From the NCBI RefSeq assembly GCF_006345805.1, contig NC_042999.1, positions 108,562,001 to 108,626,000 of the forward strand: DNA of 64,000 nucleotides, in the 5' to 3' direction. The notes below the pieces were generated by a model, which had not been told where the DNA came from, did no database searches, and saw nothing but the letters and a program-made list of their open reading frames with translations. A program made the position numbers and the translations under genes. This document shows positions 1-64,000 of this stretch, one piece after another. Each line of letters begins with the position of its first letter. The stretch's first letter is position 1. This DNA comes from Octopus sinensis (taxonomy: Eukaryota).

Positions 1-59
1 TAATTTCCATCAAGGACATTAATAAACATGATGCTTATAATTAGGCTAATAATTTTTAA

Positions 60-205
60 TTTTTCAAATTTTGGCACAAGGCTAACACTTTTAGTAGGAA
101 GGGTTTAGTCAATTACATTGCCCCCAGCACTTGCCTGGCACTCTATTTTACTGACCTCAGAAGAATGGAAGGTAAACTTGACCTCACTAATATTTGAACT
201 TAAGC
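60..205 (-). mobile_element. SINE family B, partial
   Basis: Matches the B copies at 4038 and 40101 (tttcaaattttggcacaagg...gaaggtaaacttgacctc...tttgaact). Confidence 0.75.
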
Positions 206-277
206 TGTAAAGATTTGGAACAAATGCTGCAAGGCAAACCTCTTCATTCCTATTATGAAAAAATATTAATTAAGAAA

Positions 278-546
278 ATCATCATCATCATCGTTTAACA
301 TCCATTTTCTATTTTGGCATGGGTTAGACAGTTTGACAGGAGCTGGCAAGCTAGAAGATTGCACCAAGCTCCACTGTCTGTATTGGCATGGTTTTTACAG
401 CTGAATGCCCTTCCTAGTGTCAACCACTTTACAGAATGGACTGGCTATTTTGTATGTAATACCAGCACTGGCAAGGTCTGTTTGGCATAATTTTTGGCTG
501 GGTGTCTTCCTAATGCCAACCACTTTACTGAGTGAACTAGGCACTT
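278..546 (-). mobile_element. RTE-LINE 3' tail with internal duplication
   Basis: (CAT)n tail + cgtttaacatcc...gcatgggttagacag...gcccttcctagtgtcaaccac; the gcccttcctaa..ccaaccac block occurs twice. Confidence 0.85.
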
Positions 547-733
547 CAGTTTCCATGCATAAATAACTGCCATTAATGTAATATCTACCATAAAAATATG
601 TAGTTATGTCTCAGCTTATACTTTCTCTTAAGTAGAATTTGCATGAGGGCATTGTCTCAACTTTGGATATTACAAATCCTTGAAAATATTAATTTGAAGC
701 ATACATGTGTATCTATCTGTCTGTGTGTACACA

Positions 734-1180
734 CATCATTTACCATTCAGTTTTCCATGCTGGTATAGGTTAAACAGATCATAGTGTCTCATCCTCTAAA
801 TTTAATGCTGCTTTAACCATTTTCTGCACAAACAGCTCTTGATAAACAGTTACATGTCGTTTATCATTCCTCACTTCTTTGCAAAATTTAGAACCCTGTC
901 AACTGTCTCCTATAGCTCAAGTTCAAGAACAAAATTACCACAAATATATTCATAGATTACACTTAGCTATAAGGAATATCCACCTACCATTCACATTTTT
1001 CATGGTTTATATATCCCTGTTAATATATTTCCTCTAACACTGTGCAAGTTGGTATTTACAGAGGTACCATTCAACTTTGATCTTTTTAAAATATTTCCTG
1101 TCTCATTTCCTTATCAAAACTGACTATTAGATAAACTAGTTGAATGGCTGACTTTCTGAAGTTTGTGCTTCAGAAAATAA
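734..1180 (-). mobile_element. Highly decayed RTE-LINE 3' fragment
   Basis: catcatttacc...ttttccatgctggtatagg tail; weak similarity further along to the ORF2 3' region. Confidence 0.35.
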
Positions 1181-1536
1181 AACGTTTTTGTCACATTAAT
1201 ATTTTAGTTGTTTTGCATACTACTGGGTTATCTGCACATACATGTTGTCCACCGTTACATGGATACATTAAGATAAATATTCTATAACAAACCTAAGTTG
1301 TATTTTCTGTATACCCTACTACTTTTTTTTTTTTGTTTCTTTTCATATTACTAATTTAGAAGATTGATAACTTATCACATCAGTGTATCTCTATGAGTCA
1401 TTTCTGAGTAAAATCAACATGTCTCCTTTACTAATCTTCCTTTCATTGTTTCTGCATTAACACATGGTATTAATCGTGTTAGATGAGATGAAGAAGTAAA
1501 TGTTGAGGTCAATCAGTATACGTCTAGCCTTGTCAC

Positions 1537-1759
1537 TTAAATTTTTTGTTATCATTTTTCTTTAGATATACTCTGCTTTTGTTTCAAATAATTTTTTAAA
1601 GAATTACGAATTTAGTAAAGTAACTTAGTTGTTACTAAGCTGGTATTTGGAGCTTAAATGAACATAAAATTTTAATGAAAGGTTTAAATTTAGATCACTT
1701 ACAAGTCTGTATCATAGAAGCAAGGATGATCCCAAATAAGTTAGTATCAAAAAGGTTAA
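1537..1759. mobile_element. piggyBac-like MITE (family P2)
   Basis: TTAA at both ends; ends ...tatcaaaaaggTTAA; internal sequence shared with 19300-19457. Confidence 0.6.
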
Positions 1760-1834
1760 AATGTAGTATTGAAATATCAACCTAATTCACTAATTTGTGT
1801 CATGTAGAAACTACTGAGAAATTCTCAACATAGT

Positions 1835-1987
1835 CATTTGACCTACAATAAATAGCAGACAAATCTTCTTCATATCACACTTTATAGTCTTAAATATAGG
1901 AAACGACATATTTGATAATATAGTCCATGATACACCTAAAACAACTACATACCCATAGATAGATGACTTGAGGTTAAACAACAGCAA
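1835..1987 (+). mobile_element. Interspersed repeat family E (SINE-like, AAC tail), 3' part
   Basis: gacct..aaatagcagacaaatc..catatcacac and gatgacttgaggttaaacaac are shared with 55550-55700, 32985-33185 and 11990-12082. Confidence 0.6.
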
Positions 1988-2530
1988 CTAAATAAAAGCA
2001 TGTGTATGTTTGTTAATTTGCATTTAAATGTGGCTAGGATTTTATCGTTGCATGCTGTTTCTGATAAAAGTCACTGATGAATCTCACTTGGTGATAGTGT
2101 GGGTTTTGTTCTGTCGAGATGTGACTGAAAACTTTAGAAAAAGATTGTCTTTATTATGATTTAAGGATCCAAATTCTTCATTTGATAAATTAAGATAAGA
2201 CAAAGTCTGAAAATTAATGAATGAATAAACAGGAGGAAAAAGTGAAACAACAGGAATGATTAAAAAGTGATGACCAGAAACAGAAGTTGTGATTTGTGGA
2301 ACCACATGAATTTTTGAAAGAGTAGTCATTGAGATAATATATAAATCTATGAAATTCCCCTTTTAAGTTTTGTACCAAAATGTTATATTAATTAATCAAC
2401 TCAATCTTTTATATATACAGGCTCATATGCACTCATTAAACTATCTTTTAAATATATTTATTTTCACTATGATTAAACATGAAATGGCACTTTGGGACTT
2501 AAAATGTATATACTTTGTATGGTGTTATCA

Positions 2531-2693
2531 ACACAGCTTTCTATGGTTAAGAAGCTTAATTGACAACCAGAGGGTCCCAGGTTCAATCCCTTTGCATTGG
2601 ACAAATGTCCTTTTCTACAGCCTTGGGTTAACCTATACCTTGTGAGTGAAATTGGGATGACAAAATTTGTATAGGAGCTTGTCAGATAGATTG
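2531..2693 (+). mobile_element. SINE family A head, decayed
   Basis: ggttcaatccc B-box-like motif and ccttgtgagtgaaattggg block as in 3441-3803. Confidence 0.65.
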
Positions 2694-2849
2694 TAACTCT
2701 AATTCAAAAAGGTACAGTCTTGTCACGTATTGTGTCATGCTGATTCTGTCTGAGAATTATATTAAGACTACACATATCTGTGCCACATAATAACTCAAGA
2801 TCAAGGATTTTATTTAATCAAAACAACCAAATCCTCATCAATTGACTGT

Positions 2850-3195
2850 CTGAGATCCACTACTACCAATGACTGGAAGGTGCTAGTGGATTTGAATGAA
2901 AACCCACTCATGTTTCCAAGCCGTATTGCAATAATGAATTTAACAAAAGTCCTTCAAATGATACGTTGAAAGCAATATGAAATGAAGCACATGAAAAGAA
3001 GAAGCTAAAATATGAAAAACTAAGGGAATTGTGCAAGATGCAAGGAAGATTGTGGTCAGTTCTTCCAGCTGAGATGTTTTAGGTTTGTTTATATCTCCAT
3101 TATGTCCCACCAAGTTGTCACTGGATTTAAGAAAGACAGAAAATGATTCATGAACTAAGTGGAAAACAGAAAATGCATCATCATAGATATGGCTG
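2850..3195 (+). mobile_element. Hero-like (RLE-type) non-LTR retrotransposon, decayed C-terminal endonuclease region
   Basis: Manual translation across frameshifts: DWKVLVDLNENPLMFPSRIA ... EAHEKKKLKYEKLRELCKMQGRLWSVLPAE ... KMIHELS..ENASS*IWL. Confidence 0.6.
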
Positions 3196-3440
3196 ATGTA
3201 TTTGTGAAAAATTAAAGCTGAGAGTAAAAGACAGATATTCAGTTTATAGTAAAGGAAAAAGTAGTTGCTACATGGTTGGTGTGATTTCAGCAGTACCCAG
3301 TTCAGGATGGTGGCTGCATGGACGACAGAGTGGGGAAAGACATGCTACAGTCTAGGCCAAAAGAACTAAACATTCTTTGACAGCATTAATGCTGCTCAGT
3401 ACTGTCGGAACAAGTAATATGGAAAGAAGGTGCTGAAACA

Positions 3441-3803
3441 GACGTAGGAGTGGCTGTGTGGTAAGTAGCTTGCTTAAAAACCACATGATTTCGGGTTCAG
3501 TCCCACTGCGTGGCACCTTGGGCAAGTGTCTTCTACTATAGCCTCAGGCTAACCAAAGCCTTGTGAGTGGATTTGGTAGAAGGAAACTGAAAGAAGCCCA
3601 TCGTATATATATGTATGTGTGTGTATATGTTTGTGTGTCTGTGTTTGTCCCCCCAACATCGCTTGACAACCGATGCTGGTGTGTTTACATCCTTGTAACT
3701 TAGCGTTCGGCAAAAGAGACTGATAGAATAAGTACTAGGCTTACAAAGAATAAGTCCTGTGGTCGATTTGCTTGACTAAAAGAGTAAAAGAGAGAGTAAA
3801 AAG
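3441..3803 (+). mobile_element. tRNA-derived SINE family A (tail type A1), near full length
   Basis: A-box/B-box head (gtggctgtgtggtaagtagc...gggttcagtccc), accttgggcaagt block, internal (TA)/(TG) tract, agagtaaa tail. Confidence 0.92.
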
Positions 3804-4037
3804 TAAATTGTTGTAATTCCCAATTGACAGCTGACGAAAGGAGTCCATCAATGCAAGCTGTACAGAAAATACTGAATGTTTACATTGTAATATGTCAAGT
3901 ATTAAGAGCTATTTATTTGCCTGCCTTAGGAGGAACACTCATTTGAGACTAATGCAGATAATGGCTTCATGTTCTGTTGGCTAGTATTTGGTTGGATTAC
4001 ATCTAGCTTGTCTTAAAGTTATTTTCATAATATTGGT

Positions 4038-4247
4038 TTCAAATTTTGGCTCAAGGCCAGCAAGTTCAGGAGAGGGGTAAATCAATTACATCAACCCAAG
4101 TATTCAACTGGTACTTATTTTATTGCCCCCAAAAGGATGAAAGGCAAAGTTGACCTCAGTGGAATTTGAACTCAGAACATGAAGATAGACAAAATGCCAC
4201 TAAGCATTTCACCCAGCATACTAACAATTCTGCCAGCTCACCACCTT
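4038..4247 (-). mobile_element. tRNA-derived SINE family B, full length with ~20-bp TSD
   Basis: Flanked by agttattttcataatattggt (4017-4037) and agttatttcataatattggt (4248-4267). Confidence 0.9.
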
Positions 4248-4442
4248 AGTTATTTCATAATATTGGTATGTTCTTACATGTTGCAATCTGCAATATTTAA
4301 CAAATTCGGTTTACAGAATTTCCTACAGATAGATGTTAAAATAATTCTCTGCTCTCTTAAGAAAATCACATTTGATAAGTAAATTTCTCAAAATCATATT
4401 CTTTAACAATTTTCAGTGTTTTTGCTGTTAACACACATGCAT

Positions 4443-4443
<1 letters not shown>

Positions 4444-4494
<51 letters not shown>

Positions 4495-4499
4495 ACACA
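4444..4499. repeat. (CA)n microsatellite
   Basis: Direct reading. Confidence 0.98.
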
Positions 4500-5443
4500 T
4501 GTGCTCATATATAATATAATTTTGGAAATTAATCTTTACCAGCATAGTTTAAAGACCTCTGTCAGACATTTGTAGCTTCATTTGAAAGATAGACTCAGCT
4601 GATCAAACATCACTGAGACATCATTCACATGGAAGCAATAATTAAGTTAGTGTTAGCATATTTAATGTAACGAACATCAAAAATCTAATTAGAAATACTT
4701 ATGTGGTGAGGGGAGACACTATTACCTTACTGATAAATTTCATTCTAATAATTTTTGACAAGTACAGGAAAGAATTACAGATATCTTTAGATTTTAATAG
4801 GCCTTCCCAGTAAAGTGTAGATTTCTTGCTGAAGTAAAATAAAAAAATATACTTGCTGAAGTAAAATAATGAGAAAATCACTAAGTAGAAAAAAATACTA
4901 AGGACAAAACTGGAAAATTGGCTTATTTGAAAAAATAACAAACCACTGAGATTTCTTTCACAGAGAAGTTATCTGGTTGAAAAACAATAGTTAAGTTAAT
5001 GCAATGTCTGGACGGTTTTTTTTTTTTATTTTTATTTATTTAATCAGTTAGTCAGAATTGGAAGGGCAGTGATTGTTTTCAGATTTTCTAAGACCAATAA
5101 GAATGGATGTTGTCTGCTGAGTAGAAATCTGGTTTGACTCAAATGCTTACAACAGAGTGGTCTTTGCTCAGTAAGCAAAGTATCAGCTGATGGTGCTAAA
5201 TATGGAATGACAAATTAATCCTACCAACCAATAAGAGGGCTATCCCCAACCCCGAAGAGACTTTCACACAATTTCTACCTGTCAAATTTTGCTCACAATG
5301 TTTTGGTGAACTTGAAACTTTGGTTGAAGACACTTCAATTTAGATGTTGATTCAAACCTGAATGCAAGTAATTGCAAAGTGTATATTTTAACCGTACACA
5401 TATCCTTGCTCCTACTTTACTAAACAAAATGGTTAAAATATTA

Positions 5444-6796
5444 TTAGTCAAGTAGGAAAGCAAGCAAATCACAAATCTCCTCTGGTAGTTGGCCCTGCTT
5501 GATCTGTAGGAAAGGTGTAGGTAGAAATTCCATGAGATGTACCCAGTGCGAGCTATGGACACCTAAGAGGTGTAGCAATATCAGAGGAAGGTTAACTGGA
5601 AAAATAGGTTTTGTGTGTGAAAGGTGCACAGGTACAATAAACACTAAAAATGTAATGTACAGAAAATAGACCCCATCAAATCCCAGTGGGGTACACCAGA
5701 GATAGTTGATATCTTCTGTCATCTAGGTCACCAAGTCAGTAGCGGAAGCAGATGATCTGAGAGCATAGCTGGGAGAATAAGATTAGGCTGGGCTAAGTTC
5801 AGAGAGCTCCTACCTAAGAGTGAAAGGCAGATTGTATGATGCCTGTGTGCAAACAGCTGTGTGCAAACAGCTGTGCTACATGGCAGTGAAACATAGGCTG
5901 TGACCACTAAGGACATGCGTAAGCTTGAAAGAAATTAAGCTAGCATGCTTCACTGGATGTGCAATGTCAGTGTGCATGTATGACAGAGTGTAAGCGTCTT
6001 GAGAGAAAAGTTGGGCATAAGAGGCATTAGATGTGGTGTGCAAGAGAGACGACTGTACTGACTGAGACCTTTGGTGATATGCCATGCTTGAGAAGACCTA
6101 TCAAGCCAATTGAAATCATAGTCATGGCTGATGCTGGTGTCACATAACTGGCATGTAAAAAGCACCATTCAAGCACTGGGCCTCACAGAGGCAATGTGGC
6201 TGATACTATTATCATGTAACTGGCACCCATGCTGGTATCACATACTTAGCATGTAAAAAGTACCTGTTGAGCTGGGCAATGTGACTAATGCCAGTGTTGC
6301 ATAACTGGCACTTGTGCTGGCGATATGTAAAAAGCACCTATCAAGCATTGGGCCATACGGAGGCATCTGGTACCCATGCCAGTGGCACACAAAAATCAGC
6401 TGTCAAGCGGTGGGCCTCACAGAGGCAATGTGGCTGTTGCCAGTGTCATGTAACTGGTACTTGTGCTGGTGGTATGTAAAAAGTATCTTTCAAGCTTTGG
6501 ATCTCACAGAGGTAATGACAAATGACTGAGAACTTTGGAAATAAGCTGTGCTTGAGAAGAAGACCCATCAAGCCAACTGAAATCGTAGTCGTGATAGAAA
6601 CTGATGGCACATAAAAGCGCCCATTACACTCCCAGAGTGGTTGGCATTAGGAAGGGCATCCAGTTGTAGAAACCATGCCAAATCAGACTAGAGTCTGGTG
6701 CAGCCCCTCAGTTTACTAGCCTGGGTCAAACTGTCCAACCCATGCCAGCATGGACAACGGATGCTAAAATAATATGATGATGATGATGATGATGAT
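5444..6796 (+). mobile_element. RTE-clade LINE copy 1: 5'-truncated ORF2 end (with PHD finger), rearranged 3' UTR repeats, (GAT)n tail
   Basis: Translates to SGSWPCLICRKGVGRNSMRCTQCELWTPKRCSNIRGRLTGKIGFVCERCTG...FCHLGHQV...WAKFRELL...LHGSET*; collinear with 46400-47834; stops, frameshifts and an internal deletion near 6060. Confidence 0.92.
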
Positions 6797-8304
6797 TGAG
6801 CTTTTCCTCACTGCTAAATATTTAAAATTAGATTTGGGTGTTTTTTTGTTTTATTTTGCTTAGTACACGAAATATGTTCACACTATCTCAGCTAATTAAC
6901 TTTATATACAACTAAGACAATTTTATGCAAACTAAAATGAGAAAAACTTTGTGTCTTCATTACACTTTAAATAAACTACCTAAAATATATATGATTTTAA
7001 TAAAACTGGAAAAAATAAATTTGAAGGAACATAAGCCATAGCAATAAAAGAAACATTCATTACATGAAAGTAAACTTACATGTAACAAAGTTTGCTTGCT
7101 ACTTTCATGGAAACTTGTCAGTACAAGTTTCCATGAAAGGAAATTTGTATTGAAATTAAGAAACCTAAAGATTGCATATATATTGAAAACAAGTATTGAC
7201 TTATATTCCCCTCTACCCTTAACCACACCTCTCCTTTATTTTTAATTCTAGAGTTTCCTTTTAGAAAGTAAACATTATTTATGTAAACTTTTCAGATTGC
7301 AAATATATAAGTTTGAATGATTAAAACTTCTAATTTAGTAACTTTGGGTTGTTAGTCTAGTAATAGGAAGGAAAATTGGAAATTATCTTAGATAAATTCT
7401 GATATGGTGATTAAAGCTAACTGCATTTCACTTATAGCTTTCATATGACTCAGTATATCTGAAGTATCCTGTTACATTGCATTCATTGGCAAGGTAGCTG
7501 TACACTAAGGCAGTGTCCTTTTCATCTTATAGTAAATAGATGACCCATTGTTTGGTTTATGTGGGCTGAAAACGGAAGTCTAACTGAAAATAGGTAATTT
7601 AACTTTGTCTACCAACTAGCTATGACTAAACGGTTGAATTCTGAATACTTTAGCTGATAGGTGTGTCTCAAACAGAATCTAAATTCTCATGACTACTCTT
7701 TTAAAATTTTATTGCCTAGTCTCTTATCAATAAACTGACGTAGTTTTTATATTTCTACTGAATTACATATTTGTTTCTCAGATTTCAATCATATTTGAAT
7801 AAGGAGTTTGTTATGAGCTAATTTTATTTCCTTTTTTGAATACATGAAGTTATATCAGAGCTTAATATTTAAATATCTTTTGCTTTTATTCATTTCTTTT
7901 TATATATTAAACTTCTCAGCTAAAATAATTTACCTAATATCTCTAATATCAATTTAACTATCTTGAAAACTGTAAAGTTAACTGTAACCTATATCTTGAA
8001 ATAACTGCTCTAAAAAAAATTCTATTGCTTAGTCAGATAAGGTCAAATAATATTCCTGACCTCTTTGCAGAACCACTCAGACTGATGGGTTGGGAAGAAA
8101 GTGGGAAAGAAACCATGAATCATGGGTTGTTGCAGTAGGAAGCAGCACATCAAGATATCCTGTTATACTCAGACTAAAGATCTGGTTTGTATGTGGTAGC
8201 CAGGTGGCAGTCTTAAACTATGTGATGGTTTAAATCTACCAGCTAACAACAGGTGCACTTTATACAAACATCTTTCTCACTGTTTTTGTGTACCCAGGTT
8301 TCAG

Positions 8305-8417
8305 TCACAATCACATCAGCAAAATCTCAAAGCTATGATATAATATGTGATTAATTTTAAAGGATGTGGATAAATAAGCATTACTTTGACAGAGTAATCT
8401 GAATGCTAAAGGGTTAA
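8305..8417. mobile_element. piggyBac-like MITE (family P1), partial
   Basis: Ends ctgaatgctaaagggTTAA; shares aatctcaaagcta and aataagcatta..ttgacaga with 15428-15644. Confidence 0.7.
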
Positions 8418-9562
8418 ACACCAGTTTCTTATATATTTTTTAGTGTTAATAAGATAAATGATAATTTTTAATCTATCCATAGTATATAGTCTTATTTTCA
8501 TATTTGTCTGTGAGCCATTGTCAACATCACTTCACGGAACCATCCATCATCTGCAACAATCACTTAGGTTTTATTTTTAATATTTCTCTTCTGTAGCTTA
8601 GATGATTAGTAAACATTTTTGTATTATTTTCTTTTTTGTGTGTGTATCAATTGTTCATACATTGTCATTTAATATTTTGACTGCATCATAAAAAAAAAGA
8701 AATTATATTTGTTCACTTCAAATTAAATGTAATTGTTTCTCAGCTTCTGCATTTAAATATGTGTCAACTGGTACACAACAAATTTTGAACAGATATTAAT
8801 ATTTCATTTCAAGATCAATTACTTGCTGAATGACATGCTATTATATTCACAGGGGTTTAACAAGGTGTTGAGCTCAAGTATTGCAAGTATCATAGAATGC
8901 AAGCAATCATTTATTGATGGGCAATTTCCTTTTGGACATATCTCATACAGGTTTCCTCATATTACAGAAGAGCTGTGGTCATAAAATCTTGCTCAATGTG
9001 GAGTTACATAATGCAAATCATATTTTCCCATTGTCTTCCATTTTCATTAACCTCTATGTTACAGTGAAATCAGTGGAAAAATAGGTTTCATGTTATGCAA
9101 CTCTATATACAGTAATATTTTCAGAAGCACAACACTTCTGTAAAAACAGGCCTAACTGTACTAAATTAAAATACTGTGTAACTCAACATTTCAATTAAGA
9201 TGTAACTCAATGTTTGTGAAAAGTTCATCTTTTAGGAACTAGATACTTTTATTTGCAACTGTGCTCTTACAATTCAATTGCTAATCATTTTTGAAAATAA
9301 CTAAATTATAGAAAGTTCTTTTATCTAACTACAAGTTTACTAAAATACTTTTTTTTTTTCATTTCTTTGAATGGTTGCTATCTAGAAAATACAAACTTAA
9401 AGATCTACCATTTCACAAAGTGGGACTCTTACCCACAAAACTTGATTCTGTTATAACATTTCTACATAAATGTATTGATAGTTTTATTGAACTAAATTGA
9501 AAAAATATCAGAGTTATTATCTGGATAATGTTCATCTTTGTAAAGGTTATTTATAAATATAT

Positions 9563-9785
9563 ATCATCATTTATCATCATTTAATGGCCTTCTTCCATGC
9601 TGGTATAAGTTTCACTGTTTGGCAGGAGTTAGCAAGTTCAGAGATTGTACCAAGTTCTGTTGTCTCTACTGGCACAGTTTCTATGACTGGGTGCCCTTCC
9701 TAACACCAACCATTTAACAGAGTGTATTGGGAGTGTATTGGTTGATTTTTAGGTTGTACTAGCAGCAGTGAGGTTGCTAGGTGAT
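9563..9785 (-). mobile_element. RTE-LINE 3' tail
   Basis: (CAT) tail, ttccatgctgg, gcccttcctaacaccaacc blocks. Confidence 0.8.
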
Positions 9786-9837
9786 GAGAAGTTAGAGCAT
9801 GAATAGAGGGACAGAAATAGGTGTCTTGCAGTAGAGT

Positions 9838-10066
9838 AGAACTGGCAGAAACATGAGCATGCTGAGCGAAATGCTTAGCAGTACTTTGTCTGCAATTAAA
9901 TTCTGAGTTCAAATTCTGCCGAGGTCGACTTTACCTTTCATCCTTTCAGGGTCGATAAATTAAGTACCAGTTACACACTGGGATTGATGTGATTGACTTA
10001 ATCCCTTTGTCTGTTCTTGTTTGTCCCTTCTATGTTTAGCCCCTTGTGAGCAATAAAGAAATAAGA
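9838..10066 (+). mobile_element. SINE family B, tail type B2
   Basis: B head (gaaatgcttagc...ctgagttcaaattctgccgaggtcgac) + tail identical in type to 40101-40335. Confidence 0.9.
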
Positions 10067-10990
10067 TGGCTACCTCAGTTGGAGAGAGAGAGAGAGATAA
10101 GAAAGATAAGATGGTTAAGATGTGATGGGGATGGCATACATGCAAGTTATAGGGTGGTGTATATAGTGAAATGTGTGTGTGTATATGTGTGTATACTTAC
10201 ATGCTTATGTATACATACACATGTATATATAAATATAAAGATGTAGCCATTTTTACTTTTTTACTCCCTGTTTTATTTGATATTCTCTTTAATTTTCCAT
10301 CTTCTAAGTTTTACAAATATTTCATTAATGATAACCTATTTTCTTTAGATGTTAACAGTTTGGTATATTTTGTTGTTGGCAGGAAAATATTTTTCTTTAC
10401 ATTTTGTACATTACTAACTAAACATATCAAATTCAGTGTTAAGTTAACTCATAATATCACGCTTTACTTGTAACCGGATAAAGTGTCCTTAATTGATTCA
10501 TGTTTGGAACTGAGACATAAGCAATAGTAAACATTTTGGAATGTATTAAACATTTCCCTCGAGACAAGAATATGACTCAAATGATTTTTATTAATAAATA
10601 AATAAAATGTGCACTTTGTAGAAATTGAACAAAAGTTAATTTCTTATTTTTTAAAATTTTCATTTACTGAATATTTATTTATTTATTTTTTTACTTATAT
10701 TAGAATGGATTTACCTATTTATGATGGATTTCTTAGAATTCATCAAATTCAACTTCATTTTTAAAGTCTATTTTTCCATATTGATATAAATTAAGTAGCC
10801 AATAAAATGGCTTGTTTCCATGAATCTTAATTTAATGTCATCTCATATATGTGACAGAATTATCATTTACATATAATCTGGCCACTTTGTACAAAATCTT
10901 TGGTATGCAGCTATCATTTTTACTTTCCATCACTTTTTAACCCAGCATATGTTGGCCATATGCTGTATACCTAAAATGGTGATATTCTGA

Positions 10991-11405
10991 TAGGGCTGGA
11001 TGCAGACCCAAAAGGCCCTAAGCACTTAAAAGATTTTTATGCTTCTGTATATATGCAATTCTAAATATAAGCAATAATAAACCATAAAATAAATTTTTGC
11101 TTTTCAAAATGATACAAAACTAGCAGTAAGATGGCTAATAATGTTTTGTATACTTCCACTTTGTTTATATTTGAAAAGTTTTCTCCCATATCTTTTAATC
11201 GTAAAATCTTTGATCACATCTATAAAATTCATCTTACATAACTAATCAGCTTCTATACTTAGAGATAAGGCATCCTTAATATTTTTTTAGCAAGTTTAAA
11301 GTGATTTCTTATGTGCTAGAAATCATTTGCCATTTCTGTGATGCCCCCACTTCCCTTGATGCCCTAAGCACATGCTTATTTTGCTTAATGGTTAATCCAG
11401 TACTG
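10991..11405. mobile_element. hAT-type MITE with 8-bp TSD
   Basis: Imperfect TIRs tagggctggat / atccagtactg (8/11); flanks tattctga (10983-10990) and tactctga (11406-11413). Confidence 0.75.
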
Positions 11406-11989
11406 TACTCTGACAATCTTCCAGAGATCTCTTTGTACCTTTTACACCAAATTTCTTACCCTGACTGCACAGTATAGTATTTATGTCTACTCCTTTCTTA
11501 CAAATATAACTATTTTCCTGGTGATGTTACCCTTTTGTCATCCTTGAATTTATTTAATCCTTTCATAAAACATAAGTATCAGTACAACTTAGCTATTATC
11601 TTTATTTCATTGCTGTATGTTTCGGATTAAAAGAGATTTATGCTTGTAAACTATCTTTATATATATTTTTTTAAATCTGTCTAGTTCATCAAAGGTGACT
11701 AAACCTGCTCAAGAGTGGAGATAAATGTGTCCCTGAATAGTTGATTTCATCATATGTTCCCTTCTCTCATATGAACTAAAAAGGATATATTAAAACTCCT
11801 ACTCCAAAAGAGAAAAATAACAATGGAATTACTGCATTGGATTTGAACTCATAATCCATGAGCCAGTCGTTCAGTGATTAATCAACAATTTCACTCTACA
11901 ATTCATTTTTATTTTTGAATTCAAATTAACAAAAGAGCCTCTACACTTTTGCTCACCCTATAAAACATTCAGCAAAATCGTGATTCTAG

Positions 11990-12082
11990 CTACACTGTCT
12001 GACAAAGAAAATAAGCTGATCAAAGTTGAAACACCTTTAATGTCAGGTCTGGTCAATCAGAGATGACTTAGAATTAAACAAC
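11990..12082 (+). mobile_element. Family E 3' fragment
   Basis: ...caggtctggtcaatcagagatgacttagaattaaacaacc, similar to other E ends. Confidence 0.5.
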
Positions 12083-13187
12083 CCTTTAGTTTATTTAGTC
12101 TATTAAACAACTCTCTTTTCTACTTTAATCTTGAGTGTTTAGGATTGTAGGAGGTATAAATTTGTAAAATACCTGCCCAATTCATCAAAACTGATTGAAA
12201 CTCCCTAAGCACAAGCAGCTACCTTTGTCCCCCAATATCATACAAAATGCCTATATTTATAAAATCATTAAAAGTTCAGCTAGCACAGAAAGTTGAATGT
12301 TGAGATATTAGAAGAAATGTCTCATGGTGAGTCTTCAATTTTTCCACTTAAAACATATAAGATTCATAACACTTTTCTTTCTTTGAGAAAGAAGTGTATT
12401 ATTGTAAAATCTGGTTTAATGTAAAACATGTTATCATGAATATTTGGAATAAATATGTTAGGTGTTGCCAGTGTTATGACTTGTCAATGTTATTGACTGT
12501 TAAAGGCTGAAATTACACTTTTTTTGTGTGCAAAAGCTGCACACAATAATATATTGTTCACAGAGTTATATCAATAATTTATAATTGTAATACTTCCATG
12601 GTAATTGTGTTACTGGATTATTGGTGATAGTCAATTCAAAGGAACAAGGTAACTATAGTATATAATTGGTTCAAACTTCTAGCATATAATGGCATATAAT
12701 TTCTAGTATATAGCACAAGCATGTAACAGGATTTAAAAGAACATAATTTGTTCAGATTTCTAGTATATGTTGGTGTTTAGACACAGTTGAACTCTAATCA
12801 AACTGGTCTATGAGCAAAATCATTTTTGTTGTGACTGTATTGTATTTAGCCAATGTTGGTTCCATATAAGTCATATATAATTCTATGTAAGGTTTCAAAC
12901 TCACTTGGCTTTGTGAACTGGATTAAAGCATAAACTTGATTTCATGGACTGGGTGGTGAAGACAATTAATTATTTCTGAAAGCCCATTTGTAATGTAGGC
13001 TAAAGTAGATGGATAACAATGTCAATATACATTATAACAACTTTATTAACAATAAAGAAAGGAAAAAATATGAGGTATTAGCAAAGTTGGTAAGCATATA
13101 TGTGTGGAGAAAACTGATCTCCATGGTGTATATGTGTGTGTGTATATATATATTATATATATATATAATATATATATATATATATAG

Positions 13188-13380
13188 TTAATCCAAACAA
13201 GAAAACACAGAAAAAAACAGCAACGTGAGGACGTGGAACAATTAAAGTATTATTTGACGCTCAGGAAAGAAGGGAAGGAGGGTTTAACGTTTCGAGCAGA
13301 GCTCTTCGTCGGAAACAAGGAGAAGGGAAGACAGAGGGAAAAATATTTTTGCTGGTGGTGCTCAAGAGATCACATGTTGA
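13188..13380 (-). mobile_element. Penelope-like element terminal fragment between microsatellites
   Basis: Contains a CCGACGA-A-stem-GAAACG hammerhead layout of the kind found in Penelope-like repeats; more CpG-rich than its surroundings. Confidence 0.6.
13282..13316 (-). ncRNA. Minimal type I hammerhead ribozyme motif
   Basis: Minus strand GUUU-CCGACGA-A-GAGC-UCU-GCUC-GAA-AC-GUU-AAAC: helix I GUUU/AAAC, helix II GAGC/GCUC, palindromic ACGU helix III, core with U4C. Confidence 0.7.
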
Positions 13381-14339
13381 CACACACACACACACACACA
13401 CGCACATACATATATATAGTTCCATTAAATAAGAGTCCTTAGAGCAAGAATGGAGATGCAAATTACACAGATAAATGCACAGAGTTCTTGAGTATACCGA
13501 TGCTAGAGCAAGAGAAATCTTGAGCTCTTTATACAATAAATCCTTTCAATATCATTCAATCATTAGAATCCATCCAGATAAAGATGTGAGTAAATTTGAA
13601 AAAGAAAACGAAGAGAAAAATTTCCCTTTGTTTAAGCATGTATAGACAAAGTAAATGACAAACAGCTAATATCTTTTAATGTTTGGATTTATAAGTTTAT
13701 TTTTCATTGGTTGAGATAACAAAAGAATCCCAAAGATGCATTAATATGAATTACCAGAACTGGCATTAATCACTATTCCAGTCAGGTTCTGACTGAATGA
13801 ACACTAGTTGTATATATATTTTACAGTATATTTTAAAATTAAAAATAAAAATAGAATTTTCTTTTATGAATTTGGGGCAAGGACTGTAATAAACATTGGT
13901 GTGGGCTGGATCCGTTTGTAGACCATATGTTTGACATTCTTCTTATAAGTCATTTTAACAAGATTTTGAACTACAGTGTATGGCATATGAACACAAAATA
14001 TTATTTGAACTCAAACACTACTTCAGGGACAACTTGACTTGATACATTATAGCTGAAATAAAAACTTTTATTTAATAGTCTAAAGTAAATGCAGGTTCCC
14101 AGGTGTTTCTCAGTGAAAGGGATTGTGTAGTCGTTAGCATACTTTTGATGCTAAGCTGCCCTACATAACAAAATGCAATTATTTATTCTTAGTTATTTCA
14201 GTTGATTTGAGTTACAGACTTCCTTAAAACTCAATGGACAAAGTAATAATGGAATAATTATATTTCTGCCAAGGAAATAAAATACCATAATGATTTACTT
14301 CTTTTAACTGGGTACATAATCAATTATTTTAGCAGCAAG

Positions 14340-14430
14340 GTTATAATTTATTGAAATCAACCTTATGGATAGATAAATTAAATATATTTTATTAACCTAG
14401 AGAAAATGAAGGTCAAAGTTAACTTCAACA
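14340..14430 (-). mobile_element. SINE B, highly decayed
   Basis: ttattaacctagagaaaatgaaggtcaaagttaacttc resembles the B central block. Confidence 0.45.
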
Positions 14431-15427
14431 ACACGGGAAGGACAAAACTGAATATATAAAAGTATACATTTAATCCTGTGATTTACTGTCTTGGTCCTTG
14501 CTTACAAAAATATTACTGTCTAAAGACTATACAGACATTTCAATTTATTCTTATCTGATATATGAAGTTATATTTTTTTGCTTTATATTGTTTTTCTGAT
14601 GGTTTTGAATATATCTCATGTTTTCCACTCATAAAGAAAAATCTTCATTATTGGTATGTAAATTTATCAGAAATAAATATATATAAACTTTGTAACACAA
14701 TTTAATTCCCTAAAGAGGACTGTGCTGTCATAAATCACAAACAAGTGTTATTTTTTCAGTAATTAGGATCTATAATTATTCTTAACATTGTTCTGAGACT
14801 AAAGACAGATTAGAATGAAATTTAACTATTGAATTAGCTATATTTGAGTAGTTTGTGTTTTTTGTTAGTTTGGTTTTTATTCCTTCTAAGGCAGACACTA
14901 AATCACTTTAATGTCTTAATAATTTTTAATTATGTTGAATAATAGGACCAAAAAACATTATCAGAATACTTGCTATTTTAAATTGGTAAAACATATACTT
15001 CTGTATTGGAGTGAATAACTTGTAATGAACAAAATATTTTTAAGAATAGACTACATGATCGTCATCACTATGAAAGGATGGTTTTATTGATGAAAAAAGA
15101 ATTGGTTAAGGTGATAGATTTCTGCCTTAAAGGTGATGTGTCATTCAGAGATAAAACACAAAACTCAAGTGATAGTTGTAACTATGACTGCATAACATGG
15201 TTTTACATATGGAAACATATGGTTTTACAAAGTACTTGCCTGCTCTTGCAATCATTGTAAATTTTGTAAACTCAAAGAGCCATGGAGTCAGCAATATGGC
15301 TGAAGGAAAGTTTTTCTGGGAAGTATTCTGTACACTAAATTCACATAAATCAGGTCTTACATATAGTGAGTTGGAAAACTTCAATCAACTATCCATGCAA
15401 TTAATGGCCAAAAGCCCCATCTTTGAG

Positions 15428-15644
15428 TTAGCCTTTTAGTATTTAAACAGATCATGTCCAGCCCAGATATTCTACATGTTTTATGTTCAAACTAGCCCGA
15501 TTCAGCCTACCTTACAATGTTATAAAAATATACAATCACATCATTGAAATCTCAAAGCTACAAGATAATGCATGGTTAATTGAAAATAATTTGAATGAAT
15601 AAGCATTATTTTTGACAGAATAATGTGAACACTAAAGGCTTGAA
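15428..15644. mobile_element. piggyBac-like MITE (family P1), decayed full length
   Basis: Ends ttagccttttagtat / acactaaaggcttgaa approximate TTAACCCTTTAGCAT TIRs; interior shared with 8305-8417. Confidence 0.65.
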
Positions 15645-15799
15645 CATTAAAACAACAAGCAAAGGGCGTAACTTGAATTTGTTGATAGAAAGTTTTGGAT
15701 AATAAAGTGAGCATGTTTCCTTTTGATTATAACTTCTTAGTGAAGCATATTCTACTCACTTGGTGAGAATATAACTAATCAAGATTTAGATTTATTTCA

Positions 15800-15960
15800 G
15801 GAACCCATGTAGTTTTGGGCTCAGTCCTGCCCAAGATGTTGTACAATGGGACAACACCTTGGATAAGTGTTTTACTATGTAGCCCTGAAATGATCAAAGC
15901 CTTGTGGGTAGATTTGGTTGACAGAAACTAATCATGGGTGTGTTTTTGTGTGTGTTTACA
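15800..15960 (+). mobile_element. SINE A head, decayed
   Basis: caccttggataagtgttt...caaagccttgtgggtagatttggttgacagaaact. Confidence 0.7.
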
Positions 15961-16844
15961 TTTGTACTTTTCCAAATGCTGTTCAGTTATGGGTTGTGAG
16001 GTTGCTGTCATTTCCTATGTCAATGAGTCATCTTCTGGCTTTGTGCCTTAGAGAACATTTAGAATAAGACTTTACTTACATGAAAAACAAGTATTAGTGA
16101 CAAGAACTTTGTACAGCCCAGGGTATATTTGAAGACACTTGCCGATGTGACACACAGTGGGTTGTTACATATTTTATCAACTGTAAACTGAAGTATGAAA
16201 GGTAAAAGTGACACTGACATAAAAACTTCATTTAAAAAGAAAACCATTTTGAAGGAATGGGTAACTAGCAACTAAAGCATTTTCCTGTAGTAGATATATA
16301 AAAAAAAACTTAGGAATGCAATTATGTACTTAGCAAAAACTGAATAGTTACAGTACAACTGTTTGGGTAAAGTATAATCTAATTGTATTATTTGAATCAA
16401 AGCATTAAGGTGTTATATGTAACTACGATTTTCTTCTTTTTTTTTTTTTCTAATTTAAATTATCTTATGCAAATGAAACTAGTTTACTTTTCCCCAAGCA
16501 ATTATATCATGAAACCATATTTTACAGTATAGGACTGTTTTCAAATTGTATTTTCTTTTGTTTTTAGCACATCCATTTTGTAAAACTCTGTGATTTCAAT
16601 GTATTTACTTAAGTCTACATGTTTTATTTGTTTAAGTTGATATATCTTATTACTGTAATGTTATATATATATACATACATCTGGTGGAAATAGATTTGAA
16701 TATATCACATACATACCAATGCACAAACATACGGCCATATGCACTTAATTCAGAAACTTCAGTTATGTGTTAAATGTGGCATAGCAACAATGAAAAAATT
16801 GCTTTGTGCTTGTTACTTTAGGTAGAACTTCCTCATACATATGT

Positions 16845-17120
16845 GTTGTGTGTGTGTATGTGTGTGCATGTGTGTATATGTATCAAAATGTATATGTGGA
16901 TATGTATTTACATGTATGTGTATATATATATATATGTATCTGTGCATGTGTGTATGTATATAGATAGATAGATAGGTATATATATGCATATATATATATA
17001 TATTATATATATATATACCTATGCATGTGTATGTGTGTATATGTATGTGTAAATATATATATATATGTATGTATGTATATCTGTGTGTGTGTGCGTGCGT
17101 GCACATATGTAGATATATAC
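16845..17120. repeat. Compound (TG)/(TA)/(TAGA) microsatellite
   Basis: Direct reading. Confidence 0.95.
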
Positions 17121-17369
17121 ATATGAATCTTATTTTTATTTTCCTAGTAACATCACAATAATAAATCTTTTCTGTATTATAACACTATTGATTCATTCAG
17201 AAAGGATTATTAATGCATTGATGGTTAAACAAAATATCAGCTAGTTTCATTCAGTAAATTCAATGTAAACAATAGATTCAGGATCAATGAGTACACTTAG
17301 TAATGTAATCCATATGGTTAAAGTAGTGATTCGACTTTGTAGTTACAAACTTTAGAAGAAAACAAGGAA

Positions 17370-17600
17370 GGATGGTGATGATGATGATGAGGAGGAGGAG
17401 GAGGATGTAAATCAATCAGAAAATAATAATAATATTAATAATAATAATAATAAAATTAATAATAATAATAGTAATAATAATAATTAATAATAATAATAGT
17501 AATAATAATAGTAATAATAATAATAATAATAAAATTAATAATAATGATAATAATAATAGTAATATTATCATTAATAATAATGATAATAATAATAGTAATA
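17370..17600. repeat. (GAT)(GAG) then (AAT)n/(AGT) microsatellite
   Basis: Direct reading. Confidence 0.95.
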
Positions 17601-17678
17601 AATTGTCTTAACTGGTACATCACACGTATTGAGAAGAGCAATTGTCTTAACTGGTACATCACACGTATTGAGAAGAGC
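17601..17678. repeat. Perfect 39-bp tandem duplication
   Basis: aattgtcttaactggtacatcacacgtattgagaagagc x2, plus partial attgtc. Confidence 0.97.
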
Positions 17679-17859
17679 ATTGTCGATGTGAGAACTGTTG
17701 CTGTTCATGTATTTTAATTTAACTTAAAAAAACAAAAAAAATGAACGAACTATTGAGTTTGGTTTAATGGCCTACCAATGTATACTATGAGTTTCTTTGC
17801 CCTAGGAGTCGGGAAGACACTCGGCAAGAAATGGAAGCAAATTTGAAAGAAGAAAAAAA

Positions 17860-17872
17860 AGTAATAATAATA

Positions 17873-17903
<31 letters not shown>

Positions 17904-17990
17904 TAGTAATAGTAATAGTAATACTAATAATAATAATAATAATAATAGTAATACTACTAATAATAATAATAATGGTAATAATAGTAATTA
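17860..17990. repeat. (AAT)n/(AGT) microsatellite (tail of adjacent minus-strand SINE B)
   Basis: Direct reading. Confidence 0.93.
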
Positions 17991-17992
17991 TA

Positions 17993-18465
17993 GAAATGGT
18001 TTCGAATTTTTGCACAAGGTTAGCAATTTCAAAATAGGGGATAAGTTGCTTACATCGAACCCAGTGATCAGCTGGTACTTATTTTATTGACCCCCAAAAA
18101 GATGAAAGGCAAAATCAACCTCAAAATAATATTAGTTATAATAACAACAATCATTTCTATTATAGACATAAGGCCTGAAATTTGTTGCGATGGGGGTTAC
18201 TTGTCTATTATTGACCTCAGCACTCAACGGGTACATTTTTTTATCAACCCCAAAATTCTTTCTAAATCTGGTATACAGCCAGCAATTTTGAGGTAGGGGT
18301 CAAGTTGTTTATATTGACTCCAGGATATAACTTGTTGACTGGCACTGTATTTTACAGATCCCCAAAAGGGTGAAAGGCAAAGTTGACCTTAATGATACTT
18401 GAACTCAAAACAAGGTGCTAGAAGAAACACCACTAAGCATTTTTTCCATAATGCTAATGATGCTG
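17993..18465 (-). mobile_element. Three tandem SINE B fragments
   Basis: B 3' blocks restart at ~17993, ~18150 and ~18260; only the last retains the head (ctaagcattttttcc...gctaatga). Confidence 0.75.
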
Positions 18466-18671
18466 TCTCGACCTGAAGAAAATTCTAACAAGGCCTCACC
18501 TGCAAGATCATGTACTGTTTATCTAGATATGAGTGCACCATGTTGCACACATAAGGTTGTGATGCATGTGCTTGGTCTGCTCTTATCAGACACATAGTCA
18601 TGATGGGTATATTGAGCTTTGATTATTTATACCTCAGTGTCACTTTGGTGGCATGTGCTGTTCTTTCACGC

Positions 18672-18894
18672 AATAATAATAATAATAATAATAATAATGA
18701 TAATAATAATCGTTTAACGTCCGTTTTCCATGCTAGCATGGGTTGGACAGTTGGATGGTTCGACTGGGGTCTGAGAAGCCAGGAGGTTGCACCAGGCTCC
18801 AGTCTGATCTGGCAGTGTTTCTACAGCTGGATGCACTTCCTAACGTCAACCACTCCGTAAGTGTAGTGAGTGCTTTTTATGTGTCACCGGTATG
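18672..18894 (-). mobile_element. RTE-LINE 3' tail with (AAT)n
   Basis: cgtttaacgtccgttttCCATGCTAGCATGGgttggac...gtgctttttatgtgtcaccgg. Confidence 0.9.
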
Positions 18895-18957
18895 TAAATA
18901 TTAATAATATATTAATGAAATATTAATAATATTAATATTAATAATAATAATAATAAT

Positions 18958-19066
18958 AGTTTCTTATTTAGGCACAAGGCCAGAAACTTTGAGGAGAGAG
19001 GATTAGTGAATACATCATCCCCAGTATTTGACTGGTATTTTATTATATTAACCCTAAAAGGATAAG
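18958..19066 (-). mobile_element. SINE B 3' part
   Basis: ggcacaaggccag...ccccagtatttgactggta..aaccctaaaaggat. Confidence 0.7.
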
Positions 19067-19299
19067 ACATATATAAGCAAATATGGAGAAAAATGTAAAA
19101 AAGAATTCACGTGCCTAAATACTGGGCAAGATTGCTCACATTATGTAACACCTTCCAACAGAGATATCTTTCATTTCAAACTGCTATTTTTTATTTCAAC
19201 TTCACAGTGGCCACTGTGTGGAAAACATTTGCCTTTTGGGCTCATATTTCAATTGATTTTGAAAATAATCAAGAATCTGGAAGCCTGTCATTAGAGGAC

Positions 19300-19457
19300 T
19301 TTCTATCTAGCTGATATTTAGAATATATCTTAACAAAATGGTTCTTACCACAAATTATGATGAAAAATTTAGATTTAAATATGAGCTGATTATAAAAGAG
19401 AAAGTTTTATCATAGAACCAGAAACAGTTTCAGGTAGGTTGTTATCAAAAGGTTGAA
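19300..19457. mobile_element. piggyBac-like MITE P2, partial
   Basis: tatcatagaaccag...ttgttatcaaaaggttgaa matches the end of 1537-1759. Confidence 0.55.
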
Positions 19458-19759
19458 AATATTGTTGAAATCTATGAAGTAGTTATTTATAAAGTTGGAC
19501 ATGTTCAGGTCCAGTAAATAAACTTTTATGTTTAAATAGTGACTTTTATTAATCTTTTGACAGCATAGTTGCTATCATAGTTGACTGCTTGTGTTGAACA
19601 AATTTATGAACAACTGTTTTGAAAGACACCTATTCTTGAAAATGTTACTGTAACTAAACATTGTTATTAAAATACAACTATTTTATAAATCTGTGGCTTC
19701 ATGATTATAAAAACAGTGATTGTTATGTAACCCAAACATATTTTTAAATCAAAAAGTGA

Positions 19760-19890
19760 GTATGGCCATGGAGTTCACTATGTAAGGAATTTCAAGTTCA
19801 TGACACCCTTGTTAGGTATCTTATAACATAGTGTCAGATGACTGAAGCCTTGTAAGTGAAATTTGGTAGACAGAAACTGTGTAGAATACC
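19760..19890 (+). mobile_element. SINE A, decayed
   Basis: gaagccttgtaagtgaaatttggtagacagaaactg. Confidence 0.65.
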
Positions 19891-21409
19891 TTTGGAAAAA
19901 ACATTCATGTATTTTGATAGCAGACTTCACTTGTAACTTGGTTAACATCACAATCTGGTCATAAGATGACTGTAACAGAATTTACTGTTTTATAAGTATT
20001 TGGGCCAGTTCTTTGATCTGAGAATAACTGTCTCTCTGTTCTAGGATGCTTTGAAAAGTGTCCAGTACACTGCCCTTTATGCTCTGACTTATCCATTAAA
20101 CAAAAAACAAAAAAATATAGTAAAATGTGCATTTTTTAAAAAATCAAATGTATACAGGCAAAATGTTGTAAACGGTGGAAGCTTCATTTTAGCTTGGCAC
20201 TGTTTAATGTACACTTTAAGGACATGCTCAATGTGTTATCTGTTTATATATGATGAAACTAAGAATTTATAGGTTTTGCTTTATGGAATGATGCTGCTCA
20301 CTATGATTAAGGAATATTTGTATGAGCACTGTTAACTAAGGTTGGAAAAATATTTTAAAATGTGCAGAAACTAGCAATACTTTAGGAAATCTGGTATCTT
20401 ATTCAATAAATATTTGTCATAAGTGCTTTCAAAAATATTTTTCCTGCTCGTACAGCTGGGGAATTATATGTGATTTTATCCTTCCTGCCACCCACTAAAA
20501 CCTAAACATAAACCTACTACTTCCTTATTATTCACACATTTTTTTCACCTCTCACTCACTCTGCTAAACAATTTACATAATACTTTTTTCTGAGAATTTA
20601 TCCCTTTGGAACTTACTCCCTGTTTACACCCTGAAGTTAATAAATGCCAACAGTTCCAACTTAACATTGACTACATGTCCTTACCTCATTTCTCTTTAAC
20701 TCTGTTTCGAGGAACTGGAAAGCTATAGATAATGTTCTTCATTCTCAGAACATCATCTTAAGAAAAATATATTTGTATACAATTAAGTAACATAATTATA
20801 TATGGTATTTCCTAAGCATGATCAAGATTCACTAGTCAAAACTAGTCAAACAATAAAAATATTGTGATTTCTTTAGATGGGTATAAAAATAAAGAAAATT
20901 ATGATATTAAACAAATTTATCTAATGTGTGTTGGGTTTCATTATTAAATTAAAGATATGAGAAAATTTTTCTCCTTGCAAGTTTGTTTCATTGCAGATAT
21001 TTCTCCTATATTCATCAATTATTAGTCATCTTAATTGCACTCTCATTACTCCTTTACTGATTCCACTTGCTAGAGCACTACTATCAGTGCTTTTACTTTT
21101 GTAAATTAACAAGACACTATTAAAATAAAGCCTACTCAATTTGTTCCTCTCCTATCACAACAAATCTTCGACACACACTGCACATATATCCCAGTAATTC
21201 AACATCATGTCTCATGGTCTGTAGTTATAATTAAAAAAACATTTTCTCCTCCACCACCCCTGTTCCTAACCATTAAGCTATCACAGGCTCTCACTCAACC
21301 ACTACTTAGCAGAACTTGTTTTGAGTTAATTATACATTAGTTATTTTTTCTGAGATATTTCCCAAAATGCAGACAGATTTAAATACTTTGTTTTAAGTGT
21401 TGTAGTGGC

Positions 21410-21570
21410 TACAAGCACAGCTATGTTGGCTAAGAAGTTTGTTTCCCAACAACATGGATTCTGGTTCCATCCCACTATGCAACACCTCGGCCAGATATGT
21501 TCTGTTATAGACTTGGACTAGAATTTGTGGTTAATAGAAATTACACAAACCCATTGTGTGTGTGATGTGT
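21410..21570 (+). mobile_element. SINE A head, decayed
   Basis: taagaagtttgtttcccaacaacatggattctggttccatcccact. Confidence 0.65.
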
Positions 21571-22552
21571 GCATGTGTCTGTATTCAATATATATCAGTA
21601 AGGGAGGTATACTATGGGGAGATGATACATTCAGAAAAAAGTATCTTGAGATATTTATTCTATCCAAATTGTATAGACACACCCTTATCACTCTTGCCAT
21701 TGGAAATGCAGTGAACCAGTGATTGGCCCATTGAAAACTTATAATAGCCAACAATGTTATTGTTCATAAAATGCATGATATAAAAATAACATATATATAT
21801 AATAACATATCTCACTGTTCATAAATATGGATGACACTGACAAATTGTTTAATATACAATATTATAAAAGAAGAAAATGGGTCCCTTTATTATAGACAGG
21901 ATGACTTTTATATAAGCATTAATTTTTACAGTTGGTTGCTCTTCCTACTATTTACCACTTAAATAGAACTTATCTATAAAGAAAACTGCACCATGTTTTC
22001 ATGTTCAACACAATGGCTGAGGTCACAAGTCTACTATATTCACCTTTATAAGATTTTCCTTTTAAAAAAGTAACAAAACAAAACAAAAAACAAAAACAGG
22101 CATATTTACAATTACAGTGATAAAATATATGAAATCTCTCCAATGTTTTTTTTAGTAAATATTAAGGTTTCTCAATATGAAGCTGATTTCTATTACATAA
22201 TGTAATGGGTTTCAGCGAGATAATGCTGGAGTCTAACTGTTTCTATAAGAAATAAAATACTGAAACAAATTTTGCTTTATTAGCAGTGTGGGAATTTGAA
22301 TAAAGAATTGGATGTAATAAAAGATATTCTGATAGTGATGGCTAAACAACTTTCTACACAGCTAGAGTACTATATGAGATATTAGGTACACACTATTAGT
22401 TTCAGTTGAAGAGTTTACTGGGTTATCGTATATTTTTATTCTTTTACTATGAACATTTTGTATCTTCGAGTAATCTGATACCATTCAAATATTTATCACT
22501 AGTTATCCATTCAACTGATAAATACATGTATGGTCTGGTTCATCATATAAGT

Positions 22553-22626
22553 GGGTGTGTACATGTGTGAAAAATGTGTGTATATACACATACACACCAA
22601 TGTGTATGTATACATAGACATGCACA

Positions 22627-22658
<32 letters not shown>

Positions 22659-22706
22659 CACACACATATATATACATACAGGTACATATACACATACATG
22701 CACACT

Positions 22707-22739
<33 letters not shown>

Positions 22740-22765
22740 ATATATATGCATACACTTAACATGCA

Positions 22766-22802
<37 letters not shown>

Positions 22803-22803
22803 C
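22553..22803. repeat. Compound (TG)/(TA)/(CA) microsatellite
   Basis: Direct reading. Confidence 0.95.
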
Positions 22804-22804
22804 T

Positions 22805-23238
22805 GTATCATCATTGTTTTAACATTCACTTTCCCATGTTTGCATGAGTCAGGCACAATTTATTGAAGCAGATTTTATACAGCTGGATGCCCTTCCTGTT
22901 GCCAACACTCACCTGTTTCTAATGAAGGTAAATAGTTCACCACGGCCAGACATGTTTTCCTGGGAGATTGGAAACAAACTACTTCATATGTATGACAATG
23001 GTGCTCATTTACAATCATCATGCAATGTCAAGACAAGTGTACACACATGCCCACCACCACTTTATATATGAATATATATTAGGCTTCTTTTAGTTTTTGT
23101 CTACCATATTCACTGAAAAGGTTTTACCTAGCATGGGGCTTGAGACTATAGTAAAAGACACTTTCCCAAGATGCCACACAGTGGGATTGAACCTGAAATG
23201 TGTAGCTATGCCTCTACCTATAACCATGCCTGTGCCTA
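22805..23238 (-). mobile_element. SINE A head joined to RTE-type tail (type A2), full length
   Basis: A head at 23100-23238; gatgcccttcctgttgccaac + ccatgtttgcatg + (CAT) tail at 22805-22900. Confidence 0.8.
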
Positions 23239-23243
23239 TTAAC

Positions 23244-23277
<34 letters not shown>

Positions 23278-23282
23278 AGATA

Positions 23283-23760
23283 GAGAAGCCTTGTGTATAT
23301 ACCATCAAGGGGACCTTGAAACACCTTCTTCATGGTGAAGGTTTTGTCTCTATAGAGTAGAGTAGAATGTGCTCTATACACACACTGAAGATGTCCAGTC
23401 ATATTGACTTTGAAATATTTGGTTGCCAGATGTTGTAAAGCTTGTTACAGGCACTCCAGTCTTGTCCTTTAGATGTCAAGAAATCTTTCTTACTGTCAGC
23501 AATGGTACTCCGAATCACCGATCTCTTTGAGTTGTGAACCATCATTGGAACAATTTGGCAGGTGGCTTTTATTCTAACTGATGACCAAAACATCTCAGGA
23601 TATGAACACAAGACCTAACTTATATGGATACTTTCCACTCATCTCTACTATTGTTGTTCACTGCAGAGCAGTAATTGCTAGCCACTGCTATCATACTGAA
23701 CACCAAGCCATATCAGATGGTATATTTTGGAATTTCCCATACCCTGATAGAATACAAAGA
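23283..23760 (-). mobile_element. Second RTE-type LINE family, decayed RT C-terminal fragment (no PHD)
   Basis: Translates to STIADSKKDFLTSKGQDWSACNKLYNIWQPNISKS...TFTMKKVFQGPLDGIYTRLL, matching the RTE post-RT region (R..KAW.A..KL..IW...LLYG.ETW...LD....RLL). Confidence 0.7.
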
Positions 23761-24094
23761 CTGCATTGACATTTTCAGAAGAGGCACACTACTAACTTAC
23801 TAATGTTTGTGTGAACAGAAATTCCTGGTATTATATGGTGAAACACATTAGAGTTGCAGCTACTTGAAGGAGAAAGGAGGAGGAAGAAATGTGTATTTAC
23901 ACATATGTGTGAGTCTATGGCTATGTGGATATATTCCTGTACGTGCATGATTGCATGTCCATCTGTGGAGAGATATGTCTGTATGTGTACATATGTATAT
24001 TTATCTATACATATATGTGTTTGTGTCTGTACATATATTTATATATATATATATATATATATATAAATATATGATTTATAAACATATACATGCA

Positions 24095-24400
24095 GCCATA
24101 TGTTTGTTTAGCTGAATGTATCCCCATGGTAGATTTTGTCTACAGCTGGACACCCTTCCTAAACCATCCACTGCGAGAGTGTATTGGGTGCTCTTCACAT
24201 GCCACCGGCATGAGTGCCATTTTCTTAACACCAGCAATTACAATTTTGCTTGGATTGACAAGACTTCTCAAGCACAGCATATCGCAAAAGGTCTCAGTCA
24301 CTTGTCATTGCCTCTGTGAGACCCAATATTCGAAGATCATGCTTCACCATCTTGTCCCATGTTTTCTTGGGTTTATCTCTTCCACATAAAGAGAGAAAGG
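24095..24400 (-). mobile_element. RTE-LINE ORF2 C-terminus + 3' UTR
   Basis: GRDKPKKTWDKMVKHDLRILGLTEAMTSD matches GRPRKTWDKVTKHNLRTVGPTEAMTGD of copy 2. Confidence 0.85.
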
Positions 24401-24662
24401 GACAGACAACATATGCTCTTACACATGATATATTTCTGTAGTGCAAACCTTCAAACATCATCACTGTTTCCAAATCCTCCTGCATTCCCATAGAATTATT
24501 GGTCCTCCAAAGATGACTTGGTGTACAAGTCAACCTTCCTTCTTTTGGGCTGAAATTCTTCCTCTCAAAAATTCAACCTGTATAACAATATATATATGGT
24601 ATTAAGAAATACACTCTGCTCAAAACAAAATTCAATAGTTTTCATATTTAATATTTATATAT

Positions 24663-25076
24663 ATCATCATCGTTTAGCGTCCGCTTTCCATGCTAGCATG
24701 GGTTGGACGGTTCAACTGGGGTCTGGGAAGCCAGAAGGCAGCACCAGGCCCAGTTTGATCTGGCAATGTTTCTACAGCTGGATGCCCTTCCTAACGCCAA
24801 CCACTCTATGAGTGTAGTGGGTGCTTTTTACGCGCCACTGGCACAGGTGCCAGACGAGTCTGGCAAACGGCCACGATCGGATGGTGCTTTTTATGTGTCA
24901 CCGGCACAGGGGCCAGGCGAGGCTGGCAACGGCCACGAATGGATGGTGCTTTTTACGTGCCACCGGCATGAGGCCAGTTGGGGCGGCACTGGCAACGGCC
25001 ACGAACGGATGGGGCTTTTTACGTGCCACGGCACCAGGCCAGTCGGGGCGGCGCTGGCAATGGCCACGTTCGGATC
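24663..25076 (-). mobile_element. Young 5'-truncated RTE-LINE 3' UTR with four ~62-66-bp repeat units
   Basis: CpG-rich; CCATGCTAGCATGG at 24688-24701; gtgcttttta anchors at 24821, 24884, 24946 and 25012. Confidence 0.92.
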
Positions 25077-25117
25077 AATATATATATATATATATATGGA
25101 AAGCAGACATTAAATGA

Positions 25118-25159
<42 letters not shown>

Positions 25160-25161
<2 letters not shown>

Positions 25162-25348
25162 CTGTTGTAATTTAGTCATCCATAGTCTGATATGATATTT
25201 CGGAATAATATTCTTTCTTCAGATATTCTTAAGATGGAGTCACTATTAGAAAACTGATTATAACAGCGACTCCATCTAAGAATATCTAAAGAAGGAATAT
25301 TATTCCGAAATATCATATCAGACTATGGATGACTAAATTACAACAGGT
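25160..25348. mobile_element. 189-bp near-perfect palindrome (foldback MITE-like)
   Basis: Arms 25160-25244 and 25265-25348 differ by 3 substitutions + 1 indel; 20-nt spacer; set in TA/CA microsatellite. Confidence 0.8.
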
Positions 25349-25449
25349 ATATAGCCCATTGTCTGTATTATAGTGCATTGTTGAACCATTCAAAACTTTT
25401 TATTCTTTACAAACAATGCACAATGCTTCAAGCGAACTACAATACTCTC

Positions 25450-25451
<2 letters not shown>

Positions 25452-25511
<60 letters not shown>

Positions 25512-25530
25512 TATATATATGTATATATAT

Positions 25531-25589
<59 letters not shown>

Positions 25590-25590
25590 C
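25452..25590. repeat. (TA)n/(CA)n microsatellite
   Basis: Direct reading. Confidence 0.97.
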
Positions 25591-26820
25591 AGGTCTATAT
25601 CATTTCCTATAATACTTTTATATTGGCAAATTTTCTTTACAGAAGAATTATATAACCAGTTCATTTGAAAGAACAATCTAAATATTTCCTGGAAACTGGA
25701 TTTTCCTTTATTGTAATACTTAGAGTTTGTTTTTGTTTTTTTCACAACATTTTTGTAATCATTCTCATGGCTGATAATCAAAACATAAAGTATTGGTTAA
25801 CTGCTAATAGTTTTGGAACTCTATCAAGTATTTTAGCTCTGTATATTATAAGGTTCCAAGAAATCTTATCTATAAAACATTAACAGATAGTTTGTGGATG
25901 GTGTATGTAAGAGATGTAACGATATTCCACAAATAGACATAGTTTTGAACTCAAGATTCAGTTTTGGATTACATTCTTGAGTTAAGGGTGTTTACCTCAT
26001 ATTTTCAGATATTATATCAGTCTGTTGTTCATAGGTTTTGGGATAGATTTATAATCAAATACATAGTGCTAATGACAAGCTTAGATGTTCACTCTCATTT
26101 TTTTACAAAAGAATATTGTTTTGCTAAAAGTGTTATAAAATTACTAGTCAACAACACATCTATTTCATTTGTTTCATTTATAAGACATGGATGAATTATA
26201 ATACCTTCTCCTTCTCCTTTATTATGATATTCCATATATGTTAGAAACTGATTTATTTATGGACTTCTGTAACTAACCAGTTCACTGAAATTTCTCTTAT
26301 TTTCACACAGTGTTTTTTGTCCAACTATGTTTATAAAAGAAATGCAAATATTGGTGGTAATTCTCAATTACAAACTCAATATGAATACAGTTTGACACCT
26401 TTCACTACATACCTTCAAATTATACTCCCCCTCTTCCTCCACTTCATCATCCTGATTGTTTTTTTAGTAATAGAACACTAAGAAGTTTTGTAGACCTATT
26501 TATTTTAAAAGATTAATGGCTACCCATCAAGGTAGCTGGCATTGTCCAGACCATAAATAGCAGCAGCACTTACAATCTCTTTGCCTACACTATCACATAT
26601 TTACATCAGCTTTGCTTAATAAATGTGGGTTGAATATATAATCATTTTCCATCATCTTGATTCTATTTTTGTTGTTGAACCCCTATTGAGAAGGGGTCAG
26701 TTTCAAAGTTCTTTTCTCTAAATTTTCTTTGTGTTTTATGCTCCATCAAGCAAAATTTCTCCACCAATTCTTCCATAAGCAATAGTTACCAGATTTTTCT
26801 GACAAATACCAACACTTGCT

Positions 26821-26823
<3 letters not shown>

Positions 26824-26889
<66 letters not shown>

Positions 26890-26902
26890 TGAGAGAGAGA
26901 GA
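26824..26902. repeat. (AT)n followed by (GA)n
   Basis: Direct reading. Confidence 0.97.
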
Positions 26903-27594
26903 TACTTCTACATTTAAATCTGTCTGATTGGAATCATGCTGGCTTTCCAGTACAGAATTTGGAGTTTGCTGATAAAATAATGCATTGATAAAGTTAAGAT
27001 TTTGGAGAAAGAGAGGGAGAGGAGTCTTTTAATGTCTACCTACCCATTTATTGTTTTGGTGTTGTTATTGTATTACACATTATCTTCTTGTACAACATTT
27101 CTTCCTTAAATCACACTTTGGAAATTGACCAAGTATTCTTTATCTAAGACATTTGGGGCTCTTTATTTCTGAGATTTCTCATAGTAAAGCCACTTAACCC
27201 ATATACAAACTTATACATAATTTGGCTAATACTATTCTGTAGTATTGTTATTCACCTCATTTATTCTTATTCTTATACAAACATTTAAAAATAATTTTCT
27301 ATGTACAACTTTGCCCTAGTTATTCTGAAATGTTATGTAATTTTTCAGCACAGTCTCCAATATTATTTTTAACATTAATTCTTTTGTATTATTCACAAAG
27401 TTTTTATTCCATATAGAAATGAAACCTTTTGTCCAAAACATGTTATCATTTTTGTTTTAATGGCTTCAGTTTTTGTGTCAATGCTTTAGAATGCAGGTCT
27501 GTGGAATAGATTATATACTGTATCTCTCCACTTACATAATCATCTCCAGGAGTATTGAATTAGATGCATTTTTGTGAAACAGTAAAAGGTTGGT

Positions 27595-27735
27595 TGGTTA
27601 TGGCTTTGTGGTTAAAATGTTTACCAATTATGTGGTTTCAGGTTTGATATCATTGTGCAGCAGCAAGGCCAAATGAGTTGACTAAACTTTGTATGTGTGA
27701 ACTTTGGTCGCAGGAAATTGTGTAGGAGCCCTTCA
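27595..27735 (+). mobile_element. SINE A, decayed
   Basis: ggctttgtggttaaaatgttt..caggtttgat...ttggtcgcaggaaattgtgtaggagccc. Confidence 0.55.
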
Positions 27736-27910
27736 GAAATTACTTCTGTTCTTAAACATTATTATTAATAATCCTCTCACCAATTGAGAAATAAGACCTC
27801 AACAATCAATTACCATTCAGACTGGTTTTCAACTTTTTAACAACTTTTTGTACCTTGTTGTATGTAAGATCTCAGCTGTTCTATATGAGATGATATTTCA
27901 CTATTTAGGT

Positions 27911-28168
27911 CAGTGTTTCTCAACCATTTTTCCCTTATAGAACCCTTTGAGTCCTATTTTATCTGGGTGGACTGTCGCAGCTATTCTATGTTTAAAAAAA
28001 ATTCTGTTAAATTTTTTATAATTAAATATTATTACGAATTGTATGTAAAAAAATCATTAAAATATTTAGTGTATTGTAGAATTATAAGCAATTTATTGCT
28101 CACAAATTTTGACAAAATATCGTATATGGACCTCCAAGGGCTATATGGACCCCAGTTGAAAACCACTG
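27911..28168. mobile_element. hAT (Charlie-like) MITE with 8-bp TSD
   Basis: TIRs cagtgtttctcaac / gttgaaaaccactg; flanks atttaggt (27903-27910) and atctaggt (28169-28176). Confidence 0.88.
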
Positions 28169-29219
28169 ATCTAGGTTTTCACTTTCATGATCATTTTCAT
28201 TTTAATGCTTCTCCTAGTATTCTTCATTGTCCAGTCTGATTGAGTGGCTTAGTCATTTAATTTGCCAGTGTTTCAATTCAAGAAACACACAATTGCAACC
28301 AGTTTTATTGTCCATTTCTCTTCCTTTATAGTCCAACTTTCTTGCTGTTCTCTTTGTGGCTCTGAAAAAGGATCTTAGACACTATCTCCTCTTCATCTGA
28401 CTAGTGATTAAAATAAATAAAACTAACTTCCACATAGTTACAGAATTAGAACTTGGATTTTAATGTCTATGAATTTATCTTAAAATTATTATAAAGAAAT
28501 CAATACTCTGCTTATTATTTTATTTTATCAACTCAGATAAGTGAAGAAGTTTTTTTTAATATGTACTGCATTAATTTATATTCTGATGATTAACTGTTTT
28601 TGTACTGTCCAAAATATTTGATTACTCTTCTGAATATAAAGATATAAAAAAGAATAAAGGGTCAAGCTCTTCTGAAATTTAATAGTTTTCTCAGGAAACC
28701 TTCTTACATTTCTTGAAGATGTAAAGTTATATATATGTCTATCGATAAGATATCAGCAGTATTACTATGTGCATTGATTATATGTAAACAAGAAGAAAGT
28801 ATACTTTGATAGGAGGCAATTAAAATGCATTAGGAGAAAGGTCAAAATGTGGTTCATATTTGTTGTTAATGTAAGACAAGTGAAGATAAAAGCATGTTAA
28901 GAGTGATAATCTTAAGAACTGTTGACTATTTTATCTAAAGTGTCTTTTTTACAAAGCAGAGTGTTAGAAAGTCAAGTGAGAAAGAGCAAGTAACATTTCT
29001 CTTTTTTCTTTTTCTTTAAAAAAAGCAAAATTTTGATGATGAGAGATGTCAAATTCTCACAAAGAAACAATTAGCTTACTTCATCTCATCTTGATACTTA
29101 ATCATTATCGTGACATTTCCTGTCAACTATTGTTTTGAAATTCATTGCTTTAAGATCTACCTGCTGGTGGAGCAGAAAATAGCTAAATTAAAAGAGTTTT
29201 AAGTATTTTGCTCTGATCT

Positions 29220-29352
29220 TGTATGTATGTATGTGTGTATGTATGTATGTGTGTGTGTGTGTGTGCATGCATGCATGCACATATGTACATATGTATGTAT
29301 GCATGCATATATGTATATATGTATGCATGCATGTATGTACATATGTATGTAT
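29220..29352. repeat. (TATG)/(TG)/(TGCA) compound microsatellite
   Basis: Direct reading. Confidence 0.95.
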
Positions 29353-31276
29353 GTCTCTCCTAAAAGAGTTATAATATTTCACAAAGTTAGTATATTGACA
29401 AATAGTAGAACATGTAACTAAATGGCCTTTAGTTTTAGCTTTTTTTTTTCTGGACGTGACATCGTATAATTGAGCATGGTGATGTGTCCAGAAATATCAA
29501 CCATACGAAAATATCATTCTTCAAGATTGCAATTTTCTTTACAAACACACCAAAGTTCTTACTCTTTTACCTTCGGTCACTTGCCTCAGATTTACAATGC
29601 AAGTTCAACACACAGGGTAAAGGGGTCCATAGTTCAGCTGGCTCATTCAATTTCAGTTCAAAATTCAAGAAATATGCTCTAACATCTTACTGATGCTATG
29701 CTGTTGGAAAACAATCCGCAATTATAAAAGAAGAAACCTCAGCTGTGCTTGCATTTGCTGGTACTAACCATATTAAATTACAAGTTTAACTTAGTAATGA
29801 CAGATAACCTAGAAATACAGTATAAAACTTAGTTTTATATCTGAAGATATAACCAATGCTGAAATAAATAAGAAAACACATACTTGTTGTCATTGAGGTT
29901 AGTATTGCATACAAACTAACTTGAGAAAACAGTCCAAGAACGATATATTGCAGTCTGTTCTCCCATTTCTATAACCTTTCAAAGTTTACTGGCTATTCTT
30001 TATAGCTTTTACAACTTTTCTCAGCTAATAACAGTTGTCAGTTAATACTTTCTCTATCTTAAGAACTTACACCAGATGCTATCTCTGTGTTCAGGCAGTT
30101 AATCTGAAAAATATATTTTCTTACTGGGCTGTGTGCTTTATGTTGGTGTGGTTATCTGTCTATTATTAGCCTATTACTTTACAATCTTGTTTTGATTCTT
30201 TCTTTGTAATGTAGCATCAAGGTGGTTGTGGCATATAGACTTTGTAAAAAATAAATGTGACTGATATCTTTAACAAGTTTTGGTGATACTACTACTATTT
30301 TTAATGAACAGAATCATTTGCGACAAAACATAGATACCAGTGGAAATTTCCTAAAATTGTCATCAATGGGTATTTTTTGTATGCTTTGACTATGGTGCTT
30401 TACAACTAAAGTTGACATGTGAGACAAAAACTGACATCACATTTGGAATCAGTACTCTCATATTACCATATGTTATGGCATAAAAGATGCATGGATATAT
30501 TAGATGAACCCCAATTTCAGCCACACATATTCAAGAAAAGTTTTCAGGGTATAAAAAGGACTTGAGTTGATTTTTTTTTAAAGATATTTTTTGAAGAAAA
30601 GAACAAGTACATCTTATATACCATCAAATGTTGTAGCTTACAACTGTCTTCGCTTTTGAAATATAAAAAATAATCAATAAATAAATAAGCAAAATTGTCG
30701 CAGATCAGTGTTATGAATTCACACTGAACATTCAAATGAAGCTCCTACATTAGAAAACATAGATACACAGTGATAACAATAATGAATTAATTACACTTCT
30801 GTAGGAAGTTTGAAAATGTTCATAAGAATAATAGTGGTGAATTACATAATTTTTTCTTTTTATTTCTTTTTATTTTATTTACATACCAACAAAAAAACAG
30901 ACCTCTCCTGATCTTATTGGTAGAATGGTGTGATGAAATTTACACAACAGATGGTTTGTGAACACAGATTTGAGATAGGATAAAATTCAAATATAGATGT
31001 AACAGATATCAATTTTCTACAACTTCAATCTAGGCAGACTTCATATTGTAATAATGTTAAATAATAGTCAACCCAAAAGAGAAAATATAGATAACATTTT
31101 TTTAAAGCTGGTAGAAGTTATTCTACAAAGCTAAAACAATAAGCTAACTGTTAATTGAATGACAGAAAGGGTGAAAAAATGAAACAGGTTAGCCACATCT
31201 GTCTCTGACATTCAAGAGATGAGACAGTCATGTGTTCTCTTAAACAGCTAAAGCATGGTGCATTGACTACTTTTCT

Positions 31277-31378
31277 CTGATTGGCTGAAATAACTCAAAC
31301 GGTAGCAACAAGTAAACTATAATGTCATCTGCATAAAATTATTATAGTTTATATTTTCTATGTACTACCAGATGGCAG
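31277..31378. promoter_or_regulatory. Candidate regulatory module: NF-Y-type CCAAT box + CTCF-like motif
   Basis: CTGATTGGCTG at 31277-31287; CTACCAGATGGCAG at 31365-31378 (one mismatch to CCACCAGATGGCAG). Motif match only. Confidence 0.3.
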
Positions 31379-31551
31379 AGCCCTTCTGACTTACTGACAC
31401 TGTACTTCAAAGTAGTTAAACATGTTCTTCCAATGGTAGGTGATGTAAAGGTTTCAATCTGACAGTAATGCATGCACTTAACAGTAACAAGTTTCAAATT
31501 GCAATATTATTAAGGGTTTGTTATAGAAAATGTTTATCCATATTCCTTATC

Positions 31552-31930
31552 TTTTACTTCTTTCACTCATTTGAATGTGGCCATGCTGGGGCACCACCTT
31601 GAAGGCTTTAGTGGAACAAATTGACCCCAGACCTTTTTTTTATTGTTTTAAAGCCTTGTACTTATTCTATAGATGTTTTTGCTAAACCACTAAGTTATGG
31701 AATATAAGCACACCAACACCAGTTATCACGTGGTGGAGGGGGACAAACATAGATATATATACAAATATGTATATATATGACAGGCTTGTTTCTACCAAAT
31801 ACACTCACAAGGCTTTGGTTGGCCTAAGGTTATAGTAGGACACTTGCCCAAGGTGCCACATAGTGGGACTGAATTGGAACCAAGTGGTTGGGAAGCAAGT
31901 TTCTTACCCTTCAGCCATGCCTGCACCTAT
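31552..31930 (-). mobile_element. SINE A1, full length
   Basis: Reverse complement of the 3441-3803 type, including ccatgctggggcacc 3' block. Confidence 0.9.
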
Positions 31931-32984
31931 ATGTTTGTGTTTATAAACTCAAATGTCTAATTCAATGTTGTAGAAATAGTATTATGTATGTTTTTAAATT
32001 AAAATTTCTTTTGAAAATCATACATGGTAAGATCAAATAATGTTGCTGTTGTAGACAGAAAAGAAAATAGTGTATCTGGTATAGAAAGAAGACTGACAGA
32101 AAACGAGATACACGAATTGATTTCTTGTGCCTTGTTGTTTAAAATTAACTAAAATGAAAGTTCTACATGAAGAAAATGGTTTCTGTAGTATTGACATCTG
32201 CCAAGGAAAAGTGTGATATTACAATTTGGTATTTTATTTAACTAAAAGTAAGAGTGAGAGTAACTAAATGAAAGTAGAAAATCTATTTCCACTGGTTGAG
32301 TTATGTTTAAAAAGAGACAAACAAATATACAGTTTGCTCATGTAGGCTGCTGAGTAAAGAAAATAAATAGCTTTGCATTCTGTTTTATGTAGCCATGTTA
32401 ATTAATGGCTGAGAGTATTGGCTTATTGCTCCAATAAACCAATAAGAAACAGTGAACACAAACTTCATCTGGTTGTATTATGTCTGGTATGAGATCGCTA
32501 CAACCTCTGAAGGAAAAAAAAATATGGACTCTCTTATTTAACTCTGTGAAAATTATACACATACTATGACTTGTTTATTATAAAAGACAAGGTTTTTCAA
32601 AATGATGTTAATTGATAAATAGTGTTACAATTGTTTCATTTATTTTTTAATCTGTGTTCCTATGAATATACTCCTTTTTTCATTTATGGTTATAACGGAA
32701 CCTTTTTTCATTAAAGCGAAAAAAAGAGTAATTTCAGAAGAACACTTAGTACACTTTTCTCCATTTGAAATCTCTTTTGTAAATTGTTAGATAAAGCAAA
32801 ATATTCTTCAGTAGTTATAAATCTGTTGAAAGGATATTGGCCAAATATTCCACATTTAATATTTCCAATTGCCTGATTTGTGTAAGCCTTATTGAAAAAT
32901 TGAGATTATATGCTGATGTACCATTATGCAAAATCTATGCTGAGAATATGGGAAGGTATCAGTGATATGAAAGTTTTTGGTGTT

Positions 32985-33185
32985 GATGCTTATTCCCAGA
33001 CCAGCAGTGATCCAACAGTTCTATTATCAAAGTATTCCAGCCATAACCATCACATATTTTTTCAGGTATCTTCTATCTAATACTGCATTATTTAATATAG
33101 TCTTAGAGATAGTCTTTTTTAAGATAGTAGAATATGTTTTAAAGGAAAGTTGACTGTTAGTTTTAGCAGGTTGAGTGACTACAGA
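32985..33185 (-). mobile_element. Family E
   Basis: ttttagcaggttgagtga = reverse complement of tcaacctgctagaa block. Confidence 0.6.
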
Positions 33186-33261
33186 GAAATTACCTCCCTG
33201 ACTAGCAGCAGAGGAGATGTAGCCACAGATGAGCGAGTAGTTTGTTGATCAGAAAAAAAAG

Positions 33262-33274
33262 AAGAGTGAGAGTG

Positions 33275-33333
<59 letters not shown>
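33262..33333. repeat. (GA)/(GT)n microsatellite
   Basis: Direct reading. Confidence 0.95.
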
Positions 33334-33334
<1 letters not shown>

Positions 33335-33551
33335 TGAATTGAATTGATAATCAATTTCTTGAAAATGTAGTCAATAAATGTTAACAGAATGAAGTCTGAA
33401 GAATCACTTGCCTCATGAGTTATTGTTATATTTTTTATCACACAAAGTTTCTTTAATTCTAACTAAAACAAAAAAAACAATCTTCACGTAAAAAACATAA
33501 CTTCAACTTTTTAAAGCCATGGATTCTTTTATATTTGAGCTTAAATCCACA

Positions 33552-33690
33552 ATTTGGTTAAGAAGTTCACTTCACAATCATGAGGTTTCAAAATCAATTC
33601 CTCTGCATTGCACTTCTGCTGTAGACTTAGGATGACCAATACTTTTGTGAGTGAAATTTGGTGAATGGAAACTGTACAAACCCATGACAT
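33552..33690 (+). mobile_element. SINE A, decayed
   Basis: ggttaagaagttcacttcacaatcatgagg...ttgtgagtgaaatttggtgaatggaaactg. Confidence 0.6.
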
Positions 33691-33806
33691 GGTTGTGTAT
33701 TTATATTTGGGCATGCCAATGTAAATTAGTGCCTAAAGCCACATCGTTTTGCATTAAAAAGCAGCTTAGCCAATCTAATGAGTTGGAGTGTGCCTAAGCA
33801 CTGTAG

Positions 33807-33842
<36 letters not shown>

Positions 33843-33844
<2 letters not shown>

Positions 33845-34045
33845 GGTGGTAAGCCAATAAAATTGTTAGTACACAAAATGCTTAGCAGCATTTCATCCAT
33901 CTTCCGTGATCAAATTCTACTGAGGTCACCTTTGTTTTTCATCCTTTCAGGGTCAATAGGATAAAGTACTAGTTGAGTACTGAGGTTACCCCTCCAATCC
34001 AAAATTTCAGGCTTTGTGCCTATAGAAGAAAGAATTATTATTATT
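33843..34045 (+). mobile_element. SINE B (tail B3) directly after (ATT)11
   Basis: aaggtggtaagcc...aaatgcttagc...ggctttgtgcctatagaagaaagaattattatt. Confidence 0.82.
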
Positions 34046-34649
34046 TGGTTTGACTAAGGATTGACCTTATTCTTGGTAAGGTTTATGTGGATAGCAGGTT
34101 ACTAACTGTAGCCTTAGGTACACACAAGTTTTCAGTCTTTCAAGTGCTTAGAACCCACCTGATAATCCTTGCTCTCCCTACAGAGCATATCAGGACAATT
34201 ACCCGACTAGGACTACAATTGCCCCTCTTGGTTAATTACCCCCTCTCCAATATATTAAGAAGTTTTAAATCATCATCTAAAAGTGCAAATTATATGCGAT
34301 TCCTTGCAAATATTGTGTCACATTTATATTTTCATAATTGCTAACTACAGCATTAATACAGTTTGAAACATCTAAATATTTCTTTCTGGAAATAATCAAC
34401 AACAAACACATTTCATCAATATTAAAGTCTTTATTAGATTAAAAATAGCATTATCAAAACATGAAGATAAAACAAAACAAATATGCTTTACTTTCTTCTG
34501 GGCACCAATGTACTGTAGCAGTAGCCTTTCATGTTGTTCATTGATCAAACTTTCCTCTGAAAAAATCAGTGGAATCATTTGATCTCCATACACTAATTAT
34601 TTTCCTCCTGAAGCTTATAAAAAAATACATTAGGTGCACCTTTCTCTAA

Positions 34650-34891
34650 GCATAGTAGTGGCTGTGTGGTAAGTAGCTTGCTTACCAACTTCATGGTTCC
34701 GGGTTCAGTCCTACTGCGTGGCAACTTGGGCAGGTGTCTTCTACTATAGCATCGGGCAGACCAAAGCCTTGTGAATGGATTTGGTAGATGGAAACTGAAA
34801 GAAGCCTGTCTTCTACTATAGCATCGGGCCAACAAAAGCCTTGTGTATGGATTTAGTAGATGGAAACTGAAAGAAGCCCGTCGTATATATG

Positions 34892-34929
<38 letters not shown>

Positions 34930-35112
34930 AGTGTATCTGTGTTTGTCCCCCCAACATCGCTTGACAACCAATGCTGGTGTGTTTACATTCCCATGACTTA
35001 GCAGTTCAGCAAAAGGGACTAATAGAATAAGTACTAGGCTTACATAATTTGCTTGACGTGCTCCAGTGTGGCCACAGTCAAATGACTGAAACAAATGAAT
35101 AAAAGAATAAGC
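34650..35112 (+). mobile_element. SINE A1 with internal 72-bp tandem duplication
   Basis: Units 34735-34806 and 34807-34878. Confidence 0.92.
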
Positions 35113-35174
35113 CGCACACTAAATTTCCCAGGTAAAAAATAGCAGCTTATAGAGCGGAAAATACAGTACACATC

Positions 35175-35282
35175 GGGGGTTAACTGCTTAGGGATAATTG
35201 ACTTAGTGGCTAATTGTCCTAGGGAGTTTTTGTCCTCAGGGGTAATTGTCCATTGGGGGTGGGGGTAAATGTCCTAGATTCC
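35175..35282. repeat. About six copies of a GG(G/C)(A/T)AATTGTCC-like motif; probable DNA-transposon subterminal array
   Basis: gggataattgac, ggctaattgtcc, gggtaattgtcc, gggtaaatgtcc spaced ~15-20 nt. Confidence 0.5.
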
Positions 35283-35919
35283 TACAGAGCATTCTATTCC
35301 AATCTCCTTCAGCCATTTTTTCGTCTCTTTGCTTACTGTTCCCAATGCACCACCTTTACAGTTCTCATTTTCAAATTCTTCCAATTTTAAGGGGCTGTAT
35401 CCTTTTTGTTCTTCGTCTTCTTTCTTTACGATCCTGGAATCAAACAGGGATGATGGGTCAATTAGTAAGCAACTTTGCTTTTCCTTATCTATAATTGTTA
35501 TGTCTGGTCTATTATTTTCTAACTTTTTGTCTGCTTGAATTGGAAATTTCTCACAAAATCTTAAATTTCTTCAACTCCAGTATTCTTTATTGTTATTATT
35601 ATTTTTATTATTGTTACTATTATTTTTTTTTCCTGGGTTATCTATGTTATGAGTAGATGCAACACTTTCCCTAGCACTTGCGTTTTTTTCTGAGTATTGC
35701 TACCAGCTGTGTACTTTCTATGAAGTTTAATATTTTCAGCTTCACATGTTAGAACACTACTTTCTTTGAGATGGTTCCAAGTGCACCAATCACAATAGGT
35801 ATTGTACTCACTTTTGTGATTCAATGGATGTGCTTCACTTCCAATGCTAGGGTTTGGTACATTTTGTCTTTTTTGTTCTCTGCCTTATTATTATTATTAT
35901 TATTATCATCATCATACAA

Positions 35920-36030
35920 GTAGAGATTGACAAAATAAGTACCAGACTGAAATAGTCCTGCAGCCAATATAAGACCTGTGATCTAGTACTCCTGCATGGT
36001 TGCTAGTTAATGGTTGAAACAAGTGAAAGA
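35920..36030 (+). mobile_element. SINE A1 3' fragment
   Basis: ttgacaaaataagtaccag...ctcctgcatggttgc..ttgaaacaagtgaaaga. Confidence 0.55.
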
Positions 36031-36734
36031 AATTCATAGACTTAGGCCACTAAAATTATGCAGCATTGATTACAAAAAGAATGATTTAAAATTTTTTCTT
36101 TATCCTAAGGTAATTCTTTAGATAAGAGCAATTTGTCTGATAACCTATTATCTTTTAAGGTCACGTAAGTGTGATTTTAACACTAAAAAATAGTTAAAAA
36201 TTTCCGAACAAAAGTTAATTGTAGCCCAAATACATTTTAGTTTATGTTGTTTTAATGAATTTTCATTTTTTTTTTTTCCAAAAATGTATTACAACCGAAC
36301 ACAATTTTAATGACAAAATTTTCAGTGTGAAAAATCAACATTAAAAAATAAAAACCAATTGAGGTCAAATCTAAATGTCTTCATAGGCATTTTTTAATAT
36401 CTATGTAAATTCAGTTTTAACAATTATTAATACAACTTTTTATACTTACAAATTTAAGGAAACAAAAAAGAGCATTAAAAAAATTACATTCAGAATTATG
36501 TTTCTCAAGATATCTATATATTATTTTTATATCATTCTTGTTTCAAAACTGTTTCATGCAGTTTTTGTAAAATTTAAAAACAATTTTTGTATGTGAATTA
36601 AATTACATTTTCTTTTAATATTGAATGCATTTTCTATTTTCCTCCTTTCCTCAAATCCAATTTTCACTATTTTATTGAATTCCTCCTTCAACAGAGCAAA
36701 TAGTATTTCATTTATCTTATCACCAATGATCAAT

Positions 36735-36975
36735 TTCTGTATCCTTTGTGGTTATGCTGGGGCATAAATAGCAAACAGTATAAACATAGACACACAAACA
36801 CATACACACACAAATGTGGTGTGCCAGTGCACAATTTCCATCTCTCAAATTTCTTCCTCCAAAGTATAGAGCAGTCCAAGACTACAGTAGAAACACTTGC
36901 CGGAGATACCATATAGTGAGATCAAACCCAGAAGTATGATGTGAAGCTAACTTCTTTAAGAGAGAGCCATACCAC
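36735..36975 (-). mobile_element. SINE A, decayed
   Basis: gactacagtagaaacacttgcc..gataccatatagtgagatcaaaccc. Confidence 0.65.
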
Positions 36976-37119
36976 TGTGTGTGTGGGGGGGGGGGGGATT
37001 TTATAAGAAAGAAATTGTATATTGTTAAGATGAGCTTGGTATATCTCTCGTGAGTGTTTTATTTGGATTAGTTGATTTGTACTAGTGTAGCACTAACTTC
37101 TACTGTTCATGATGCAATA

Positions 37120-37520
37120 GGACAATGCAAAAGACGTGGAATGGACTGATCTAATTAATCTGGGATCTCACTTTTCACATGACCCTTGCAATCCAAACTT
37201 GACTGACATCTTGACTGATGATGAGGACCTAGTCTACGAGAAGTCATTGGTTAGACCCAGGATGTATCCATTCTTTTTTTGTATTTGTCATCCATCTGGA
37301 AGTCTGTGCAGGTTAAGAGTGTTTCTCAGAACACATGGTCAACGGAAGTAGCTCATTTTTTGTAATTGTCTCAGACTCTTCTATATGCCTTATACCTTCC
37401 CTACTTTTTTAGTCATTTCCAGCTGTTGGTTTGAAATCACCTACTACCATAAGCTTTTCATTTGTACGGGTGGACTTCAAAATAGAATCAAGATTCTCAT
37501 TAGGCAGACTGACATGAATA
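37120..37520 (-). mobile_element. RTE (BovB-like) apurinic endonuclease remnant
   Basis: LDSILKSTRTNEKLMVVGDFK..GND*...EWIHPGSNQ*LLVD*VLIISQDVSQVWIARVM matches the APE pattern GDFNARVG...W.HP.S..W.L.DY......RVM. Confidence 0.72.
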
Positions 37521-38239
37521 TCCACAAATAAACTGTCAGTTAAATGGTACTTATGACTGACCAGAAACTTTATGAATTTGTTAAAGATATCAACAATATT
37601 ATATCTTTGTACATTTTGAAACACTTTAATATCTTTATTTTTATTTTCAATCAATAAGCATAGAATGGCAGATACCATCTTCACTTTCAGAATTCTATTG
37701 AAATTGAAGTCTATAGATTTCTTTGTTTCCTTTTTACCCAGTGTTTTTACTTTTATACTTTATGTGTTACCTATTAATATGAAATGTTCAAATATGCTAT
37801 TATTTTCCTAACAACCTAATTTATTTCAAATTAAACTTTTACTCCAAAGTTTAAGTTCATGTGCTCATAGGAACTGATAAAATAACAATCAGCTATTTTC
37901 AAATATTTCAGCTTTTTATCATTTCTAGCATTTTATGTTTTGTTTATGTTATTTTTTCTTTTTTGATGAAAGAAAATGTTCAATAGTAATCTTTCTCTCA
38001 GGATACAATTATAACATCTGTGTTTTGCTATCTTAGCATTTTTCATCATTCTCATTAATCTAGTATCTGTTTGTATGAGAATATGTCTGCATAACAATAC
38101 CCTACTATTTTATACCATACTTTGATAATTCCTGCATCAAATATTACTTCCTTTTTCGGCTTTGTCTGCATTATATATATATATTTTTAATAATAATTTC
38201 CAGTAGATTAATACAGATTCTGTGTGATATACTGTAGAT

Positions 38240-38636
38240 GCAGGCTTTGTTAAGAGATTTCCTTCCCCACCACATGGTTTGGGGCTCAGTTCCATTGTAT
38301 GGTGCCCTAGGTAAGTGTCTTCTACTTTAGGCCAACCAAAGCTTTTGGGAGGTTTTCATTGACAGAAACTGAAAAAAACCCCGAGTTTGTGTGTGCTTGT
38401 ATATCCTTGTTTTCACATTGTGATAGTTGAAAATAAGCATTACCATCATACAAATAGTGTTTTTTCCTTCTAATTTTCTTTGAAGAAAACATATCTGGCT
38501 AAGGATAAATACTGCTTTGCTTGTAAACAGGAAAGGTTGGTGACAGGATGAGCATCTGTCCATAAAGAATCTGCCTCAATAGATTCTGTTACCCATGCAA
38601 ACAGAAAAAAGAGAACATTAAATTGATGATAATGAC
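38240..38636 (+). mobile_element. SINE A2 (A head + RTE-type tail)
   Basis: A head, then ggttggtgacaggatgagcatc...acccatgcaaac...aacattaaattgatgataatgac. Confidence 0.75.
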
Positions 38637-39442
38637 AACAGTGTTTTACAAAGCTTCTGCTAAGTTGTTACCTCTTTTAGGTACCATGTAACAGTACATC
38701 ATTATTATTGAGAAGTGTAGCTGCATCATTACTGATACACTTGGATTTAAATGTTAGTATGCAAATTTGTTAGATGAGCAATCTGAGTGAGGTAATCAGA
38801 GCCAATTCAAGGACCACCTATAAAGTTATTACCATATTTTCTAGCATACAAGTCAATGTGGTATATAGTGTTAACATTCAAGCATTGTCATTATGATTCC
38901 TAATCCTGCTGCATTTCACATGGGAATTTTTGGTCCTTCAAAGACATCTTGGTGTATAAGTTGACCAACCCATTTTGGTTTTAAATTTTAGTCTGAAAAA
39001 TTTGACCCGTATGCCAGAAAATACAGTATTGGAAACAGTAGATACTTCAAAGAAAATGCCTTGCAGCATGTATCACCATATGTCCTGAGTTAAAAATCTA
39101 CCAAAGTTGATTTTGACTTTCATCCTTCTGGGGCTTGGCAAAATAACTGCCAGTCAAATACAGGGGTTGATTTCATTCACTGTTCCTTTTCCTCTCAAAA
39201 TGTGTAGTCATGTACTTATGATAGAAATTATGATTATTACTATAAAGCACAATTTTTGCAATGTGTTTGCTTATCTAATTATATTAGGTGGACTTGTCTC
39301 CGTTGAAACTTGATATCCAGCTGTTATAATGACTTGAAGATAGTATTGAAATATATACTTGATGTACTACTCTGTCCTATGTTCCAATTCTGCTAAAGAT
39401 ACCTTAGATGTTTAAGTTTCTGGCATTCATAGTCATCCTAAT

Positions 39443-42060
39443 CATCATCATCATCACCACTACTATCCTCATCATCATCATCATCATTATCATCTTCATT
39501 ATTATTTCACATTAGTTTCTTCTCGTGCTTGCATGCATTGGACAGATCTTCTCTAGCACAGAGTTTTGCCACTTGTAGTGGTGCTTTCCTGAAGTTCTGT
39601 CTCCTGAGATTATTTTTTTATCACTTCATCCCATATCATATTCATCTTCTTTTTATCATAAGTCCATTGCACTTAGAATACTTCAACCTTCATTTTCAAT
39701 AACATACCTACCAGCTCACTCTTCTCTTTTGCACACAACATCTGATTCCGCTTACATCCTTCTTTTCTTCTCAGCAAATTAGTGCTCTGTTATTCATGCA
39801 TACTCAGTTTCATTTCATTTCTTTCCAGCCTTCACACACCCTCTGCATTCAATGCCCATTTTTCACTTTTGCATTTTACTACATTGGCATCACATGATTT
39901 GCCCTTCCAAAAAAGACAATCCCTTTGTTGCTAGCAGCGGTAGTAGTTCTTTGAACTTTTTCCATTCTTTGCAAGCATCTACCTTCACTGCTAAGTAGGT
40001 TACATAGGTAGAAGCTATCTGGAGCTTTTAGGGAGCCCTCCTGAGCATTTGAATAATTTATTTCCTGGGTACACTTATTTGTAACTACTCCTGTGTATCT
40101 TATTTCTTTACTGCCCACAAGGGGCTAAACATAGTGGGGACAAACAAGGACAGACAAAGGGATTAAGTCGATTACATCGACCCCAGTGCTCAACTGGTAC
40201 TTTATTTATCGACCCTGAAAGGATGAAAGGCAATGTCGACCTCGGCAGAATTTGAACTCAGAACGTAAAGACAGACGAAATACCGCTAAGCATTTCGCCT
40301 GGCGTGCTAACAATTCTGCCAGTTCACTGCCTTAATACTCCTGTGTATCTGCTATGTGCAAAGTATTTTACCATTAGTCTCCCTGTAATTACACTGTACC
40401 ACTTGCACACCCACATATTACAATATGTACAGCTTGCAGAATTGCTACTTTCATTTTCTTTGCATATTGAACAGACCCACTTCCCAGATGAGAGTAGAAT
40501 CCGATCTTCTTTCCTGCTAACCTAGATTTACTTAAAGAGCTTCTGATTTTAAGCTTTTATTTCATGCTTGAATTCAACTGTGAGAAACTAGGTATCAACA
40601 CCACAGTTCCCATGGAGTGTCATACATAAACTCCTCCATTATGACATAGAGAACTATAATAAACAAAAAGAGGTGAGAATTGAACCCTGACTAACACCTA
40701 CCTAAATGATAAATTACTTGCTTATTTCATTGCTAACTCTCATTTTTCTGACAGCATCTCTGTACAAGGCTTGCGCTGTTCTCATATTCATTTACATCTA
40801 ATTTTTTTGGTGACTATCAGACTAGAGCATGTGATTTTCTATCAGAGACCATCTCCACATTATCAAATGTTTGGTTTAGTAGTTTACTCTTAGCTAAGAA
40901 CCACTATAGCTGTCTCATCAGAAGAAGAGCATTGGTAGTGCTCTTTTTGTTGTAAACCTAAACTACATCTCATCTAATTTTACACCCAAATTGTATTATA
41001 ACTCGATTAATTTCATTATTTACTCCATCAGTTTGAAGTCTCTGTAATTCTTTTTTAGAGCATCTCCTTTGCCCTTGTAGTACAAGTAAGGGTTATTCCC
41101 TATGCTTTGGATTTCTCTGCCTTTATATCCTTAATGGGCTCCCCACTGTTAGGCATACTTGTGTTAGTACCTAACTACCATTCTCCTCATTCAACAACTC
41201 CTTCTCGTTTTGCTGTCTCCATATCTCCTCCTTTTTGATGTCAGTGAGTGTACCACTATCATTATGTCATTATGTAATACTTTTCTAGAATGATATCTCA
41301 ATTCATACTGAAAACGCTTCTTTGCAAATCAGAAAACTTCTAGATTGCAATGAAATTATCATTATGTCACAGAACCTTAGCAAACTTCTTACTAAGTATT
41401 TAATTTCTTGTTAAATATACCTGAAACCCATGATATGTGATATTATCCCTTGTTCCTTTCTTTCATTATTTCTAAGCATGTCTCAGCTATTATGAATTCA
41501 CCTACTGTACCATCCACCCACCATATCAACTTTTAATCTGGCTGGAACCTTGTTCCCTCCAGAGATCTGGTCGGTGATTCAAGGCAGACTGTCTTGCAGA
41601 AACTTCGAGCTGTTTCCTATGATAAAACCAGTAACTTCCTATTTCTCAGTAACTCTTCCTATGTGTCACCTATACTTCTTTGAATTTATATCTTACTAAG
41701 GAATCTTTCGTTGAGTTCTTACTCTAGTGTCATTGATCAATAGACTATACTGAGTGGCTATGTTAAGAAAAAAGAAACAACTTAGTGTTCACAACAATCT
41801 ATGTGTATTATTTCTTGGTGGGTATGAAATTAGATCTTTCTAGCACATTCATCTGCGTGGTAGGTAATCTTGCACATGAACAGTTTCCGGAGGATAATAT
41901 TGCAGAGGGTTGAGTCAGTTGTGTTCCAAAACTCTTGACATCCAGTGACACAATTAATTTCCTTTCATTCCATGTACCATAACCATAGCCTCCATACATG
42001 TCAGAATAGCACCATAGTTTTACCTAACACATCTATTAAAGTCACCAACAAGTTTGTTGT
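39443..42060 (-). mobile_element. RTE-clade LINE copy 3: old, ~2.6 kb, endonuclease to tail, interrupted by SINE B
   Basis: Decayed translations: VGDFN...YGGYGYGTWNE (APE, ~41960-42050), YKGKGDAL (41057-41080), VGVSQGSIL (~40680), SGKWVCSICKENESSNSASCTYCNMWV (PHD, ~40400-40480), PLLATKGL (~39920), (CAT)n tail. Confidence 0.8.
40101..40335 (-). mobile_element. Young SINE B2 with perfect 15-bp TSD
   Basis: tactcctgtgtatct at 40086-40100 and 40336-40350; CpGs retained. Confidence 0.96.
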
Positions 42061-42559
42061 TGTCTACATGGGGGTCTCATAGAAAGGGTCCATTTGCTCA
42101 TCTCTCAGTCCTGATTGTCATGGATATGTACAGGTTATTGTTGCTGCTCATCATTCTCAAGACTTTGGTGAAAAACATTGGAAAAAATCCCTATTCAACT
42201 TATGTGGGCCATCTGATCCAAAACTCTGTTTTCCAGAAACTACCCCCTCCCATCCCTTCCAAAAATTTTGCCTACAAATTTCTTTATACTTGTAATCTAC
42301 ACCATTTGAAAGGTATTTGTATAAAATTTTAATAAAAAATACCTATTTTCCAGAAAGTTATGAGGGGAAAATGTTGGGTCCTGTGAATTTTTCGAAACTC
42401 CTTTCGGAAAAGGCTTTCCAATAAATCTTTGTATACACTCAACCTACAGGATATAAGCGATCATTTGGTGAAGGTTTCCTTAAAAAGTATCCATTTTTCT
42501 GGAAGTTATGAGGCAACAAAGTCGGTGAGGTATTAAACTGTAGTTATGTTTTTATTCAA

Positions 42560-42694
42560 TAAAAGTTAACATTAATGGATTTATGTTAACTTCCATTACA
42601 TTTTCAAAGAATTAACGATTAACGAAGTTAACTTTTTGGTTAACAGATTGACAATTAATGAAGTTAACTTTTCGATTAACAGTGCCCACCTCAG
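42560..42694 (-). mobile_element. Probable hAT-type terminal fragment with repeated GTTAAC motifs
   Basis: Ends ttaacagtgcccacctcag (approximately CAGAGGTGGGC end); aagttaacttt..ttaac repeated; partner end not found. Confidence 0.45.
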
Positions 42695-42930
42695 GTCATA
42701 TGCTTCTACCTGATCACATCCATGACTATGCACATGGTAATGTTTGATCTGTATATAATTATGATTCTTCTTTGATTTGACAACCTTGTTTTGGGCACGT
42801 GTTTTACAGATGGCTACTTTTACTATCACAAGCTACTTTACAGCATGAAATGAGTGCATTTTATCATGCCACTCACAGAGGAGAGCCTATCTGACAAAAC
42901 TAAGGTATTTGTTTCTTTTACACCATGTTA

Positions 42931-42964
42931 AATTTTTTCTCAGTTACTACTCTCTTAGGTGAGT
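42931..42964 (+). other. Candidate 15-nt micro-exon (42944-42958) or recursive splice site
   Basis: ttttttctcAG|TTACTACTCTCTTAG|GTGAGT. Confidence 0.4.
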
Positions 42965-45264
42965 TGACTTCACTCCAGCTTATGAAGTCCACTTCTCCCC
43001 AATTCAGTATTTTATTTGGAGCTATTGTTCTCCCTGAGTTATTGCCATACTGATTATCTTTTGGTTTTGCTATTTATTTCACCCTCTTACACTGACATGC
43101 TGGTAACCTTAAGCTGATTTCTTTTTTCCTTTACTATTAAACATCTATAAATTTTAATTACTTTTGCTAAATTATTTATTAGTTTTATTCAAAATGTTCT
43201 TAGTTATTTTGATTAACTACAGTTCATTAGTGTTATGTATGTATACAAGACATCAAATTCTCTGATACACTATTAATAAACCAAACTATCCATGAAATGC
43301 ACTGGTTAGAATGAAATTTGATTTATAGTTTGTAATTTATTTCATAACTCATGTTATATATTTGTTAAATTTCCTCTAAATAATTAAACGATATGAAACA
43401 AAAACAATTTTTATTCAATTTATCTTTAGTCATGTTTATATGATTTTCGCTTTATACCACTATTATTCTTCTCTTAAATATATAAAACTCTTAATTATAT
43501 AACTAAATATTCTATACAACTGGTGTATTTTGACTAGATTTTGTTTAAATTTTGAAGTTATTTTTAAATTTCATAATTAAAACTGTTAATGACTTATATT
43601 TATTTACTGTAGCTATTTAGCATGTATTTGCTAGTGAGAGATTATTTATATCCCCAAATTTTCTAATTACCAGATTTTTATGAAGTTTTAATTTGTACCA
43701 GTAGGTTCTAAAGTTATGAAATAATCCAATCTCACCATCAAAGTTAACTAACTTCATTTCAGATTAACCTTTTCAACTTGTCAGATTTATGTGAAAGCAG
43801 TTCACTTCTGTTTCTCCTCGAAAATATGTTAGTTGTGAGAAATAAGAAATGCTTTCATTGTCTCTAAAAAGTGATTATTAAGATCTGTTAAGAAAACAAT
43901 TTAGATGTGAAGTTTATTTTTGCAACATTTCTTCGACAAATAATTTGAAGATTTTAATTATTAATATCATTACAAGATAGTATGCAAGGTGAAAGAATGA
44001 TTGGGAATATTATTTAGAAGTGGACACATAAGAGATTAGCGATCAGAGAATTTTGGGCTTTTTGTGATGTGATGATGCAATGTTGTAATGCAAGAAGACA
44101 TTTTAATTTGTGGAGCCATTCAGCCTATGTTATCAGAAGAAGGATACATTTGATAACGTCCTAAATACACAATGTCAACAAAAACTGGATGTTAACAAAG
44201 TAACATAGACGTGCTGTGCTGTATCAAGTTTTTTAAGACTAAAAAATAACAAGGTAAAATTAGATTAAATAGGGGTCAAGGTTGATGATATCAGCAAGTC
44301 AAACCTGATTGAACTTAAAACATGAACAATATGTAATCTCTGATTACCTTAATATAACAAAAGAGAAGCTAATGAATACATGGTAATCTTCAACAAAATG
44401 AGCCTATGTCAGTTAATTCTTCTGTTGCTTCATTATTTGCACAAAATGACACATAAAAAAAAAGTTGGTTTCTTTTTCCCTTTTTTTTTTAATTATCATT
44501 AATAATATTATTATTGAAAGCCAGGTCCACATAACTGATTCTAAAAATGAGAACAGTTTCTTTTTGTTGAAAGCACATGATGACATAAAACCTACAAAAG
44601 AGACAATAGATAAGGCTTTTATATATATATTTGACATATCCTGTTTTAAATAAACATCGACTAATATTTCAATACACACAACCCCATAGTAAGTAGGTAA
44701 GAAGTAAATTATAAGTGTTGTCAAAAAGCACTTATGTGCATGAGATGAGTAGAGGGAAGGAAGAGGTGGGGAGGCAGTTACTGATTTGTTGATAAAATAT
44801 TTTTGTGTATATTTTCACTTGAAAATAACTAGCTAATAAAATAGGGGCTTATTCAAATATTAGGTATTATATCACATTTGTACTGAAATAATATATTACT
44901 AGAAACAGGAGGAAAAACAACATAGAATTCATTAAGCTCTGTATGTGAGTGTGTGTGTGTGTGTGTGTGAGAGAGATAGATAGAGAGAGAGTAGGGTTGG
45001 AGTGAAGTTCATATAGATAGTATACATAATCCAATTGTATTTGGGAATTTAGGAAAAAAATTGTTATAGACTGAAAAAAAACTGGAGCAAAATGGACTGT
45101 CTCTTTGACTGTGTCTATTCTGTGTAGACATATGTGTTTACTGAAGATATGTTTATTATGAATAGCATTAAACAAGGAATGTGACTCAATTCCTAGTTTG
45201 ACATATGGAATTTTATTGTATTTTATTTTGTTTTCTTAATGAAGATATTTCATATATATATATA

Positions 45265-45600
45265 TATTTACCACATAGTTCTGTGTTCAATCCTGTTGTG
45301 CAATTACTGTCTACTTATCTTGTGAATGAAAATTGGTAGATGCAGAAGGCCATTGTATATTCATTCATTTGTACATTCATTTATCATTCAATTTTTCTTC
45401 ATACTAGTATGGGATTGGATAGAAAGTTATTTGAAGTTGGATTTTATGGCAGGATGTTCTTCTTGTTATCAGTCCTTATCTATTTTTTTTTCAAGCAAGG
45501 GACTTATCTATCCCACAGATCTTTGGAAAAGCACAAAGCAACTGGTCATAATGTTAAAAAGGAATGCCAACATCAGTACTGCATTACTCAAGCAATGATA
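45265..45600. mobile_element. Decayed SINE A head (+) abutting an A2-type tail (-)
   Basis: ccacatagttctgtgttcaatcc...ttgtgaatgaaaattggtaga; then gattttatggcaggatgttcttcttgttatcagtc. Confidence 0.5.
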
Positions 45601-45918
45601 AATGTGGAATATAAACAATCATACATTTTCCTTTTTGACTAAACCTCTGTTTTTCTAACTAGTTATTTTCATTTAAAAATACATGCAAAAATTGTATCTT
45701 GGCTCATTACACCATAGTAATAACAAACACACATGCCAGTTCAATTTCACTTCTTTATTATAATAAGTCAATTGCCTAGTAATTTAACCAATTGTTTGTT
45801 TAATCAGTTGGTTAAACAATCATGTTTTTCCAACAGATTAAGCAAATGACCAATTGGTTGGTTACATACCTAGCCACTTGATTAACAATAAAGAAGTGAA
45901 ATTGAGCCATTGTGTGTG

Positions 45919-47834
45919 TGTGCCAAGCAGAAGCACCACTGATGCTATATTTCTGGTATTTCTGGAGAAATCTCTAGCCAAAGATAAACCTCTGTACTTG
46001 GCTTTTGTTGACTTGGAGAAAGCCTTTAACAGAGTTCCCTAATCCTTTATCTGGTGGTCAATGTGGAAACTGGGGATAGACAAGTGGTTGTTAAGAGCTG
46101 TAAAAGCCCTGTTCAGAGATGCTGCGAGTAAAGTGAGGGTTGCCAACGAGTATAGTGAAGAATTCTGAGTAGAAGTAGGGACTCACCAAGGATCAGTCCT
46201 CCACCAATTCTTATTCATTATAGTCCTCCAGGCAATAACAGAGGGATTCAAGACAGGCTGCCCCTGGGGGCTCCTCTACACTGATGACCTTGCTCTAATA
46301 GCTGAGTTACTGACAGAACTAGAGACAAATTTGAGGGTGTGGAAACAAGGTCTAGAATCGAAGTACCTTAGAGTTAACCTTGCAAAAACCAAAGTCTTAG
46401 TAAGTAGGAAGGCTGTCAAAACACAAGCCCCTTCAGGTAGATGGCCCTGCCTGATCTGTAGAGAAGGTGTGGGTACTCCATACAATGTACCTGGTGTAAG
46501 CTATGAATACATAAAAGGGGCAGCAATATCAAAGGAAGAAGGTTAACCGGGAAGATAGTCTTTGTGTGTGGCAGATGCACAGGGACAACAAACACTGAAG
46601 ATGTACAGCAAACAGATTCCATCACATGCCAGGGTGAAAAAGTAGAAATAATTAATAGCTTCTGCTATCTAAGCGACCAAGTCTGTAGTGGGGGTGATTG
46701 CTCTGAGAGTGTAGCAGTTAGAATAAGAATAGCCTGGGCAAAGTTCAGGGAGCTCCTACCTCTGCTGGCAACTAAAGGCCTCTTGCTCAGGATGAAAGGT
46801 AGCCTGTATGATGCATGTGTGTGAACTGCCATGCTACATGGCAGTGAAACATGGACCATGACTGCTGAGGACATATGTAGGCTTGAAAGAAAGGAAGCTA
46901 GTATGATCCGCTGGATGTGTAATGTCAGTGTGCATACAAGACAAAGTGTAAGCATCCTTAGAGAAAAGTTGGACATAAGAAGCATCAAAAATGGTGTGCA
47001 AGAGAGACAACTGCCCAGGTATGATCATGTGTCATGTATGGATGATGACAGCTGTGTGAAGAAGTGCCACTCCCTAACTGTGGGAGGAACATGTGGAAGT
47101 GGTAGACCGAGGAAGACATGGGACAAGGTGACAAAGCATAACCTTCGAACAGTGGGCCCCACAGAGGCAATGACAGGAGACCGAGACCTTTGGCGATATA
47201 CTGTGATTGAGAAGACCTGGCAACTAAAGAGAGATCACAGCCATGCATGTCCAGCCCAGTTAAGAGTACCCCTGATGCATCAGGCAATATGATATACTTG
47301 AGAAAACCAATACCATAGTTGTGGCCAGGACCACCTGACTGGCTCCCATGATGGTGGCACATAAAAAGCACCATCCAAACATGGCTGATGCCAGTACCCC
47401 TGACTGGTTCCCGTGCTGGTGGTACATAAAAAGCACTATCCAAATGTGATCAATGCCAAGACCACCTGGCTGGTTCCCATGCCAGTGAATCATAAAAAGC
47501 ACCATCCAAACATGGCTCATGCCAGTACCTGCTGACTGGCTCCTGTGCCGATGGCACGTAAAAAGCACCATCTAAACATGGCCCCCATGTCAGTGGCACA
47601 TAAAAAGCACTATCTGAACATGATTGATGCCAGGCCCACCTGACTGGCTCCTGTGCCAGTGGCACATAAAAAGCATCCACTACACTCTCTGAGTGGTTGG
47701 TATTAGGAAGGGCATCCAGCTGTAGAAACCTTGCCAGATCAGGTTGGAGCCTGGTGCAGCTGCTGGCTCTCCAGACCTCAGTCAAACAGTCCAATCTATG
47801 CCAGCATGGAAAACAGACGTTAAACAATGATGAT
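45919..47834 (+). mobile_element. RTE-clade LINE copy 2: RT domain, PHD insert, ORF2 C-terminus, 3' UTR minisatellite, (GAT) tail
   Basis: PSRSTTDAIF...AFVDLEKAFNRVP, HQGS, LLYTDDL, LRVNLAKTKV, FCYLSD, LHGSETW, GRPRKTW; in-frame stops and frameshifts, so inactive. Confidence 0.95.
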
Positions 47835-47909
47835 ATAAGTCGACATCAAGAATCTTTCAAACTAAATACATAAACAAACCATCCAAAATATTTTATCAAC
47901 AAATTAGCT

Positions 47910-48095
47910 TCATATGTGTGTTTGTGTCCCTTTCTGTATCTGTATGCTATTTATGTTGTCTCTCTCCATGATCTATAACTTAGCAAGTCCACAAATAGTT
48001 ATGGATCTCATAAGTTCTGGTATGATTGACTGAAACACCTTAAGGTAGTATCCTAGCATGGCCACAGTCCAGTGACTGGAACTCATAAAGAATAT
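47910..48095 (+). mobile_element. SINE A1 3' half
   Basis: cctagcatggccacagtccagtgactggaac. Confidence 0.6.
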
Positions 48096-48150
48096 AAATT
48101 AATATTAAGAAGACACTCCCAGCTTGGCAAAACAAGTTCTGGAAGCACAA

Positions 48151-48182
<32 letters not shown>

Positions 48183-48463
48183 CACACAACTGCCCTTACC
48201 TACTCAATTTCCTCCTAAAGATTTTCTTGCTACCTGTCATCTTTCTAACTACAGTGTTCTGCTGCCACAAATAAATGTGAGAATACTTCACCAGTTTTTC
48301 TCTGATAGTATCTGTTCTTCTTTTACCAGCATTATTTCACTTGTTATCCATCCTTCTTCTATACTCACTTATTTAGATTGATCACCTTCAACCACATGTT
48401 ATCCTTCTCCCTCATTCATATCCTTCTCTTATCTGCGATACCTTTATTATTATTCTGCTGCTC

Positions 48464-48679
48464 AAGGTGGTGAGCTGGCAGAATTGTTAGCGCACTGGAC
48501 AACATACTTAGCGGTGTTTTGTCTGTCTTTACGTTCTGAGTTCAGATTCTGCCAAGGTCGACTTTGCCTTTCATCCTTTCAGGGTTGATAAATTAAGTAC
48601 CATTTGCATACTGGGGTCGATCTGATCGACTGGCCCCCTCCCCCAAAATTTCGAGCCTTGTGCCTAGAGTAGAAAAGAA
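48464..48679 (+). mobile_element. SINE B (tail B3) with 13-bp TSD
   Basis: tattctgctgctc at 48451-48463 and 48680-48692. Confidence 0.95.
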
Positions 48680-49351
48680 TATTCTGCTGCTCTTCACCCC
48701 TCCTTTTCTGCACTGTCTCATACTCTCTTCTCAAGCTCATATGTATCATTGGTCACTTTCCACCCTTTATCTACTACTCATTTCATGCACACCTCAACCC
48801 TAGCCATTTTGTACAGTTGTCACCTACTCTTCCCTGTCTTTCCTCCTTTAACACTTTTTCTTCATTATATTCACTCACTAACACTTTCCTCTTCTCTGAC
48901 TAGCTCCCACATAGAAAATGGACATTAGATGATGACAGTGATGATAACAATGACTTCACAGTGATTGTTTGCAGTTTCAGTACTTTAGGGAATTTACTAT
49001 TAATAATTTTTTTGTTTTTTTGTTGGTTTTTATTAGCAAAGTTATATTGCGTAGATTTATAATGGAGAAGAAAGCAGACCTATTGATGTCCATATCTTTT
49101 TTGCTTTGTTTTTTCACCAAAGAGATTATCAGTAATTTTAAACTCACAAGGATTACACTAATGTTTGTTGATTTATCTCTTGAATTTATAATTGTATGTG
49201 TATTACATTTAGTCATTAAGTTTATATATTTTTATGTATGTTTATTCTTTGTTATTCTATTTTTATGTATGCTTCTTCTATACTGTTATTTAAAGATTTT
49301 CCTATCAAGAGCATAATAACTGAAGAAATAAGATTTAATTTATTATTAAAA

Positions 49352-49385
49352 GCTTTTTTTCTTTTCTTTTATTTCTTAGGTAAGT
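49352..49385 (+). other. Candidate recursive-splicing ratchet point (zero-length exon)
   Basis: gctttttttcttttcttttatttcttAG|GTAAGT: uninterrupted pyrimidine tract, YAG and consensus donor, outside any recognised repeat. Confidence 0.55.
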
Positions 49386-50803
49386 GGATATTTAAATTCT
49401 CTCAAAGATTACAAGTTTATGAAATCAAGCAATTTTGCCTATAGTAGTCCTCTACAGATTGGTATGTATGAGAAATTGTCTTTCTACTTTGCTACAAGTT
49501 TTCAATTTGTTTCTTTTTTCTCTCATTCTCCACAATGTTCAGTTGCTACATAAAATCTAGTATTTATAAAAAGAAAATATGACAATTTTATTTGATATTG
49601 TTTATCTAAGTATTGGTTGACCTGTTCAAACAGTTAACCTCATCCTGTGTATTTCTATCTACATATTCGATTATCATTAAGGACCATTTGTTATTTATAT
49701 CTGTATCTTGGCCTCTATAAAGCTGAGATAGAAGGCTGCAATAACTTCTCTCAAAAACAGAGATGTGTAATTGGCTGAACTTCAAAATTTAGTATTACGT
49801 ATTATTAGGGGTAGTAGTGTCAAATACAATACCAATACCTAGTAGTATTTGGTCCTTGAGGACAAACAAACCAGTCTGAGTATTTGAAAATCATTTAATA
49901 GCTATACTTTGTGTGCATATTTACACGTGTTAGTGTGTGTATATCAGTCAGACAGAGAGAGTGGGAAAGATCAAATAAAGAAAACTACATTGGAAATTAG
50001 CCACTTGATTTTACAAACCATCCTTAAAGATCATTTTGCATTCATACACAAAAACCTGATTCCTCTAGAAAAGAATAATATTCCATTTCCTGCCAGTTCT
50101 AAATGTATGTATGCTTACATTGTATGTTACTATCAATTGAAATAACATTCTGATTTCTGGAACAATCTTCACCTAACAAGTGGTAAAATGATAGGAAAAT
50201 AGGAACTTAAAGAGTGAATAATTTACTTACTTCAAAGAGATCTAATCACATAATCAGTTATCAGATACATTTGAGATATCTATAGACACGTTGACACCTA
50301 GCCACTATAATGAATTATGGATCTGATTTGAAGGGACTTTACACCTTCGCATGATGATTCCTTGTCATGCCAACTCGCTTAAATGTCAGCTTTTCTGATT
50401 TGGTCATATTATCTGCCTGCCTGAAATCAGCTTCCTAAAATGTTTAAGTGTGAGCTTAAAAGGAGAAGACTGCCTTGTCAATGAAGAGCAAGTCTTTGAA
50501 TTTAGTTATGCTTCATGCCTGCCTACAACATCTGTTAATATCCCCTGCAGACCTTTCTCTACCTGCAATTAGGGCTTGAAGGGAAGAAATTTTATTTATT
50601 TATTTTACCTTTTATAACAGTGTGTGACGAAGACATTGCAAATGAGCTAGCAGCCATTTTAACCCACAAATATATACACCTCTGCAAAAACCAAATATCA
50701 GCTACCCTTATTCCACTGTAATATTTGTTGACTTTTCAGATTTCAGATTTTTAAAAATATAAAACAGCTCACTGATATAAGGAAAATACTTACAATATCA
50801 TGC

Positions 50804-50835
<32 letters not shown>
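50804..50835. repeat. (TTTC)n microsatellite
   Basis: Direct reading. Confidence 0.95.
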
Positions 50836-51920
50836 GTTATATCTCTTTTACTGTACAGCCTATCTCTGCATCAATTTATATAGCAGTAATATTAGGTATT
50901 CCTACTGAAAAAAATTAACCTCTTCAAAGGAAAAAGAAAAGCAAACATTTCATTCTTTTGTGTCGAACATGTTGATGTTATTACTGAACATAATTATACA
51001 ACACTCTATTTAACATGTCTGCGGCATTCCCCAAGGAAATAATATACAAGCCCAACCTCATAAATAAAAGAATTCTGAATGATTCTTCTAAGTGACCTGA
51101 CTTCACTTTGAATTTATTTATTACTGAATCACAATTAAATATTTAGATGTTAATCATCTATATTCAGTTGAAAGTTTTAGCTGTTAATTAACTGTTTTGT
51201 TCATGGAATGTTTGAAGTAAATCATTATCATTAGTTTTATTCTATTGATCAACAGTCTTTTCTTCTTTCTAAGTAAGCAAGTTTCAAAATTATTTTCTAC
51301 ATCTTTTAATCATCATTCTTTCAAGGTGGATATTAATTTATTCTCTAAGTTCTCAAATTCACATAAATTAATCTTAAAATGTGTATTTGCAGCTGAAGAA
51401 CTAGAACATTTATGTTAAGAAGTGAAGTCTGCACTCAAGTTTAAATTAAATAAGAATAAAATCTTATTTATGTCATATTTGAGTGCTCAAGAAATTAAAT
51501 TTTTTTTCTAAATAAATCTAGTTAAATATGAAAATATTTCATTTCAAGATACTTCTTTAAGAGTTATTTGTATCGGGTAAAATATTTGTTTTAATACTTT
51601 CAACTTCAGAAGATATTCATCCTTTGAGAGTTGATACAATAATTACTTCTTAAGTCCTAGGGTTGATAGGATCAGCTGTTCCAACCCCACCCCCACCAAA
51701 TGAGTGACTTTGTGGTTAAATTAGAAATCAATATTTTTGACTCAAAGAGATTTTAGGTTGTGGTTTATCAAATATTTCTGCTGTATTTTGGCTGTAAATT
51801 CACAAGGTATTTTCATTCAACTCACTCACAGATTTATTGGTTTCCTTGCATCATTTGTATATTTCATCAGTATACACACAAAGATACAAACACATACAAA
51901 GTGAGCTTCACACAGTTTCT

Positions 51921-52279
51921 ATCTTCTTTTACTTTCTTTAATTGTTTCAGTCATTGGACTGCAGGCGTGCTGGGGCACTGTCTCGAATGACTTAGTCAAG
52001 CAAATTGAACCCAGTACTTATTCTATCAGTCCTTTTTGCCAAACTGCTAAGTTACAGGGATATTAACAAATCACCACTAGTTGACAAGCAGTAGAAGAAC
52101 AAACATGCGCATACACACATGCTCACACACACAGGATGGGCTTCCATATAATTTCCATCTTCCACATTCACTCACAAAGCATTGGTCAGCTCAAGAAGCT
52201 GCACAGTAGGATGACTGATCCAGAAACCATATGGTTGCAAAGCAAGCTTGTTAAGCACACAGCCATGCCTGTGCCTACC
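51921..52279 (-). mobile_element. SINE A1, full length, decayed
   Basis: gtttcagtcattggactgc...gtacttattctatc...cacacagccatgcctgtgcctac. Confidence 0.85.
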
Positions 52280-54519
52280 AAATGTAAGTTGTAAGTCCTT
52301 TGCCAACCCAATGCTGGTAGTCAAAGCACTAAGAATTATTGATCAAAATTCAAAATTTTAATCTTCTTATGAATGATTTGGCTGTTAAGAAGCTTTCAAG
52401 ACACTCACCCTGCCTTTACTAACACATGACAGAACAGTAAATTGTGAAGATAAGATATTATTTTGAAAAACACCTATTTACTTTCCTAAGTCCATTAGAT
52501 TTAAGACCTTTTAGGTTTATCAACAAAAACTATGAATATAGCTTCTGTTTTAAGTAATCAGCTTGTAATCTAATGTTATTCCCTGTAACACATCATTTCT
52601 CTGTCCAAAGAAAGGCTCTTAAAACATTTAAAAATAGAACTTGGGTCTTTTTTGCGTTCTATACAAAATGTCATTGTATCATCAACAGCCATTTACTTCT
52701 TATTCTGAATATTTCTTTCCCCCCCAATCCCACCAATCAATGTAAACTTTCTGTTAGCCAAATGAAGTGGAAATATTGTCTTCTGAAAACTCTTCAGATT
52801 TCTCTTCCAACACTTTATAAACTTTTTTCACCATTTATCAGTCTATAGTCAGGAACATTTTCCATGTGTTGATAAAACAAAAATGTTTTTTTATAAACCA
52901 TATCTAAGAGTGGTTTCTTTCATAAAGCTTGTTGAGTTTCTATTTTGTTTGAGACAGAATAATTCTACCATAGTGTCTTTTTTTTTTCAATGTGGTGGAA
53001 ATTAAGTCTCTAGTAATGCAAGCATTGAGAAATATTTAAAATCTATTTCACATATTTATGTGGAATCATAAATCTCTTGTGGAATATTATTTGTTTGTTC
53101 CTAAATTTAAAAACTCTCACATTTACTACTGAGATTTTTTCTCTTCTTGTTGATGTTATCTTACATCTAAAAATTGTCTGCAGCAGGTGCTTGTTTGTGA
53201 TTTGTTATTTCATTAATACCAAGTTATTTGTCGAAAAATTCTGTCCATTACTAAACTAGATTTATTTTATAAACTTTGTTTTATTTTGCTTTTTAAAAAT
53301 TATCTGCCTTGCATATAAATCTGAGTTAATCTGAGTACGTGGGCCAGTAGCAATGATCTTTGCTGGCCCACCCATTGTGATGTTGATGCTTAGCTTAAAT
53401 TTCTACAGATTGATGTATACTAGGAAATCTGGACACAAAGTAAGTTCTGGAATACTGTAGTTCTAGAGATAAAGGTTTAAGTAAAATGCCCAGTTTGGAG
53501 TTTTGAGGGTAAGATTCAGTAGGGGGATGACAGAAGAAAGCAGCAAGTAAAATAGGTGGTTTGGGTGGTCTTAGTGACACAGATTGCTAGTTTAGTAGAG
53601 CACAAAATATTGTGGTAGCAATTTAACAGTCGGAGAGGGAAAACACACAAAGTTTTCCTCAGGTCCATTGTTCATGGCTATAAACTAAGACATGAGTCAA
53701 AACTATAAATATTATTCTTAACAAGAATGAATCATCTTCCTCTTTATTACAGATATCATTTTAATTCATTTAAAGATTTTGGGATCACTATCTTAATCCC
53801 CATCACCAGCCTTGTATGTTAGATATATACCATTATTCAAGTAGTTTTTTTACTTTTTATTCTTGACATTCAGTATTTGAGATGGCCCAGTGAAATTAGT
53901 TGTTAGAGTAAACATGCATGGAGCAAATTCCAAGAGGAATGAAGTTCTAAAGTTGAAAAGTTAAGGAAGGAAATTAATACAGAATCAAAAGAAATGAAGA
54001 GGGGATGGGAATGCAACAAGTGGATTTTGGTATGGATAACACAAGGGTTGGAAATTCATTAGAGCTGAGATCAGAGGAAGGCATATTTCTGTGGGGAACT
54101 AGTAGTTAATATTCATTAAGAGAACAACCTTTGCCCAAGTGCAGCCTAAATGATTGTGATTGTGGCTAGAGCACAATTTGACTAAATGAGCAGATCCTAT
54201 CTGGAAATAAGAAATTCGTTGAAAACTGTTACGGATAGACTAATTAATTAACTGGTGTATTTTTCACTCATAAATATTTGCAGTGTATCATAGTGTGCTT
54301 TTCATTTTCTTTGCTTTTATTACTTGTAGAAGAGCTACTGTAAGACTCTGACCTAATCACCACTTGCATGGAGATTAGGAAAGTTTAGAGAGGGAAAGGA
54401 GTACATTGTTATGTTGAGAAAATGTCAGTGAGATACTGAAATAGTGTTTAGTTGTTTGGGTGGAGGAAAAAGAGTCGCCAAAAATCCTGTCAAATTTCAC
54501 TGGTTTTTCCTGTGAAATT

Positions 54520-54918
54520 ACATCTGGTTTTCCCAGCTTACATGGATTGGATGAACATTTTGAGGCATTGTTTTACAGCCTGATGCACTTTCTGACACTA
54601 ACCCATACCTGTTTTTCAATAAGTGATCTCTTATTTTACACGGCTTCAAAGATATGAAGTGACTGGGCAATTTGTTGACAGGAGAAACTGACAGTACCAC
54701 TGTGCACTGCACCATTGAAACAATCACAAATGTAAGCAAACACGCAGATACACACACACACATATCTATACAACTGTCTTTTTTTCAGGTTCCTTCTACC
54801 AAATCCACTCATGGCTTTGGTTTGCCAGAAGCTATTGTAAAAGACACTTGAATAAGGTGTTGTTCACTAAGACTGGACCCAAAACTATGTGGTGGGGAAA
54901 TTACCATACAACCATGCT
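54520..54918 (-). mobile_element. SINE A2, decayed
   Basis: A head at 54790-54918; gatgcactttctgacactaacc tail block near 54580. Confidence 0.65.
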
Positions 54919-55549
54919 TAGCTTGAAACATCTGGAAACAACTAAAAAAAAAAAAATAGTACTTTATCTTTTAATTCAACTTCATTGCTCCCAACATACT
55001 TGGTAATTTTCATGTCTCCAGTTTATGCCATTACATGCACCAGAAAGTAAAGTAGTACTTAGAGTAGTTCTGATAATAAATTGGGTTGGCTGGTTGGTGA
55101 TACCTAGAAAACCATTAAGTTGTAGTTGTAAAACTAAGACTTCAATTTTGTATGATATATCTAGGGCAAGTCAGCTTGGCAAACCCATATTTTTCTAAAC
55201 TATCCCCATAGGAGTTGTCGAACTCAGATCTGCTAGCTTACAATATACTCATAAATTTAAAGGTGTGCTGCTACTGTTGCTGGATAGAGCAATATGTTAT
55301 TCTTACACTGCTAGGACCATTTTGCTACTGAGCAGAGCCATAGACCATTTCAGAGTAATATCTTGTTCATAGTCACTGTACCAGTTATAAAATATGGACT
55401 GCTAATCTTTCAGCAGGTGGTCTGCAACCCTATCAAATCAGCCAGCCACACACAGGCTTATATTTTAAGATCAATATTTCTTCGTCTGTGAACATGCCTT
55501 AATATAAGTGTTGCAATCCTGTTGATATATTTGCTTTCTAGGCAGTCTC

Positions 55550-55700
55550 TATATGAATGCTCAACCTGCTAGAATTAGCACCCGGTTCTCCTTCAAATCA
55601 CATTCTAATATTTAAAAAAAATAAATAAAAATAAGAACACTGTTAATAAGACAGGGTTGCCATATGTTCTGTTTGGTCAAGACTGACTTGGGTTAAACAA
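55550..55700 (+). mobile_element. Family E
   Basis: tcaacctgctagaattagc...ttcaaatcac...gactgacttgggttaaacaa. Confidence 0.65.
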
Positions 55701-55749
55701 TTACAAATTTTTATGAAGGACTGTATGTTATACATGTGTTTATCTAGCT

Positions 55750-56052
55750 CAGGGTTTCTCAACCAATTTTTATCAATGGTCCCCTTTGATCACTGTTTTA
55801 TTCTGGTGGACCCCATCGCCAGTCCATATTTAAAAACTAGTTTTATAGAAACTTCTTTCAAAATTCTTATTTTGTTTTTCACACATTAACTTGTGTAGAG
55901 GTTGAACTATGGAAAACATCCAAGAAGAAACAGTGAAGTTTCTTGCAATACATATCAATATATAAACATTGAAAGCAAAATATTTTTCAGGTGCCTTAAG
56001 TTACTGTTTTGCTGCATGGACCCCACACAAAAATCCTATATGAGAACTACTG
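55750..56052. mobile_element. hAT (Charlie-like) MITE
   Basis: TIRs cagggtttctca / tgagaactactg; flanks atctagct and atcaggct (6/8); same termini as 27911-28168 with a different interior. Confidence 0.75.
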
Positions 56053-59019
56053 ATCAGGCTATTGTAAAGTTTTGAAAACAAATGTTTAAATTTATATGAT
56101 TGTAGTTGTTTTCTTTGCAGTAGTTGAAATAAATTATATATACTGAAAGATTTTTAGGAATATATATTATATTGTTCTCATATATTTCTTTTGAAATCAT
56201 CTTTATAGTTAAGCTAATCAGTTATTTAATATATAGAAAAATGATACTATTATAAATTAAAAAAAAAACCCTTATTGGATTAGCACATTTTTACATTTCA
56301 TAATAAAAGTTAACTTTTATAGTTATTTCAGAATAAATCCCTTTCTTTTAATGTATTATTTAATTGTGGTGTGTGTGAAAGAGAGAGAAAGAATGAGTGT
56401 GAGAGAGAATGTATGGGTATGTATGTGTACATGCTTACACGTGGGTTTGCTTATAAATAGATAAAATAAATAATCTTGATTCTCTTAATGGATGTAGTCA
56501 TATGTTGAAATTATATTTTCATTCTTATTTATATATGTATATTTCTTTACCATTTTTCATAGTTACTCTACTTCCACTATGTTTGTGGGATTTCACTCAC
56601 ATGCTGTCATTAATAGCATTACTATCAAAATAAAACTATTGTATCATTATACTAAAGCTTGCCCTAGTAAAACCTCTCTCTATTACTCACACACAAGCAC
56701 ACACTTCACTACTGCTGGAGTAGCAGGAGCATTTGTAGATAAGCTATATTTGAAAAGAAGCTGACTGTGTATGTGATAGTTAATACAGGAAGTTCTTTGT
56801 AGCTGCCCCACCCCCTGATACTTTCTTCTTTGCCTCTCTATTACCACTACCCACTGTTCTTACAGGAGGTGTGGGTCTAGCTCAAGTACCAGTCTATCTG
56901 CTTTCCTGTCTGTCAGTAAGCTCCTCCTAACTAACTCAATGAATTCTGTCAACTTCACCTCTGGCACTACAGCTTACAATACCACTATTTTGTACCCCAC
57001 CGATGGCTGTATGTATTCATCAGTTTTCATTCTGTGCTAACATGTTTCCTTTCTTAACAAGTAATATACGGTTGCTTTATTTAATAACATGAAGTAAGAA
57101 AACAAACTTATGTGAATTCCTTTTGGTTCATTGGCAATGAGAGCAACCAACCACTGGTTTCGGAGAAAGAAAAAAGTTTATTTAAAGTTATTCACCTGAA
57201 AGTTATATTCTAAATGGGATAAAAGAAAAACCCCAAACAAAAGCAAAAACTAAATAGACAAACGCTAAAAACATAGAAGAAGGTGGATCCATATAAATAA
57301 TAAAATGACAAATAATACTGGAACTATTTGGATCTTTAAAAAGAAAAGAAAAGAAGCAAAGCATCAAAATACTTTCCCAAGGAATTTTATAAATTGAATG
57401 GATTTATTAAATGAAAATCTTCCTCATTACATGTTGAAGTTGTTTTCAAAAGCAAAGGTATATGTATACACATTTCCAGGTGTCCTCGGAATTTTATTTG
57501 TTATTTCAATGAATATTTTTAATAACAATTCATACAGATTCAACTTGTAAAAAAAAGAAGCTTTAAAAAATCAGTGTTATATATTTTCAAATGTAATTGA
57601 AAATTTGCAAACAAGTAATATTTACTAGAAATATTTATTTTAATTATACTCTTTCAAAATACACTTCAAAAAATTATTTTGATTCAAGAAAAAAAACCTT
57701 AAACTTCACAGATACTTATGGGCATTATGAAAGAGATGTGAAAACCGTACCAAACTTTTAATAGCCAGCTCACAGCGAGTATGTTTTGCATTTAGATATT
57801 AAGATAAAGGATTTTAAAGCTTTCCAAATATAATAGCAAACTTTGGTTTCCAAATTTCAAATCAGAAAAAAAAGGGGAAAGAACCAAATATCACAGGGGG
57901 AAAAAAAAAACAGTTGGATCATTTTGTTTTTTACATACTCACACACAAACACCCACCCTATTAAAAAACAATGAGAAGAAAGAGAGAGAGAAAGAGGAGA
58001 AAGAAGAAAAATAAGTAAACTAATTCACATGTTTATAGTTTTATAAATTTTAAAAAAAATTCTAAACCTCTTTATTATCTTTACTTAATGAGCTGAAGTT
58101 TAATAACACAATATTATCTCACACTTTAAAGCCATAAGGAAAGTCATTCAAGTTGTACCCAGGCCAACTGTTGTTACCTGTCTTGTTCTCATTAACTCAG
58201 TCACCTAGTCTACTTAATTGTTTTTTGTTTTCCTTTTCCTCTACTTCCCCCTTCTCTCTCTCTTTCTCAAATTAAACTTATCAGGGCTTCTATGCTGGTG
58301 ATATAGTTTGATTTAATCACTTACTTTAATAGATGACTAAACTGCTATTGCTAATCTCTTTTACAGACTAAGTAAATTGTACATTTAACTAGTTGGATGT
58401 TATAGTGCCTTTTGAAAGGGTCTTATAATCATTTTTCTGTTGGTTCGACAACAGAAAAATATGGTCAATTTCATCTGATAGGATACCTTTCAACTGCTAA
58501 GTGGAAATTATATGAGGGCAGTAATTATTAATTTTCGTTGTTTTGATTTTCTTACCACCTGCACACAGGTATGTAGGTATTTTAAAGAAACAGTCTGATA
58601 GGTTTCATCATTTTTGTAATTAGTGCCTTAATAACATTATGTTAAATTTATAAAATAATAACAATAAATAAGTTTAAGGAGTTGACATTTTAAAGAAGTT
58701 AATGCAGTATTAATTATTGAAAACTGAACTAAGTATAAAAACATTTCCAAACACTACTTTTTTGAAACAGGTTGCTGCACTTCTGACTTGTTGCATTTAC
58801 ATACTGTTACTTGTTTAAAGTATTTACAGCCTCATCTGTCGCTACTTCTAGCATGGATAATGCATCACTATACGTATCTAGTAAAATATAACTTACAAAA
58901 TTATTTCTTGTGGTAACAACTTAAGACATATAACTCAATTATCGAAATAATTATTCACTCGTATCATAAAAGGTGTTTTTGTCTTTCTTATTTTTTCTTA
59001 CTCCTTTAGAGAACTATAC

Positions 59020-59150
59020 ACACACATATACATACATACACACATACTCACACACACTCACAACATATATATATATATATATATATACACACGTGTGTGT
59101 GTGTGTGCATGTATATGTGTATGTATGTACATACAAGTGTGTCTGTATGT
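59020..59150. repeat. (CA)/(TA)/(TG) compound microsatellite
   Basis: Direct reading. Confidence 0.95.
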
Positions 59151-59764
59151 ACGTATTGTAGCTGAAAACGTTTCTTTGTTTTATTGTTGTATTTTTTTTA
59201 GTGAAAATGGGCTGGGAAAGTATTCTGTAACAGGAAAGAGAACTTTGTGGAGGAGGGGTGGGGGACGTGAGAAAGTAGGCTATTTTGAAATAATGTAGAG
59301 TCTCTAAATGGAGGAAAGGGTGGTGCAAAATGGTAAATCATTCAGAATGAACAGCATGAATGGAATCTTTATTGTTAGTATATATATATATACTTATATA
59401 TATATATGAGAAATGTGAGGTGAACTATTTCAAAACAAATTTTGAAGTATTTATTCTTTGATAAATACTTAATGTAGATAAAGATTTCCTATAATTCTTA
59501 TAAGCTATGAAAATTGGGCACATAATTTTGACATTTGAGTAAGAATATATATTTTTTTAAAACTTGATATGACCTAATATCCCATTGACACAAATTCATT
59601 TCACTTCATCCATCATCTCATGTTATTCTTCTATATAGTCCACATGTCTTTCAAATTACATAGCTACAAGTTTACTTGCTGCATTTATATGATGTACATA
59701 TTAAAAACACAATTTTATTTCAAATGATCGTAAATATTGTCAACTTATAGTTAATATAATCAAA

Positions 59765-61193
59765 ATGGGTAATAAGTCTTCATTACTCTATGAACGACAG
59801 GCTGAGTTATCAGGTGAAAGACGAGATCGAAGCTGGTCTTTTACAGGCAATATGGGTTCACCAACATTGTCTGGTTTAAAAGCTTCAAGAAGTCGAGCAA
59901 TGTCTTTGTCTCAAAATCCTAGGCAATCTGGTAATTCCCAGAAACACCTTAGGCTACCTGGTCACTTACATATATCTAGTCCATTGGAAATACAATCAAA
60001 AATTAATTCCATGGATTCTATGCGCTTAGTATCTAGCAGTTCTTTAACTAATGTTAATCAACCACATTCATGGACTCTTGGAAAATCTGATGCATGGGAT
60101 TCACCATGCATCAAGAATCACCATGCAAGAAATGCTAATACTCAACAACAACAACAATTCCAAAATTGGTCAAGCAAGTATGCCACCAATAAAAAGCTGG
60201 ACTTGCAAAATGAGAAGAAAGTAAGCATTAAAAAGCGATCAGCTCATGCAAGCGATAGCAACAAACAACCTGTTTGTTCTTCCCACCAGAATTCTGTACA
60301 AATGCAGTGTTGTTCTGATGATGTGTTAGATATAAAAGAAGATATTCTCTATGAAGGATTCAGACCTCGAACTAACTCAACATCAATCATAGAAATGGGT
60401 AGGAAACATCGCAGTCGTGTTGTAATGGGAGCTGCCAGTGCTAATCTTCGAAGACAGCTACATACAAGCCATACAGCCATTGACAAAAATTCTCAAGATT
60501 CTCCCAAAAATATGAATCATTGTGCTGGAGATTATGTTGAACTTGATCCTCGGCAAACAATGTTTCATGAGCAACAGAATTTTACCAATGAACAAGTATA
60601 CTTGCGGAAAGAAGGCAGATCTAGGGCAATGAATGAAAATAAGACTATAGATGATGTTTGTTTTCAACTGCCACCAACAAACACTTCTAGGACTACTCTT
60701 ACACCAAAACTTTGGGCAGGTAAAACTCTTCTTCCAGATATTCATGAAGAAAAAATTCTAAGTTCTAGTGTGCCAAATTGCAATTATGACTCCTTACTTA
60801 AGAATATTCCACAACAGAAGAGTCCAGGTATTTCTCCACTTACTCATGGCATTTCTTCAGTGAGAAACACTGATTTTATGAGGAAAAGAAGTTGTAGCAT
60901 ATCACATACTCCAGAATTTAGTGCACATCAGCAAATGCATTGGAATCTACCTCCAAATGCATTTGGAGAAGTTAATAACCGAGAAATTCTCATTCATTAT
61001 AGCCCATCTTCGGTGCGCAAATTTCCTAGAAAATTATCTGTTCCAATATTAATGACACCTAAAACTAGAATTGTTCCGGATAAGGAACGACTGTGGAATT
61101 ATAATGTGACTCTTGGTGATTCTTGTCCTAATCTTACCATTTCATCAAATAATAGCCCTGGACATGGACTTTACCTGAGCCAGAACAATAAAG
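59765..61193 (+). CDS. Large coding exon (476 codons + 1 nt) of an unidentified host gene; Ser/Asn/Gln-rich, probably disordered N-terminal region, N-myristoylation-type start MGNKSS
   Basis: Stop-free frame of 485 codons in very AT-rich DNA where no other non-repeat ORF exceeds ~125 aa. Good start context aaaATGG; in-frame upstream stop at 59702. Possible acceptor ttatag| at 59750. Donor AAAG|GTAAAC at 61194, followed by T-rich intron-like sequence. No recognisable globular domain. Confidence 0.88.
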
Positions 61194-61406
61194 GTAAACT
61201 TCTTTATTTAATTTTCCTTTAATAAATTAGAAAATTATAACTTGCATTGAAATCACCTTTGTATCCTTTTTTCTTAATGCAGCAAAATAATTTTGATATA
61301 TATTTTAGTGCTACCTGGTAGAAGATGACGCTGAAGAGCAGAAATTTTAATGTCAATATGCATACATGATTTTTCAATATTTTTTATTTTTTAAATGATA
61401 CTAGAG

Positions 61407-61466
<60 letters not shown>
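61407..61466. repeat. (ATT)20 microsatellite
   Basis: Direct reading. Confidence 0.98.
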
Positions 61467-61468
<2 letters not shown>

Positions 61469-61934
61469 GAAAGCAAGTGAGCAGAATTGTTAGCACACTG
61501 AACAAAATGCTTAGGGACATTTCTTCCAGCTTTATGTTCTGGGTTCAAATTTTACCAAGGCTGACTTTGCCTTTCTTCTTTTAGGGTCAAGAAGATAAGT
61601 GCCAGTTGAGTACTGGAGTTGATATTAATCAACTAGCTCCGCTCCCTAAATTTCAGGTCTTTTGCCTATAGTAGAAAGGATTATTATTATTATTATTATA
61701 ATTGTTAAGGCAATGAACTGTCAGAATCATTAGCATGCCAGGCAAAATGCTTAGCAGCATTTCGTCCCTCTTTACATTCTGAGTTCAAATTCCACCAAGG
61801 TCACCTTTGCCTTTCAGCTTTCAGAGTCAATTAAATAAATACCAAGTATGCACTAAGGTCAATGTAATCGACTTAATCTTCTCCCCCAAGCTGCCCTTGC
61901 ACAAAAATTTGAAATCCTTATTATTATCATTATA
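61467..61934 (+). mobile_element. Two tandem SINE B copies (61467-61698 tail B3; 61706-61934 tail B1)
   Basis: Each has gcagaat..ttagca..aaatgcttag..gttcaaatt head and an (ATT) tail. Confidence 0.88.
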
Positions 61935-62573
61935 CATTTTGCTCTGTGTGAATGCATACATTGAATATTCCACTATATTCACTATAAAACTATATCCTAT
62001 AACCACACTTCTTGTTAATATTCTAATTTATGCAAAAAAGCTGTAACTACCTAAATTGTATAATTACCTATAAAACATAACAATACCAGTTTTGATCTGT
62101 AATTTATAATTATTTACTCATAAGCAGTCTCTTGACTTTATTATTTTATTATTATTATATCATCATCATTATTATCATTACCTATTTTTTATTTATTCAC
62201 TTTTGTCTCTTAAATTAATTGTATTTTTCTACCTTAAGAAAGGTTTACAAATACTTTTATGTCTGTTGTAAAACAGTGAAGTAGCTTCATGATAAAACAT
62301 TAAAACTGTTCTCATCACATCAGGATTTTTTCATACTTGTTTTAAACTTTTTCAATTTAAATGATACACTAGTGAAGGTATCAATTTTCCATGACATAAA
62401 ATGGATGTCATTCTTATCATTTTGTCAAGGAAGTAATAAAAAACAAAGAAAATAAAATAATTTTTAAATGTATTAAAATGTCACTAGAGAAACTTATTAA
62501 AACTCCCTCTGCCTCCCTCTCTCTCTCACTATATATATATATATATAATATATATATATATATAATTATCACT

Positions 62574-62790
62574 ATCATCATTTAATGTCTATTTTACATG
62601 CTGGCATGGGCTGGATGGTTTGACTGGAACTGGTAAAGCCAGGAGCTGCACCAAGTTCCATTGTCTGTTCTGACATAGTTTCTATGACTGGATGCCCTTC
62701 CTAATGCCAACCATTCCACAGAGTGTACTGGGTACTTTTTATATGGCATCAGCACCAGTGCTTTTAACATGGCACCAACACCAGTACCAG
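62574..62790 (-). mobile_element. RTE-LINE 3' tail
   Basis: (CAT) tail, catgctggcatggg, gatgcccttcctaatgccaacc. Confidence 0.88.
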
Positions 62791-62800
62791 TATGTATATG

Positions 62801-62835
<35 letters not shown>

Positions 62836-64000
62836 ATATATTTTTTATACTTGTATGCATTTCAGCCCAAAGAGACTTATTCTTTAAAGCTGTTAGTCTG
62901 TAATTTAAAGCTTTGGTTACAGTCAGATGCTTTTAATTTCTTATAAAATGTATATTCAAGATATCTAAATTTCGTATTCACTTGTGATAAATGGAATAAC
63001 TATCTTCATGCTACCAGAATAATTTTGAAAAGCAAATGATAAAAATCATATTCTGAATCATCCCAATAAAAGTATATTCTAATATGGGACAAAGTTACTA
63101 AATACTCTCTTTAATAATGAAGTTGTGATTATTTTTCTAAAACTATCTTGTATACATCCCACATGTTTACTCTTAGAGCTCATAAAATAATTCCTTAAAG
63201 GTTTGGTCATGCTGCTTTCCTGTGCCAAAACACACTTTTATATTGTACATGAAATGGTTGTCTCAATTCAAAGACATTGAAATTAGTTCTACCGCCAAGA
63301 TGTTTAGATGAATTAAATAAAGGTTTCTCTAGATTATATTGTTACAATTTCCTTTTATTTGTGAATTTGACCATTAATGTAAATTATGTTTAAAATGGAA
63401 AAAATTTTTTTATTGTCAATGATCATTATATAATGGAATTTGTTTTAGCTATGATTTATACCTAAGTTGGCATTCTTTGAGCAAACATCAAAAGTTATTC
63501 GAATGTGTGACCGCCTTATCTATTTTTTCCAAGAATTGTGTCATCTGAACTACATTATTCAAGGTGCCATTTTTTTTAATTAAAAAAACTATTGGATAGT
63601 TTTGAGAAAAAAATTATGGCTATTTCTAGTAGGTTCAGTGACTATAATTGTTAGTATAAGTGGCAGAAACGGTGGAACAAAAGATGAAATTCTCTGCAAT
63701 ACTTAGTTTCTGTTTCATGTCTTCTAAGATCAAAGGTCACTAGAATTGCCATTGTCTTTCATCATTTCAAAAAGTATTATGATTGATTTAATCAATTGTT
63801 CTATTTCTCTTGAAATGCTGTCATGTGATGAAGAAGTTTATTTTGCAATTACACATGTTTCAAGTTCTAATCACTAGATGCAGCATCTTAGGGAAATGTC
63901 TTCAGGTCAATCTAAGTTTTCTGAGTGAAACTGGGTTGACAAAAACTGTGCAGAAGCTCATTGTAGTACACCTATTCTGTGGTATTATTGCATAACCTAA

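What the first reader, a model, noticed from the sequence alone, without database searches (positions are those of the whole stretch)
49352..49385. Textbook recursive-splicing ratchet point on the same strand as the downstream gene
Seen: a ~26-nt almost pure pyrimidine tract, TAG, then directly the full donor consensus GTAAGT (AG 49378-79, GT 49380-81), in non-repeat DNA ~10 kb upstream of the coding exon. Established: Py-AG|GT ratchet points (zero-length exons) remove long introns stepwise in Drosophila and in long vertebrate genes. Inference: much of this window is a long + strand 5' intron processed recursively. I am not aware of this being characterised in cephalopods. In my by-eye scan the minus strand gave only one weaker site of this type (~62065).
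Basis: partly seen in the sequence, partly recalled or inferred. Interest (0 to 1): 0.7.

Follow-up and report, generated by a model that had tools for sequence, protein, structure and literature searches.

The report
Candidate recursive splice site, unverified
The sequence really contains a near-perfect "acceptor joined to donor" splice motif 10.4 kb upstream of a gene's first coding exon. Motifs this good should arise by chance hundreds of times in an octopus-sized genome, and nothing available here shows that this one is transcribed, conserved or used.

Summary
The motif is at the stated coordinates on the + strand. It is a 25-nt tract with one purine (49353-49377), AG at 49378-79, then GTAAGT at 49380-85. 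It scores highest of all 404 AGGT sites in the window, counting both strands.

It is locally unusual: about 0.013-0.023 sites this strong are expected per 64 kb. Scaled to a genome of about 2.5 Gb, that is roughly 500-1000 chance sites.

The downstream gene is real. It has a 1.43-kb first coding exon (ATG at 59765) with a donor conserved in two relatives.

Nothing shows an upstream exon or + strand transcription through 49380. No transcripts or close relatives could be reached. The only genomic relative is 49% identical in protein and aligns only in the coding exon.

One Drosophila hallmark is missing: TT at -5/-6 is CT here.

My estimates:
- Chance juxtaposition with no proven role: about 0.6.
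- Genuine recursive site: about 0.2.
- Ordinary boundary of an unannotated exon: about 0.12.

The recursive-splicing reading can be neither confirmed nor refuted without RNA data. If it were real, it would be a new member of a known kind in a lineage where I found no paper on recursive splicing.

The parts
49353..49377 (+). Polypyrimidine tract, 25 nt with one purine (A49371). It is 19/20 Y in the 20 nt before the NAG.
   Evidence: Only 0.15% of 20-nt windows on this strand are >=19/20 Y. The acceptor score of 8.3 is in the top 0.16% of all AG sites, 12 of 7432.
49378..49379 (+). The AG of the putative 3' splice site. Position -3 is T, -5 is C and -6 is T.
   Evidence: TT at -5/-6 is found in 99.5% of Drosophila ratchet points (Duff et al., 10.1101/006163). 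Here it is CT.
49380..49385 (+). GTAAGT, the full consensus donor hexamer placed directly after the AG.
   Evidence: As a donor (TAG|GTAAGT) it sits at the 99.7th percentile of + strand GT sites. GTAAGT occurs 12 times on + and 17 times on - in the window.
49334..49343 (+). Branch-point-like yTnAy matches (TTAAT and TTTAT). Their A residues lie 41 and 37 nt upstream of G49379.
   Evidence: Such matches are common in 67% A+T DNA, so this is weak evidence. Drosophila ratchet-point branch points lie at -36 to -21.
49462..49467 (+). Nearest downstream donor-like site, TTG|GTATGT, 82 nt after the AG. It could close an 82-nt 'RS exon' or an ordinary non-coding exon (49380-49461).
   Evidence: It reaches only the 95th percentile of GT sites. 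My arithmetic gives about a 40% chance of one this good within 200 nt.
42957..42966 (+). Second + strand AG|GTGAGT, with 16/20 Y upstream.
   Evidence: score 12.2. About 0.4-0.7 such sites are expected per window, so it fits chance.
58567..58576 (+). Third-ranked AG|GT (CACAG|GTATGT), 1.2 kb upstream of the ATG. It could be the donor of a short 5'UTR exon.
   Evidence: score 10.7. About 1.5 are expected by chance. The exon role is inference only.
59765..61194 (+). First coding exon of the downstream gene. It starts MGNKSS..., ends at donor AAAG|GTAAAC and encodes about 477 aa.
   Evidence: The ORF is. Homologues P0001 and P0002 cover 100% and 99% of the ORF at 49% identity. They diverge after ...NKGK. 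A G|GTAAx donor sits at the same codon in the window, L001 and L002. The MGNKSS start is also present in the distant P0003.

Best explanation
The most likely reading is a chance juxtaposition. A T-rich tract ending in TAG happens to be followed by GTAAGT, in A+T-rich (67%), T-skewed non-coding DNA upstream of, or in the 5' region of, an uncharacterised octopod gene.

The motif would be a competent splice signal if it were transcribed. No evidence places it in a sense-strand intron or shows that it is used or conserved. On present evidence it is a motif match, not a demonstrated ratchet point.

Shown: the sequence, its rank in the window and its chance expectation. Inferred: the scaling to the whole genome and the lack of function.
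For: (1) About 0.013-0.023 sites this strong are expected per 64 kb on both strands. With a genome of about 2.3-2.8 Gb (my own knowledge), that is roughly 500-1000 chance sites. This is at least comparable to the number of true recursive sites known in any animal: 197 in Drosophila, about 400 candidate junctions in human brain and ten events reported in mice (abstract list).

(2) Each half-site is common in the window. There are 12 acceptor-like sites at least this strong and 104 donor-like hexamers at least this strong. SINE copies carry even stronger acceptor-like sequences.

(3) The second- and third-ranked + strand sites fit chance, with 0.7 and 1.5 expected.

(4) There is no sign of an upstream exon or promoter. 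CpG observed/expected is 0.20 throughout, and the only CpG-rich patch is a TE copy. tblastx against the relative finds only the coding exon. No acceptor is conserved in front of the ATG.

(5) The Drosophila hallmark of TT at -5/-6 (99.5% of ratchet points) is absent.

(6) Even in Drosophila, only 6% of introns longer than the shortest recursive intron (11.3 kb) are recursively spliced.
Against: The site ranks first of 404 AGGT sites in the window. Both half-sites are near-optimal, and a branch-point-like sequence sits at a workable distance.

It is on the same strand as the only gene in the window, in locally unique DNA.

The top three AG|GT sites are all on the + strand. That is not significant: the chance that two further sites share the first one's strand is 0.25.

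Strong-donor hexamers are slightly rarer on + than on - (GTRAGT 26 vs 37). That is the direction expected for a transcribed sense strand, but it is not significant.

If octopods use recursive splicing as often as flies do, a site this strong inside a long sense intron would more likely be real than not.
Confidence: 0.6

Rival explanations
1. It is a genuine recursive splice site, either a zero-length exon or an RS-exon type. The gene would have a non-coding first exon upstream of 49353, possibly outside the window.

The upstream exon would first be spliced to AG49379. That rebuilds a donor (exon end|GTAAGT), which is then spliced to the acceptor of the ATG exon 10.4 kb further on. The long 5' intron would thus be removed in at least two steps.
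For: The motif is near-optimal on both halves and ranks first of 404 AGGT sites, with only about 0.01-0.02 expected per window. It is on the same strand as the gene. The 10.4-kb segment length lies inside the Drosophila range of 2.6-63.6 kb.

A branch-point-like TTAAT/TTTAT lies at -41/-37, and a possible RS-exon donor lies at +82. First introns are the longest and are the usual home of recursive sites.
Against: There is no evidence of any upstream exon, of transcription through the site, or of conservation. Position -5 is C, not T. The downstream donor is only at the 95th percentile. The genome-wide chance expectation is in the hundreds. The ATG exon has no strong, conserved acceptor.
Confidence: 0.2
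2. It is an ordinary splice site of an unannotated exon, and the other half of the motif is there by chance. Two forms are possible. (a) GTAAGT is the donor of a non-coding first exon that ends at 49379, making 49380 to about 59750 a plain 10.4-kb 5'UTR intron. (b) AG49379 is the acceptor of an 82-nt non-coding cassette exon (49380-49461) closed by TTG|GTATGT.
For: TAG|GTAAGT is at the 99.7th percentile as a donor, and the acceptor score is in the top 0.16%. A usable donor lies 82 nt downstream. The ATG exon has possible acceptors 126-755 nt upstream of the ATG.
Against: There are no transcript data. The window holds about 100 donor-like and 12 acceptor-like sites of equal strength, nearly all of them presumably unused. 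No promoter-like feature lies just upstream.
Confidence: 0.12
3. This concerns the origin of the tract, not its function, and it is compatible with the best explanation. The pyrimidine tract would be the decayed A-rich tail of an old retroposon inserted on the minus strand. That is how antisense Alu elements supply polypyrimidine tracts for cryptic acceptors in primates (my own knowledge).
For: On the minus strand the tract reads AAGAAATAAAAGAAAAGAAAAAAAG. The window is full of SINE and LINE copies.
Against: No other copy of the adjoining sequence exists in the window. No convincing target-site duplication was found.
Confidence: 0.08

Closest known systems
Drosophila zero-nucleotide ratchet points (Ubx, kuz, osp, fz; Burnette et al. 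2005; Duff et al. 2014/2015, 10.1101/006163)
   Same: It has a strong polypyrimidine tract and an AG joined directly to a consensus GTAAGT donor. It is on the sense strand of a nearby gene. The putative segment of 10.4 kb lies within the Drosophila range.
   Different: TT at -5/-6 is present in 99.5% of fly ratchet points but is CT here. The fly sites are defined by junction reads, saw-tooth coverage, lariats and conservation, and none of these is available here. It is not known that the site lies in an intron at all.
Vertebrate recursive sites with RS-exons (Sibley et al. 2015; reviewed in PMC5126111)
   Same: It has the YAG|GT core and a possible downstream competing donor (GTATGT at +82) that could define an RS-exon. 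It would lie in a first (5') intron.
   Different: As far as I know, vertebrate sites lie in very long first introns of long, mostly neuronal genes, and they are conserved. Here the intron length, the gene length and the conservation are all unknown. The downstream donor is no better than chance.
Cryptic or decoy splice-site pairs and stochastic intronic splicing (discussed in 10.1101/2024.12.11.627982)
   Same: It is a strong consensus match in non-coding DNA that may be used rarely or never.
   Different: This is a description rather than a defined family. It too needs RNA evidence.

Membership tests
Zero-nucleotide ratchet point (Drosophila type) | Juxtaposed strong 3' splice site (Py tract + YAG) and 5' splice site (GTRAGT) around AG|GT | tested here: met
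   19/20 Y, TAG|GTAAGT, ranked first of 404 AGGT sites in the window.
Zero-nucleotide ratchet point (Drosophila type) | TT at positions -5 and -6 of the acceptor (99.5% of fly ratchet points) | tested here: not met
   One search shows C at -5 and T at -6. It may be specific to flies.
Zero-nucleotide ratchet point (Drosophila type) | Lies inside a long intron (>=11 kb in flies) on the sense strand | not testable with these tools
   There is no transcript or annotation for this gene. No upstream exon was detectable.
Zero-nucleotide ratchet point (Drosophila type) | Exon-to-ratchet-point junction reads, saw-tooth nascent RNA coverage and lariats | not testable with these tools
   No RNA-seq is accessible. 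The Logan contigs of the homologue are genomic: they end in microsatellites and are collinear with L001.
Zero-nucleotide ratchet point (Drosophila type) | Sequence conservation of the site above that of the flanking intron | tested here: inconclusive
   The only relatives are 49% identical in protein. The 10 kb upstream in L001 has no alignable DNA and no comparable site: its best is AG|GTGAGT with 11/20 Y at L001 position 1401. No closer species could be reached.
Vertebrate RS-site with RS-exon | YAG|GT core | tested here: met
   TAG|GT.
Vertebrate RS-site with RS-exon | Downstream 5' splice site that defines a short RS-exon | tested here: inconclusive
   TTG|GTATGT lies at +82 and is at the 95th percentile of GT sites. 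One this good is expected by chance about 40% of the time.
Vertebrate RS-site with RS-exon | Located in a very long first intron of a long gene | not testable with these tools
   The gene's extent is unknown. Only one coding exon lies in the window.

The most novel reading that the evidence does not exclude
The site is a working recursive splice site in the long 5' intron of a lineage-restricted octopod gene. It would be the first recursive site described in a cephalopod, or in any lophotrochozoan. That would support the idea that stepwise removal of long introns at Py-AG|GTAAGT elements is ancestral to bilaterians and is used in the intron-rich cephalopod genome.
Probability: 0.2. Interest if true: 0.45.

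Novelty: not a real feature. Interest (0 to 1): 0.2.

Why it matters
If RNA data showed the site in use, it would extend recursive splicing from flies and vertebrates to cephalopods. It would also give a first example for a genome-wide survey in animals with very long introns and large nervous systems. That would be a useful but expected extension of a known mechanism.

As it stands, it is one motif match. It neither changes what is known nor makes an open question testable. The same genome-wide RNA-seq survey could be run without it.

Tried and rejected
1. Conservation. I looked up the window's 485-aa product (not on record) and fetched the homologues' loci. BLASTN and tblastx show that only the coding exon aligns. 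The site region has no match in any fetched locus.

2. Transcript evidence from Logan contigs. L002-L011 turned out to be genomic contigs. They end in (TC)n, (TA)n or poly-T and are collinear with L001, including the sequence past the donor.

3. A conserved acceptor in front of the ATG. The alignment of three species shows conservation only from about -6 of the ATG onward.

4. Promoter or CpG island upstream. There is none. The only CpG-rich patch (24751-25250) is a TE copy.

5. Exact-match scan for the site and a relatives scan of the JGI metagenome contigs. Both found nothing.

6. Gene identity, as a guide to whether this is a long neuronal gene. There is no Pfam match and no PDB match. A profile search of 1.84 billion representatives found only P0002 and one weak relative, P0003. 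The gene stays uncharacterised.

7. Antisense retroposon tail as the origin of the tract. No second copy and no target-site duplication were found.

8. Strand asymmetry as a proxy for transcription. T exceeds A on + around the site, and GTRAGT is 26 on + versus 37 on -. Both point the expected way, but they are not significant and the method is not validated for this taxon.

Full report
**Observation**

The + strand reads ...AAAAG CTTTTTTTCTTTTCTTTTATTTCTT AG|GTAAGT GGATATT. The tract at 49353-49377 is 25 nt with a single purine (A49371).

A regular-expression scan finds AG|GTRAGT three times on the + strand and once on the - strand:

| Strand | Position | Pyrimidines in the 20 nt before NAG |
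|---|---|---|
| + | 38309 | 12/20 |
| + | 42957 | 16/20 |
| + | 49378 | 19/20 |
| - | 22914 | 12/20 |

The ATG of the downstream exon is at 59765, 10,385 bp from the site. Within the window the sequence around 49380 is unique. The nearest repeat is a multi-copy SINE at about 48470-48690.

**Is it more than chance?**

I scored every AGGT on both strands with simple acceptor and donor weight matrices. The consensus frequencies came from memory and serve only for ranking.

- The site ranks first of 404, with a score of 17.0. The next two are + 42957 (12.2) and + 58567 (10.7).
- The expected number of sites scoring at least 17.0 per 64 kb, both strands, is 0.013 (order-3 Markov simulation), 0.020 (order 5) and 0.023 (empirical independence of half-site scores taken from all AG and GT positions).
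- For the strict motif, the counts give about 0.002-0.006. This uses 0.15% of 20-mers at >=19/20 Y and four AGGTRAGT sites.

So the motif is unusual for one window, roughly a 1-in-50 event. Octopus genomes are about 2.3-2.8 Gb (my own knowledge), so the same rate predicts roughly 500-1000 equally good sites by chance.

The second and third sites are fully explained by chance, with 0.4-0.7 and 1.5 expected. That the top three share the + strand is not significant (p = 0.25 for the two followers).

**Anatomy of the site**

- As a donor, TAG|GTAAGT is at the 99.7th percentile of + strand GT sites.
- As an acceptor, the site is among the 12 best of 7432 AG sites.
- Branch-point-like TTAAT and TTTAT lie 41 and 37 nt upstream of the AG.
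- The nearest downstream donor-like site is TTG|GTATGT at 49462, 82 nt after the AG. It could close an RS-exon or an ordinary 82-nt exon. It is only at the 95th percentile, and one this good is expected within 200 nt about 40% of the time (my arithmetic).
- The Drosophila hallmark of TT at -5/-6 is present in 196 of 197 ratchet points. Here it is CT.

**The downstream gene**

The ORF 59765-61222 (485 aa, starting MGNKSS...) has only two homologues among 5.8 billion proteins: P0001 (100% of the query covered) and P0002 (99%), both at 49% identity. A profile search of 1.84 billion representatives adds one weak relative, P0003. It shares the MGNKSS start and the RPRTNSTS and KILSSSVP motifs. There is no Pfam or PDB match.

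The homologues diverge right after ...NKGK. All three genomic sequences have G|GTAAx at that codon. The real exon is therefore 59765-61194 and is followed by an intron.

The start codon is conserved, so everything upstream is 5'UTR, intron or intergenic DNA.

A TE-derived ORF at 46831-47289 is 69% identical over 46% of its length to a hypothetical protein of Octopus vulgaris. Together with the SINE, which I recognise from memory as the octopus type, this fits an octopod origin. The gene itself has no annotated Octopus protein in the database.

**Is the site in a sense-strand intron?**

This is the crux, and I could not settle it.

- The window's protein is not on record.
- The Logan contigs carrying P0002 are genomic, not transcripts. 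They begin and end in microsatellites or poly-T, and they stay collinear with the ENA contig L001 beyond the exon's donor.
- Window and L001 align only in the coding exon, by BLASTN and by tblastx.
- Upstream of the ATG, three species share only about 6 nt. No conserved acceptor is visible, although moderate acceptor-like sites lie 126, 563 and 755 nt upstream of the ATG.
- CpG observed/expected is 0.20 across the window. The only CpG-rich patch (24751-25250) is a copy of the TE also seen at 47.3-47.8 kb, so no promoter island marks an upstream first exon.
- Two scans of JGI metagenome contigs found neither the site nor relatives of the gene.
- Compositional hints (T > A on + around the site; fewer GTRAGT on + than on -, 26 vs 37) point towards + strand transcription. 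They are weak and not validated for this taxon.

**Weighing the explanations**

Known recursive sites number 197 in Drosophila, in introns of 11.3-133 kb. Only 6% of introns longer than the shortest recursive intron are recursive. Of 160 predictions filtered by conservation, 91 were later confirmed. [quoted passage not shown]

Set against several hundred chance sites per octopus genome, a motif-only candidate of unknown context has a modest prior. I put it at about 0.2 for a genuine recursive site. An ordinary boundary of an unannotated exon gets about 0.12: either the donor of a first exon ending at 49379, or the acceptor of an 82-nt exon. No splicing role gets about 0.6.

The idea that the tract is the A-tail of an antisense retroposon found no support. 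It concerns origin only.

**Comparison with known systems and novelty**

In form, the site is what a Drosophila ratchet point or a vertebrate RS-site looks like, apart from the -5 position. Membership in either family is defined by RNA evidence and conservation, and neither could be tested.

No paper in the library treats recursive splicing in cephalopods or molluscs. A validated site would therefore be a first for the lineage, but it would be a new member of a known kind.

On present evidence I classify it as a real sequence motif without a demonstrated feature behind it, of low interest. The decisive data are total or nascent RNA-seq, mapping of the gene's transcription start, and an alignment of Octopus species at this locus.

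Noticed in passing
window 59765-61194 (+): The 'downstream gene' is an uncharacterised, apparently lineage-restricted protein. It starts with MGNKSS (an N-myristoylation-type start) and has several RxRxxS/T-like motifs (RDRSWSFTG, RPRTNSTS, RKRSCSIS) and a conserved LLPDIHEEKILSSSVPNC block. It has no Pfam or PDB match. Only three relatives turned up in searches of 5.8 billion protein sequences and 1.84 billion cluster representatives, and no annotated Octopus protein was among them.
   Followed up: partly
window 48470-48690, with copies near 4026-4207, 9871-9998, 18012-18443, 18952-19063, 33902-34035, 39079-39182, 40166-40293, 51616-51735, 61530-61685, 61743-61873: A multi-copy SINE of about 200 bp that looks tRNA-derived, present in both orientations. 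In + orientation it carries a very strong acceptor-like sequence (TTTCATCCTTTCAG|GG). That sequence outscores or matches the candidate site's acceptor half.
   Followed up: partly
window 46831-47292 (+), 47324-47827 and 24700-25250: A GC-rich TE block. It holds a reverse-transcriptase C-terminal fragment that is 69% identical over 46% of its length to an Octopus vulgaris hypothetical protein. It also holds 66/131-bp tandem sub-repeats. A related copy at 24.7-25.2 kb is the only CpG-rich patch in the window (observed/expected 0.89 against 0.20 overall), which suggests a younger or unmethylated copy.
   Followed up: partly
Both are within chance expectation. The second lies 1.2 kb upstream of the ATG and could be the donor of a short 5'UTR exon.
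   Followed up: partly
whole window: CpG is strongly depleted (observed/expected 0.20) at 33% G+C, and T slightly exceeds A on the + strand (22170 vs 20860). Microsatellites are abundant: (TG)14 at 48155, (TCTT)8 at 50804, (ATT)20 at 61407, and many (TA)n and (CA)n runs that produce spurious long ORFs.
   Followed up: no
L001 (ENA ERZ21867824, contig of 472 kb): A record filed as a metagenome assembly holds a 472-kb contig that carries the homologue of this animal gene. The contig is therefore host (probably cephalopod) DNA and not microbial.
   Followed up: no
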